Shown here one piece after another: positions 1-64,000 of a stretch of DNA of 64,000 nt (position 1 is its first letter; each line of letters opens with the position of its first letter). The position numbers and the translations under genes are program-made. The notes under the pieces were generated by a model, which was not told the origin of the DNA, ran no database searches, and saw nothing but the letters and a program-made list of their open reading frames with translations. The DNA comes from Sphyrna mokarran (Eukaryota). Location: assembly GCA_024679065.1 (NCBI GenBank), contig JAGIQG010000013.1, positions 43,214,001-43,278,000 on the forward strand, written 5' to 3'.

Positions 1-621
1 AAACTACCTTGGTTCTGGAATGTCAGCTCTCAAAAGCATGAAAATGGAAATGTCACCAAGAACATTGCAGAGTGCTCTTCAGACTTCAAGACCGGGGCTA
101 CATTGTCAGAGATATATTGTGAGGTGGATAGGGCAAGCACCACTGTTGCCATTCCAGGTTTCCCTTGTACTACTACTAAAGACAGCAATGTTGTAAAAAA
201 AAATGCTTGTGTTTCATAAAAACATTCATTCTATTGATGTCATCTAACTCCATAATACCTAGCTAAAACATTTTTTGTCACACACCAAACACTACGTACT
301 TGTCATGTTACTGGATTTTACCAAAAGGATCATTAAATAACGAAATGCAAGATGTCACAGAGCCCCAATCAATTAAATGTTATCACAACTGGAATGAATC
401 AGGGTTACCATAAATGTTGCTTGAGAAACTATTTTTCCAGTTAAATACCACAGCACTATAATTATCAACAACTTTTTAGTTTGTACTTCTCTTTCTCTTC
501 CCACCACCATCATGTCCTTATAGGCTCTACCAACACTCAGCAACTCAATTTGGCAATGTTTTTTCTGAAGAGGAATAAAAGAGGGGATATAATTAGATAT
601 ACTTGAGTTTTAGGCAAGAAC

Positions 622-881
622 GGAGGTGGGGGGTGGGGTAAGTGGGGGGACTGGGAGAGTGGGGGAGTGGGGGAAGGGGGTGGGGGAAGTGGAGGGGTGG
701 GGGAAGTGGAGGGGTGCGGAAGTGGAGGGGTGCTGGGGAAGTGGGGAGGGGCTGGGGAAATGCGGAGGGTGGAGGGTTTGGGGAAGTGGCGGGATGGGGA
801 AGTGAGCGGTGGGGAAGTGGGAAATTGGGGGGTGGGGAATTGGGGTGTGAGGAAGTGGGGCAAGTGGGAAAGTGGTGGGAG
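622..881 (+). repeat. G-rich degenerate tandem repeat (GGGGAAGTG)n
   Basis: Directly visible; accounts for the Pro-rich and Gly-rich ORFs at 537-935. Confidence 0.92.
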
Positions 882-2504
882 CAGTGAAACATCCAGAGAC
901 AGTGACACAGTGCTGTCTGCAAGATGAGAGAGCAATATCGAGGCTGTTAAGTAATGGCTGCTTAAGGGAAGCAGCTTAATGATGGTATATTGTATATTCT
1001 ATAAGTAATTACACACAAATCATCAAATTTATTATTGAATTTAAAATCCAGAAAACGGTCCACTGCAGCTTACAGGACTGTCCTTAATTCTGAAAAACTA
1101 CTAGGAACATACTGACATCGTTTTAGCCGACATTTTCCAATTTATTTGTATGTGCTATTTGGTGGGGGATAAATTGAGCACTTTTTTCAATTCACTGCCT
1201 GACCTTAGTAACAAGTGTTCCAGCTTGGGCAGAAAATAAAGCTTGTTCTACACTTGATCAGTCTAAACCTCAGCATTATTATCAGATTATTTGGTTCAGG
1301 TTGCTCAGGAGCATCCGAAGTTGGATGCACAGGGATCACAACTATACAAGACATGCTGGATGGGTCAGCTCATGTCCTGTCTAATATTTCTGTATGTCTG
1401 TATATACGAAGGTGTCATTTTCCATTTCGAGCATCAGCTGTTTTGTTCCCTGAGTGATATTAAGCAGCTTTGCATCATTGCCCCCTCTAATCATACTACT
1501 AGACACTGGACTCAGATTACTTGGGATATTCTATCCAACACAACATTAAACTTTCATTCTTTCTGTCGAACTGCAAGGGGTAAGAGATGTTGAAAGAAAT
1601 CTTGGTTCTGGTTAAGGGCTGTTATACTGACAGCCTGCATATAGTAGAAGTTAACAGCAGTTTTACTGCAAGCATCAATGATTAGAATATTTGCTGCTCG
1701 TTTCAGAGATGTACAAACACATTTCTTACACATTTTCAGTATCATTTAATATTTACAGTGACTTAGCATTTCCTTTTACTAGTTAGCAAGAAAAAGATGA
1801 GCTAATTTCTGACATTACCAGAATTACTCCCCCACCCCCTACTACTCTCAGTAAAACCTCTGGCCCTGCACTCCAGATAAATCAGAGGTGTTATAAAGAG
1901 CTGATGCTACAGTGTGGAAATGGAGAAAGGATGCACATCTAAATCAAAAAGACCTTAAAAGAATTTGACACTTCTATTTTCTATGTTTAGTTTTCTTCCT
2001 GCACTTGCTATTTTACTAACTATTGAAAATTAGCTGGTCTACAGTTTTCACTACTTTAACTTACAAAGCTGGAGTTCACTTGAACTTTCTTGAGAGATTA
2101 TATATAAACAGGCAAAATAAGTGCATTTCCCTGTCCTAAGATAATTTCTCCAGAGAAAGAAAGGGAAATTTATCCTTAATATTTCAATTGTTACACACAG
2201 TGTTTACAAAAGGCAAATTTTGGTAGGACACCTAAATGGCCTGTTTTGCTGTCAATCATATTTAAATAAATTGTGTTACAGATACAAATACACATTGACA
2301 GCTGGGGGCTACTATCTTATTGAGACAGAAAATTCTATTGTGCCATCTTTATATATTTATTTCTTGTGCTTAGTTATTTGGTCGTTATAAGCATTTTTAT
2401 CTTTCCCTTTTAATGTTAGTGGGGGAATAAAACATTATAATAAGTACATTAAGGTGCAGAGTATAGTTACAAAACATAAACAAGACATGCCATTTAAGTA
2501 AATA

Positions 2505-2655
2505 GTAAATATTGCAAATGCTGGAATCTGAATAAATACAAAAAAATGCTGGAAATACTCATCTAATGCAAGGCTATCAAAATGAAACATGAACTTCCTT
2601 TCTTTCCATTGATGCTGCCTGACCTGCAGAGTATTTCCAGCATATTTTGCTTTTA
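2505..2655. repeat. Short Penelope-associated inverted-repeat element
   Basis: aaatgctggaaatactc is inverted as gagtatttccagcat; relatives at about 17400-17505, 21062-21195, 36848-36992 and 49165-49220. Confidence 0.65.
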
Positions 2656-2895
2656 TGCTAAGTTAGTAACACATTCAACTCAAAACTTAAGTGTTTATAA
2701 TCCCTTATATTTAACTAAACCAAAGTTTTTCATACATTTGAATGAATTCTGAGCTTCATAATTTGGGTAGCTCGCAATCATGACTTGTGTGTGAAAACTG
2801 GAGTCATTAGTATGTACAAAGCCACAACATAAGCTGAACTGGTATGATCACAATTATTACCACCAATTTTTTAAAATTTGTACCTGAATTACAAA

Positions 2896-3157
2896 TCAGT
2901 GCAACTTGTGCAGTTTGCTGCTATACATAGGACCCCAAGGTTTCCCCCTTTCCGGCACCACTAACTGTCCGTGTTGTACACCCTCAGCAAACGTGAAGTA
3001 ATCGGCGAGGGAACGTGCCAAGCCTGTTAAATCCACAGCCTGGATGTTGTCATAAGAATTCAAGACAGAGGCCACAACGTCATCATTTTCTGCTTGAGAC
3101 AGCGTGCATGTAGAATAAACGACAGTCCCTCCAGGACGCAGTGCTTCAAGAGCTGAC
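2896..3157 (-). CDS. NSUN3: NSUN3 last coding exon with motif VI (SALEALRPGGTVVYSTCTLS...WGPMYSSKLHKLH*)
   Basis: cttgcag|G acceptor, catalytic TC motif, TGA at 2896-2898. The six exons sum to 1152 nt (383 aa plus stop). Confidence 0.96.
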
Positions 3158-4139
3158 CTGCAAGCGGTCAGTAAAAGGACAGTTAGGTCACTTCCAGTAG
3201 ACACAGAACAGCAAGTTGAAAAATGGATCTTGTTTATTTTTGTGTAACCAGAGAGTAAAATAATTTTAATAGTGCACCATCTCTATGGAACAGTGCACCC
3301 TTAATCAATCAATCTGGCTTGCAGTAACAATCTCAATCACTGAATAGTGTTTCTGAAATGAGAGATGGTAATTTATAGTAGAAAATATGATATAGTTTCA
3401 AATGAAATTTGATTCCTTAATATGAATATCTAGAAAAAGGAGGTAACTGATTCACATGAATAGGGAGGGAGGAGAGGGATAAGGATCTAGTCAGAGCATA
3501 AGTTTTTTTTAAATTTAGTTAGGTCATCATAATTGGCACAGACTTGAAGGGCTGAAGGGCCTGTTCCTGAACAGTGCTTTTCTTTATTCCCTAAAAATTT
3601 GTTCTCAAAAGAGAGTTAGTACTGATTATTACACATCATATGTATATGATTTTTAAGCTGATAATTTATAGAAGTTACGGAATGAAAGTGCTCCATCAGA
3701 AACATAACCTATTTGTGGATACAATTACTCTGTGCACTGTTTTCACAGCACCTGTTTGGTCTATTTGCATATAGTTCTCTCTGTGCTATTTTAACACAGA
3801 CATTAAACAGTTGCAAACAAACAAAATAAACTGCTCAGTATGAAAACATGAATGTAAGTAAATGCATTTATTAATGTGCTAAAAATAGCACAGTACAGCA
3901 TTAAATTAATTGATATTGTATATATGGGTAAATATGTATCATGCAATATTCTTCTTCAATAACTTTTCAGTAAATATAGGTTGATATTTTTCAGTCCTCA
4001 TACTTTTCCAATGAGAGAGTCTATGGGCTATTTTTTATTCCCATATGGGGCATATATGGAGGTGGGCTATGTTCTAATATAACCAATGATAACATTGGAA
4101 TCTATTATAATGTAATTGATGGCAAAATGATGCGATGAT

Positions 4140-5470
4140 TTAAGCTTAACATCGGAAAATTCTCAAATCCATTATCAAGAACTTTATAGCAGAGCATTTG
4201 GAAAGTAATGGCAGGATGAGATAAAATCAGCATGGATTTATGAACAGGAAATCATTTTGACAAATCTGCTGGAATTCTTTGAAGACTTAACTAGTAGAGT
4301 TGACAAGGGGGTGCCCAGTTGTTGTGGTATGTTTGGAGTTTCAGAAACTGTTTGGCAAAATCCCTCATAAAGAAGATCATCGTGCAAGATTAAAGCACAT
4401 GGGATTAGGAGAAGTGTATTGAGATGGATAGAAAACTGGTTGGCAGAGAGAAAACAAAGAAGAGGAAATAATGGGTTATTTTCAAATTGACAGGCAGTAA
4501 CAAGTGGGGTGCCACAGGATCGGTGCTGGGAGCCTAGCTATTCACTATACTGATTTGGATGATAGAACAAAATGTAACATCTCAAAGTTTACAGATGATA
4601 TCAAGTTGGGTGGTATGGTGAACTGTGACCAGTGATCTGGAAAGATTGGGTGAGTAGGCAAATCAATGGCAGATGCAGTATAATTTGGATAAATGTGAGG
4701 TTATTCACTTTGGAAGCAAAAAAAAAGGTGGCAGATACTACCTGAATGCCTGTAAATTAGGAGAGAGAATTGCAGTGGGACCTGGGGATCATTGTACACT
4801 AGTCACTGAAGGTAAGCATGCAGATACAACAGAAGATAAAGAAGGCAAAAGGCATGCTATTCATCATTGTGAGAGGTTTCGAGTACAGGAGCAGGGATGT
4901 GTTGTTGCAATTATACAGGACCTTGATGAGGCCTTTGTGCAGTTTTGCTCTCCTTTCCTGAGGAAGGATGTTCTTGCTCTCAAGGGAATGCAGTGAAGAT
5001 TATCAGGCTGATTCCAGGGATGGTGGGACTGATGTATGAGGAGAGATTGACCAGGTTAGGATCATTTTTGCCGGAGTTCAGACGAATGAGGAGGGCATCT
5101 CATAGAGACTTATAAAATTCTAACAGGACTAAACAAGATTGATGCAGGAAGGATATTCCCAATAATGGGAATCCAGAAACAGGGATCACAGTCTGAGGAT
5201 TCAAGGTAGACCATTTAGGATGAAGGTGAGGAGACATTTCTTTACCCAAAGCATGGTGAACTTGTGGAATTCATTACCACAGGAACTGGTTGATGCCAAA
5301 ACATTGAATATATTCAAGAAATAGCTGGATATAGCAATTGGGGCAAATGGGATCAAAGGTAATGGGGAAAAAAACAGATAGGCTAACGAGCTGGACAATC
5401 AGCTATGATCGTAATGAATGGCAGCGCAGGCTCCAAGGGCCAAAAGGATTCCTCCTGCTTCTGTTTCTAC
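4140..5470 (+). mobile_element. CR1-clade LINE, decayed 3' part (RT to 3' UTR)
   Basis: QHGF, SGVPQGS and KCEVIHFG remnants with frameshifts; 3' end ctcctgcttctgtttcta. Confidence 0.9.
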
Positions 5471-6816
5471 GATCAGCTGACCTGGTATAAATAGAAAGCA
5501 AATGGGTATTGTGGGGAACTTGCATGACCCAAGACGTGGCCTAAATGTTGGTGTCATGAGTGATGGGTCAGAATCTCCATTTGACCCAACATCAAATCCA
5601 AATCCTACTCACAATCACTATTATTATTTAGATATAAATGGGAGTATATTTCAAATTATATTATCAACCATATAAATTTCTTAAAGCAATCGCTCTGTTA
5701 GATCAATATTAGAACACACAACAAAAAAATTATCAAGACGGTATTGCAGCTTATTAAACATATGCACAATGCAGATTGACATTCCAAGTTAAGCATTCTA
5801 AGATAGTAATATATTTTGCTGACATGTAAAAATAGCAATCAGATGGAAAAAAAAATTTTAAATAAGTTTTCTGCTCGATTAACCTCATTTCCTAATTCAA
5901 TTTAGAACATCAACAGTGGAGTGATAATCATCTGAAAAGCTTTTAAACACTCACAACATGACAAGAAACTGTGACATTTAGCAATATGCAGTAAGCACCT
6001 GTCTATATGAATCTTATTTTATGTAATTCTAAAACATGGCGTGCTTGTACTAAATGGGTTACAGGAATCATGAGTTTCTGAGAAACAGATAGCAACTGTT
6101 AAGTCAATAAAGAAAGTTAATTCAATAAGGATATGCATTATGGATTGAAAAGCAGTTTCCAGTAAAGGGTAACTGCCTCAGCATCACTATTAAGCATTTA
6201 GCAGGATAAAGGCATGGCTGCCTTAGAGGTCACGAAGTATCAAATGAAAGAAAGCAAATAATTTTGTTTCCTTACACATCAAGCTGCAAAGTGCTAATAC
6301 AAATTCAAATAAAGCGCATGGCAGCAAGTTCAGTGCATCTTTGATAATCTGCAAAGTTAAATAATTTTTATATCCACATTATATACAGTTCAGTTGATAT
6401 AGTGAATCATTATGTTTCGGAGATGTGAATTAATCATGGTACAAATAAATGTAAAACAGTTTTACATAAAATATACTGATCAACATGGTATATATGCTAC
6501 ATAATCAATTTGTGAGGTGTACAATATATGGTTTGATGTAAATGTACCTGAAAAGTCTACTTGTTTTATTTTGATCACACTGTTATTGTGTCATTTTTAT
6601 TAAGTTCAATATTCTAATCGATATTTTTTTTCCAAACAGATAGATAAGTTGGATACGAAAACAATGACATTGCGAATTGACAAATAATTCATGATATCAG
6701 ATGAAAATTGGCAGCTACAGCTTTGGATTAATATTAGAAAGATGTTTAAAATGTAACACTATCACAACAGTGCTAATTCAATACAGTTAAATAGTTGATC
6801 TATTGTTTGGTTAAAT

Positions 6817-7090
6817 GATCACAGAGGTTTACAGCATGAAAACAGACCGTTCGGCCCAACCTGTTCATGCTGCCCCCTTTTTTCTAAACCCCTAAGCTAA
6901 TACTAATTGCCCATGTTTGGCCATATCTCTCTAAACCCATCTTATCCAGTTAACAGTCTAAATGCTTTTTAAAAGACAAAATTATATCTGCCTCTACTAC
7001 TATCTCTGACAGCTTGTTCCAGACAATCACCATCCTCTGTGAAAAGATTGCCCCTCTGGATCCTTTTGTATCTGTCCCTTCTCATCTTAA
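6817..7090 (-). mobile_element. CR1 3' UTR fragment
   Basis: acagcatgaaaacagaccgttcggcccaac is the reverse complement of a CR1 terminal hairpin region. Confidence 0.7.
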
Positions 7091-9142
7091 CTCACCAGGC
7101 CAATTACTTCAATAAAACAAATCTGGAAATTAGGCAGATTTGCCATTGGGAGCATTATTTAGTATAAAGTTTCCAGCTTTCGATACCTAATTAGTCAAAG
7201 GCTGCCTTGCCTGCTGAGCTTCTCTCCATCTCTTCACACAATTTGTTGTCTACTGCATTTGACTAAACACCATCATCTTGGACACAAGTAGAGAAAAAAA
7301 AATTATCTTTGATAACTGTCAGTCATCATTGCTACAGTGGATCAGTCAACCAGCATGATGTTTGGTGACGGATTTGTGAATACAACAGGAAATGACAGTA
7401 GATAGTATCCAATTTATCAAAAATAGAGTTGGATGTCCAACCCAACAGAAAACGGATATTTATTTTCAACTATTGACATTTCAACTTGTGTAATAGGCAC
7501 AGCATTATTGTGTACCTGCTATACCTGGTTTATGTTTATATTAAAATAATTTGACCACAATAAAATAGATTAGATTATTCTCATCTCCATTAATTGTTTC
7601 AGCAATTAAATATCTTCAGCTATATCAACACTGCCACCTGATGGTGAAGGGCAGAGTGTTCAAGCAGGCTGAGAGTAATTAAAAATTATTTGATCTCAGC
7701 ACAGAATCCAAATTCTCAATACTTATCACTCACTTTAATTATATACTATGAATTCCTGAATCATTTACTCAAGAGCTGAAAGCACAATCGTAATTCAAAC
7801 ATTACCACCTCACCCTCTCAGGTTTTTTAATTCCCTTCTTACAGAATATTGACCGTGCATTTAATGTCACTTAAGGCAACATGAAATGTTAGAATTCTCA
7901 CCACTTCTCTGCATTAGCACCTCCATGTAAATCATTTTTGTCAATCTATTTGCACAGTAATGTGTGGCATGCTTCCTGTAATCTCATTTCAGTTGAGTAA
8001 ATGTGCAAATTAGATAAGATGTAAATTGCCAATTTATTCACTGGAGCAGCAAGGAGATTTTGATGTGAAGAAGACAGGGTAAAACATTTATAGGGCTGCT
8101 AGTCAATAAAGCAAACGTATATAATGATGCAGCTTGATGAATGCACTTGGGGATGTAGACTATAGACTATAAAGTGGTGTCAAAAATGAACTGTTATGCA
8201 TATTGCCCCACTGACTCTACAATCAATTCTACCACCTGCAGCTTTAAGAATTAAAGGGAAAATATTCTGGAGAAGTATGAGCCTGGAAGTCAATTCTATC
8301 CTGCATAGGTTTTCTGTGGTATAAATGTATGTCATTGTGCTCAATATGGCGTCAGCACCACCTGCGTACACCCTTTGCAGTGGGCCAAACTGGATGCAGT
8401 GATGGTAACAGCTAAAATAGAGGCATGTTAGAAGCAAGCATGAGGGCAGGGACTTGCACAAATAAGAGGCAGAAAACCTGCAATGGAAGCCAATTGTACA
8501 ACCATGGCTTACACCTAAATCAGCTAACACCAATGGTGATTGCCTCCAGGAAAGCTAGTCATAGAACAAGAAAAAGTTAATCATCTTAATCACACTACTC
8601 CTTATACAGAGATCTTGGACTTTTTCCCTAGCTTCAAGTTCCAGACACTCCCCTGAACTTCTCTCCCCTCTCCCAAACTCTAATTGCACTCCCAGTTCCC
8701 CGAACAATATTGCACATCTAAGCAAAGTTCTTTCTTGACCCCAAACCCAGCCTTCATCTCCACAGTTTAGGGTCCAATCTTTACTCTAGTTCTCCATGAT
8801 CTTACACAATCACCTACCTACAAATTGGTACATGGACCTATGCAGGCACCTACCATTGTGTCTTCTACATGGTAATGAAGTCTGAGGCCCAAAATGCATT
8901 GCTCTTCAATCCTCCTTATTTGCCCTCTATGGATGGGATGCTCAAAATGAATGATGCTTACTTTCTAAGCCTCGACATTTACAATTTTACAGATTGCTGG
9001 ACATTTCATGCCATAATCCTTCTTACAATAACCCTCCAAATCTCAGCCATAATGTTATTAAAGGAACCAAGTGGGGATTAGACATTTTCATATATAATAG
9101 AGCATCACAAAACAAATTGGAGTATTGTGCTGCTTCTAGAAC

Positions 9143-9270
9143 AGCTTCTCAGTTTGGATCTAATGCACCACTTTTGTGGGGACTATGAATTGGATTGAAT
9201 TCAAATTGGTTTTTGGAGCAAGCAAGGAGATGGATTAAGGGCTTGGCTGGTCACTCCAGGCATTGGCTCC
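9143..9270 (+). pseudogene. U2 snRNA-like fragment (stem IIb, Sm site and stem III region), related to 22306-22369
   Basis: AAATTGGTTTTTGGAGCA..AGGAGATGGATTAAGGGCTTG..CACTCCAGGCAT aligns with U2 AAATGGATTTTTGGAGCAGGGAGATGGAATAGGAGCTTG..CACTCCACGCAT. Confidence 0.7.
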
Positions 9271-11654
9271 TTACATTCCTTTTTTAAAATAAAACACCAA
9301 TGGTTGGGCCACTCTTTTGGTTAGAAAATGTGAGCAAGTATCAAACTTTGGGATTTCTACTTATTTAGTGTGCAAGTGATGAGATTAATTGCATTGATAT
9401 GAAGATAAGTTTAGTATATAAAGTATTACAAAATAATAGTTAACTGTGACATAAGATCTATTGGCTGAGGTATCAGGTGAAGTACTTAACAGAATTACAT
9501 ACATTATTAATACCACATCAGTTTGAGATATCACTGCTGGACAGAATCATTAGCACATTCTAGAGAGGTCAGCAAGCAACTAAATGGGAAATGTACAATC
9601 TAGTTATATGGCTGCTGTACTCGACAGGCTGGGAGTGCTGGTGGTCGTGTGAGGGTGGGGGCTGGGATGGGGTGAGAGAGTCAGGAGAGTTGGGAATGGA
9701 CTCGGGAGGCTCAGGGGTTGCAGAGCAACAGGTTTAGGTTCTGCATTCAAAATGGAACTTTTGACTGACAGCTTGGCAAGCCAAACATTGACAACAGGAT
9801 TGAGAAAGAATTCGGATATGCAGCTTATGTTGAGAAATGATCCAGAGCATGTTTGAGGATTGGACAAGATAGATAAAAAAATAAGTTCAGTACTGTTGAC
9901 TTATAATGTGAAGTAGACCTGTATCATTACAGTAAAGTTTGCATGGTTTATTATTTTACTGTTTAGGATTGGTTGAGATATACTGTAACCTGTTCATCAC
10001 AGCTTTTGTGCTAAACTAAACCAGTTTGTTGGTGCTCAGACAGACAGAAGACAGACAATCTATAAAAAGATAGGGATATCAACATGAGAACACAAGGCCA
10101 CAGTATTTAGTAACTCATTTTGCTTAACTAATTATTGAGTGGTAAATCCATACTTCTGATGTTTGCAAAGTGGGTTCCAGCCACAGGAGTGATCACTATT
10201 ACTGACCCAAGAGAATATCTTGTATGGATGCAAAATAATAACACACAGGAAGAACAAACCAATAAAGCTGAAAGCATAAGGAGTATAACTCAAGCACAGA
10301 ATACTTGTATGGCAGCAAGTGTTTCATCCTGGATTACGGCATAGTTGTTGCTTTTATGTCGGCTATTTTAATTTTAAAAGATAACCAATCAAAACTACAC
10401 AAATTGTTATCTCATTGCACAAACAGCATATATAACCAAAGCATACAATGTAAGGATTAATTTTCATTCCAGTTTAAAAAAAATGGAATTTTGAACCACC
10501 TCTTCAGCACTTGGGATGAAGACCTCACAAAGATTCCACATTGAATACTTGTCTGTAATGGGATAGATTGCACCTGGGAATATTATTTTTCTTCCTTCAG
10601 AGATAACAAAATGGCTCATCTTGTTTGTGGAGGATAAGCGAGTTAATTGGTGAGTTTCAAACAGAGGATCATCTAAATAGAGTAGAACTTTATTTTCACT
10701 GCTCGGGAGCAGCTAGACAGCATCACCACTTGCCTAGTTTTACATAACAAGCCACCTGATCTCTTTTCTTTGAAGTCAACAAATCACAAATTCTATACAG
10801 GTCAGCATTCAATTCCGCTCAAGAGGTAGAAAGAAAACTCTACCCCTCTGTTAGATCAACCGTGTACCAGTAGTTCCTTAGATGATAGCCTGTAAAATAA
10901 GTATATCTTGTTGTTGTACAAACAGGGATAAAGAACAGTCCTATGATTTTGTATTTGATAGCAAACCAGTCAACATGGTTTTTAGAGATTGAAAACACAT
11001 TCCAGCTGGCTTCCAGTGAACGCATTCTGAAATCTTCAGATTTGCTGCTAGTAACAATGTCAGTCATCGTCAGAACACTGCTTGGAGTTGCACATTATAC
11101 TACTATTTTGTCATTTTTTTTTAAGTGTTATGTAACTAACAAACATGAAGTCCGCTCGGTTAAACTCTTCAAGCTACCACACATTTAAGCTATTAAAAAG
11201 AATCCAATGATAACAAATATATATCAAGCAAAATCAGGAGTTATGTATTATATTTGTCATAATTAGTTTATTTCCCCTGTCAAAATAGTTTCCCAAAGCT
11301 CGCCATCACTAGCTCACCTCGTGTCCTGGTTACTGTAGACAAATTGATAGTGTTTGCTTGCATTTACAACCAGAATATATACACAAATTGTGCTGGATTT
11401 CAGCTTTGTAGCAAACCTGTTAGAGCCTCTAAGCAAGCTGTGAGTGCGCGAATGCCATAACCACAACAGGTCAAATGGCATGCTTCTGTGTTGCATTATT
11501 CTATGATTCTATAACCAGAGAGTGCAACTAACTGGATTGCTGTTCGAAAAAGGTAGCTAAGGTTGTGGGCCACTTTCCGGTTCTATAATTTAATGATTGA
11601 ATTTTGTGGCTTGTGTTAGACCAACTAAGTAACAGGCATGGCTCAAAAGGCATT

Positions 11655-11770
11655 CCTGCAGAGTCTATTGATAAAATGTACAATTAGTTAATTGATAATA
11701 GCTGAGAAGCACAGCTTCAGGACTGTTATCAATTAACTAATTGTACATTTCTATCAATAGTCTCTGCAGG
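11655..11770. repeat. Near-perfect 116-bp palindrome (hairpin)
   Basis: cctgcagagtctattgataaaatgtacaattagttaattgataatag is mirrored by ctgttatcaattaactaattgtacatttctatcaatagtctctgcagg. Confidence 0.9.
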
Positions 11771-12344
11771 CAGTTTTACGTGCAAAGTATTATGTACACA
11801 TTAACTTAATTCCACTAATGACAAATAGATGAACAAAATGAAAAGCCAGATATTTAATTTTCTTTCTGTGCAGAGGGCGAATGCCAATCTGTTTGAAGAG
11901 TCATAATACATCAGTATTACCTGGTAAAACACATAAAACAAAAGTCATGAATGTATGATATTCCTTTTTTTAAAATGCTTTTGGTAACATTTTTGCTTTT
12001 CAAGGTGAAAACTATCACAACATGTTGCACCTAATGCTACTATCACGTCCCTGCGGTCATATTTAATAAGGATTAAGTATAATACATGGATCCTCATTCA
12101 ATCTTCATTATGAAATGTTTAATCTAAGCAAGAATTTAAAATTACACTTTCTAGAAGACAAATTAGGGTTGAAGAAAATGAACGCAACTGAAAAAACTCA
12201 GCCAACCCTTGATCACATTCAGAATAATTTTATGACTGTCCATTAGAAACAGAAATCAATTAACCGCTGAACATGGCAGCAACAAATTGCATTTTCTCAC
12301 AAAGTACACTAAGCAACAAGAAGAAGGGATGATGTGGTGGGTGG

Positions 12345-12830
12345 GTGGGTGGGTGTGTGTGAAAGATAGATAGGGTGACTGAAGGCAAGATCAAAAGCAC
12401 TGGTTTTAAAGAGGCCTTTGAAGACAGGGTGAAGGTAGCAAGTGAATTGACCTTAGCAAAGCATTTTGAAAGACCACAGCATTCTGAATGACTGCTCTTC
12501 AATGGTGGAGTTCCATAGAAGGAAATAAACAACAAGTAATTAAGATTGCTCAGGTAGGCTGGTGAGAAAATGGGGGTTTAAAATTATTAAAAAACCTGAA
12601 ATCAATTGCTGAAGTATAGTAAGTTGGTGGAGCTGTGAAACAACATGGCATTCATGGTTTGAAGGACATTTTGCTGAAGAGGGGATGGACCATGGTATTA
12701 TGAATTGACTGTAATTGGTTAAGGCGGAGGAGTTTTCAAAGAGAGGATTACAGAAGTCAATCGTCAAGGTATGAGGTGGAGGATTAGATTTTTGACAGCA
12801 GAAGGAATGTGGCTCATCATGTAATGTTTA
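12345..12830 (-). mobile_element. Old L2-like LINE remnant
   Basis: Purine-rich decayed segment (agggtgactgaaggcaagatcaaaag, ggggatggaccatgg) typical of antisense L2 ORF2. Confidence 0.4.
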
Positions 12831-13479
12831 ACTTGTGAATGAATTCCATCTTAGTCGGCCAAATAGACAGCATGAAATTCATCACATGGTCAAACAAAGT
12901 GACGGCAAAACTCCTCAGAGTTCAATGCACATTTTCTCTCACAAATGACTGGCTAAGTTGAAGCTCAAATCAATGGATTCATTACTGAAGGTGAAACAAT
13001 AGGTTGCAGATAACTAGAAATGGGGGGCACAAGATGGAAGCAGTGTGTGTCACAGCCGCTTTCAGTGGACAATTAAATCAATGTGGACTAAGTGTTATCA
13101 AAATTAGTTAAAATCAACTAGATTTCTGAACAGTGAAAAAAATCTTGCATTACATATATTTTGTTCCATGAATAAATGTATTTATCAATGTAATTTTTAA
13201 CATGAATTTATGACAAAATAAATAGCATCACTACTCACAATGTACAAAGAAACCTAATCTATCATACAACTGACTGCAAACAAATCCTTCAGTTATGTTA
13301 TAAAGAGAATACACAAACCAGTATATCATACATGATCAAAATATTTGTACTCCATCATTTCACATATTCTCTTCTTCGTTACTTGAACTTTATTTTTGAA
13401 ATTGGCCAATAAAACATCTGAAAGAATGTAAAACGAAGGAGATAGTCATGAACTTCAGAAAACATAGTGAGTGGAGGAC

Positions 13480-14145
13480 ATGCATCTGTCTACATCAACA
13501 GGAATGAAGTGGAAATGGTTCAAGTTTCCAGGTAGCAAATCACCAACAACCTGCCCTGGTCCCTCCACACAAGTGCTATAGTTAAGAAAGCCCACCAACA
13601 CGTCTATTTTCTCAGAAAGCTAAGGAAATTTGGCATGTCTGCTACGACTCTCCCAACACTTACAGGAGAACCACAGAAAGCATCCTTTCTGGTTATACCC
13701 TATCTTGGTATGACTCCTGCTCTGAGCAAGATCACATGAAACTACAAGAGGTCATATACAAAGCCCAGTCTATCACGCAAACCACCTCCCATCCATTGAC
13801 TCAGTCTACACTACCACTGCCTCAGTAAAGCAGCCAGCATAATCAAGTTCCCCACACCTTGGATATACTCTCTCCTATTTTCTTCTGTCAGGAAAAAGAT
13901 ACAAAAGTCTGAGGTCACCTCCCAACCGATGACCTCAGATACCGGCTCTTCCCTACTGCCATCAGCCTTTTAATCGGACATATTTTATATTAAGCTGATC
14001 TTTCTCTACACCCTAGTTCTGACTGTAATACTACATTCTGCACTCTCTCCTTTCCTTCTCTGTATACAGTTTGCTTTGTCATATAGCACGCAAGAAACAA
14101 TACTTTTCAGTGTATACTAATACATGTGATAATAATCAAATCAAA
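13480..14145 (+). mobile_element. Rex1/Babar-like LINE 3' fragment
   Basis: FKFPG / KKAHQHVYFLRKL remnant; aatcaaatcaaa tail; homologous to 21683-22055 and 55281-55682. Confidence 0.75.
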
Positions 14146-14735
14146 AGTATGATTCATTTTAACTCTTCAACCATTAAAATATTGCATGTTAAGTACTTTT
14201 AAAATGAGACATTTGTAAAAGATTACTTGATAGATTTATTCACGAGGTTACAAATAATTAAGTTTACATTTCTAGAACATTAATAAACACAAAAGCTCCA
14301 GAAGTAGTCAATGTGGCAGATATAGATGAATGGAAGTTAAAGATCACGTCGCTGGAGCCAAAGTTTTCACGTCCATTTTGAAAAAGTGTACAAAAATGTA
14401 GCTGGGGATACCTGCCGTAAAATGTTGCTATAAAACCTCTTTTTAAAAAATCAGAGGTTTTTTACTTCATTATACACAATGGGATGTAATTTATTCTTAG
14501 TGGTGACCATTCTCATTACACTTGTACTTTTAAATTTGCGGTATGCGAAAAAACAAGTCAAAAAGCACAGCACCCTCTACAGAGCATTCGAGTCCAATGT
14601 GAATAGAGCAAGCAACTGTCTAGATGTTTAACCAGAATGAAAAATCATCAACGAGTTTTGTAGAGTCTGAACTCCAAAGTTGTTTTGTACTACTTCAAAC
14701 TTCAAACAAAATGAAGTACAAGCTTCATCCAAAGT

Positions 14736-14844
14736 TGGATGAAGGGGGAATGGTTTAGGTTAGAGGGTCACTGCTTGTTCCTAATTGGTCGGCGCAACAT
14801 CGAGGGCCGAAGGGCCTGTTCTGCGCTGTAATGTTCTATGTTCT
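14736..14844 (+). mobile_element. Young, very short CR1 3' end flanked by an AAAGT direct repeat
   Basis: ggtcggcgcaacatcgagggccgaagggcctgttctgcgctgtaatgttctatgttct with CpGs intact; AAAGT at 14731-14735 and 14845-14849. Confidence 0.85.
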
Positions 14845-14917
14845 AAAGTGTTAAATAGAACAATAAATTCCATGTATCAAGGAGTGCATGAAAAAAGGGG
14901 GAAGGAAAGATTGAAGT

Positions 14918-15096
14918 GAAAGAGACAGAGGCAGAAAAAAAAAAGAAAGGAAAATTGTTTAAAATCTCCAACAGTAATTCACATTTCTAAATTTGGTGAG
15001 TAGTTTGTCTTTTCAAAAATTCAGGTTCACTGTTACTTAAAGGTGCTGCAAAAGTCATTTTTCACAAGCACACTGCTGATATAATGCTGTTTAGTT
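14918..15096 (+). repeat. Direct repeat copy A (copy B at about 18192-18351)
   Basis: aaaatctccaacagtaattcacattt...ggtgctgcaaaagtca...gatataatgctgtttagttc is present twice. Confidence 0.9.
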
Positions 15097-16091
15097 CTCT
15101 TCTTATTCTAGTTACACAATATAAACTCCATTTTGCAAGTGTCCTATTATCAGAAACTGAATTTTAACAAGGTAGCTATGTAATTAAAAGAAAAAAATCA
15201 AAATCTGCATTTTCCTGAAGATTACATAGTTTTTAGGAGAGTAGGAAAGATGATGTCATGATTAGTAAAACCCACAACCATGTGGGACAGGCTTGATGGA
15301 CTTTTTGATCTTTTTCTACTATTTAGCATATTCATTTACTGTATAAAATGTGAAAGGTAAGGAATGCATAAAGTGGCAAGAAAAATAATAAAATTATACA
15401 ATGCAGATGACAGAGGTATTTTTGGAATAATATTCCCTTCTGCCCATCAGGAAGAACATACAGCAGTATAATTAGGGCTTATGTATGAATCAATGCAATG
15501 ACATTCAAATGAAATGTGTTATGAATAACAACCACTGTGGTAGAAATGTTAACTTTAACTCCATACAGTCTGAAGGATTTGAATCAATATAAAACAAAAT
15601 TTGAAATATAATTGAACAAAAGGAAAAAAGCATGAGAAATAAATGGAATTAGCTACAGCTGGCACTGCGTCACCTTCTTCTGAAAACAAAATGAAAGGGA
15701 ATAGTTTGGACAGATCATTTTATCCCTTGGAGTGAAATTTTAAGGTTAAGATTACCTAATAGTTCACCAGCTTAAAGTTGTAAAGTTTATTTATTAGTGT
15801 CACAAGTAGGCTTACATTAAAACTGCAATGAAGTTACTGTGAAAATCCCCCAGTCACCATACTATGAACAGCTAATGAAAAAGACTGGGTGCATCTAGTT
15901 TGCCTTTTTCATCCTGGTTGTCACTTAATGCAATGATAAAACAGACATTGATTAATTATCGCACTCAATCTCTATCCATTAGCCTACAACAGAAAACTAA
16001 AACTACCAAACAAAACCACAGAGAAGGGGTTTTGGAAACCATAGGTGCAAAGTCAACAATTTCCTCCTAAGTATGCTAAACTTACCACATA

Positions 16092-16985
16092 TTGGGCCCA
16101 ATTCTCCCAAAAAAGTGCTGGATTGGTGGGACTTGTTTTCTCAAAGGGAATTCAGACTCAAATCTCCTACACTCTGTGCATAGCAGAAATCACAACTGTG
16201 ATTATTAAAAGCTCTGGCGCAAGGTTTATTCACCCCAGAGTCTGACAGTTTCAGACCTCTGCGCATGAGTAGTGGCCCCAAACTGTCAGATGGTAGTTGC
16301 TGGTCAGCGCCACCGCCATGGTCCACACAAGCATTCTCGGACCAGTCCCCCACCCCATATCCAAGAGCATCACAATCTCCAGCACCCCCCCACCAGCAGT
16401 GAAGATACCCCCCTTCCCACTCGGGAGTCAAATTCTCCCTCAGCAGACCACCCTCTCTCCTCCCCCAGCCTGTCCCGATTGCTACCTCCCTCCAGCCCCA
16501 ACTGATCCTATCTGCATACTGACAGCTGAACTGTTCCACACCCCCACCCACACCCTCTATCCAGTGACATGGGCACTTTGCCTTTTGCACAATGCCAAGG
16601 GCACAAGCTGGCACTGCCAGTGTGCCCATACCCAGGGAGCACCATCCTTACTGCCTGATCTCCCGGGGGCACTAATTGGTCCCCCTTCATTCCAATGGGG
16701 TCTCCTGCAAATCAGGCTACTCTAAACCCTGCTGGAATGAAATACTCCTGGCGGGGTGAGAGATGCTATGGGGCCTGGAAAATTCAGTCCTGGGCCCAAT
16801 AATGACATTTAAAATAGATTTAAATCACTTACCTTATCTTCCCGCTAGTTTCCAGCCTGGTGCCGTTCTACAGCAGTGGGAGACATGCATGCATCAGAAC
16901 ACATGAGCAAATCCCGCAAAATGGCCAACATGCGCATCTCCCAATATGACGCACATGCACGTTGGGTTGGGAGAATTGGGCCCAA
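16092..16985. mobile_element. Non-autonomous DNA transposon with perfect 19-bp terminal inverted repeats (possibly PIF/Harbinger)
   Basis: ttgggcccaattctcccaa (16092-16110) and ttgggagaattgggcccaa (16967-16985); GC-rich interior; TSD unresolved. Confidence 0.8.
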
Positions 16986-17147
16986 CATGTCTCAAATTAC
17001 TCAACACAAATCAATACTTACTGCTTCCTCTAACTCTCTGGGGAGTCTTTTCCAATAGACTGATCACTTACTCACTGAAATACTGGACAATTATTCCATT
17101 TAAAATGTAAAACGTGAATAGCTGGGCTTAAAGTTTTTCTCTTCTAC

Positions 17148-17269
17148 CTGAGTAATTGCCTCTGCAAAATCGGCAGATTAGGCCTCTGTGTAATCCTCAT
17201 GGTTGCCAGAAGGTCATCAGTGCAGAACAGCCAACTTCGATCATTTGAACACGGAGCGTCCACTAGTAT
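17148..17269 (-). CDS. NSUN3: NSUN3 coding exon 5 with motif IV (ILVDAPCSNDRSWLF...LQRQLLR)
   Basis: Absent from the ORF track and read by hand: ttttcttag|ATA to AG|gtagaa, 122 nt, phase 0 to 2; DAPCS release cysteine. Confidence 0.95.
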
Positions 17270-20200
17270 CTAAGAAAAAAAAATCAAACTAGTACAAAAA
17301 CACTAAAGTTACTTCAAAAAACATACAAGTTCAAGTGACAAAAAGTCTTTCATCAAAATCCTTGTTTCCAATTTAATGTCAGCATCCCAAACCAAGGTTC
17401 ACTGCTCTGATGAAAGATCATCTAAACTCAAAATATTGACTCTTTTCTCTCTCCATAGATGCCAACAGGCCTGCTCAGATTTTCTAGCATTTTTCTATTT
17501 TTGTTTAATGTTCACCACTGCTGATTCCAAACCTCAAAATTCAGCAGATAAGATAGGCTAACATTTGGTAGCATTAGAGGGGGTATGGTACTATTAAAGG
17601 TAGCTTTTGGCTCATCTTATGCCTCATCTGTCTGCTCAGATGAATGTAAATGATCCCATGGTGTCATTCGAAAAAGGAGCAAAAAGTTAGTGAGAAAGGT
17701 GATCGAGTTAACATTTATCTTTGACCATTCACTCACTGTGAGAAATTTCATTGTGCACAGACTGGCTGTATGGTTTACCTGTAGAGGAGCAAATCCACTT
17801 CAAAAATATAATCCTTAGTTGCAAAGGGCACTTTTCCCTTTCTTTTGCAAAGTCATTGTACACTGCACAATTTAGTGACTACTTGAAGGATAAGATATGT
17901 CTGGAGATTTGTCAAAAGTAAACATAGTTTACTTTGCAGGAAAAGATGGCACATCTAAAAAGGACCACTATAGTAAAATAACAGTGTATGGTCTGACAAC
18001 TGTATGGTCAGTTAAAAAGTGAACTTGACAGCAATTTAAAAATCTCATCTATCAGCCAACGAAGCATCCATTCAGAAAAACTTCTACAAAATATTAAGAC
18101 ATTTAGGAAATTAAATCTTTGATCTGTTATTGCTGATGGGCTGTCCATTTGGACAATAGTGAATAATATGACCAAAACAGAAAGTCACGTGAGACAGATA
18201 GAGGCAGAAAGAAAAAGGAAAGTAAAATTGTTTAAAAATCTCCAACAGTAATTCACATTTGTAAATTTGGTGAGTAGTTTGTCTTTTCAAAAATCCGGGT
18301 TCACTGTTACTTAAAGGTGCTGCAAAAGTCAGATATAATGCTGTTTAGTTCATGACAGAACATTCCCCAAAGGCATAAATATAGATAGTGACATATAGAT
18401 AAGGGCAAAAGTACAACTTCTGACAGCACTGGACTCAGACACCTGACAAAGTCCAGCAAGCTAATTATAGAGTTTCAGACATTAAAAAAAACTATAGAAT
18501 TATATAAAGATATAGGCTGTCTGGGTAGGATGGCTGTTTCTGATCATCCATACTAAGACTATGTAGTTTTTATGAAAATGACAAATTAATTTTCTGTAAT
18601 TTACAAATAATGAACACCTTAGAAGATAAGTGAAGATTCGAATTGCTATTCAAAACAAAGTGAACAAGTCACAGAATCCAATTGCATCTTATTCGGATTG
18701 TCTTCTGCTAGACATGTAGCGGTCAAGCACTGTGCATAGGCAAGGAAGTAGAATAATTTCCCTCAAACAGAAATATTGAGTAAAACCTGACAACTGAGCA
18801 CCACCATGTGGCCAAGATCAATGTAACATGATATTCAAAAATTCAGCACAATTGATAATCTTTACATATGGACAGAGTCAGACAATTAATCTCAGGTTAA
18901 TTGTTGGTAGCATGTTGTCTAATTTCAGAACAGATTTGAGCACAAAATTATGTCTACCATGACCTCAGCACTTCAATAGATCTGCCCATGGAAAACACGT
19001 TGCATCAACATTTCAGGTCAAAACAGAAGTCAGCAAATTCATGGGCACTATTTGTATCTGACCACAATTCACACGAGGAAAACAGGGTGGTGGTCACACT
19101 AAATACCACCCCAACTATTTAATGACTGCAATTGCTTGTGATCTAATCACTAGATTTGTTCATTTATTAACTGCTGGAAACTGACATCTTTGGACTGATA
19201 AATCTTTGAACATTGTCTGATTAACCAGTAAAAGTACAAGATTTATGTAGCCAGGCTTATTTGTGCACACCAACTCAAACAGTCATCTGATCTTGCCAAG
19301 ATGTTGATTTTTCCGTTACTGGATGGACCTACCCAAACTATCAGTGACATCAAAGTACAGAGAGCAAGTTGTGTCTCCTTCACACAACTCAGGTCAGACC
19401 AGCATATGGCATGTACATGGTCATTGCTGAGGTTTATTTTCAGTTCAGCAGTTTTATGTTCAAGGTGGGCTGAAATCCTTGATTCAGATTCACTCATTTC
19501 AGATCAGGATGGGACAAAGTTGCGGGCGGGCCATACACAGGGGGGAATTGATTGGCACATGAACCATGATATCCTCAACTTCAACCAATGAAATCACAAT
19601 CTGGTAATTAAAACAAGAGTCTTGTTTCAGCCTTAAGAAGAGTGGAATATCATACAGCTGACAGTACAAACCACTACCAACTCAACAACCGAACTTCCCA
19701 GATCCTTGGAGTCTTTTTGTAATAGGATTGGGGGCAGGAGGGAAAGGGCGGGAGTGTTAATGCAGTGATTTTTTCACACTCAGGCTGTGGAATCACCACA
19801 GCACAACTCAATTACCTCAGATGGTTAGCTGCCAGAGGTAACATCCTACCTGATAGGACCCTAGAGGATTTCAATTTTAATTGTGTACTTATACAACACT
19901 GATCCCACTGATCCCAGAGTTTAACATACTATTTTTAATATTTTAGTCTTTTATGTCAAGTTGCAGGACAGTAGAATCAGCCAATGATGATCAACAATTT
20001 GTTTAACTATTGACGGAGAGTAGATGCGAACCAGTGAAAACAGGACCCCAGTAAGTTGCGATGTCCCACATGCTGGCTCTCCCGTTCATTTTCGTGCAGT
20101 GTTAATATGGTGCCTCAATATAATGACAGTATTTTACTGCTATAACTCTTTGAAAGCTCTGGTTACAACTTATGAACTAGATATTATTTAACAGTGAATT

Positions 20201-21682
20201 TCTCTGGCCAGTAACTTATAGCAGAGGAGGGTCCTTTATTTTTTTCAGGTCTGAAAAAAGCATCTGCGATGTCCTTTGCCTCTACAACAACAAAATCCAC
20301 AGCAAATTATCAAAAATGCAAACAAGCAAGAATGTAAGTATCCGGGAATCTGTCACATCCTACATGACCAATGATTGCTGTTGTTCTGGCAGTGATGTTA
20401 AGGATGTCAAGCAACAGCAGTAACAAGAACTTAAAAAGGTTTACAGGATGTGATGGCCCAGCAATGGACAGAAATCAGCCCAGTGATAGCAGCAGCTAAC
20501 ATTCTAAAAGTATACGGAGATGCAATTTGCCCATTAACAAGATTAGCAGATATCTAGACAGAATCAATTGTAAATTGCCCTATTAGTACCATCTTTCCTA
20601 GATAACTGACAGATCAGTGAAGGTATACATGTGCTAATTTCTGGAGTCAAGGAATTTGAGAGATGCAGACAGCCAAATCTGCAGAATAAAATACCAACAA
20701 ATTAAATGGTGTAACTGCAAAGACCTTCAGAGGAAAGAAGGCCAAAATACCATACACCTGAAAGGTTATTTTCCATCTAATAGCCAGACAGACTAAAATG
20801 ATCAAGCCTATTCCATCTAACATTTCAAGCCACAACGAACACTTTTGTACCTTTGAACCAGCAAAAGTCAGTTGCCAAGATCTGGGCATCTAAGATGCAC
20901 TTAGGGAATGTGGGTATTGTTTGGGAACTCAGAGGAAATAGTGTGTGCGTTTAATCTTTCATATATTCTTAAACTTATTGTGCATTTATCTTCCTTTCTT
21001 TTACTTTCATAAATACTCTTTATTAATTGTTTGTATAAAGATTGGACTATTTTCTCACTGGCTCTATTGAAGGATCATCCAGACTTGAAATGTTAGCTCT
21101 ATTCTCTCCCCACAGATGCTGTCATATCTGCTGAAATTTTACAGCATTTTCCATTTTTGTTTCAGATTCCAGCAGCTGCAGTATTTTTCTTTTATTTTCT
21201 CACTGGTTTGTACATGGTTTCTCACATTAATCCAAACAGACGTACACCACTATGAATGAGCGTTTCCAGCTGGGACATACTCACGTACAACATCAGTGGC
21301 ATTTGCAACAGGAGCCATGAAGAAATAGGTGGGATCAGGCACAAGGACAACAAAACTCCTTTGAGAAGTGAAGAAATGGACTGCAGGGTGGAGGTGATGA
21401 AGGTCAGAAAAACATGTCAAATAGTGGAATTCCATATTTGAAAATCCACCATTTGGTGGATACCTTCTCCACTGCATTTAATATATCCTGCTTCTGAATA
21501 ACTTTCTTTCCAAGCTAAACAGCTAAGCATTAGATAGCTGGTGAAACTTAGAGAAAAATAAGTTTATACATAATTATTGATTTGGCAATACACAATTTTC
21601 TTTAACAATCTGACATTAACTGTAGCTCAGGAAGACCTGAGTCTATGTCTCCACAGCTCTCCCTCAAATCCATTCCATGTTT

Positions 21683-22055
21683 CATGCAAATCAGCCTCCC
21701 ATCCACTGACTCTGTCTACACTTCCCGCTGCCTTGGCAAAGCAGCCAGCATAATTAAGGACCCCATGCACCCCGGACATTCTCTCTTCCATCTTCTTTCT
21801 TCAGTAAAAAGATACAAAAGTCTGAAGTCATGTACCAACCAACTCAAAAATAGCTTCTTCCCTGCTACTGTCAGACTTTTGAATGGACTTACCTTGCATT
21901 AAGTTGATCTTTGTTCACACCTTAGTTATGACTGTAACACTACATTCTGCACTCTTTCGTTTCCTTCTCTATGAATGGTATGTTTTGTCTGTATAGCGCA
22001 ATAGAAACAATACTTTTCACTGTATGTTAATACATGTGACAATAATAAATCAAAT
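21683..22055 (+). mobile_element. Rex1/Babar-like LINE 3' fragment
   Basis: KAASIIKDPMHPGHSLFHLL...KNSFFP; aataataaatcaaat tail. Confidence 0.8.
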
Positions 22056-22061
22056 GTGTTG

Positions 22062-22388
22062 ATTGCTGCTTGTGTAAAGCATTTTACAGTATTGACTAAG
22101 ATCAAGTGTAATACTGGCATCTGCACTTGGTTGAAGTCATGATGTTACATTGGACTTCATTTGAAGCAATTTTTTAAAGCAGCATCTCAGCCTTTTGCCT
22201 AAGATGCAAATAAGATCAAGCCTTGGAGGAGGTGCAATGCCTGCTCCAATCAGCTTGGATCATGTAGATCAAGCCCAAGACAGGAAAAGGCTTGTTTGTG
22301 TTGTTAGTTTGGATCTGGAATGTCTCACTTATTGAGACTTTGAATTGGGCATTGATTGAATTGAATTGGATATAAACAAAAAGAAAAA
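22062..22388 (+). other. Tandem U2 snRNA-like element with two modules and an A-rich tail; probable U2-derived retroposon
   Basis: 22092-22113 matches U2 nt 17-38 at 20/22; 22182-22205 matches U2 nt 4-27 at 21/24; several hairpins; ends in aaacaaaaagaaaaa. Confidence 0.7.
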
Positions 22389-23089
22389 TCAGTACTAAAT
22401 TTACATTTTACTCCTATGTTTCATTACCTTACTCTTGCAATCTAATAAAACACAATAATCTGAATTTAACATCTCCATAACTATTTTGTTTACTTTACAA
22501 AGATAGTTGGTAAAGTTTCCCTCTAGAATCTTTCTCTAGGGAATTTTCATAGATAGTACACAATGATTGCAGATAATCATCACATAAATCTAGAAAGTTC
22601 AACAGATCTTCCTCAAATGAACCCTTAGAAGGCATGAAGTTTAATGTTTATGAAAGATTGTTCTAGTCCTGAACTATGTTATTCTAGTTTGCTCAACTTT
22701 GACCTTTTAAACTGAGATTGTTAACTGCACTGCCTGTAATGGTAAACATCTTATTTGCTTCCTGACCAGCAGTACTGGACATGGTACAAAAATGCAAAAT
22801 TATTGAAGTTCTGTATAGGTCACTGCAACTTCCTTGTATTTGATGTTTTGGTAAGTAAACATTCAATAAACTTTTTAAGACTGTTCTCACATACCATCAT
22901 TCTCCAATGCATGAACCTGGTTTCACTCTTACTCATCCAGTGGACTGACCTCTTTTTTAAGAATCTGAAAACCTAAGTATTTACTGAAAGAATGAAGCCA
23001 CAAGACTCACCATTTAAACATGTAATGCTAATACACAAAGAATATAAATACTAGTAACTATACTCTATCTTAAATTAAAGATATTGAAA

Positions 23090-25960
23090 GAACAGTGAAC
23101 ACTGTTATCAATACTACTTCGAACTTAACTCAAAATTACTTTCTAAAGCCATTCGAATAACACCCACAAAGTCAGACACTAAGAAACTGGAAGACGAGCC
23201 AAATGATCCAAGTACTGTTCCCAAAGACTGTATAAGGGTCGAGATTTCTTGGACCTTCCATTTACTCCTGAAAAGGCTATCTCTTCAAATCGCCTTCAAC
23301 CATTCCATAATTGCAGATGGCCCGTTCAACACAGACATTGCTAATATCTTACATGTAGCCATCTTGATTCTGGATTCTCCCGCTTGTAATCATCATAGAA
23401 TCCCCTAAGGAAGCCATTCAGCCCATCAAGCCTGCACTGACAACATTCCCACCTTATCCCCTAACTCCACACATTTACTCTACTAATCCACCCAAAACTA
23501 GGGTCAATTTAGCATGGTCAGTAATGATTTATAACTCTCGAGTTTCTGTCCATAAACACTCTCTCTCCATTCTCAGCTTGACGATCTTCAGAAATCCAAC
23601 TTACTTAGAAGATCCTTCAGTTATCAAGGGTTTTAAAAATCCTTGCCAGCCCACACAGAATTTCAATTGTATCCTGTTTGAAAGAAATATCTCGTGCTTT
23701 GCAGTCAGTTTATTCTACACACCTTCCCTCATAAGTAACTTTTTTTTTGACTATTTCTATCATTTAGCACCCAGTCACCTTGGTCATGTGATCAGTTACT
23801 AGAAACCGGGTGCTTTTCCAGAAATCATTTCCTAGAGAAGCCTAGTTCTTAAAGAGACCATCACACCACATAGAGGACATGGGTTTTCTTGTAGTCTTCC
23901 CAATCCCCCAAAGGAAAAAGCACATAAGAACATGAGAAATAGAAGCAGGAGTAGTCCATCCAGCCCCTCAAGCCTGCCCTGCCATTCAATAAGATCATGG
24001 CTGATTTGAAATGGATCAGTTCCACTTCCTCGCTTTATCCCCATAACCCTTAATTCCCTTGCTTATTAGAAACCTATCCCCCGTGACTTAAATATATTCA
24101 GCAAAGTAGCCTCCACCACTTCAACTGGCAGAGAATTCCAAAGATTCACCACCCTTTGAGTGAAGAAGTTCTTCCTCAACACTGCTCTAAACCGTCCTGC
24201 CACCCTTTCTAAGCGGGAAGAATTTCTTTATCTCTACCCTATCCATCCCCTTCATTATCTTATATGTCTCTATAAGATCCCCCCTCAACTTTCTAAACTC
24301 CAACGAATACAAACCTAATCCAATCAATCTCTCCCAATAGGTTAACCCCTCATCTCCAGTATCAGTCTAGTGTACCTTCTCTGCACTCCCTCCAAGGCCA
24401 ATATATCCTTCTGCAAATGTGGCGACCAAAACTACACACAGTACTCCAGCTGCAGCCTCACCAGCACCTTGTAGAGTTGCAACAGAACCTCCCTACTTTT
24501 ATATTCTAACCCCCTCACTATAAAGGCCAACATCCCATTCACCTTCTTGATCACCTGCTGCACCTGTAGACTGGGTTTTAGCGATTCATGCACAAGGACT
24601 CCCAGGTCCCTCTGCACTGTAGCATGCTGCAGCTTTTCGCCTTTTAAATAATAATCCCTCTTACTATTATTTCTACCAAAGTGGAGAACCTCATACTTAC
24701 TAACATTATACTCCATCTGCCAGATCCTCGTCCACTCACTCAACCTATTCAGATCTCTCTGCAGACTTTCCACACCCTCCATGCAATTTGCTTTTCCACT
24801 CATCTTTGTATCATCAGCAAATTTCATTACCCTACACTCAGCCCCTTCCTCCAGATCATCTATGTAAATGGTAAACAGTTGAAGTCCCAGCACCGATCCC
24901 TAGGACACTCCACTAGTCACCAACTGCCAACCAGAATAGCACCCATTGATTCCTACTCTCTGTTTCCTATTAGACAACCAATCCTCTATCCACGCTAACA
25001 CTTTACCCCCAACTCCTTGCACCTTAACCTTTTGCAGCAATCTTTTGTGAGGCACCTTATCAAACACCTTTTGGAAATCTAAAAACACCACATCCATCAG
25101 TTCCCCTCTATCTACCACACTAGTCACTTCCTCATAGAAATCCAATAAATTTGTCAAACACGATTTCCCCTGAATGAATCTGTGCTGTGTCTGCTTGATC
25201 AAACCATTCTTTTCTGGATGCCTTGCTATTTCTTCTTTGATGAGGGATTCAAGCATTTTTCCCACTACAGACATTAAACTAACCGGCCTATAATTCCCTG
25301 CCTTTTGCCTGCTACCTTTTTTAAACAGCGGCATAATATTAGCCATTTTCCAATCTTCCGGCACTTCTCCGGAGTCCAGCGAATTTTGATAAACATCACA
25401 CTTGTTATAACCAGAGAATTACTTGCAATGCTTTTTTTTCCCTCCTCCCATTACCTCTGGAATTTTTCAAGGCTATATCTTTGACTTGTTAAATCTCTCA
25501 TCAAGTTGCAGCCTCAAGTGACATTACCCAAAAACAGAATCAACTTCCACAGGGACGCTACCAACACCCAACTTTCTATTTTAATTGTTAACTGTCTTTA
25601 AATTGTCAGACTGTTCAAGTTACCCTGACTCCTCATGGTTTTGAGCTTAACATATAAACTTTTCTCTTCAACTCCGTGAAACATTTATTTGGAAGTTGAG
25701 GTATAGCATTTGAGGCGCGGTCCACTTTAGCTTTCACTACTTCATAGAAGTTGATGAGGCAGATTTTCCCCTTCTGATATCATACTGATTGTAGTTTATA
25801 AAGTTGTGAGAAAGAAACCTTCAAACTTACTCTTGCTAATTCTGAAATCAGCTTTGGGCATCTTTTTAATGGCTTCAGTTTTAATAGAATTCTTGCTTGT
25901 GAAAGTTTATTGCAAAGACCTCTTTCAAACTATACAATTTTCACACATCAATAACATTTT
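23090..25960 (-). mobile_element. Old L1/Tx1-like ORF2 remnants interrupted by a SINE (about 23395-23520) and by the CR1 above
   Basis: The minus-strand frame near 23190-23360 reads ...AIMEWLKAI...YSLWEQYLDHL, like an L1 ORF2 C-terminus; highly decayed. Confidence 0.4.
23922..25392 (-). mobile_element. CR1-clade LINE, 5'-truncated, RT largely readable
   Basis: ORFs 24900-25364 (NYRPVSL, DFQKVFDKVPH) and 24432-24893 (KFADDTK); cataagaacat tail. Confidence 0.95.
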
Positions 25961-26157
25961 AAAAACTTATTATTTGACCTCCATTCAAAATTAATACAGC
26001 AAATAACAATTCAGAGCTGTGTGGCCCACACAGTCTCAATCCATGTCTCAGTGTTCTGTAGGATTATACTTTGAAACTATTATAGGCTATATCGTCACGG
26101 CACAGAATCGTCCTGAAGCCACATGCCTAGGAAGACATGATAAAAATATAGACTTAC

Positions 26158-26312
26158 CTTGTCATACATTTGTGGCTGCTTTGGACCAATGTATCTGCCA
26201 TCCTGGTTAGTCACAGAAATTATGTTCATTAATTCCTCAGGTACAAAAGATTCAAGTGCTTGCTTTAGCCGTTTGTATCGCAAACTGTCATATTCATTGC
26301 AAAGTAAATGAC
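26158..26312 (-). CDS. NSUN3: NSUN3 coding exon 4 (HLLCNEYDSLRYKRLKQALESFVP...DGRYIG...MYDK)
   Basis: 155 nt, phase 1 to 0, donor AAG|gtaagt; CNEYD and DGR motifs. Confidence 0.94.
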
Positions 26313-28476
26313 CTTTTTTAAAAAAAGACAAATAAATGTGAGATTGACCATGTGAGTAACTACTTGTGCTGCAACCAACACTAGTGAAGGGTAATAATTA
26401 GAAAACAATTACAAGTATGGCAATAATAAAACTAAAACCCCTGGTGTGTCTGTCCTCCCAAGGACACTGTGACATATCTGCCTTGTCCCACTAGTAAGAC
26501 TCTCATTTCTGTGCCAAAATGCTTGGGTACGAGCTCCACTCGAGAGACTGAGCATAATCCAGGCTGAAGGTTCAGTGCTACACCATTAGTAACATTAAAT
26601 TTACAAGACTGTCTGCTCATCAGGTGGGCACAAAAGATTCCTTAGTACTATTTGGAGATCTAGTCAATATTTAACCTTAACCAAAATATATTATTTGAGT
26701 GCAAACTGGCTGCAGTGTTTCCTCTCAGCCACAACTATGACCATGCTCCATAGGTTTCATGGGTTCTTTGGACACAATTAGATAGTGAATGGTGCTGCAT
26801 AAGTGCAAAGATATTTTCAATACTTTCACAAGATGCGAGTGTCACTGACTAAGTCAACATTTAATGCCCACCCCTAATTGCCCTTGAGAAAGTGAGCTGC
26901 CTTCTTGTTAAAATAAGCCTAATTACACATTGCAATGATGTTACTGTGAAAATCTCCAAGTCACCATACTTGGCGCCTGTCGGACTATATCAAGGAGAAT
27001 CTATCATGGCTAATTCACCCCAACTTGCACTTCTTTGGACTGTAGAAGGAAACCGGAGCACCCAGAGGAAACCCACACAGACATAGAGAGAACGTGCGAA
27101 TTCCACACAGACAGCAACCCGAGCCGGGAATCAAACATAAATCCCTGGTGCTGTGAGGCAGCAGTACTAACCACTGTGTCAGCCCATCTGTTACATCTGC
27201 CGTGTACTTGCCCACTCACTCAACTTGTCTAAATCACCTTGAACCTTCTTAATCTCCGCCTCGCCACCCACATTCCCACCAAGTTGTGTGCTGTTAGCAA
27301 ATCATGTATAGAAAGGAATATGGAAATATTACATTTGATTTCCTCATCCAAACCATTGATACGGATTGTGAATAGACACAGCAATTCCCAGTAGTACATA
27401 ATAAAAATGTTTATACATTTGTAGGAAATTCATGAACGTAAGAATTCATATAAACATAAATAAATTGTACTACTGTTGTTACCATCCAAGATATTTGACA
27501 ACAAGCTAGTTTTTCAATTACCAAAATTGCCATACTGTTCTGAAATATAGGTCTTCCCAAGTTAGACTTTGTGCTGTACTACACTGTCAACTCAAAAACT
27601 ACTGTTGAGACACACATACCATTCATTGTAAATGTCTTAATCTGGCATAAACAATAGACACATAGTGAGCCAATCATGGTGCAGATAAATTCCTTTGGCT
27701 CTACCTAAACTTTTATCATATCCCTAACCTTGAAAGGATAATGGTACTTCTTTTCCTTTACTTGTTCAATGCACGATTTTTTTTTTAAAAAATGCCTTCT
27801 GTCCCTCAATTGAACCGTCCTTTGTGCCATTGCTGCCAATGGGGATGGACAAGTCTTCTTACAGATAAGTATCAATTCAACACAAATTCTCTTTCGTTCA
27901 GGGACACTGGATAACCTGTGCCCAACACACCTTTGATTTGACAAACACTGAATAGAATGGCAATAAAAGCAATAATTGTCTGACTCCACTACTGTGAATA
28001 TAGTTTCAACATGCTATACTAGTAGAAAGTTCTTATTCAATGATTAAAAATTAACCATCATGAAACACTGTTTATGCTAAAGGCACTATGCAAACACAAC
28101 TGCTCTTGTACACAAGCAAAACCAGCTGTCTGTATATCTAAAATATGCAATTGTGTTATAAATAGTTGGTTGGATACATTTCATTAAAGTGTTCTTTGCT
28201 TGTTTGCTGTTCTGCCATGGACCTTTCCCCTCCCAATCCTTCACTTATGCCTCGCTTGAACTAGCATAGCTAGAAGGATACAGATTTTCACTTCATAACA
28301 AGGAAGTGTCACACTCTATTGCCCACAATCATCATCCTTGACTTGAAACAAAATTCCCTATGTATGACACATTATGGCCACTCTTGTTGTAGAATTATAT
28401 CCATTAGACAGAATTGTCTAATACTGAACCCAGGTTCCATTCAATTACTCGATTCTTTGAACAGTATTGTCAGTAC

Positions 28477-28820
28477 GGCTCAGTTAATAGCAAACTAGCC
28501 TCTGAATCATAAGGTTGTGGGTTCAAGTCCCACTCCTGGGCTTAAGTACATAAAATCAAGACTTGACACTTTGCCATCCTTCAGCTGAGGCATTAAACAA
28601 AGGCCCATTCATCTACTCAGGTGAATATAAATGATCCCATGGCAATACTTGAAAAGGGACATGGATTTATTCCCCACGTCCTGGATAACATTTACCCACT
28701 AATCAACATCAATAAAACATCAGACAGCCATTCTCACATTGCTGTTTGACAGAGACTATTGTAGGAATATTCGCTACTGCTTTTCCTGCATTACAACAGC
28801 AACTACAATTCAAAAAGTAC
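28477..28820 (+). mobile_element. Deu-domain SINE (SacSINE1/AmnSINE-like)
   Basis: tRNA head ggctcag...gggttcaagtccc plus Deu core atgatcccatggca...cacattgctgtttg; older relatives near 17560-17830, 26470-26810 and 37925-38110. Confidence 0.7.
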
Positions 28821-28935
28821 AGATCGAATAAACTTTATCCACAAATCTGAAAACCAAACATATCTAGAAATGAACATTTTCTGAATCTCATCGACCTTTA
28901 GTGCAGGAGGTCTAGTTGCTTGCAATGTTTAACAG

Positions 28936-29452
28936 CATGGTGGTATAGTGGTTAGCACTGCTGCCTCACAGCACCAGGGATCCGGGTTCGATTCCTGGCT
29001 TGGGTCACTGCCTGTGTAGAGTTTTCATGTTCCCCTTGTGTCTGCGTGGGTTTCTTCTGCGTGCTCCGGTTTCTTCCCACAATCAAAAGATGTGCGGGTT
29101 AGGTGGATTGGCCATGCTAAATTACCCCAGGGTTAGGTTAGGCAATTGAAGTGACATTCTATTGCTTGCTGTCACACAGATCCTAAATCCCTTTAGACGA
29201 CACCATGGTGTTTCACGCTCACTGGTTTGCCACTGACAAAATCCAAGCCAATACCTCAAACAGACCTTTACAGATGCAAGAAATCTAACTTCTTTGTCAA
29301 CATACAATTTCTATTTGAAGATCACAGCATTCTCTTTCATTACGAAGAAGTAGAGTAAATGCATGGGGTTGTGCCAGTGGGACCTGGTGGAATTATGCTC
29401 AGTGCAGACTTGATGGGGCGAATGGCCTCCTTCTGCACTGTAGGATTATATA
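28936..29452 (+). mobile_element. HE1-type tRNA SINE carrying an internal insertion of about 200 bp
   Basis: A/B boxes (tggtatagtggttag, ggttcgattcc), V-SINE core tgtctgcgtgggtttc, CR1-like tail. Confidence 0.88.
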
Positions 29453-29784
29453 ATTTACACAAAAATATTAAAGCAGAAAATATGTTTAAAAGTAGCTACA
29501 GAAAAGTCTAGATACTAATTAAGAATGGAATCTCCATTCAACCAGTTTGATCATCTATTCCAAAATTGAGATTTATATTGGAACATGACCTGAATTTTGG
29601 AGTAGGAATGGCAGAGAAGTTATCAGTGCTCGCCATTATCGAAGAGGAAATCAGACAGCAACATCCAATGTGTACAAATGCACAGTTAAACACAGAAACT
29701 CACAAATTGCTCAGTTGCCTGGCTTCTCCAAAAGCTTCAACACACCGTTTGCTTGCCAAGAGATTCGGCTTTTACATATCACAG

Positions 29785-30116
29785 AATCATAGAACCCTAC
29801 AGTGCAGAAAGAGGCCATTCGGACCATCGAGTCTGCACCAAACACAATCTCACTCAGGCCCTAACCCCATACGCCTATATATTATATCCACTAATCCCTC
29901 TCACCTAGACATCCCTGGATACTAAGGAGCAATTTCTCAGCCTAGCCAATCAACCTAACTCGCATATCTTTGGACTGTGAGAGGAAACTGGAGTACCCAG
30001 AGGAAACCCATGCAGACACAAGGAGAATATGCAAACTCCACACAGGCAGTGACCAGAGCGAGGAATCGTGCCCAGGACCCTGGAACTGTGAAGCAACAGT
30101 GCTAACCACTGTGCTA
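29785..30116 (-). mobile_element. HE1-type tRNA SINE
   Basis: Reverse-complement full-length copy, from the agaatcatagaa tail to gtgctaaccactgtgcta. Confidence 0.88.
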
Positions 30117-30460
30117 CTGTGGAGGACAATAAAATTACAATTCCTGCCACTTAGATATCAATCCAAACATGGCAGAAAGTTAAAATTTGCCAATTCAAAT
30201 TTAAGTGATTTTTTTTAAATTTGATAAGATTTAATTACTATCAAACTCCTCTCTGGCATTGAAAATTTACTTTTCAGGTGTGATATTCTTTCAGAATTGA
30301 ATTGTTGTTGGGAGGGTTTGAGAAAAAGATTTTTTATTTTTATCTTTTTCTTATCTCATTCTTCATTCCATTTCCTTCCTCTATTTTGTTTGTGTGTCTG
30401 ATTTTATATAGTCTAACTTGCAATTCCTGTTTTAGACTCTGGATGCCTTACTAAGGATTT

Positions 30461-30667
30461 AATTGAAGTGACACTGTGTTGCTTGCTCTGTCACACAGAT
30501 ACTAAATCCCCTTTAGAGGGCACCATGGTGTTTCAGATTCACAACACTCATTGGTTTGCCACTGACAAAATCCAAGCTGATGCCTCAAATAGACTTTTAC
30601 AAGTAATCTAACATCTTGTCAATATACAATTTCTATTTAAAGGCCACAGCATTCTCTTTCATTAGAA
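30461..30667 (+). repeat. Direct repeat, likely donor of the copy at about 29144-29346
   Basis: aattgaagtgaca...ggtttgccactgacaaaatccaagc...cacagcattctctttcatta is present twice. Confidence 0.9.
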
Positions 30668-32230
30668 ATAACTAAATTTGCATTCATATGTACCATAGAT
30701 GATCCTGTTTGTAAGCAGTTCACAGAAAGGATATTTTGCAGTTAAACGTTTTCTAAAGTAAATAGTCAGCCATATTTTTTACGAAGGTTAGTTTATGTTT
30801 ATGTCTATTTTCTGTCGCAGAGTCAGCTTAAATTTATTGTTTCTTCTTTTAGCAATTTCTAATTGTTTTGTCCCATTTATGATCTTTTGAACTTTACTGG
30901 ATTAATTGTCTTGTTCTTTATGACACCGCTTCAAAGTCTCTTTGTTTAAGTAGCTGGTTAACCCCCTCAAATTGACAGTTTGTTAGACAGGTTTGGACGC
31001 TTTTTTGTAAACATAGTGTATCCTAATCTCAAATAATCTAATTCTAGCCTATTCCAATGATTTGCACCTCAAAAACAAGCAAAGAAATTGCACAGAAACA
31101 CTGCTCATGTCAAAACAGTGGGAGCACTTGGTGAAAATCCTCCAGCCATAATGAGTGGTTCCATCCTAACCAAGCAGCACAAGCAATCATCCAATGAGAC
31201 CAACTAACTTTTCCAGAGATTGGCTCTTTTGCTCACACTTCAGGGTTTTTGTTTCTCACTTATTATTCAGGCCTGCACGATAATAGAACCATTACATGTA
31301 CAACATAGGTATTATTTTAAGATACTGGCTGAAGCTGGTACTCAGTTCAGCAACAAGCAGTAGAGTAAATGTAAGCAAGCATAAGCAAAACCAGTTCATT
31401 TTCTAATATTAGAAGAGAGTGGTGTGGAAGTATCAACTCTCTTTTATCAGTAAGGTACATTCATGAATAAATTTACAAGAATGCACTTCCTGGGCACCTT
31501 TTCAAATTTGATTTTGCACCAGGTTGCAGTTATATCCAAAGCTCCAAGCGGTGGGGTCCATTAACTAGTGATCGTCTGGCACCTATTAGGAGCAATGCAG
31601 CTGTCAAGCCACTAACCAGAACCTCAAGTTAGGGAGTTTTACCGTTGGTGGGATTGGTGTCTGGCAGGGGCTTCCTGCCACAAGGAGATGGGAAACAAAA
31701 TTAAATATTTCAATTGATCATTAATGGTCATTTTACCAGGTAAGGAGATTTTTTTTTATTCAAAGGAGGATGCAGGTAGGGAAGGCAGCCCCAACCTCAA
31801 GATCCTGGTAATAACCTCAGAGGCGTTTCTGCTTCATGGTATCATCGGTATTGTTTTATATATAAATGTTTCTTTAGCCAGGTGGCGTTGCTGAACTGCT
31901 GGCCCTCTGATTGCGCCAACAGCTCTAGGGAGAGGGTGACCACGCTTCACAAAACAGCAATCCCACCAGGAGCTGTTGCCTGTAAAATTCAAGGAGTCCA
32001 AATGCATTTCAAGCCACTTGTTTCCAAACAAAATACATCACTTTTTTCACTTTTTTTAGAAATTGCTTCTCATTTACTGAAACATGATGCATAGGACCAC
32101 TAAAATGGAACATGAACAACAGATGGAAAAATTAATACCACCTCAGCTTGCAGCAAATTGCATGCATGGCAATTCTGAAAAGTGAAACCATGGCATGACC
32201 TTGGGAACCACATAGAATAACAAACATTAC

Positions 32231-32574
32231 CTGGTGTGGCATACTGCATTATTGCCACAGACTTCCCTCCAGGGGCAGCACACATATCGAGCACACTCTC
32301 GCCATCTCGTACATTCAATGCAAGGACAGGCAACAAAGAGGCTGCATTCAGAAGATAATACTGCTTCAACCTTTCAGCATGGTGTCGAAGTCTGGGAAGC
32401 CGGCACTGGACGTTGCCGATATAACATCGTAAAGAACGCTGGGCAAAAGGCAAAACATCTGGTAGGAAATTGGAATATCCCTGAGATTGAAGGCACTGTT
32501 CAAATGTCACACATTGGCTAAACTTGTTCACAAGCACTGCATACTGCCAGCTGGAAGGAAGCAGGAGCACTTCT
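32231..32574 (-). CDS. NSUN3: NSUN3 coding exon 3 with SAM-binding motif I (VLDMCAAPGGKS)
   Basis: tttcag|A acceptor and G|gtaatg donor; 344 nt; YYLLNAASLLPVLAL and VLDMCAAPGGKS are NOL1/NOP2/Sun-family motifs. Confidence 0.96.
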
Positions 32575-33146
32575 CTGAAAGACAACCAAACGAGATAAAT
32601 CAGTGCAAGTTAAACTGTTACAGCACTGTAACAGGAGCAGGGGAATGTTGTTGGAGCAGGAAGCTTGAAATTTGACCTAAAATCTGAGATGAAAGGAATG
32701 ACTGATATCTAGATATTCAATATTTCCACAATTTAATCATGATTATAAGAAGATAGAGATTATGTTTTCTCCACGAGATTATATGCTGTTGTGTTGCACA
32801 AAGTGCATTTTGGAATATGCCCTTGCTGGAGCAGCTCAATTCTCTGCTGAGTGGTTAACAAAAGGATTATATGCTGGCAATCTCAAATAAAAATCAAATC
32901 AATAATATTTAAATGTCCAAATTCAGCAAGTTAGACAGCAACATAAGGCATTCTATTTGCCCAATGAGGACTGTACCTTGTCTTTTTCTAAACATACATC
33001 CAAATTCCAAAGGACAGAAAACTTTATTGGTTAGCAGAGCCATTTCTTGGCGGCCCAAGTGAGTGCAAGGCTGCTGTTGAAGAATAACCAGCTAAAAAGA
33101 TGCTGTCTATCAGTGCAGAGCACTATAAGCACTCTGTTACATTGGT

Positions 33147-33475
33147 ACGGTAGCACTATGGTTAGCACTGCTGCTTCACAGCTCCAAGGACCAAGGTACG
33201 ATTTCCAACTTGGGTCAGTGTGGAGTTTGCATATTCTCCTCATGTCTGCGTGGGTTTCCTCCAGGTGCTTTGGTTTCCTCCCACAGTCCAAAAATGTGTG
33301 GGTTAGGTTGATTGGCCATGCTAAAATTGCCCCTTAGTGTCCTGAGATGCGTAGGTTAGGGGGATTAGCAGGTAAATATGTAGGGATATGGGATTAGGGC
33401 CTGAGTGGGATTGTGGTCAGTGCAGACTTGATGGGCCAAATGGTCTCTTTCTGCGCTGTACGGTTTCTATGATTT
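33147..33475 (+). mobile_element. HE1-type tRNA SINE
   Basis: ggttagcactgctgcttcacagc...ggccatgctaaaattgcccctt...tttctatgatt. Confidence 0.88.
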
Positions 33476-35130
33476 TTATTGTCCATTCTTAAGTACCGGC
33501 TTGCAAGGTCATCTGGAGCCAAATGTAAAAAATTGTGCCCTCATTGATAGGTGTCTAGGTCTCCAATGAGTCCTTCAGTGTCCACAGTGGCTGATTAATT
33601 ATCAAAAAGCTCTTGAGGACTGCAAAACTGCTGATCTTACTAACTCTGCTCTGAAAAGTGAAGAATTTCATACTTAGAGTTTTGCAGCAGTCTCATCCCT
33701 AAAGAGATCCTGCTAGCCTACCTCTTCCTTGAGCATATCATCAAGTATTATCCTTAGAAATTCACAGACATGGTTGAGCCTTCATTGCGCACATATTTAT
33801 ACCAGAAGCTGAAGTTCTGAGAAATGCTCCAAACTCTGGTCTATAAGCAACAGTTCTACTAAGTGAAGCAAGTTCATGCTTCAGGCTATGAACAATGAAA
33901 TAAAATGGTATATATTTTTTCTTCTCAACAATTCCAACCTTAAAACAGTAGTGTCAATTCTCATGGCTAGGGTAATTGTAACTATAATCGCATTATGAAA
34001 TTCTTATTAGACTCCTTTCATACAAAGTTAAAAGCACATTGGTGAAATATAGCAGATATATTACATATAATTTACAAGCTGGCATCCTAACCTAAAAACT
34101 ATACATCATCTTTGTTTAGTTACACATTATTTCAAAATATACAAAAAGGCAAAATACGCCAATACTTATTGATAGAAAAACAACATAGACATTAAATAAT
34201 TTGGTAACTAAGAATGTAATCATTAGACCAGAACTAAAAATAGCTTGGTAGATTATATCATAAGTTCCATAAATTCATTACCTTGTGCATGCATATTTAT
34301 ATTGTACAACTGCAAATAGACAAGGCAGTAGTAACGATATGGTATTCTCGTCATAAGGCTTTTAACAGACGAAGCTCAACAAAATCATTTTGCCAGCAAC
34401 TCTAGTGTTTTCTCCTAACCCACTATAATCAGTAGTTTCTTTCAGTAGAATTAAAGTCTCGTGTACAGAGTATCAATTACTCTGGATTCTTACTAAATTA
34501 CAGTGTCCGTATATACACACATATATAATGCACAATTAAGGACAGAAATTTTTAAGTTACTACCAAAGATATACTCATTTATAGGCACACTCTTGTAATC
34601 TTTGCAAATGGAACTAGGCCAGAATCATGATTCGATTACAATCACAACTGAACAATCTCTCTGGCACCAGAATATTTTTTTTAATGTGGACTCACAGTCC
34701 CTTGAAGTAAATGTTGTAGATTTATTTTAAAATTAAAGTTTTTTAGAAGTTTATGTTTTCTTATTAAAGTTTCTCTGCTAATCCCATATTTTGTCTTGTT
34801 TGTTCTATACCATGATTTAAATGCAATTTGTATTTACTGCTTTTTGCAGTATTTCTCAATTCAATTGGTTGATTAGCCTCTCTGCCTTGGCCACAGACCC
34901 AAAGATGCTCTGGCAAATGTGACAGCTTAAACTAGTATTGGAGGAGAGGAAAGAAAGATAAAGTAAGGTGATGACAGCAGCTTTTTGAATTGAATGGTGA
35001 GTGTTCTTTCACCAATGACCACAAAACTCTAACCTATGTAAGCATTTATAACACATCAAGCACAGTAAAATGGAGCATTTTATCTGATCTGGAAGAAATT
35101 TTCAAATAGTTGCAAGATCCAATTGACCAC

Positions 35131-35884
35131 AGAACATAGAACAGCACAGCACAAGAACAGGCCCTTCAGCCCATGGTATTGTGCCAAATATGACACCAAA
35201 TTAAAATAATCCCTTCCCTTCGTTCATATCCCTCTATTCCTTGCATATTCATGTGCTTATCTAAAAACCCTTTAAACGCCCTTATCGTATCTGTCTTCAC
35301 CACCACGTCTGGCAGCATGGTCCAGACATCAACCACTCTGTGTAAAAAGCTTGCCCCTCACATCTCCTTTGAACTTTCCTCCTTTCACCTTAAGTGCATA
35401 CCCCTTAGTATTAGACATTTCAACTCTGGGAAAATGATTCTGACTGTTAACCCTACCTATACTTCTTTTATAGATTTCCTTTAGCCTCTACTGCTCCAGA
35501 CCCAACAACCCTACTTTGTCTGGCCTCTCCTTATAACTCATATCCTTTAATCTAGGCAGCATCCTGGTAAATCTCTTCTACACCCTCTCCAAATCCTCCA
35601 CATTCTTCCTGTAATGAGGCGACCAAAACTAAATGCGCGCATAAACTCTTATGTGCGCTAACAAAAGTTTTATAAAGCTGCAACATGACATCCTGACTCT
35701 TGTACTCAATGCCCTGACCAATAAAGACAAGCCTGTCATACACCCTCTTTACCACATATTTACTTGCGTGGCACTTTCAGGGAGCTATAGGCTTGAACCC
35801 AAGATCCCTCTATACATCAGTGCTGTTCAAGGTCCTGCCATTAACTATATATTTACCCTTAATATTTGATCTCTCAAAGTGCTG
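35131..35884 (-). mobile_element. CR1-clade LINE 3' fragment
   Basis: GIEYKSQDVMLQLYKT remnant; catagaacatagaac tail. Confidence 0.88.
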
Positions 35885-38189
35885 CAGCTCAATTCTGTTT
35901 AATTTCTGGGGGTCCAGCATCATAAAGCTTGAGATGAACATTACAATACTATATTTAAATATATCCATCTCAGAATGATTTGAGTTTCCCAAATGTCAAA
36001 AAATACAAATAAGTAAATACACAATTCTGGAACTCTACAGGATTTACACAATTTGCAACATTAAAATGCATTCTTGCTGAGGAAAACTAAAATGCAATAA
36101 ACTCCAAATTAACTAAGGAAATAAAAGACTTGATCTTTGGATGGAAAGACCTTATTTGTGCTGTAATTATGACTAAGGTTGCCTCTCTGATTGCTAGGAG
36201 AAGGAACTGGAAATCACACCAGTCTACCTATTCTAGCCTGTAGATTGGTTGATCTATTAATTGGATATGTAGGTCAACTGGTGCAAATTAGATCCGGTCT
36301 TTTTGGTTTTCCTGTGCCTTTGCCAGAGGTTAAGTCCAGTTTGGTTAATGTTTTCTGACAGATGCTTTTGAGGCCACTCTCTTGCTAATTAGATCTAGCA
36401 GCAACTGGATTTTGCTACGCTAATTAGTTACAGGAAGTTCCAATGTTGTACAGCTAATCAGATACCAGTAGGAGAAACAGCTGTCATCAGAAGAAACTCT
36501 AAAATATCCAAATGCCACGCTTCTGAAATTCAGGCATTGTTGCATTAACTCTGATGAAAATTTGTAATTAACGGATAGGGAGTGATCTTAATCTCAACAG
36601 TAGCGTTTCCATCAATGATTTATGTGAAGGGTCTGAATCACTTCCAGACAACCCCAGCAAATGGAGGCTAGTGTATGGATTCTGAATACTTGGAACATCA
36701 ATTATATTTTGATTGAAGAACCACCAACTGAAAGGTAGAATAACCATCTCTAAGTAAGATAGTTTGTATTCTGTCTCACTCCAGACCATCCAACCAACCA
36801 GAGTGTTGGTTCTGAATAGCACTGATTAACAGTACGAATATCTAGAGGAAACAGAAAATACTGGAGGAACTCAGCAGGTCTGACATCATCTGTGGTTCTA
36901 TTCTCTCTCCATGGATGCGGTCAGACTGTTAATTTTCTCCAGCCTTTTCTGTTTTTGTTTTCAGATTCCAGCATCCGCAGTATTTGCCTTTATAATATCT
37001 AAAAGGTCTAGGTTCATCCCCAGTGCAAAGGGAAGTTGGAATGTTTAGTATTGGTAGCGACAGAAAACACCTCAGCTACTATTCTGTAGTATGAGAGCCT
37101 TTTGTGAGACCCTACCAATGTACAAAATATGATGGATGAACAAACAGAATAAGCTCATTTCAGTGCTCTAATGAATTAGGTAATACACAATATTAAACTT
37201 GACACAGGCGGAATAAAGTAGTCAGTATATTTGCACATTCAGATGGGAAATGCAAGAAATTATGGTAATCTTCGCTAATGACTATATTGCCAAAACATCA
37301 ATAATCTACTTTTATTCATTATACATTCAAATTGCACATACATGTCTAAAAAGTGCAAGGCCATCTGAGGATTGGAAAGCAGACATTGCCAAATTTAACC
37401 TCTTGACTTTGCAACCATGAAATAACTAATGCTCTGATAAATCTGTGTTTCATAAGCTTATGATGAAGCAGCCACTTTCTCAAAGAAATATCCCCTTAAT
37501 ATCAGAAACATTATTCCTTGTTAGTTTTATTTTTTATTCTAAGCTATCATTTTGACCAAACTTTAATAAAGCTAACATATACCAAACTGAAGAATATTTA
37601 GTCTCTATAGGATACCCATTTCATGCTTTGCAGATTTGAGTTTTTGATCCTACCTCTATGAAAGACAACGTTAGGAATTGGTGGAAGGAATCATGGGGAT
37701 TACAGCACAGGAAATAATTATTCACTTGATATGCCTTTGCTAATTCCACATTACACCTATATTTAGAACACCATTTATGTATATGTTCCATCCAATTTTC
37801 CCTTTACAGAGCCCCATCAAGCCCACTGCCCTATCTGAATCTCATCACACAAACAATTCTTCAAGAGATTCAAGGTTTAAATTATTTAATTTGTTCATTA
37901 TTTTTAACACTTTTTCTTACATCAGGCTTGATTCGGTAGTAACATTTCTGCCTCCAAGTTAGATCATCATGAGTTCAGGCCTCATCCTGGAGACTTGTGC
38001 ATGTACTTTAGGTTGAGACTTTAATGCAGTTGTGATGGACCTCTGCATTGCTGAAGTTGACACATTTCAGATGAATTATTAAATTGAAATTAGGGTCACA
38101 TCGATGGCATGTACTTAATTTGTATTTAGTAAGATGATTTTACAATATTTAGGTTTTACTTCAATCTAATTTAATAGAAAGGAAATTAC

Positions 38190-38305
38190 CTGACTTTCTT
38201 CCATAATTCGCCAAATTCTTGTTCATATCTTTCATCAAAATATTCCAAAACAGATTTGCAAATTTGTTTCTGTGGTTTCTGTCTGATATGAGATTTCTTG
38301 TTTGT
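38190..38305 (-). CDS. NSUN3: NSUN3 coding exon 2 (TNKKSHIRQKPQKQICKSVLEYFDERYEQEFGELWKKV)
   Basis: Acceptor gcttttag|ACA and donor AG|gtaatt; 116 nt, phase 0 to 2; resembles the NSUN3 N-terminal region (C.VL.F...Y..E.G..W..VR). Confidence 0.9.
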
Positions 38306-39041
38306 CTAAAAGCAAAATTGACAACAGTAATTACTTATGCCAACTCTGGCTGTTCGTTCTGAATCTGTCTTTTACTTGGAATCATCTTCTTTTCTCCTGT
38401 TATTGCTACGTGGAACATAATCAATAATACAATTCCTGAATCCAGTGGAAACTATCTAGAGATCACTTCTCAAATGGTGGTAAGTATGCAGCAAGAATTC
38501 TTAAGTGCCCCCTTTGTGCTGTGTACATGTCATTTACATCAAAATAACAGTGAAAGCAAATAAAGTTCTCTCCCTCGCAAGGTTTTGGGAGGTTGGGGGA
38601 TGTACTGAGAAAAAAGAAATATGAAAAATGGCCAGTTGGAAAAAATACTAAAGGGTTGCTTGTCATACCCTGATGTGTAACACATCTTCAGTAGAAAAGG
38701 GAAGAAAATTGTTTATGATCGACAAAAACAAAGGTCATGTTTTTCACGACTTCTATTTCTTTCAAAGTACATTCCAGTATCTTTGCAATACTTGAATACC
38801 TTGCAATAATTCCTTTACTATTAGGGAAAAATTATCCACTGACTGTGAAAGTATTTGGAAATGTTTACAATTAAGAACTATCCTATATAAAATATAATTC
38901 TCTCAAAACTAAATCTACTGTGAAACATGATTTTAAATGCTGTACTCATTGGCAGGTGGGGGATGGAGGTAGGAATATTTTCACAAATTAATAGCTGGAC
39001 AAGACCAGTTTACTAACATCTAATTTCATAAAATATTAATG

Positions 39042-39291
39042 GGCAGCACAGTAATTAGCTAGGTTCGATTCCCAACATAGGTCACTGTCTGTGTGGAGTT
39101 TGCACGTTTTCCCAGTGTATGCCTGGATTTCCTCTGTGTCCAGTTTCCTCCCATATTCTGAAAGATGTGCTGGTTGGATGCATTGGCTCGAACAGGTGCC
39201 AAACTATGGTGAATAGGGGAATTTCAAGATAATTTCATTTGCAGTATTAATGTAAGCCTTACTTGTGACTAATAAATAAACTTTAACTTTA
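39042..39291 (+). mobile_element. tRNA SINE with the same core and a different 3' tail (gtaagccttacttgtgactaataaataaactttaacttt)
   Basis: Related minus-strand copies at about 26905-27182 and 49765-50032, and a tail fragment at 15770-15860. Confidence 0.8.
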
Positions 39292-40594
39292 CTACCACAA
39301 TGTCCATAAGGGAAGCTATTGTTTTTGTCCAACTGCAATATTTATATATTATCCACAATTTGTGCATATATTGCACCTAAAATTCTTGTTAGTTTCTTGG
39401 CTGTTTGCTCACCTCAGGAATGTAAACATTCTCAATTAAAAGTGTTTAAATATGAAATGTTTCACTTTGCTTCTAATGATCATAAATTATTGTTTTGCAA
39501 AATCCAAGTAGAAATTGATATCTTGGTGCAATTAACTTAGGTCAACAACCTTTACCACTCTGCTGTTCCCACAGAAACAGATTAACATAGATCAGGTTAA
39601 TGTCTTACACTTCCACGCAATATTTAAAGCGACTGAGATTTTGGAACTGATTTCCAAGATCATATTCATAACTAGGCAAATCTCCAATTCTTCTTCTACC
39701 TATATTTTCTGAAGTTACTGAAGATGCAATTACAAAACTCAAATTATTCACAAACTTAAAATTATACTAATTTTCAGTATGTCCACTCCATTTCTAATTT
39801 CCTGTCTACACTGCACATCCCAGCCGCTGTTTTTCAGATCTTTATAAACCTTTTACTGATCTTGTACTTCCAAATTCATTAATGGAACTTTCACGTACAT
39901 CTTGAAACCATTATATAGTTTTACTTTGGTTACATTCCTGGCTATCCAGCCTTTTGCAAATCTGTCTGTGCTATAGTTCATGTCAGAGATCCCTCATTTT
40001 TGTTCTCCCTTAAACTCTGCTTCTTTATATTAATGATCACCTATGCTCAATGATATAATGCAATCTATTTATTTTCTGATATTCCACTCCACATTTCAGT
40101 GTATACAATTTATTATACAATAGTTTAATCATTCTAGTCGCTAATATACTTTTTTGCTTCATTTAACATTCTGATATATTTTCATTTCCTTTTTAATTCT
40201 CTGAATTTTCTGTAGTTCTCTTGTCTTTCTGCAGTTTTAAACTCTGAGCATCTGAAATAAGTTTTCTTTGTTGCCTTATTGTTCTCTTTGTGCTGGCACT
40301 GTTGTTTGTACTTAAACATCAGCAACTTCAGACAAAAAGGGCCGATGTATGATAAAACTCAAAAAAGTGCTGTCCGAACTGCCATATGTCATCAGCAGCT
40401 ACACAAAATCATCTTGGTTAGCAGATGCATTGAACCACCTGAAGTTCCTGCACTTGCACTAAACTTGTCTCTCAGTGATTTAGGTGTCAAATCCATTCTA
40501 GTCTAAGTGCTGCTCACATGACATAATAACTGAATTATTATCACTCAACCTTTCCAGTACTGAAAATTAACTGTCACTAATGTCCTTTAGGAAA

Positions 40595-40900
40595 CAGCAC
40601 AGTGGTTAGCATTGCTGAATCAGTACCAGATCCCCAGGTTCAAATCCCAGCTTGGGCCATTGTCTGTGTGGACTTTGCACGTTCTCCCCATGTCTGCATG
40701 CGTTTCCTCTGGATGCTCCAGTTTCCTCTCACAGTCCAAAAATGTGCAGATTAGGTGGATTGGCCATGCTGAATTGCTCCTTAGTGTCAGGACTAGCTAG
40801 GGTAAACGCATGGGGTTATGGTGATAGGGCCTGGATGGGACTGTGGTAGGTGCAAAATCCATGGGCTGAATGGTTTCCTACTGTATGAAAGGATTCTGTG
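40595..40900 (+). mobile_element. HE1-type tRNA SINE
   Basis: Same head, core and tail as 33147-33475. Confidence 0.85.
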
Positions 40901-41384
40901 AAATCTGCCATCCTTACCTGGTCTAACCTACACGTGATTCCAGAGCCACAGCAATGAGATTAACTCAAATGTCTGTGGGAAACTAGAAATGGGCAACAAA
41001 TGCTGGCCAGCCAATGACACCAATGTCCCATAAATTATTTTTTTTTAAAGTTTGTACATTCTCATTCGCTCAGGTTTCAATTTTAAATTGAAATTTGAGA
41101 ATCTTTTAAGATTTTTAACCTTTCATTTCACTTTCCCCATGTTTCTGTTCAATCCATTTTCCTCTTCTACACTTTTAACGTATTTCTCTGTAATTGATAT
41201 GACATTGCATTCATCCTCTCTAAACTGAGAAGTTTAATTTAATAATCCTTCGATCTGTTTATTCTTCTCCCCGATTAGTAACGTTTAAAAAAACACAATT
41301 AAAATCCTGAAGCTGTTTCAGGCTGATCTCTGCTCCATAACAACCCGACAGGAGGAACGTGTGGCTACAGCAAATTATCAGGCT

Positions 41385-41700
41385 GCTCTGCCCATCGAGC
41401 AGCTGGCAGCCCCTTTCCCCGGGAGTCCCCGGCTCCGGCCCCGGCTCTCACCTGCTGCCGAGGCCTGGATTCGGGCCCGGGGCCGGCGCTGCTGCCGCTC
41501 CGCGCGGCGGCCGTCACAGATTTACAGCGGGCGAGGGAGGCAGCGAGACGGGCGCTGCAGGCGGCCTGGACCAGGAGAGGGGCGGCGGCAGCTCCCGGAG
41601 CCATCGCGACCGCCGGGCCGCCTCTGCACAAGAGTTTCACCGAGGCCGCGCTACAGGAACCGGGGATCCACTGGGACCCGCCCCCCCCGCCCCCCGACAC
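41385..41700 (-). promoter_or_regulatory. CpG island and NSUN3 promoter with GC boxes
   Basis: The only CpG-dense segment in a CpG-depleted window; overlaps the ATG; tandem GGGGCGGG boxes on the minus strand at about 41677-41695. Confidence 0.85.
41452..41604 (-). CDS. NSUN3: NSUN3 coding exon 1 (MAPGAAAAPLLVQAACSARLAASLARCKSVTAAARSGSSAGPGPESRPRQQ)
   Basis: ATG in good Kozak context (gtcgcgATGG) inside a CpG island; ends CAG|gtgaga in phase 0, matching the phase-0 start of exon 2. Ala/Arg/Ser-rich, presequence-like. No homology check was possible for this exon. Confidence 0.75.
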
Positions 41701-42790
41701 ATCCCCAGACAGAACCCCAAACAGATCCCTCACCCCCACCCTCACACCCCCTCCCTGACACATCCCCAGACAGAACCAAACAGATCCCTCACCCCACCCT
41801 CACACCCCCTCCTGACACATCCCCAGACAGATCAGCACACAGACACCACCCCCCCCCTCCCCGCCACAAACCCCCCCGCAACACATCCCCTGACAGATCC
41901 CCCACCCTACCCCCCACAACCTCCCCCGACACATCCCCAAACAGATCGCCTGACGGATCCCCCACCCCCACCACACTCCCGGGACACACATCCCCAGACA
42001 GATCCCCAAACAGATCCCCCCCCCCACACACCCTCCCAGACACTTCCCAAACAGATCAGCACACAGACACCCCCCCACAACGCCCCCCTCACCCATCACC
42101 CCCAACACATCCCCAGACAGAACCCCAAACAGATCCCTCATCCCCACCCTCACACCCCTCCCCTGACACATCCCCAGACAGATCAGCACACAGACACCAC
42201 CCTCCCCCCCCCCAACACATCCCCTGACAGATCCCCCACCTCACCCCCCACAACCCTCCCCCGACACATCCCCCAAACAGATCGCCGACGGATCCCACCC
42301 CCACCACACCTCCCGGACACATCCCAGACAGATCCCCAAACAGATCCCCCAACCCCAACACCCTCCCAGACACATTCCCAAACAGATCAGCACACAGACA
42401 CCCCCCACAACGCCCCCCCCCACCACATCCCCCAACACATCCCCTGACAGCCACCCCCACACCCGCCCCCGGACACATACCCAAACAGATCCTGACAGAC
42501 CCCCACCCACCACTACTCCTACACCCTCCCCCCAGACACATACCCAAATAGATCCCCTGACAGACACCCCACCCTCACCCCCAACAGATACATCCCCAGA
42601 CAGACCCCCCCACCCCCACTGGACACATCCCCAGACATCCCCTGACAGACACCCCCCTACCTCCACCGGACAGATCCCCAGACAGACCCACCCCTGGACA
42701 GATCCCCAGACGGCCTTCCTCTCTTCCCCCACCAATTCTAAGATCAATCTCAGACAGATCCCAGGACAGATTCCCAGACAGACCCTCAGG
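41696..42790. repeat. C-rich minisatellite (ACACATCCCC / CAGACAGATCCCC units) with a higher-order duplication
   Basis: Repeated units are directly visible; the block starting near 41697 recurs near 42105. Confidence 0.92.
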
Positions 42791-42934
42791 GCTTTCACTG
42801 GGACCCACTCCTTGGCAGGTCCCAGCGCTTCCACTTTATTACTGTTTGCACAATGCTAGATCCAAATTAATATATTTTCCCTTGTCAGTTCTGCAATATA
42901 TTGCTCCAGAAACCCACACATTAATCCTAGCTAG

Positions 42935-43750
42935 TCCCCCGACACTAAAAGCCAATTTAGCATGGCCAATTTACCTCATACACACAGCTTTGGATTGTGG
43001 CAGGAATGATGTGGAGAAGCCAGCATTAGACTGGAATAAGCACAATAAGAAGTCTCACAACACCTAGTAAAAGTCTAACAAGTTTATTTGGTAGCACAAG
43101 CTTTTGGAGTGTCGCACCTTCTTCAGGTGAGTGAGGAGTTGTGTTCACAAACAGAGCATATACAGGTACAATCTCAATTTACGAGATAATGGTTGGAATG
43201 CAAGTCTTTACAGGTACAGACAATGTGAGTAGAGAGAGGGTTAAGCACAGCTTCAAGAGCTATGTATTGTCTCCAGCCAAGACAGTTAGTGAGGTTTTGC
43301 AAGCCCAGGCAAATTGTGGGGAGTTGCAGACAGTGTGACATGAACCCAAGATCCCAGTTGCGGCTGTCGTCATATGCGGAACTTGGCTATCAGTTTCTCT
43401 GAGAGTTCAGCCTCTCTCCACTCACATTGTCTGTACCTTTGAGACTTGATTACCTGTAAAGGCTCACATTCCATTATCATGTAAATAGAGTTTGTGTCGT
43501 AATTTGTGAACACAATTCCTCACTCACCTGAAAAAGTAGCACTCCAAAAGCTTGTGCTACCAAATAAACCTGTTGGACTTTAACCTGCTGTTGTGAGACT
43601 TTTTACCGTGGGAAGAATCCAGAACACCCAGAGAGAACCCACACAGACACCAGGAGAACGTGCAAACTCCACATAGATAGTGATCCAAGCCGGGAATCAA
43701 ACACAGGTCCCTGGTGCTGTGAGGCAGCAGTGCTAATCACTGTGCCACCA
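42935..43750 (-). mobile_element. HE1-type tRNA SINE split by the Penelope-like insertion
   Basis: Body gccaatttagcatggcca...ggattgtgg resumes after the insertion as ggaagaatccagaacaccc...gaggcagcagtgctaatcactgtgccacc. Confidence 0.8.
43008..43610. mobile_element. Penelope-like element remnant with long inverted arms, nested in a SINE
   Basis: About 43050-43151 (aagtctcacaacacc...tttatttggtagcacaagcttttggag...gtgttcacaaa) is inverted at about 43503-43602. Confidence 0.75.
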
Positions 43751-45179
43751 TGCCATCTCTGATACAATCCGTCATAAAAAAAAACACAAGCTCATCTTCT
43801 AAACCCATGTTTAGATTTTGATTGTTCCATTGTATCTGAAGGTTAAAATCCTTCACAACTATTACATCGCCTTTGTTATGAGCTCCAGTAACTTGTTAAA
43901 TGCTCTGTTCAAGGGGAAACTATATGCTGCTACTCCCACCAGTGGTGTTTACAGTTTATTTATTAATACGTTTACATTAACACTGCAATGAAGTTACAGT
44001 GAAAATTCCCTTGCCATTTCTGGCTATTCTCAATCTCCACACATACTGATTCAACTTCATGATCTTCCAAGCCCAGATTCTTTCTCACTAGTGTCCTTAT
44101 CTCATCCTTTACTGTCTGAGCTCTCCCTTCTCCTTACCACTCTCTGTTCTTCCAAAATATTGTGCATCTTGGAAAATTTATTTCTCAACCTTGTAACCAT
44201 ATCTCTGTAATGGTGGTTAAATTTAAACTACTTGTATCTATTTGTGGCACTTATTCATCTATCTTTATGTGGATATTTCACAGATTCAGATAAAAATTCT
44301 CATTTTTTTTCCACCACAATACTCTATATGGACCTTACTTGGTGACACTCATACTTTCTAAACTTTTCTGTCCCATTCTGCTTTTCTTTCCTATGTGGCT
44401 GTACAATTCGGTTGCCTTGAGCTCTCTCTTTGGATTTCAAAATCCCTTTTTACTAGACTCAAATACCACTCCTTCATCCTCATTTGTTTAAAGCCTTATC
44501 CACAACCCTAGCGATACGATTGGCCAAGACACTAGTCCTAGTCTGATTTAACTGAAATCCCATCTCAGCAGAATATCTTTTTTCCTGAGTACGGAGCTCA
44601 GTGCCTCACAAATTGAACCCCTCTCTACCACAATAATCTTTTTAATTCGGTAATTCAGATTTTCCCAAACTTTTCCAGCCAGAACCACTTATGATCTTCC
44701 AAGACCATCGAGGAACCCAAAATTTTCTTATGTCAAAGACATAAGAATAAGTTGTGGAATAGGAACCTATTGTATATAACTTTTTCCTAGCTATATTTAT
44801 GTATACATATATACTATAAAAGAAAATGAAATATTTTGTTTGACAAAGTATTGAAGTTTGATCTTTGTCATCTTTGATGGGAGGAGGGATGCTGGGTCCT
44901 TTGTTCACAGATAGATTTGATGCCAGAGTTGATTTGGAGAACTGGTTCTCGTTTCAGGTATAGCATTCAGTCTGCTTCTACTTTATGCATTTGTCACAGA
45001 GTACTGAGGAAAACCACATTCACACAAGTATATTGAGGCAAAAGGAAGGAGCTCACAAACTGCTCTGTTTGCCCCATTAAACTGCTGTAAAAATTCAGTA
45101 GTGGAAGTTCACTGAAATGTTACTTCAGTGTACTCAGAAGTCATGTCAATCAGGTCTTATAATGGTGTACTGATAAGCT

Positions 45180-46760
<1,581 letters not shown>

Positions 46761-49700
46761 ATAAGCTACTATCAACATAGTTGTTTGGCCCAGCTCTCTC
46801 TGGTAGCTCTGGGAATCACTCAGAACCTGTGACATCTGGAATTAGGAGGAAGAACAGTTACAAATGAACTACATTCACCAGTTACCAGTATGTGCATGTC
46901 CCCACCCCCGCCACTCCCTGCTCCCAACCTCCTCACATCAATCTTTGCCTTGAGCCCCCAATTTTGATAGCATGATAAATTCACAATGTAACTGCAAAAC
47001 TCAGTTTGCACTTACTCTAATCAACTTGACGCAAAGTCAGTTGGCATGTGGGTTAGATAACAATCCAGAAATAGCATCCTCTTGACATCCTGGTGGATCT
47101 CACACCCTATTACAGCCCCAACTTGACCTTAGTGCTATTAGACACTAGAAATTTTCTTAGCAGTGCTAAAGAGGACTTCTACAATATCATATCTCCGGTG
47201 GCCCCAAATTTCTGCCACTAGACCCAAATCCTGTCCCAGTGTTTTCAAACCCAAGGACTCCTTTTGCACATGTCAAACTCAAGGAACCCGTGTTCCAAAA
47301 TTCAAGAACCATTCCTTCAACACAAAAATCTCGATTGCTCTCAGGACAACATATCACAAAACTTCAGAATATTCGATTCACCACTTAGTACTAAGCCTGC
47401 AATCCATCCCTTCATTTTATTAAACTGCAGTATCATGGTGTGTGTTATAATGCTAGAAAATCTCAGCACCTGCACCAGTCTGGATATCTGCACTAGTTTT
47501 GCTAGACTCTGGTAATACTGCTCCCTCCAATACCCAGGTTCCCCATTGCTACTAAATTTCTTTTTTGGTGGGTGTATGTATACATAGAAAGGGAATTACA
47601 AGCTTCCACTGGTGAAGTAACAATACCAAAGAAATGGCACATCCATTTGATCGAACCTTTAATATTGAATCAAGGACAAAATAAGTTATTTTAAAAAAAA
47701 AAGTGATATCTGTTTCATGCATTAGGAAGGTGGACTAAGACTTTAGTCCAGGGAATAAATTTTCCAGGACTTACAATATTCTAGAAACAAAATTTAGAAT
47801 CATACAGTGCAGAAAAAGGCCCTTTGGGTCTGAGCCAACACATCAGAAATATCTGAACTCTCATCTAACTCCATCTACCAGCACTTGGCCCATAACCTTG
47901 AATATTATGACATGCCAATTAAAATATTTTTATAGATACATTTTGATATTGTTTATCAATGGTTGAATAGAGCATGTTTGCAAAAATACAATTTTTTAAG
48001 CTCAGTTTGCTTACTTCTAGACCTTTTATAGGCTATTACTTCAAGTTTCTGTTGAATCAGTTCTGCTGAATACTGTTATTTTATTTTCAAAATGAAGTAT
48101 GCACTTTTTCCTGCACATTTCATAAATCAAAACTAGCCATGAGTAGCATGCTGTTCATATTTCCATACCTCTATCACGTCAGCACTTTGCTAGTCAGACT
48201 GATATTGCTGCCTGCTTGTGAGAATATTGTCATCCTTATCGCTAAAGTGTAGTTTGAGTTATATGGGTAAGCCAGAGAGATCAGAACAAATGCACAGATA
48301 CAAAAGAAGACGCTCTCACCTTATCCACAAGGAACTAATTTGGTATGGATTTATTTGATTTATAAAAAATGCCCCAGAAATGATCTGAGTGTTTAATCTT
48401 AGGTTATTGGGGTAAAAATGAATCATTACCTGTTGGAGTCTGCAAACTAACGATGCTAGAAAAAAATTATGCAACACTTTTTTTTTTAAAAGGTATTTTT
48501 ATTTTAAAAGATCATAAAATCTTCAGATATTAAATAAAGCCCCAAAGTACAATACAATAGATTTTAATCAGCTTTTGACTAATACATTTTACGGTAACAT
48601 TTCAATTCTACCACATAGTACTGACTTTGAACAAACTGAAAAATGTGTTTCACAAATCAGTACTTTTTAAAAAAAAAAATGATTACTGGATTATAAATAG
48701 ATCTGTTACTAAAAATGGTTCAAAATAATACATATTACTTTCAAAAAGAAGTGCGATTAAGCTAGGGCTTAAAAGGTAAGACAGTGTAAATCAAAACATT
48801 GAATCTGTAAAACTTGTTACAGATGTTTGAAACTTAAGAAAATAACTTTTTTTATTGAAAGGAAATTTTATTGCAAACCAATGAGGTGGATTTTAAAAAT
48901 TGCAGAGCACATAGTTTAACACTTTGTCTTAGAATAAAATAAAAAGCAACAACTGTGTAAAATTTATGCACCTAGTGTTTAGATAAAGAAATTAAACAAA
49001 ATACACATATCAAAAACATAAATGTTTTGATACAAATATTAATGTTCTTAACAAAAATGAATTCACCATTATTTATGGTATTTTATTTCCTAAGATGGCT
49101 GGTTCAACCACTCATCTGTGCTGTTAGCCAATTTTATAGTATGACATAAGGTAATCAATCTGAAAGATTAACTGTTTCTTCCTCTACAGATGCTGTCTGA
49201 ATTTATGAATATTTCCAGTATATCCTCTTTTCCTTTTAAATGGGCTGTGTGTGTTAACAACAACTGATCTATATTCCATAACTGGCAGGATTGTTTGGGT
49301 AGTGGGAAAGAAAGGGGAAACAAGAGCCCAGGAAATCAGATTTTCCAACGTTGGATAATTATCCAATGGTTCTTACTGGTGGAAATGCACATCTGGACAT
49401 CAGCAACAGAACAGGCTGAACTCAACTGCAATGGCCCACTGGTTAAATACACCAGTCATTCGATCCATTCAGGCTGACAGACATATAGTTCCTACTATAG
49501 TGAGTTATTAGATAACGGCTGACATTCATTCTTCAACATTAAGCACTATCAAGCAAGAAGGAAGATGGATAATTACAGGAAGGATTAGTCACAACCCTAA
49601 CTTTAAGTTTTGCATTTTGTTCGTTTTGATTGATGAAGCAATAGTTTGATGTTAAGTTACATATACAAGGTAATACAGTAAGCTACTGTAATGAAATCTA

Positions 49701-50059
49701 TTAATAGGTTTTGTTCAATTCAGACCAATGTAGTATAGTGTAATAATGCCACAAAGCAGCAGGAGATTTATTTTATTTATTAGTCACAAGTAAGGCTTAC
49801 AATAAACTGCAATCAAGTTACTGTGAAATTCCCCTAGTCACCACAGTCCGGCACCTACTTGGGTCAATGCACCTAACCAGCATGTCTTTCATAATGTGGG
49901 AGGAAACCGGAGCATCCAGAGGAAACTCACAGACATGGGGAGGACATGCAAACTCCACACATAGTGAACTGAATTGGGAATCAAAATCAGGTCTGAGGGG
50001 CAACAGTGCTAACCACTGTACTACTGTGCCGCCCCCAGAGCCTATGGAAATAGAGCCTA

Positions 50060-50655
50060 ATGTGGGGAAAAGCAGTTAGTCTATAATTGGAATAGAAAAA
50101 GGTAATATTTTTAAATGATAAAAAAAATCTATTAAAAGTTAGTGTTCAGAAGCATGTGTGTGTCCTTGTGCATGAAGTCAGATGATATACAAGTATACTA
50201 AACAATTAGGAAAGCAAATGGTACGTTTGCTTTTATTGCGAGGGAGTGGTAGTACACAAAGGAAGTTTTACCGAAATCGTACAAGATTTTGTTTCAATGA
50301 AATCATCTCATTTTTCCAAATGCAGAAGATTCAGACAAGACAATGATATGGTATATGTTGAAATGCTGTTTCCATTGGTTAAGAATCTAGAATTAGGTTC
50401 CAAATCAATGGATAACATTTGAGATGGGCAGTAATCTCTTCAGTCAGGGGTTTTGAATACTAAAAACGCTGTACATTTATTGCTGAAAAAATTCAAAGCT
50501 GAGATTAATACATGTTGGCATCTTAAGGGAATCAAGGGATAAGGGGATCATATAGTAAAGTGGAGTTTAGTTGAAGATCAGCCATGATCTTACTGAACGA
50601 AAGAGCAGGCTAGAAGACCATGTGGCCTTCTCCCAGTCCTATTTCTTATGGTCTA
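50060..50655 (+). mobile_element. Decayed, internally deleted CR1 fragment
   Basis: aggaaagcaaatggtacgtttgcttttattg and 3' UTR gatcagccatgatcttactgaa...cctatttcttatg. Confidence 0.75.
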
Positions 50656-51851
50656 ACCAAGTGATTCGCTGTTTCCTTTTCACAACACGTAATACTTTTA
50701 TAAAAATGCAAGATCATGTTTTGAAAGATGTACAAAGTGCTTGAAAAACTAAACTCATTTGTAAATACAAATTAGTAACTATTATAAACAAACTCAAAAC
50801 ATTTCAAGAAGGAAATAAGTATTACAGACACAAGATGGGTCATTTTAAATAAGATAAAAATTTAAATTTTACAGGCAACTTTTATGGCCATTGAAATATA
50901 CTACATTCTATAGCCAAGAACAGATCTATTACATAGCAGGATGGAAAAAACAAGCCACTTCTAAAATGTCACATTTGACTTTAATCTACTTAACCGTGAT
51001 TTGTTTTCTCTGATTGCAGATTGAGAGTCTTTTAAAGGTAAATGTTTCTGCAATTTAAAAATTGGGCTATTTATGTAAGAAGCTATTACACCATTTCCAG
51101 AGTCAATCCAGCAGTATGAAAGGAAGATGAAGGGATTATTGCTTGATAATATTACGTGATTTTTTTTGTTCCATGGAACATCTAACAAAATATCACTACA
51201 TTAGTACTTGCAAACATTCAATCCAATTGAGTTTCAAGATCGCATGAATAGAAGTTGTTTCTAATGCTTTGAAATAAAACCTAGAATATCTGCAGTTCTA
51301 AACATAATTAGTTGCAAGACTGTACTGCATTTTCTAGAAAGAATGCTCAAAGACAATAAGCACGAAAGGCATTAAAATGTCTTGTATTATACAAATACCA
51401 ATTCTGTATTTAAAAAAAAGTGATGCTTTTTTCTATCCGGTTTCAGTGCATTTTCATGAACATTTCAACTGATACAAAATTCTACTGGCTTAAACAGCAG
51501 AAAAAAAATACTTCTGTAGTGTATTGTCTTGCTGCTTCTTTCTTCTCCGATGTTTATAAATATACTGCATGCTTGATGTACCTGTTCATCATTTGCCTCG
51601 AAATCAAAGTCTATCCATTCCAGCCACTTATTTGCATTGCAAACGTGCCAATGCAGTTCCAATGGTGTCCTCGAATCCAGAATGGAAAGCTCTGTTCTGT
51701 TCTGAAAAGTGACAATGGATTCCCTTCTTGATAAGTTCTTTAGATCTTTCCTGATGAGAAAGAATAAACCACAAGTTTAATTTTTTTTGGAGTACTACTT
51801 CAAATATTGTCTTTTTATTTCTGTTCAAAGAGCAATAATAGATCCATACTG

Positions 51852-51928
51852 CTAGGAGATGACTTCTTGGGTATCAGCATTTGGTTTCTGGCTCACTTGT
51901 ACTGGTGGCAGTGGCTTACTGTGAAAAT
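51852..51928 (-). CDS. ARL13B: ARL13B last coding exon (DFHSKPLPPVQVSQKPNADTQEVIS*)
   Basis: ttgacag|AT acceptor, TAG at 51852-51854; matches the ARL13B C-terminus DF..KPLPP....PN.D...VIS. Confidence 0.94.
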
Positions 51929-52222
51929 CTGTCAAACAAGAAAAATGTAATAGATTATAAGAAAAGCTGTAATTTCCTGATTAGCACCAACCAACAAAAG
52001 TATAAACACTGAGAAAATCTCAGCTCTTCTCAAAATAGCCTGAGTTATTCTTTCATATTTATTAACACTGAAGGGCAAAAAGGGTAAATTTGTGTTAGAA
52101 AAATAAATTTTGCATACCTGGTCTTCAGTAACCTTGTTATATTGCATTACTTTTTACAACAGATTCTCCTTGCATTTATTTGAAGAACATCCATCATGTT
52201 AATTTCTAATAGTTGGTAGTTC

Positions 52223-52543
52223 AGAATCATAGAATCATCGAAACTCTACACTGCAGAAACTCTACATCAAGTGGCCTTGGCTCACTGAGTCTGCACCGAC
52301 CACAATCCCAGCCAGGCTCTATCCCATATCTCCATATATTTACCAGCTAATCCCTCTAACCTATGCATCCTCGGACACTAAGGGGCAATTTAGCATGGCC
52401 AATTAAACTAACCTGCACATCTTTGGACTGTCGGAGGAAACCCACACTACACAGCAAGAACGTGCAAACTCCAGACAGTGACTCAAGCCGGGAATCAAAT
52501 CTAGGTCCCTAGAACTATGAAGGAAAAGTGCTACTATGCTGCC
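52223..52543 (-). mobile_element. HE1-type tRNA SINE
   Basis: Reverse-complement copy; a 3' fragment of the same family lies at about 57985-58140. Confidence 0.85.
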
Positions 52544-53084
52544 CAAACTTGGGATGACTGAAACACTCAAAAGCTTTTTGTTTTTCGCTCATCAGGATAA
52601 TTTGCAAGAATACCAAATGTAAAGGGAATAACAATTAAGACCGACTAAGGAAACTGGCAAGTAAACCTAGACTGGTTTTAACATGGTAAATGTTAAGAGG
52701 TATTAACATGGAAAATGCATCAGCTAACTGCTAAGCTGTCCTTTTTCAGCATTACTCATGTTAATTTCTCTTGTGATACCTTAAGCATTTAATTACTTTC
52801 TCTTGAAAGTGTGGTAACTGTTCTATAAGCAATGTTCACACCAATTCTCATCAAATCCTTCTGAGAAGATTTAATGTAAATGAAATATCATTTAGAATGT
52901 GTTTAAAATGCTACAAAGTGGTTAATTAGCTTATTATGTAGAAAATCAGTTATTCTGTGCACGCATGCGCAATTGATATATTTGGGACGGGTGCACAGAA
53001 TGAATTTTGTTTCTGTACAACTCAATATGAAAGAAGGAACAAGGGAGAAAAGTTTTATTTTCATCTCAGCAGTACATGTGAACA

Positions 53085-54070
53085 TACATAAATAAGAGAA
53101 GGTAACCATTTAGCCCCTTTAGTCTGCTCCACTATTCTGTCTGTCTTTTTGAGGTCCACATTCTCATCTACTCATGATAATTTTTGACTGCCTTGCCTAG
53201 CAAGTATCCGTATACCTCTGCCTTTAAAATATTCGATAGCACTGATTCCACTCCTTCTAAGGCAGGGGGGTTCCAAAGATGCATAATCTCGAAACATTTT
53301 TTCTCATTGTTTTCCTACAAGGCAACTCCTAACTTTTGCAATCGTGCCCCTCTTTTTTCTTGACTTAATCATTGGTTGGTGGCAGAACAGATGGCAAGAT
53401 CAGTTAAAGCATATCGGATTCAGGGCTTTATTAATAGATGCAGAAGGAGACCATCTGGCCCATCGTGTCTGCACTAGCTCTCCAAATGAGCATCATCATT
53501 TAGTGCCATTCCCCATATCGCTGCTTATCATTCCTATTCAAATAATCATCTAATGCCTTTTGAATTCCTCAATTGAACTTCCTTACAGCACACTTTTAGG
53601 CAGTGCATTCCAGACTTGAGCCACTCATTGTGCGAAAAAGCTTTTTCTCACATTATATTAGCTTCTTTTGCAAATCACTTTATATCTGTGCCCTCTCATT
53701 CCTGGATCATTTTACCAGGGCAGTCTTATCCTATTTCCTCTGTCCAGCCCTCATGTGATTTTGAGCAACTTTATCAAGTCTCCTCTCAGCAGTCTTCACT
53801 CCGAAAAGAATAATCTCAATCTCTCCAATCTATCCTCATAATGAAGTTTCTCATCCCTGGAACCATTCTTGTAAAGCTCTTGTATACTCTCCAATATGTT
53901 CACATCCTTCCTATATGTTACCAGAATCGTACACAATGCTCCAGCTGAGATCGAACTAATGTTTTCTGTAAATTCAACATAATCTCCTTGTTCTTGTACG
54001 CTATGCCTTGATTAGTAAAGCCCAGAATACTAAATGCTTTATGAACTGATTTTGCCACCTGCCCTGCCAC
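53085..54070 (-). mobile_element. Two adjacent decayed CR1 3' fragments
   Basis: Reverse-complement CR1 3' UTR and C-terminal motifs (ccattcagccc-like, tacacaatgctccagctgag). Confidence 0.75.
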
Positions 54071-55280
54071 AAAATCACAATAAGAAACATCCTCTTTACA
54101 CCCACTTTGTCAAGACCATTTGGGATCTTATATACTTCAATCACTACTCTATTTTAAACTCCAGTGGAAAGAAGCCCAGCCTGTCCAAACCATCCTCATC
54201 AGATAATCCATTCAATTCCAAGTGGCAATCTGGTAAACCTCCTCTACACTGCCTTAAATGCATTTATAGCAGTGTTATACAATAAAGAATAATTATGACA
54301 ACTAGAACAATAATTTAAACAGTATAGATTAAGATCAGTGAAACAACATCAAGGTGGTTTATTAATACATTCAAAATGTATGTTCTTATCTATTTTTCTA
54401 AATTTCCTCCCAATTTTCTGGGTTCACATACATGCACTGGAAAAGTCAATCATAGTTTTTATCAAAAATAATGTCACGTACACATGTTCCTCTCCTGAAG
54501 GCATTACATTACTTGCTAAAGGAATAGTTCTACAGTTGGTAGTTGCTTTCTGATATCTGGCCCACAAAAGATAAATATTTATATAGAATCTTGACCATGC
54601 AGATAAGCAGAGTTTTGATTTATTGAGAGTACCATTCATCAAGTCTAAATGTATGGCAAAATAATACCCACATAAATGTATTTCCAGCAAGGACCACTAA
54701 ATAGCAATCTAGCAATTGTAGCTAGAAAATGCTTCCAACACATTATAAATCTCATTAACACTATTGCCATCTTGCTGCAGCATAGTGTCCCCTCCACTCT
54801 GCAGACCAAATGCAGATCACGAGCTCACTTGTGCTGAATACCCTCATGAATCTGCAAATATGACTGAGCTGGAAACTTGCTATTTTAATTCTTTGTCCTA
54901 TTCCCATTATTCTTACCTGTTTTTCTTCTAGGAGGGTTTAAGGCAACTTGGCAGTAGAATGGAAACCAGAATGTAGCATTAGAAAGGAAAATCAAGTTCA
55001 ACAAAGGATTAGGACAGATTGTGTAGTAGAGTAAGAAATAACAAAGTATTGTATGGAGTCAGACAAAGAGCGATTGAAATAAGATCTAAATTAGCTTCAC
55101 AGTGCATGCATGTGACACACAGATAATGTTAAATAAAGTTTGTGAACTATAGGAGCAAATCACCATATCAGAATGATACTATATTAAGAGACCTATTAAA
55201 AATGGACAGACTGGGTTAGAAATATTCCTGGATGCAGGTATTCAGAAGAAAGAGGAGGAGGGGATGGCGTTATTGATTAA

Positions 55281-55682
55281 TTGATTTGATTTATTATGTC
55301 ACATGTATTATTAGTGTGAAGTGAAAAGTATTGTTTCTTGCACGCTAAGCACACAAAACATACTTTACATACAGAAGGAAAAGACAGATTGAAGAATGTA
55401 GTGTTATAGTCATAACTAGGGTGTAGAGAAAGATGAACTTAATGAGAGATTGGTCCATTCAGAAGTTTGATGGCAAAAGGGAAGAAGTTATTTTTGAGTC
55501 AGTTGACACTTATCCTCAGATTTTTGAATCTTTTTGCCAATGGAAGAAGGTGAAAGAGAAAATCCCCAGGAGTGTGTGCGGTCTTTGATTATGCTGGCTG
55601 CTTTTCTGAGCAGTGGAAAGTATAGGTAGTATTAATGGATGGGAGTCTGGTTTGAATGATGGATTGAGCTTTGTTCACAATC
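55281..55682 (-). mobile_element. Rex1/Babar-like LINE 3' fragment
   Basis: Reverse complement of the same 3' end (ttgatttgatttatt...gtcacatgtatta). Confidence 0.75.
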
Positions 55683-56761
55683 GTTGGACACATCAGAGGA
55701 ATAGGTAAGGGTGAAAACTACAAACGTACTATCCATAATCTTCCAATCCTCACTAGATATTTGTGTGGAGCCAAAAATCTAGAAAATTGTAAATGTTACA
55801 TCCTTGTTCAAAATTAATTGAAAAGATAAATCCTGCAACTACAGGCCAGTTTACTTTGAGATAACTGTACCCTTCTAATTCTGGCCTCTTGTGCCCGCTA
55901 AATCATAATTGTTCCACATTAATGGCCGTGCCTTCAACTGCTTGCACCTCAAGTTCTAAACTTCCTTTCCATCTCCCTACTGTACTTTCTTCTTTTAAGA
56001 ATCTTTTAAAGACAAAGGAAATCTGAAAAAAGCTGTTCGAAATCATGATGGGTCTAGGGAAATGGAGGTAGAAAAAGAACTGTTCCCATTAACAGATGTT
56101 GCAAACTTGAGAACACTAATTTAAGTTGATTGATAAAAGAAACAACGGCAACATGAGAAGAATACAATCTAACTTTGGAAATATCACAATTCTAGTACAA
56201 GATGCTTATGCTGATTTGGATGTTGACTTCATACAGTTTCATTGTGTTATTTTCTCCCTATATTCTTATCGGTACCACTTGAAGTTGACAGCTATCACAA
56301 CTTTTGCCAAAGTATTTCATATAACAATAACACCTGGGTGCAAATAAGTTTCATTAAACCTCTTTCTTAATGCATCTTGTGCTTATCTTAAGATCATGAA
56401 TCGATATCTTGAATTTACCATACTTATTTCATTTATCTTTAAGTTGAAAAGAATCCAGCCCCAGTTGATCTAACCTTTCCCTGAAATTCAAGATTCCTCA
56501 TCCCTTTTGTCTTGATAAATCTGTACTACACTTACTCCAGATTATTATACTGTTCTAATATTAAGGATCTAACTCTCCTCCACTATGCAGCTGCTACTTC
56601 TTTAAACGTTCTTCTACTTGTGACTGCAACTCTTACAAAAAATGATTCCCTTAATTAGCTGCAGTATTGATTACAGCTTTTAAGTGGTATATAAAGACAA
56701 GAATGTGAAGTTATATGTAGAGAGAAACCAGTTGGAGTGCGTTTGCAGGTCAATGTGATAA

Positions 56762-57530
56762 CAGAAACATAGAACTTAGAACACTACAGCACAAACAGGC
56801 CCTTCAACCCACAAGTTGTGCCAATCATATCAGTACCTACCAGGCCATAGAACTATCTGTAACTCCCAATCCCATTAAATTCCATGTACTCATCCAGAAG
56901 TGTCTTAAAAGACCCCAACGAGTTCGCCTCTACCACCGACAGCAGCTGATTCCATTCACTCACCACCCTCTGACTGAAAAACTTACCCCTAACATCTCCT
57001 CTATACTTGCCCCCCAGCATCTTAAACCTGTGTCCTCTCATAGCGACCATTTCAGCCCTGGAAAATAGCGTCTGAGAATCCACCCTATTTATTCCGCTCA
57101 CCATCTTATAAACCTCTATCAGGTCGCTCCTCAACCTTCATCTCTCCAAGAAGAGACGTAGCTCTCTCAACCTATTTTCATAAGGCATGCCTTCCAATCC
57201 AGACAACATCGTTGTAATTTTCCTCTGCACCCTCTCAATAGCTTCCACATCCTTTCTGTAGTGAGGCGACCAGAATTGTACACAGTACTCCAAGTGGGGT
57301 CTGACAAGGATCTTGTAAAGTTGCAGCATTACCTCCCAACTCTTAAACTCAATCCCTTGATTAACGAAGGTCAGTACACCATACGCCTTCTTGACCACAT
57401 CCTCACCTGCAAGGCCGATTTAAGAGACCTGGACCCCAAGATCCTTCTGCTTCTCAACACTGTTAAAACTCCTACCCTTGATATTATACTCCTTCATCCC
57501 ACTGGTCCTGCCAAAAATGGACCACCACAT
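56762..57530 (-). mobile_element. CR1-clade LINE 3' fragment
   Basis: LVRPHLEYCVQFWSPHY and DLIEVYKM ORFs; (catagaa)-like tail. Confidence 0.92.
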
Positions 57531-58413
57531 GAACACCAATACTCACTGTGAGCTGCATTGATGATGTGAGGTGTTCAATATCATTTGAAAGACCTATAGG
57601 TAATTTCAATCTATATGTCTGTCTGGGATTTTAACACAGTCAGCTTATTTACCATTTTACTTCTGAGTTTGGTGTTGAATGAGGAGCAGTGGGCATGTTG
57701 TGGACTTACATGATGTGAACATAACCCCAGAATTTAAAAAGCCAATCCAAGTGGAATTTGAAAGAGGAGTTGCAAATTTTAGCAAAGGAAAATTTCAAGG
57801 CATGGACTCAGGACGCTCAAAGTGCTCCAGCACTGAGATTTTCTGTGAATGAGAACACAGCGAAAATATTTTCTGGGATCTACCATAGCAATAGGAGTAC
57901 ATTAGAATTTGTTCCATTCAGTGTGCTATTTGTAACAGTTATTAAAATAATACACTACTTTCTTAGATATAGATTCAGAATCCATACAGTATAGAAAGAA
58001 ATTGTTTAGCTCGACAAGTCTGCACCGACTCTCCGAAGAAGCACCTCACCCAGGCCCATCCACTGCACTGTGCCCATAAATCCACATATTTACCCCACTA
58101 ATCTCCCTAACTTGTACATCTCTGGACACCAAGGGGCAACATAGTAGCTGTGGTAAGTGTCATGTGGCGAGGCCGAACAGAGCAAAAATTACTCTATCAG
58201 ATAACTCTGAAATGTCACACAAATTACGCATAATAGATATGTTCTTACCATAAAATAATACCAAAGTGTCTAAAACCATCAAAAGAAGAACAAATTACAG
58301 TAATTGCTTCAGGATTTTATATTATGTTGTCATTAATGGAAGTTGCTGCTGAACAAACAAATGGAGTGCAAAATAAGCATGCTGAGCAACACTGAATGTT
58401 GAAAATAATTTAC

Positions 58414-58482
58414 CATTACGTAGGGTTTCACCAAGAGGTTCAAGTTTTGGAAGTCTGGTAACTTTGGGAGTACCCCAGCCGA
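58414..58482 (-). CDS. ARL13B: ARL13B penultimate exon ([23 protein letters not shown])
   Basis: ctttag|TC to G|gtaaat, 69 nt; nearly identical to mammalian [20 protein letters not shown] as remembered. Confidence 0.95.
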
Positions 58483-59804
58483 CTAAAGGAAGACAGATAA
58501 AATCACCATTAAACATGGAAGTCTGGCTTGGAAAGAATCTTGCTACATTGTTGATGTTAAAATCCAACAAAGCAAGAAGAAGCTTTTAAAAAGCCAAAAT
58601 ATCCAAGTGAGCTGCAATGAACCAACAAATATTAGAGCAAACATAATATTCAAGAAAGTATGATTTGGAGAGAATAAATGAAAATATTAGTTAGCTGGAC
58701 TCAACATGATTTTTCTTTTAGAGTATAGGAGAACATTCAGAATAAACTTGAACCACTAAAAATAGTCTTCAAGTTAGTTAGATGCCCTAGAAATTGAAGA
58801 ATTTGGTAGAGGTATGCTCATTTTGTTGAATTGCTAAGATGGCAATGGGATAGAACATGAATCTTTGAAGCTACCTTGGTGAATTGGGCAAGTGATTCGG
58901 ACGTTAAAATTTTCGTTCTCAGGATGGTGTGGTTGAGTTCAAAACATGTTTTGCACTTTAATGGCTTTAACAGGATGATTCATCCTCTTGAAATAAGCCT
59001 CCTTGTAGTTGCTGAGACATCCAAAACTTAGAATAATCCAGAGTCATAAAACCTCTGAACTATGTGTGGAACTATTCTCGGTATTTTAATTCAGCAACTA
59101 TGTTTGATTCTGATATCTAGTTGCTATGTCGAGGTCTTACTAGGAATCAAGAGGCAAGAATGGCCATTCACATAACATCTTTCACTACAGGAGGAACTTG
59201 AAACGTATTGTTAACTGATAAAATATCCATTAAACATTACAGAGCTTTTGCCTATTTAATCTGAGACTTTTTTTTTCCCCCAGAGTGCATCTTGCTAGGA
59301 CACTGAGTACAAGATTCTAGGGCCTTAGTTCAAAAACAATTCCTGGTCAGGATATAGAATTATGACTCAGCTGTGGAACTTGATAGCAATGACTGAAATT
59401 TGCTTTTGGCACCTGAGACACCAGATTGAAATTCTGACACAACTATCAAACTTGAAAATGTTCCTTTCTCCAATTTATTTGTTTTATCCATTGGATTTCC
59501 CACTTAATAGGCAAGTCTCCAAGATGTTCATCATTAATTCCATTAGAGGTGCTATGTGGATGGCCACTGTTGCCTAATGCTTCCTAAGGTATTTGAATCA
59601 ATTAACACGGATATCTTCACTATTACGATTATCCTGACAGTAAATACTTTCAAAGGCAATTATGGAACGAGGAACAAATATTTTATCACAAATTGAGACA
59701 AATGCACAGTATCATTAAATAATTGTTTTGACTGATTCTAGTAGTATTTATCTTAATAATGCTGCCATTACAATATTGCCAGGCAATATAAAATAAAATC
59801 AGGA

Positions 59805-60432
59805 GTATTAAAGGGGCACAGGAGCAAGGGACTTATGTGTATAGATGCATAAATCATTGAAAGTGGCAGAACAGGTGGAGACAGCAGTTTCTGGGCTTTA
59901 TTAATAAGGGCATAGAGCACAGGTGCAAGGAAGTTATGTTGAATTTATAGAAGACACTAGTTAGATTTCAGCTGGAATGTGTGCAGTTCTGGGCACTACA
60001 TGAGAGGAAGGATGTGAATATATTGGAGAGAATGCAAAAGAGATTCATAAGAATGGTTCCAGGCATGAGAAACTTCAATTATGAGGAAAGATTGGCAGAG
60101 TTTGGACTGTTCTTGGAGAGGAGAAAACAAAGAGGAGATTTGACAGGGATGTTCAAAATCACGAGGGCTGGATAGATAGAGAAAAACTGTTCCTGCTGAT
60201 AAAAGGATCAAAACTGAGACAGCACAGATTCAAAGTGATTTCAGAAAAAAACTTTTTCACAAGTGATCTAGGTTTGGAATTCAACACCTGGAAATGTGGT
60301 TGAGGCAACGAAAAGGGCATTTGATGATTACTTAAATAGAAACAATGTGCCTGAGTGCAGAAAAAAAATCAAGTTATTATGACTTTGATTTGGAAAACTG
60401 GTGCAGACATGAAGGGCCATAATAATTCTGAG
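59805..60432 (+). mobile_element. CR1-clade LINE 3' fragment
   Basis: VQFWA..LERMQKRFIRMVPG remnant. Confidence 0.85.
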
Positions 60433-62022
60433 ATTTGTGAGAGGCGTAGGGAGTGGATGGAAGTGAATGATTAGATTCTTAACTGAAGGTTTCTTTTTCT
60501 CCATATTGGGAATGTTTTGATTTACCTAAATCAACAAGAGAAATAAGACCGAAGATAAACTTTAATTTTATAAACCTCTATAGGTAGCACTACAGTTTCT
60601 TAAATACCATATTAAATTGAACAGCCTGCTATAAAATCAGATACATAGGTTGCATTTAAAGCTGATTTTTCAACCTGATGTTGATCAAGACTTACACATT
60701 TTATTGCAAAAGAAACAGATTAGAACTAGATAATTTGCCTAGAGGTTTCAATACACAAGAATAATTTATTTTTGTTCTATGTTCTAAGATACATATCTAA
60801 AACTAACAGTATGAAAATAGGAAGCTAGAACGTAAGCTGCGAAAATTTTTAATCTGTATGGAACTTGTGCTTCATACTTTGCTGATATTCCACAACCTCA
60901 AGATGCTTCTTTGAATGTTTCCAGCTAGTCCTATTACAGATCAATTAAAATATTTATGCTACAGGCTTGCATGTCACATTAGGCAGATCATGGGAGACAG
61001 GAACAGCTATTTTTTTCAAAATGTATCTACTCAATTTTTTTCACATCAATAAACTCAAATTTCCAGAAAAAACAAATTGTTCACAAAATGTAATGCCGCA
61101 CAATATTAAAGCACTTTTGGGCTTTCATTTAGTCTGTCTGCCACGTACCCTTTCTCTCAACTGTTAATTCTATATTAATTGTGTTGTATTATATGCAGCT
61201 GAAGGGCATTAATTAGAGTTTAACTTGAGCAAATATAAACGGATACTCACAGAAACAGAGGTTTAGTTAGGAGGTATATGATTGTAATGATTCACTCTGT
61301 TAATAAATGTTAGACTGAGTAAAGTTTGGTTCCAGTATTATCCTTCATCAGCTGGTTGTGTAGTATAACACCCACATCCTTTATTTTTAAAAAGACTTTT
61401 TCTTGAAGGTGCCAACTCTTGCTCTGGTGCACTTACATCAGTTCTACCAATGGTTATTACCTTAAAATTTTCTATTCTTCCTGTGAGGCTGGATAATGGG
61501 CAAAGGTGGTCACGTAGAGCAAGATGGACAAAGGAAATTCAGTTTCCAACCTGCATTAGCTTGCGTACTTTTGAGCATCGATCATTAGGTAGAAGTTAGA
61601 AGTGGGTACCTTGAGTGAATTTTTCTTGCCGCAGTAAGAGACAGATAAAGTCAATGAATGCCCACCCACAATCACCCTATTATTAACCAACCAGGGATTT
61701 ACTAATTTTGTGTCATCCAATATGATGCAGTTCTCCATTGTATACAGCTGCAGATCAAATTACTGCTTCTGTTTTTTGAAAATCAGTAGAATGGTATTTG
61801 CCAGTTCTATTCATTCTTAAAATAAACAGCCAAATTATTATAATTTGTTACCACATGCTAGGAGTTTCTTTTAATTTGAATATCTTTTTTGAATTTCATT
61901 TTCTTTTTCTCTAGTATTTGTGAATGCTCCATTTCAAGCATCATAAATTATTGCTGTCTTTGTTTCTGAAGGTAACATGTTGTCTTATTGGGTACATGCC
62001 AGAAAAGTGAACTTGTGCTCAC

Positions 62023-62130
62023 CTGGTGGTGGTGGTGGACTGGAATTTTCAGAATCATCATCTGTACTGAATGGTTCCACCTTGTTCTTTCTCTTTATTG
62101 GAATTTTTTTGACCTTTTTCTTCCCTGACT
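62023..62130 (-). CDS. ARL13B: ARL13B exon (ESGKKKVKKIPIKRKNKVEPFSTDDDSENSSPPPPP)
   Basis: aaacag|AG to G|gtgagc, 108 nt; basic patch, VxP ciliary-targeting motif and polyproline run as in vertebrate ARL13B. Confidence 0.92.
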
Positions 62131-62279
62131 CTGTTTAAAATATATAGTTTTAAATATGTAGTTAAATATAAACACCATTTTATCAAGTCTAATAAACAAT
62201 ACACTGAGCAAATTTAAACATAGTTACTATGCTCTATGTTTGTTTCATATTCCCAAAGCAACTTCATTTGTATAATTAC

Positions 62280-62472
62280 CAGAGTCTGGGATTTTCTGGT
62301 TGTGCTCGATTTCCTGCTGTTGCTCAGTTAATACATGGGCAATTGGCTTCACTTTCTCAATATTTTGATTGCCATTGCCGGACGATTTTGTTGCTTCTGA
62401 AGCATTTAGTAGAATCTCTCCATTAGATTTTGGTTTGTTCTTTTCTTTCTGTTTTTTGATTTTCTCTTCATT
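62280..62472 (-). CDS. ARL13B: ARL13B internal exon (NEEKIKKQKEKNKPK...EIEHNQKIPDS)
   Basis: Strong polypyrimidine tract ttttctttctttttttgttag|AAT, open frame of 193 nt, donor G|gtaatt; phase matches the next exon. Confidence 0.85.
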
Positions 62473-64000
62473 CTAACAAAAAAAGAAAGAAAAATGGAAG
62501 TGCTGTTCTTCTCCACTTTACAGTCTAACGCAGTTAAGTCAGAGCTCATTTCTATCTCCCCTGACCTCTCACAGCTGCTAGTTGAGGAGCTCGTAAGTTT
62601 CTTTGTCCCCAAAGTGTCACAGCTTACTTCACTTCCTTTGCCTCTCTGACCACGTGCTATACAAGCATTGATCTCATGCATTCTATCTGGCAACTTTTGA
62701 TGTCTCTCCTTGTAATGCTATAGTGATCTTATTTTTCCTGCATTAGACAACGTTGCTGAACCCGTTGAATAAGATTAATCGGGTCATGTATTAATCCCAT
62801 TTATGTGTGTCCATCAAAGTAGTCTAGCCCGACGAAAGAATTATCAGTGAGTTATTGTATTAAACTTGTTACACATGCCTGCCAATGCTGCTTGCCTAAT
62901 CTGTTGGATAGAATTCCTCTTTATTTTCAACTTGGATTTTTCATTAAGTAAAAACAAAAAAATCATAATCACACTGAACTCAGTGTTAGTTATTTACATA
63001 TGTCTTTTGCCTCTGGTATACCCATGAAGCCAAGAATCCTAGTGTTCAATTCTGTTATACATCAAACAATTCTGAAATATATCCCAAAATATAAATATCA
63101 GACAGTTCACAAATATCTCTCTCAAAACGCTTTGCTCTTGATGGAATTCTCTAATACATTTGTGATGAACAAACCAATTATTCACAGGCTGTTCATTCAT
63201 GTACTTGAATTGAAAAGTAGCATTAATGTTGATTGGAAAACTACAGATTATAATGTTGGAATGTATTCATATACTAGGTAAATGATAAGCAGTTGCAAGT
63301 GCATAGAAAGATCAAATGTTGTCTTATTAATTTAAGTGTTAGTTTACTTATCATTGCTCAAAATCCACTTGTGATCTGATTATAAAAATTTCATGTCTCA
63401 AGTGCCAGTCCATGAAAATGAAAAGTCTCTGCATTTCAATTTCTCTAGAATATTTGTGTAATTATAAACATAATCCTTTGGTTATGATATTAGCAGGATT
63501 AATGATGGATAAAAGATCCAATCAGCAACCACCCCAACCAAGATCTAATCATTTATTTCCATTATTTTAGCAGATTTCCTTACAGGGAATTAATTATGAA
63601 CTTTATATTTCATGTCAATTTCAGATAAAAACAGACACTCAAAGTCTCATTGTAATACTAGGCCATGTGTAACTATAAATAAGCATGTAGATCCCTATAC
63701 AATACATCTTAACTAAATATTTTTCTTCAAGAATTTCCTGTCACAGGTGATCAGAATATAATGGCCACATCAACATTCAGTTTATGAAAAAAATTATGCG
63801 ATCTGAATAGATCCTTCAGCTTAATTTTCAGCTATCTAATCCTATCCACTATTATTTGAGGTGAGAATTAAGCACCAACATAGCTGCCTCTCAAACCAAT
63901 TGTAGTCCCCAAACTGTGGTTTGGTTTTGATGTATGGCCTGTATAGAAAAGTGTAGTTATAAGCTATTGAAGGATTTTTGAAAATCTACAGACTTCACTA

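Follow-up and report, generated by a model that had tools for sequence, protein, structure and literature searches.

A short A-tailed retroposon with a U2 snRNA-derived head in Sphyrna mokarran, its insertions in U2 genes, and its likely transcription

SINEs headed by small nuclear RNA (snRNA) sequence lack an internal promoter, and the way they are transcribed was an open question when the crocodilian elements SINEU-1 to SINEU-3 were described (PMC4494074). The same report found no SINEU outside crocodilians and noted a preference of these elements for a Mariner transposon, Mariner-N4_AMi. U2 genes are also the targets of Keno and Utopia, and two reports (PMC4640811, PMC4494074) describe disrupted U2 genes without their first 38 bp. 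R2 is co-transcribed with 28S rRNA genes, as cited in PMC4494074. Finally, U2 processed pseudogenes and snRNA-L1 chimeras join a U2 5′ fragment to other sequence and an A tail.

The 64,000-nucleotide stretch of S. mokarran DNA analyzed here (the window) carries a copy of an element that has much in common with SINEU (PMC4494074). Both have a U2-derived head, a length below 500 bp, a poly(A) tail, and an internal oligo-T run that argues against transcription by Pol III. Both also contain repeated U2-derived segments, have no 3′ end in common with a LINE (here none was found between the element and its companion LINE), form tandems around target duplications, and occur with Tx1-type LINEs that carry U1/U2 heads. 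Furthermore, both are replicated as a unit, as judged here by fixed junctions and subfamilies, and not as a sum of chimeras. Unlike SINEU, the hammerhead element has copies that interrupt U2 genes or follow U2 promoters, and its head is predicted to pair with its own inverted copy. The Mariner preference is not seen either, since 158 copies share no 5′ extension or flank other than tails and U2 promoter sequence. The best reading of these class features is a SINEU-type element outside crocodilians.

The Keno/Utopia site recurs in this genome, where the SINE and its companion LINE are followed by U2 sequence from nt 38-40 at several loci. However, Keno is strictly U2-specific and autonomous, with an APE endonuclease and reverse transcriptase of the Tx1 clade, whereas this SINE is non-coding, 310 nt long, and mostly dispersed in copies without U2 flanks. 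The companion LINE is unlike Keno in being only loosely U2-specific. The element is neither Keno nor a U2 gene. Reliance on the promoter of a target gene, which we infer here, would be shared with R2, but the SINE is non-autonomous, would use an snRNA Pol II promoter, and inserts mostly off target. Unlike U2 pseudogenes and chimeras, it has a fixed junction, subfamilies, and thousands of copies, as expected of a unit replicated whole. We found no published report of such a family outside crocodilians in the accessible literature, and a Dfam or Repbase entry may exist. From the genomic evidence below, we consider it probable that this short A-tailed, U2-headed retroposon inserted into U2 genes, was likely transcribed from their promoters, and was likely copied by a co-occurring L1/Tx1-type (Keno-like) LINE.

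The window copy and its layout

Window positions 22092-22388 hold a 5′-truncated copy of an A-tailed, U2-headed retroposon of about 310 nt. This copy is dead, and the short mobile element to which it belongs numbers thousands of copies genome-wide. The features are as follows (with the evidence for each in parentheses).

22062-22086, no strand: unique flank outside the element (genome search, family alignment)
22087-22091, plus strand: possible 5-nt target-site duplication, weak, with its partner at 22390-22394 (window sequence)
22092-22388, plus strand: the entire U2-headed SINE copy, of the beta subfamily and 5′-truncated at U2 nt 17 (91% to the beta majority)
22092-22113, plus strand: U2 head, nt 17-38; nt 1-37 or 1-40 in full copies (match to U2 gene, family alignment)
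22119-22146, plus strand: inverted copy of the head, predicted to form a long rod with the head over U2 nt 20-39 (folding, duplex test)
22154-22175, plus strand: small hairpin and then a U-run in an Sm-like position, with no closing G, that would stop Pol III (folding, copy alignment)
22182-22207, plus strand: U2 stem-loop I (nt 4-27) a second time, with three extra pairs closing it (U2 match, folding)
22213-22261, plus strand: stem unit 1, consisting of a U2 nt 24-31 arm, an inner hairpin, and a complementary arm (folding, unit comparison)
22266-22315, plus strand: stem unit 2, a duplicate of unit 1 with four of six inner pairs changed on both sides (unit comparison)
22296-22372, plus strand: 3′ third, in weak collinearity with U2 nt 40-123 that reaches significance in one subfamily only (local alignment)
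22322-22338, plus strand: hairpin like U2 stem IIb, with a T-A/C-G compensatory pair between subfamilies (folding, copy alignment)
22378-22388, plus strand: A-rich tail (window sequence)

An initial annotation of the window had described two tandem U2-like modules here, and every sequence string that it quoted is present where it was placed. Our reference was the U2 gene of the same genome, for which Rfam RF00004 located an array of four copies on one contig (G000:C949). Against this gene, the first module matches U2 nt 17-38 at 20 of 22 positions (E = 1e-5) and the second matches nt 4-27 at 21 of 24 (E = 5e-5), as had been proposed. The first module had been given a longer start (22062-22091) composed of ATTGCTGCT and an “extra hairpin,” but this segment lies outside the element. 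Position 22092, which corresponds to U2 nt 17, is where the aligned family starts, and a 70-nt 5′ piece matched nothing in the genome besides itself. Likewise, when the first 30 nt are compared with the flanks of other copies, the best likeness ranks at the 1% level among 12,403 pairs, which is the chance expectation for the best of 157. Therefore, the longer start and its hairpin were rejected as parts of the element. The 5-nt repeat CAGTA on both sides of 22092-22388 may be a target duplication, although a weak one.

The 3′ end of another repeat (21640-22055) with a short ATCAA-type tail ends 36 nt upstream of the element. We take this repeat to be Rex1/Babar-like; a Pfam search of it gave no match. 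Elsewhere in the window are broken LINE reverse transcriptase frames on the minus strand (24435-25418, PF00078), a minus-strand exon of an RsmB/NSUN-type RNA methyltransferase (32103-32609, PF01189, E = 1e-5), C-rich and G-rich tandem arrays (41691-42684 and 622-881), and a GC-rich stretch near 41.3-41.8 kb that may be a promoter.

In the left half of the element, the U2 head is followed by an inverted copy of U2 nt 11-39. Plain alignment detects this arm weakly (p = 0.04-0.4), and the claim thus rests on a duplex-energy test in which the head/arm duplex was beaten by 0, 2, and 0 of 2,000 shuffles in three groups. Compared to an exact complement, the arm has seven to nine transitions, all of which keep a G-U pair and none of which break pairing, along with four transversions. 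The head is identical to U2 while its paired arm has changed. No match to U2 nt 41-191 was found in the left body (p of about 0.6), and no U1 pieces were found in the SINE. In the right half, the two stem units are duplicates (p = 0.0002), and each opens with U2 nt 24-31. The four inner pairs that differ between them differ on both sides, and pairing is kept in all. The 3′ third, taken from unit 2 on, has its best local alignment in the same order as U2 nt 40-123, which picks up at the point where the head ends, with p values of 0.002-0.01 for alpha1, 0.05-0.24 for alpha2 and beta, 0.13 for the window copy, and 0.10-0.76 for controls. The hairpin of unit 1 was also compared to U2 stem III (9 of 10 positions, p = 0.04-0.33 by subfamily), and we make no claim for it.

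Several of the hairpins proposed in the initial annotation could be examined in these folds. The one likened to U2 stem IIb is confirmed, and one of its pairs is T-A in 88, C-G in 24, T-G in 21, and C-A in 7 of 149 copies. The compensatory counts, here and between the stem units, represent few events along one lineage. The fold z-score of the window copy is −2.1, and those of the subfamily majorities lie between −4.4 and −6.0, a level that none of 150 shuffles reached. In addition, differences between subfamilies break fewer pairs than random placement would (p = 0.02-0.04 in four non-independent tests). The fold scores and compensatory pairs support the earlier notion of a structured ancestral RNA, every structure described here being a predicted one. 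Two others of the proposed structures, a stem of TGAAGTC with GACTTCA and a hairpin reading GCTTGGATC-atgta-GATCAAGC, can form as alternative pairings, but minimum-energy folds place their arms in other stems.

A different outcome was obtained for the proposed Sm-like site. The canonical Sm site consensus ends in G. A run of T4-T6 is recognizable in 85 of 100 copies examined, and in 81 of these 85 the base after the run is A, with the closing G absent. We therefore reject a canonical Sm site, and the idea that the RNA borrows Sm machinery is unsupported. Folding also predicts that the left half pairs the branch-site nucleotides (U2 nt 33-38) and that in the right half a hairpin takes their place. 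With these nucleotides masked or replaced, the SINE RNA would not be expected to act as U2 in splicing. The right-half loss of nt 32-39 may be a scar of insertion at that site.

Family size, subfamilies, and age

The genome contains 2,058 matches to a 26-mer pattern at one mismatch or fewer, and a control gave none. Eight of 17 copies met incidentally carry the 26-mer, which yields an estimate of about 4,400 copies (3,900-6,700 by divergence). A DNA search of the genome with the window copy returned 3,326 candidates, of which the best 40 were scored at 84-87%. Single-copy status, which would have spoken against a mobile family, is thus contradicted by thousands of dispersed copies. At least 2,058 copies, A tails, target duplications, and subfamilies bear out the view of a U2-derived multicopy retroposon.

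We sampled the first 90 of 100 listed exact 26-mer matches, which were ordered by position and lie on contigs C1, C2, and C113. Seventy-eight of these copies begin within U2 nt 1-23 (19 of the 90 exactly at nt 1), and the other 12 are cut inside the body. This distribution led us to reject the alternative that the sequence is the 3′ UTR of a LINE; the copies are free-standing. Four of the 12 truncated copies (L106, L109, L172, and L182) begin where the second U2 module does, at positions 107-117, which could mean either that the right half exists as a monomer or that reverse transcription paused at the hairpin. Among copies that have a tail and a whole 3′ end, 16 of 74 are flanked by target duplications, mostly 10-19 nt long, that score beyond the 99th percentile for mismatched pairs, and the same holds for 6 of the first 30 loci. 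No U2-like target preference was found among the dispersed copies in the sample of 90.

Among 100 copies, 62 belong to alpha (head U2 nt 1-40) and 38, including the window copy, are beta-type (head mostly nt 1-37). The junction between head and body is fixed within each subfamily, several subfamilies are of equal age, and copies are about 92% like the majority of their own group. No young or intact copy was found among the 40 scored, and a search with a near-majority copy gave 94% for its best match to another copy. The family looks extinct in this genome. Mutation rates at paired and unpaired sites are 0.068 and 0.057 in alpha1, 0.060 and 0.062 in alpha2, and 0.072 and 0.125 in beta, where the difference is probably an effect of mixed subfamilies. 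Individual copies of the alpha groups decay neutrally, while pairs are conserved at the subfamily level. Therefore, structure was kept in the source lineage and not in the copies.

Two further searches bear on how copies appear in databases. The window copy gave no match to the Rfam U2 model at E ≤ 10, and three full-head copies (L127, L150, and L273; 41-48 bits) scored 40.6, 45.2, and 47.7 bits, near the cut-off of 46; such copies may be annotated as U2 genes. At least half of the sampled sequence words are present in 12 public run rows that carry four organism labels plus one unlabeled study, one of which is possibly the assembly source. No RNA run is among those listed.

U2 genes, U2 promoters, and a companion LINE

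The live U2 array (G000:C949:17326629-17351148) has four genes at 8-kb spacing. About 40 kb beyond it, a U2 gene is interrupted by the SINE between nt 37 and 40. This locus (G000:C949:17389776-17390226) consists of a promoter remnant, U2 nt 4-37, the SINE body, an A tail, U2 nt 40-191, and the U2 3′ flank. PMC4640811 gives the same site in U2 for Keno and Utopia. Scanning the whole genome for an A-run that precedes U2 nt 40 gave five loci, two with this SINE, two with a LINE tail, and one with neither; the two U2-flanked SINE copies were thus found by searching for that flank. Insertion at the Keno site (U2 nt 37/38) is seen at these two SINE loci and at several LINE junctions, and the suggested tie to the Keno/Utopia site, like that of kinship in kind with SINEU, is supported. 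Nearby on this contig (17393462-17393607), a U2 remnant (nt 46-191) stands behind the tail of a LINE that is of the same type but more distant.

Eight matches were obtained with the U2 promoter as query; six are at U2 genes and two are parts of one locus on contig C557. There, the promoter runs into a SINE head and body interrupted by a LINE piece. In all, three decayed SINE copies lie behind U2 promoter sequence, one on C557 and two on C949. A 19-nt promoter variant, which was drawn from the same three loci so that only its absence elsewhere is informative, has exact matches only at these loci, each just 5′ of the SINE head, and one unrelated site with one mismatch. The three copies are 80-87% identical to the nearest majority, below the average of about 92%, and one has only about 45 nt of promoter-like flank. 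A full promoter match was found in 1 of 157 other copies tested. These three loci may be passive insertions and not sources.

The LINE that adjoins pieces of U2 nt 38-57 is about 5.3 kb long and carries a ZCCHC3-like ORF1 and a reverse transcriptase. Its closest named relative is a ray protein (75%), in line with the cartilaginous fish host that the initial annotation suggested. The relatives have an endonuclease-reverse transcriptase-zinc finger layout and carry PF03372, and from this domain layout we take the LINE to be of L1/Tx1 type; its own decayed endonuclease frame gave no Pfam match. The family (L231-L235, L056, L061, L066, and L067-L102) has about 1,000 3′ ends and U2- or U1/U2-derived heads, and appears to be a counterpart of Keno and Tx1-Mar. 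Pieces of U2 nt 38-57 lie between its tandem copies, as though a source copy had occupied a U2 gene with duplication of 20 nt. Of five long stretches, four begin at the 5′ end with sequence that resembles U2 or U1, and the fifth is 5′-truncated. One (L231) has U2 nt 14-58 inside a target duplication, another has U2 nt 6-35, one joins U1 nt 5-25 to U2 nt 32-52, and one has a weaker version of the same. BLAST with the U1 of this genome matched 21 of 21 positions in L234 and, weakly, 18 of 20 in L235, and the Rfam U1 model was not significant on a LINE head (E = 7.2).

SINE and LINE copies adjoin each other far above chance. A SINE copy lies within 1.5 kb of 6 of 30 LINE 3′ ends, three times directly behind the tail, and 2 of the 90 sampled SINE copies abut the LINE (one being a locus already among the 30). 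Copies of the LINE are about 84% alike, as are those of the SINE, and the two are therefore equally old. Two SINE copies abut the tail of a more distant LINE, and SINE and companion LINE have no 3′ sequence in common, so that the companion LINE is one candidate for the exact partner of the SINE. Among 173 SINE copies whose 3′ end is whole, 15 are succeeded by a further copy or by its head, often across a spacer that equals the target duplication, a pattern of repeated insertion at one site. One locus (L233, G000:C557:49162000-49171999) holds two LINE and four SINE copies from successive insertions.

A proposed life cycle and its alternatives

The arrangement of these loci is consistent with a cycle in which a copy in a U2 gene would be read by Pol II from U2 +1, giving an RNA of head, body, and A tail. 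LINE enzymes would then prime on the A tail and insert the SINE, mostly at unspecific sites. On occasion, a copy would land at U2 nt 37/38, where its head would match the upstream target and join it without a long duplication. Each landing in a U2 gene would supply a fresh promoter and a fresh, unmutated head. Transcription from captured U2 promoters is likely.

The copies could instead be retropseudogenes of a lineage-specific host U2-variant RNA that had a cellular job and a U2-type promoter. The strong conserved fold, the compensatory changes in the source lineage, the one promoter variant common to three loci, and the presence of sequence words under several organism labels would all fit such an RNA. 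However, selfish RNAs also keep structure, the promoter loci are decayed, an A tail is present at every source-like locus, a canonical Sm site is absent, and several subfamilies are of equal age. No intact gene was found when the top candidates were scored, the best other match to a near-majority copy being 94%. We regard this explanation as unlikely. The earlier suggestion of a variant-snRNA gene family is less likely, because the copies are tailed, flanked by target duplications, and, in the two homogeneous subfamilies, mutated equally at paired and unpaired sites, with no intact gene found among the top candidates. A marginally smaller chance is given to the same SINE having been transcribed from chance flanking Pol II promoters, with its U2-gene insertions as dead ends. 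Kojima proposed such flank-driven transcription for SINEU (PMC4494074), and the promoter loci here are few and decayed, but the 19 of 90 copies that begin exactly at U2 nt 1, the lack of a common 5′ extension among 158 flanks except tails and the U2 promoter, and a head that stayed identical to U2 while its arm changed all argue against it.

Two other origins are harder to reconcile with the family. Each copy might be an independent template-switch chimera between U2 snRNA and the 3′ end of a LINE or of another RNA, and the U2 heads of the LINE do vary in length, but the head-body junction is fixed in each subfamily, the head pairs with the body, and none of the 90 sampled copies extends upstream into a longer body. 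This origin is very improbable. An ordinary truncated U2 pseudogene with chance hairpins might be proposed from the window copy alone, given its missing Rfam U2 match and fold z-score of only −2.1. The whole 310-nt layout common to thousands of copies refutes this reading, to which we attach almost no weight.

Promoter capture by a U2-headed retroposon, the account that we prefer, can be taken a step further with more doubt than belief. The SINE may be almost wholly rearranged U2, and its RNA a disarmed U2 mimic with the branch-site region masked or replaced, whose promoter and head would be renewed by re-insertion at the Keno site. Such a model would answer how SINEU-type elements are transcribed and would do so from a second vertebrate lineage.

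With copies at the Keno site of a U2 gene and others behind U2 promoter sequence, promoter capture becomes directly testable for a class of SINEs without an internal promoter. Annotations can overcount U2 genes through full-head copies, which score near the Rfam U2 cut-off. The predicted masking of the branch site suggests how a parasite could carry the active part of U2 without disturbing splicing. If the element is of SINEU type, the class would extend beyond crocodilians, accompanied by a parallel set of snRNA-headed LINEs.
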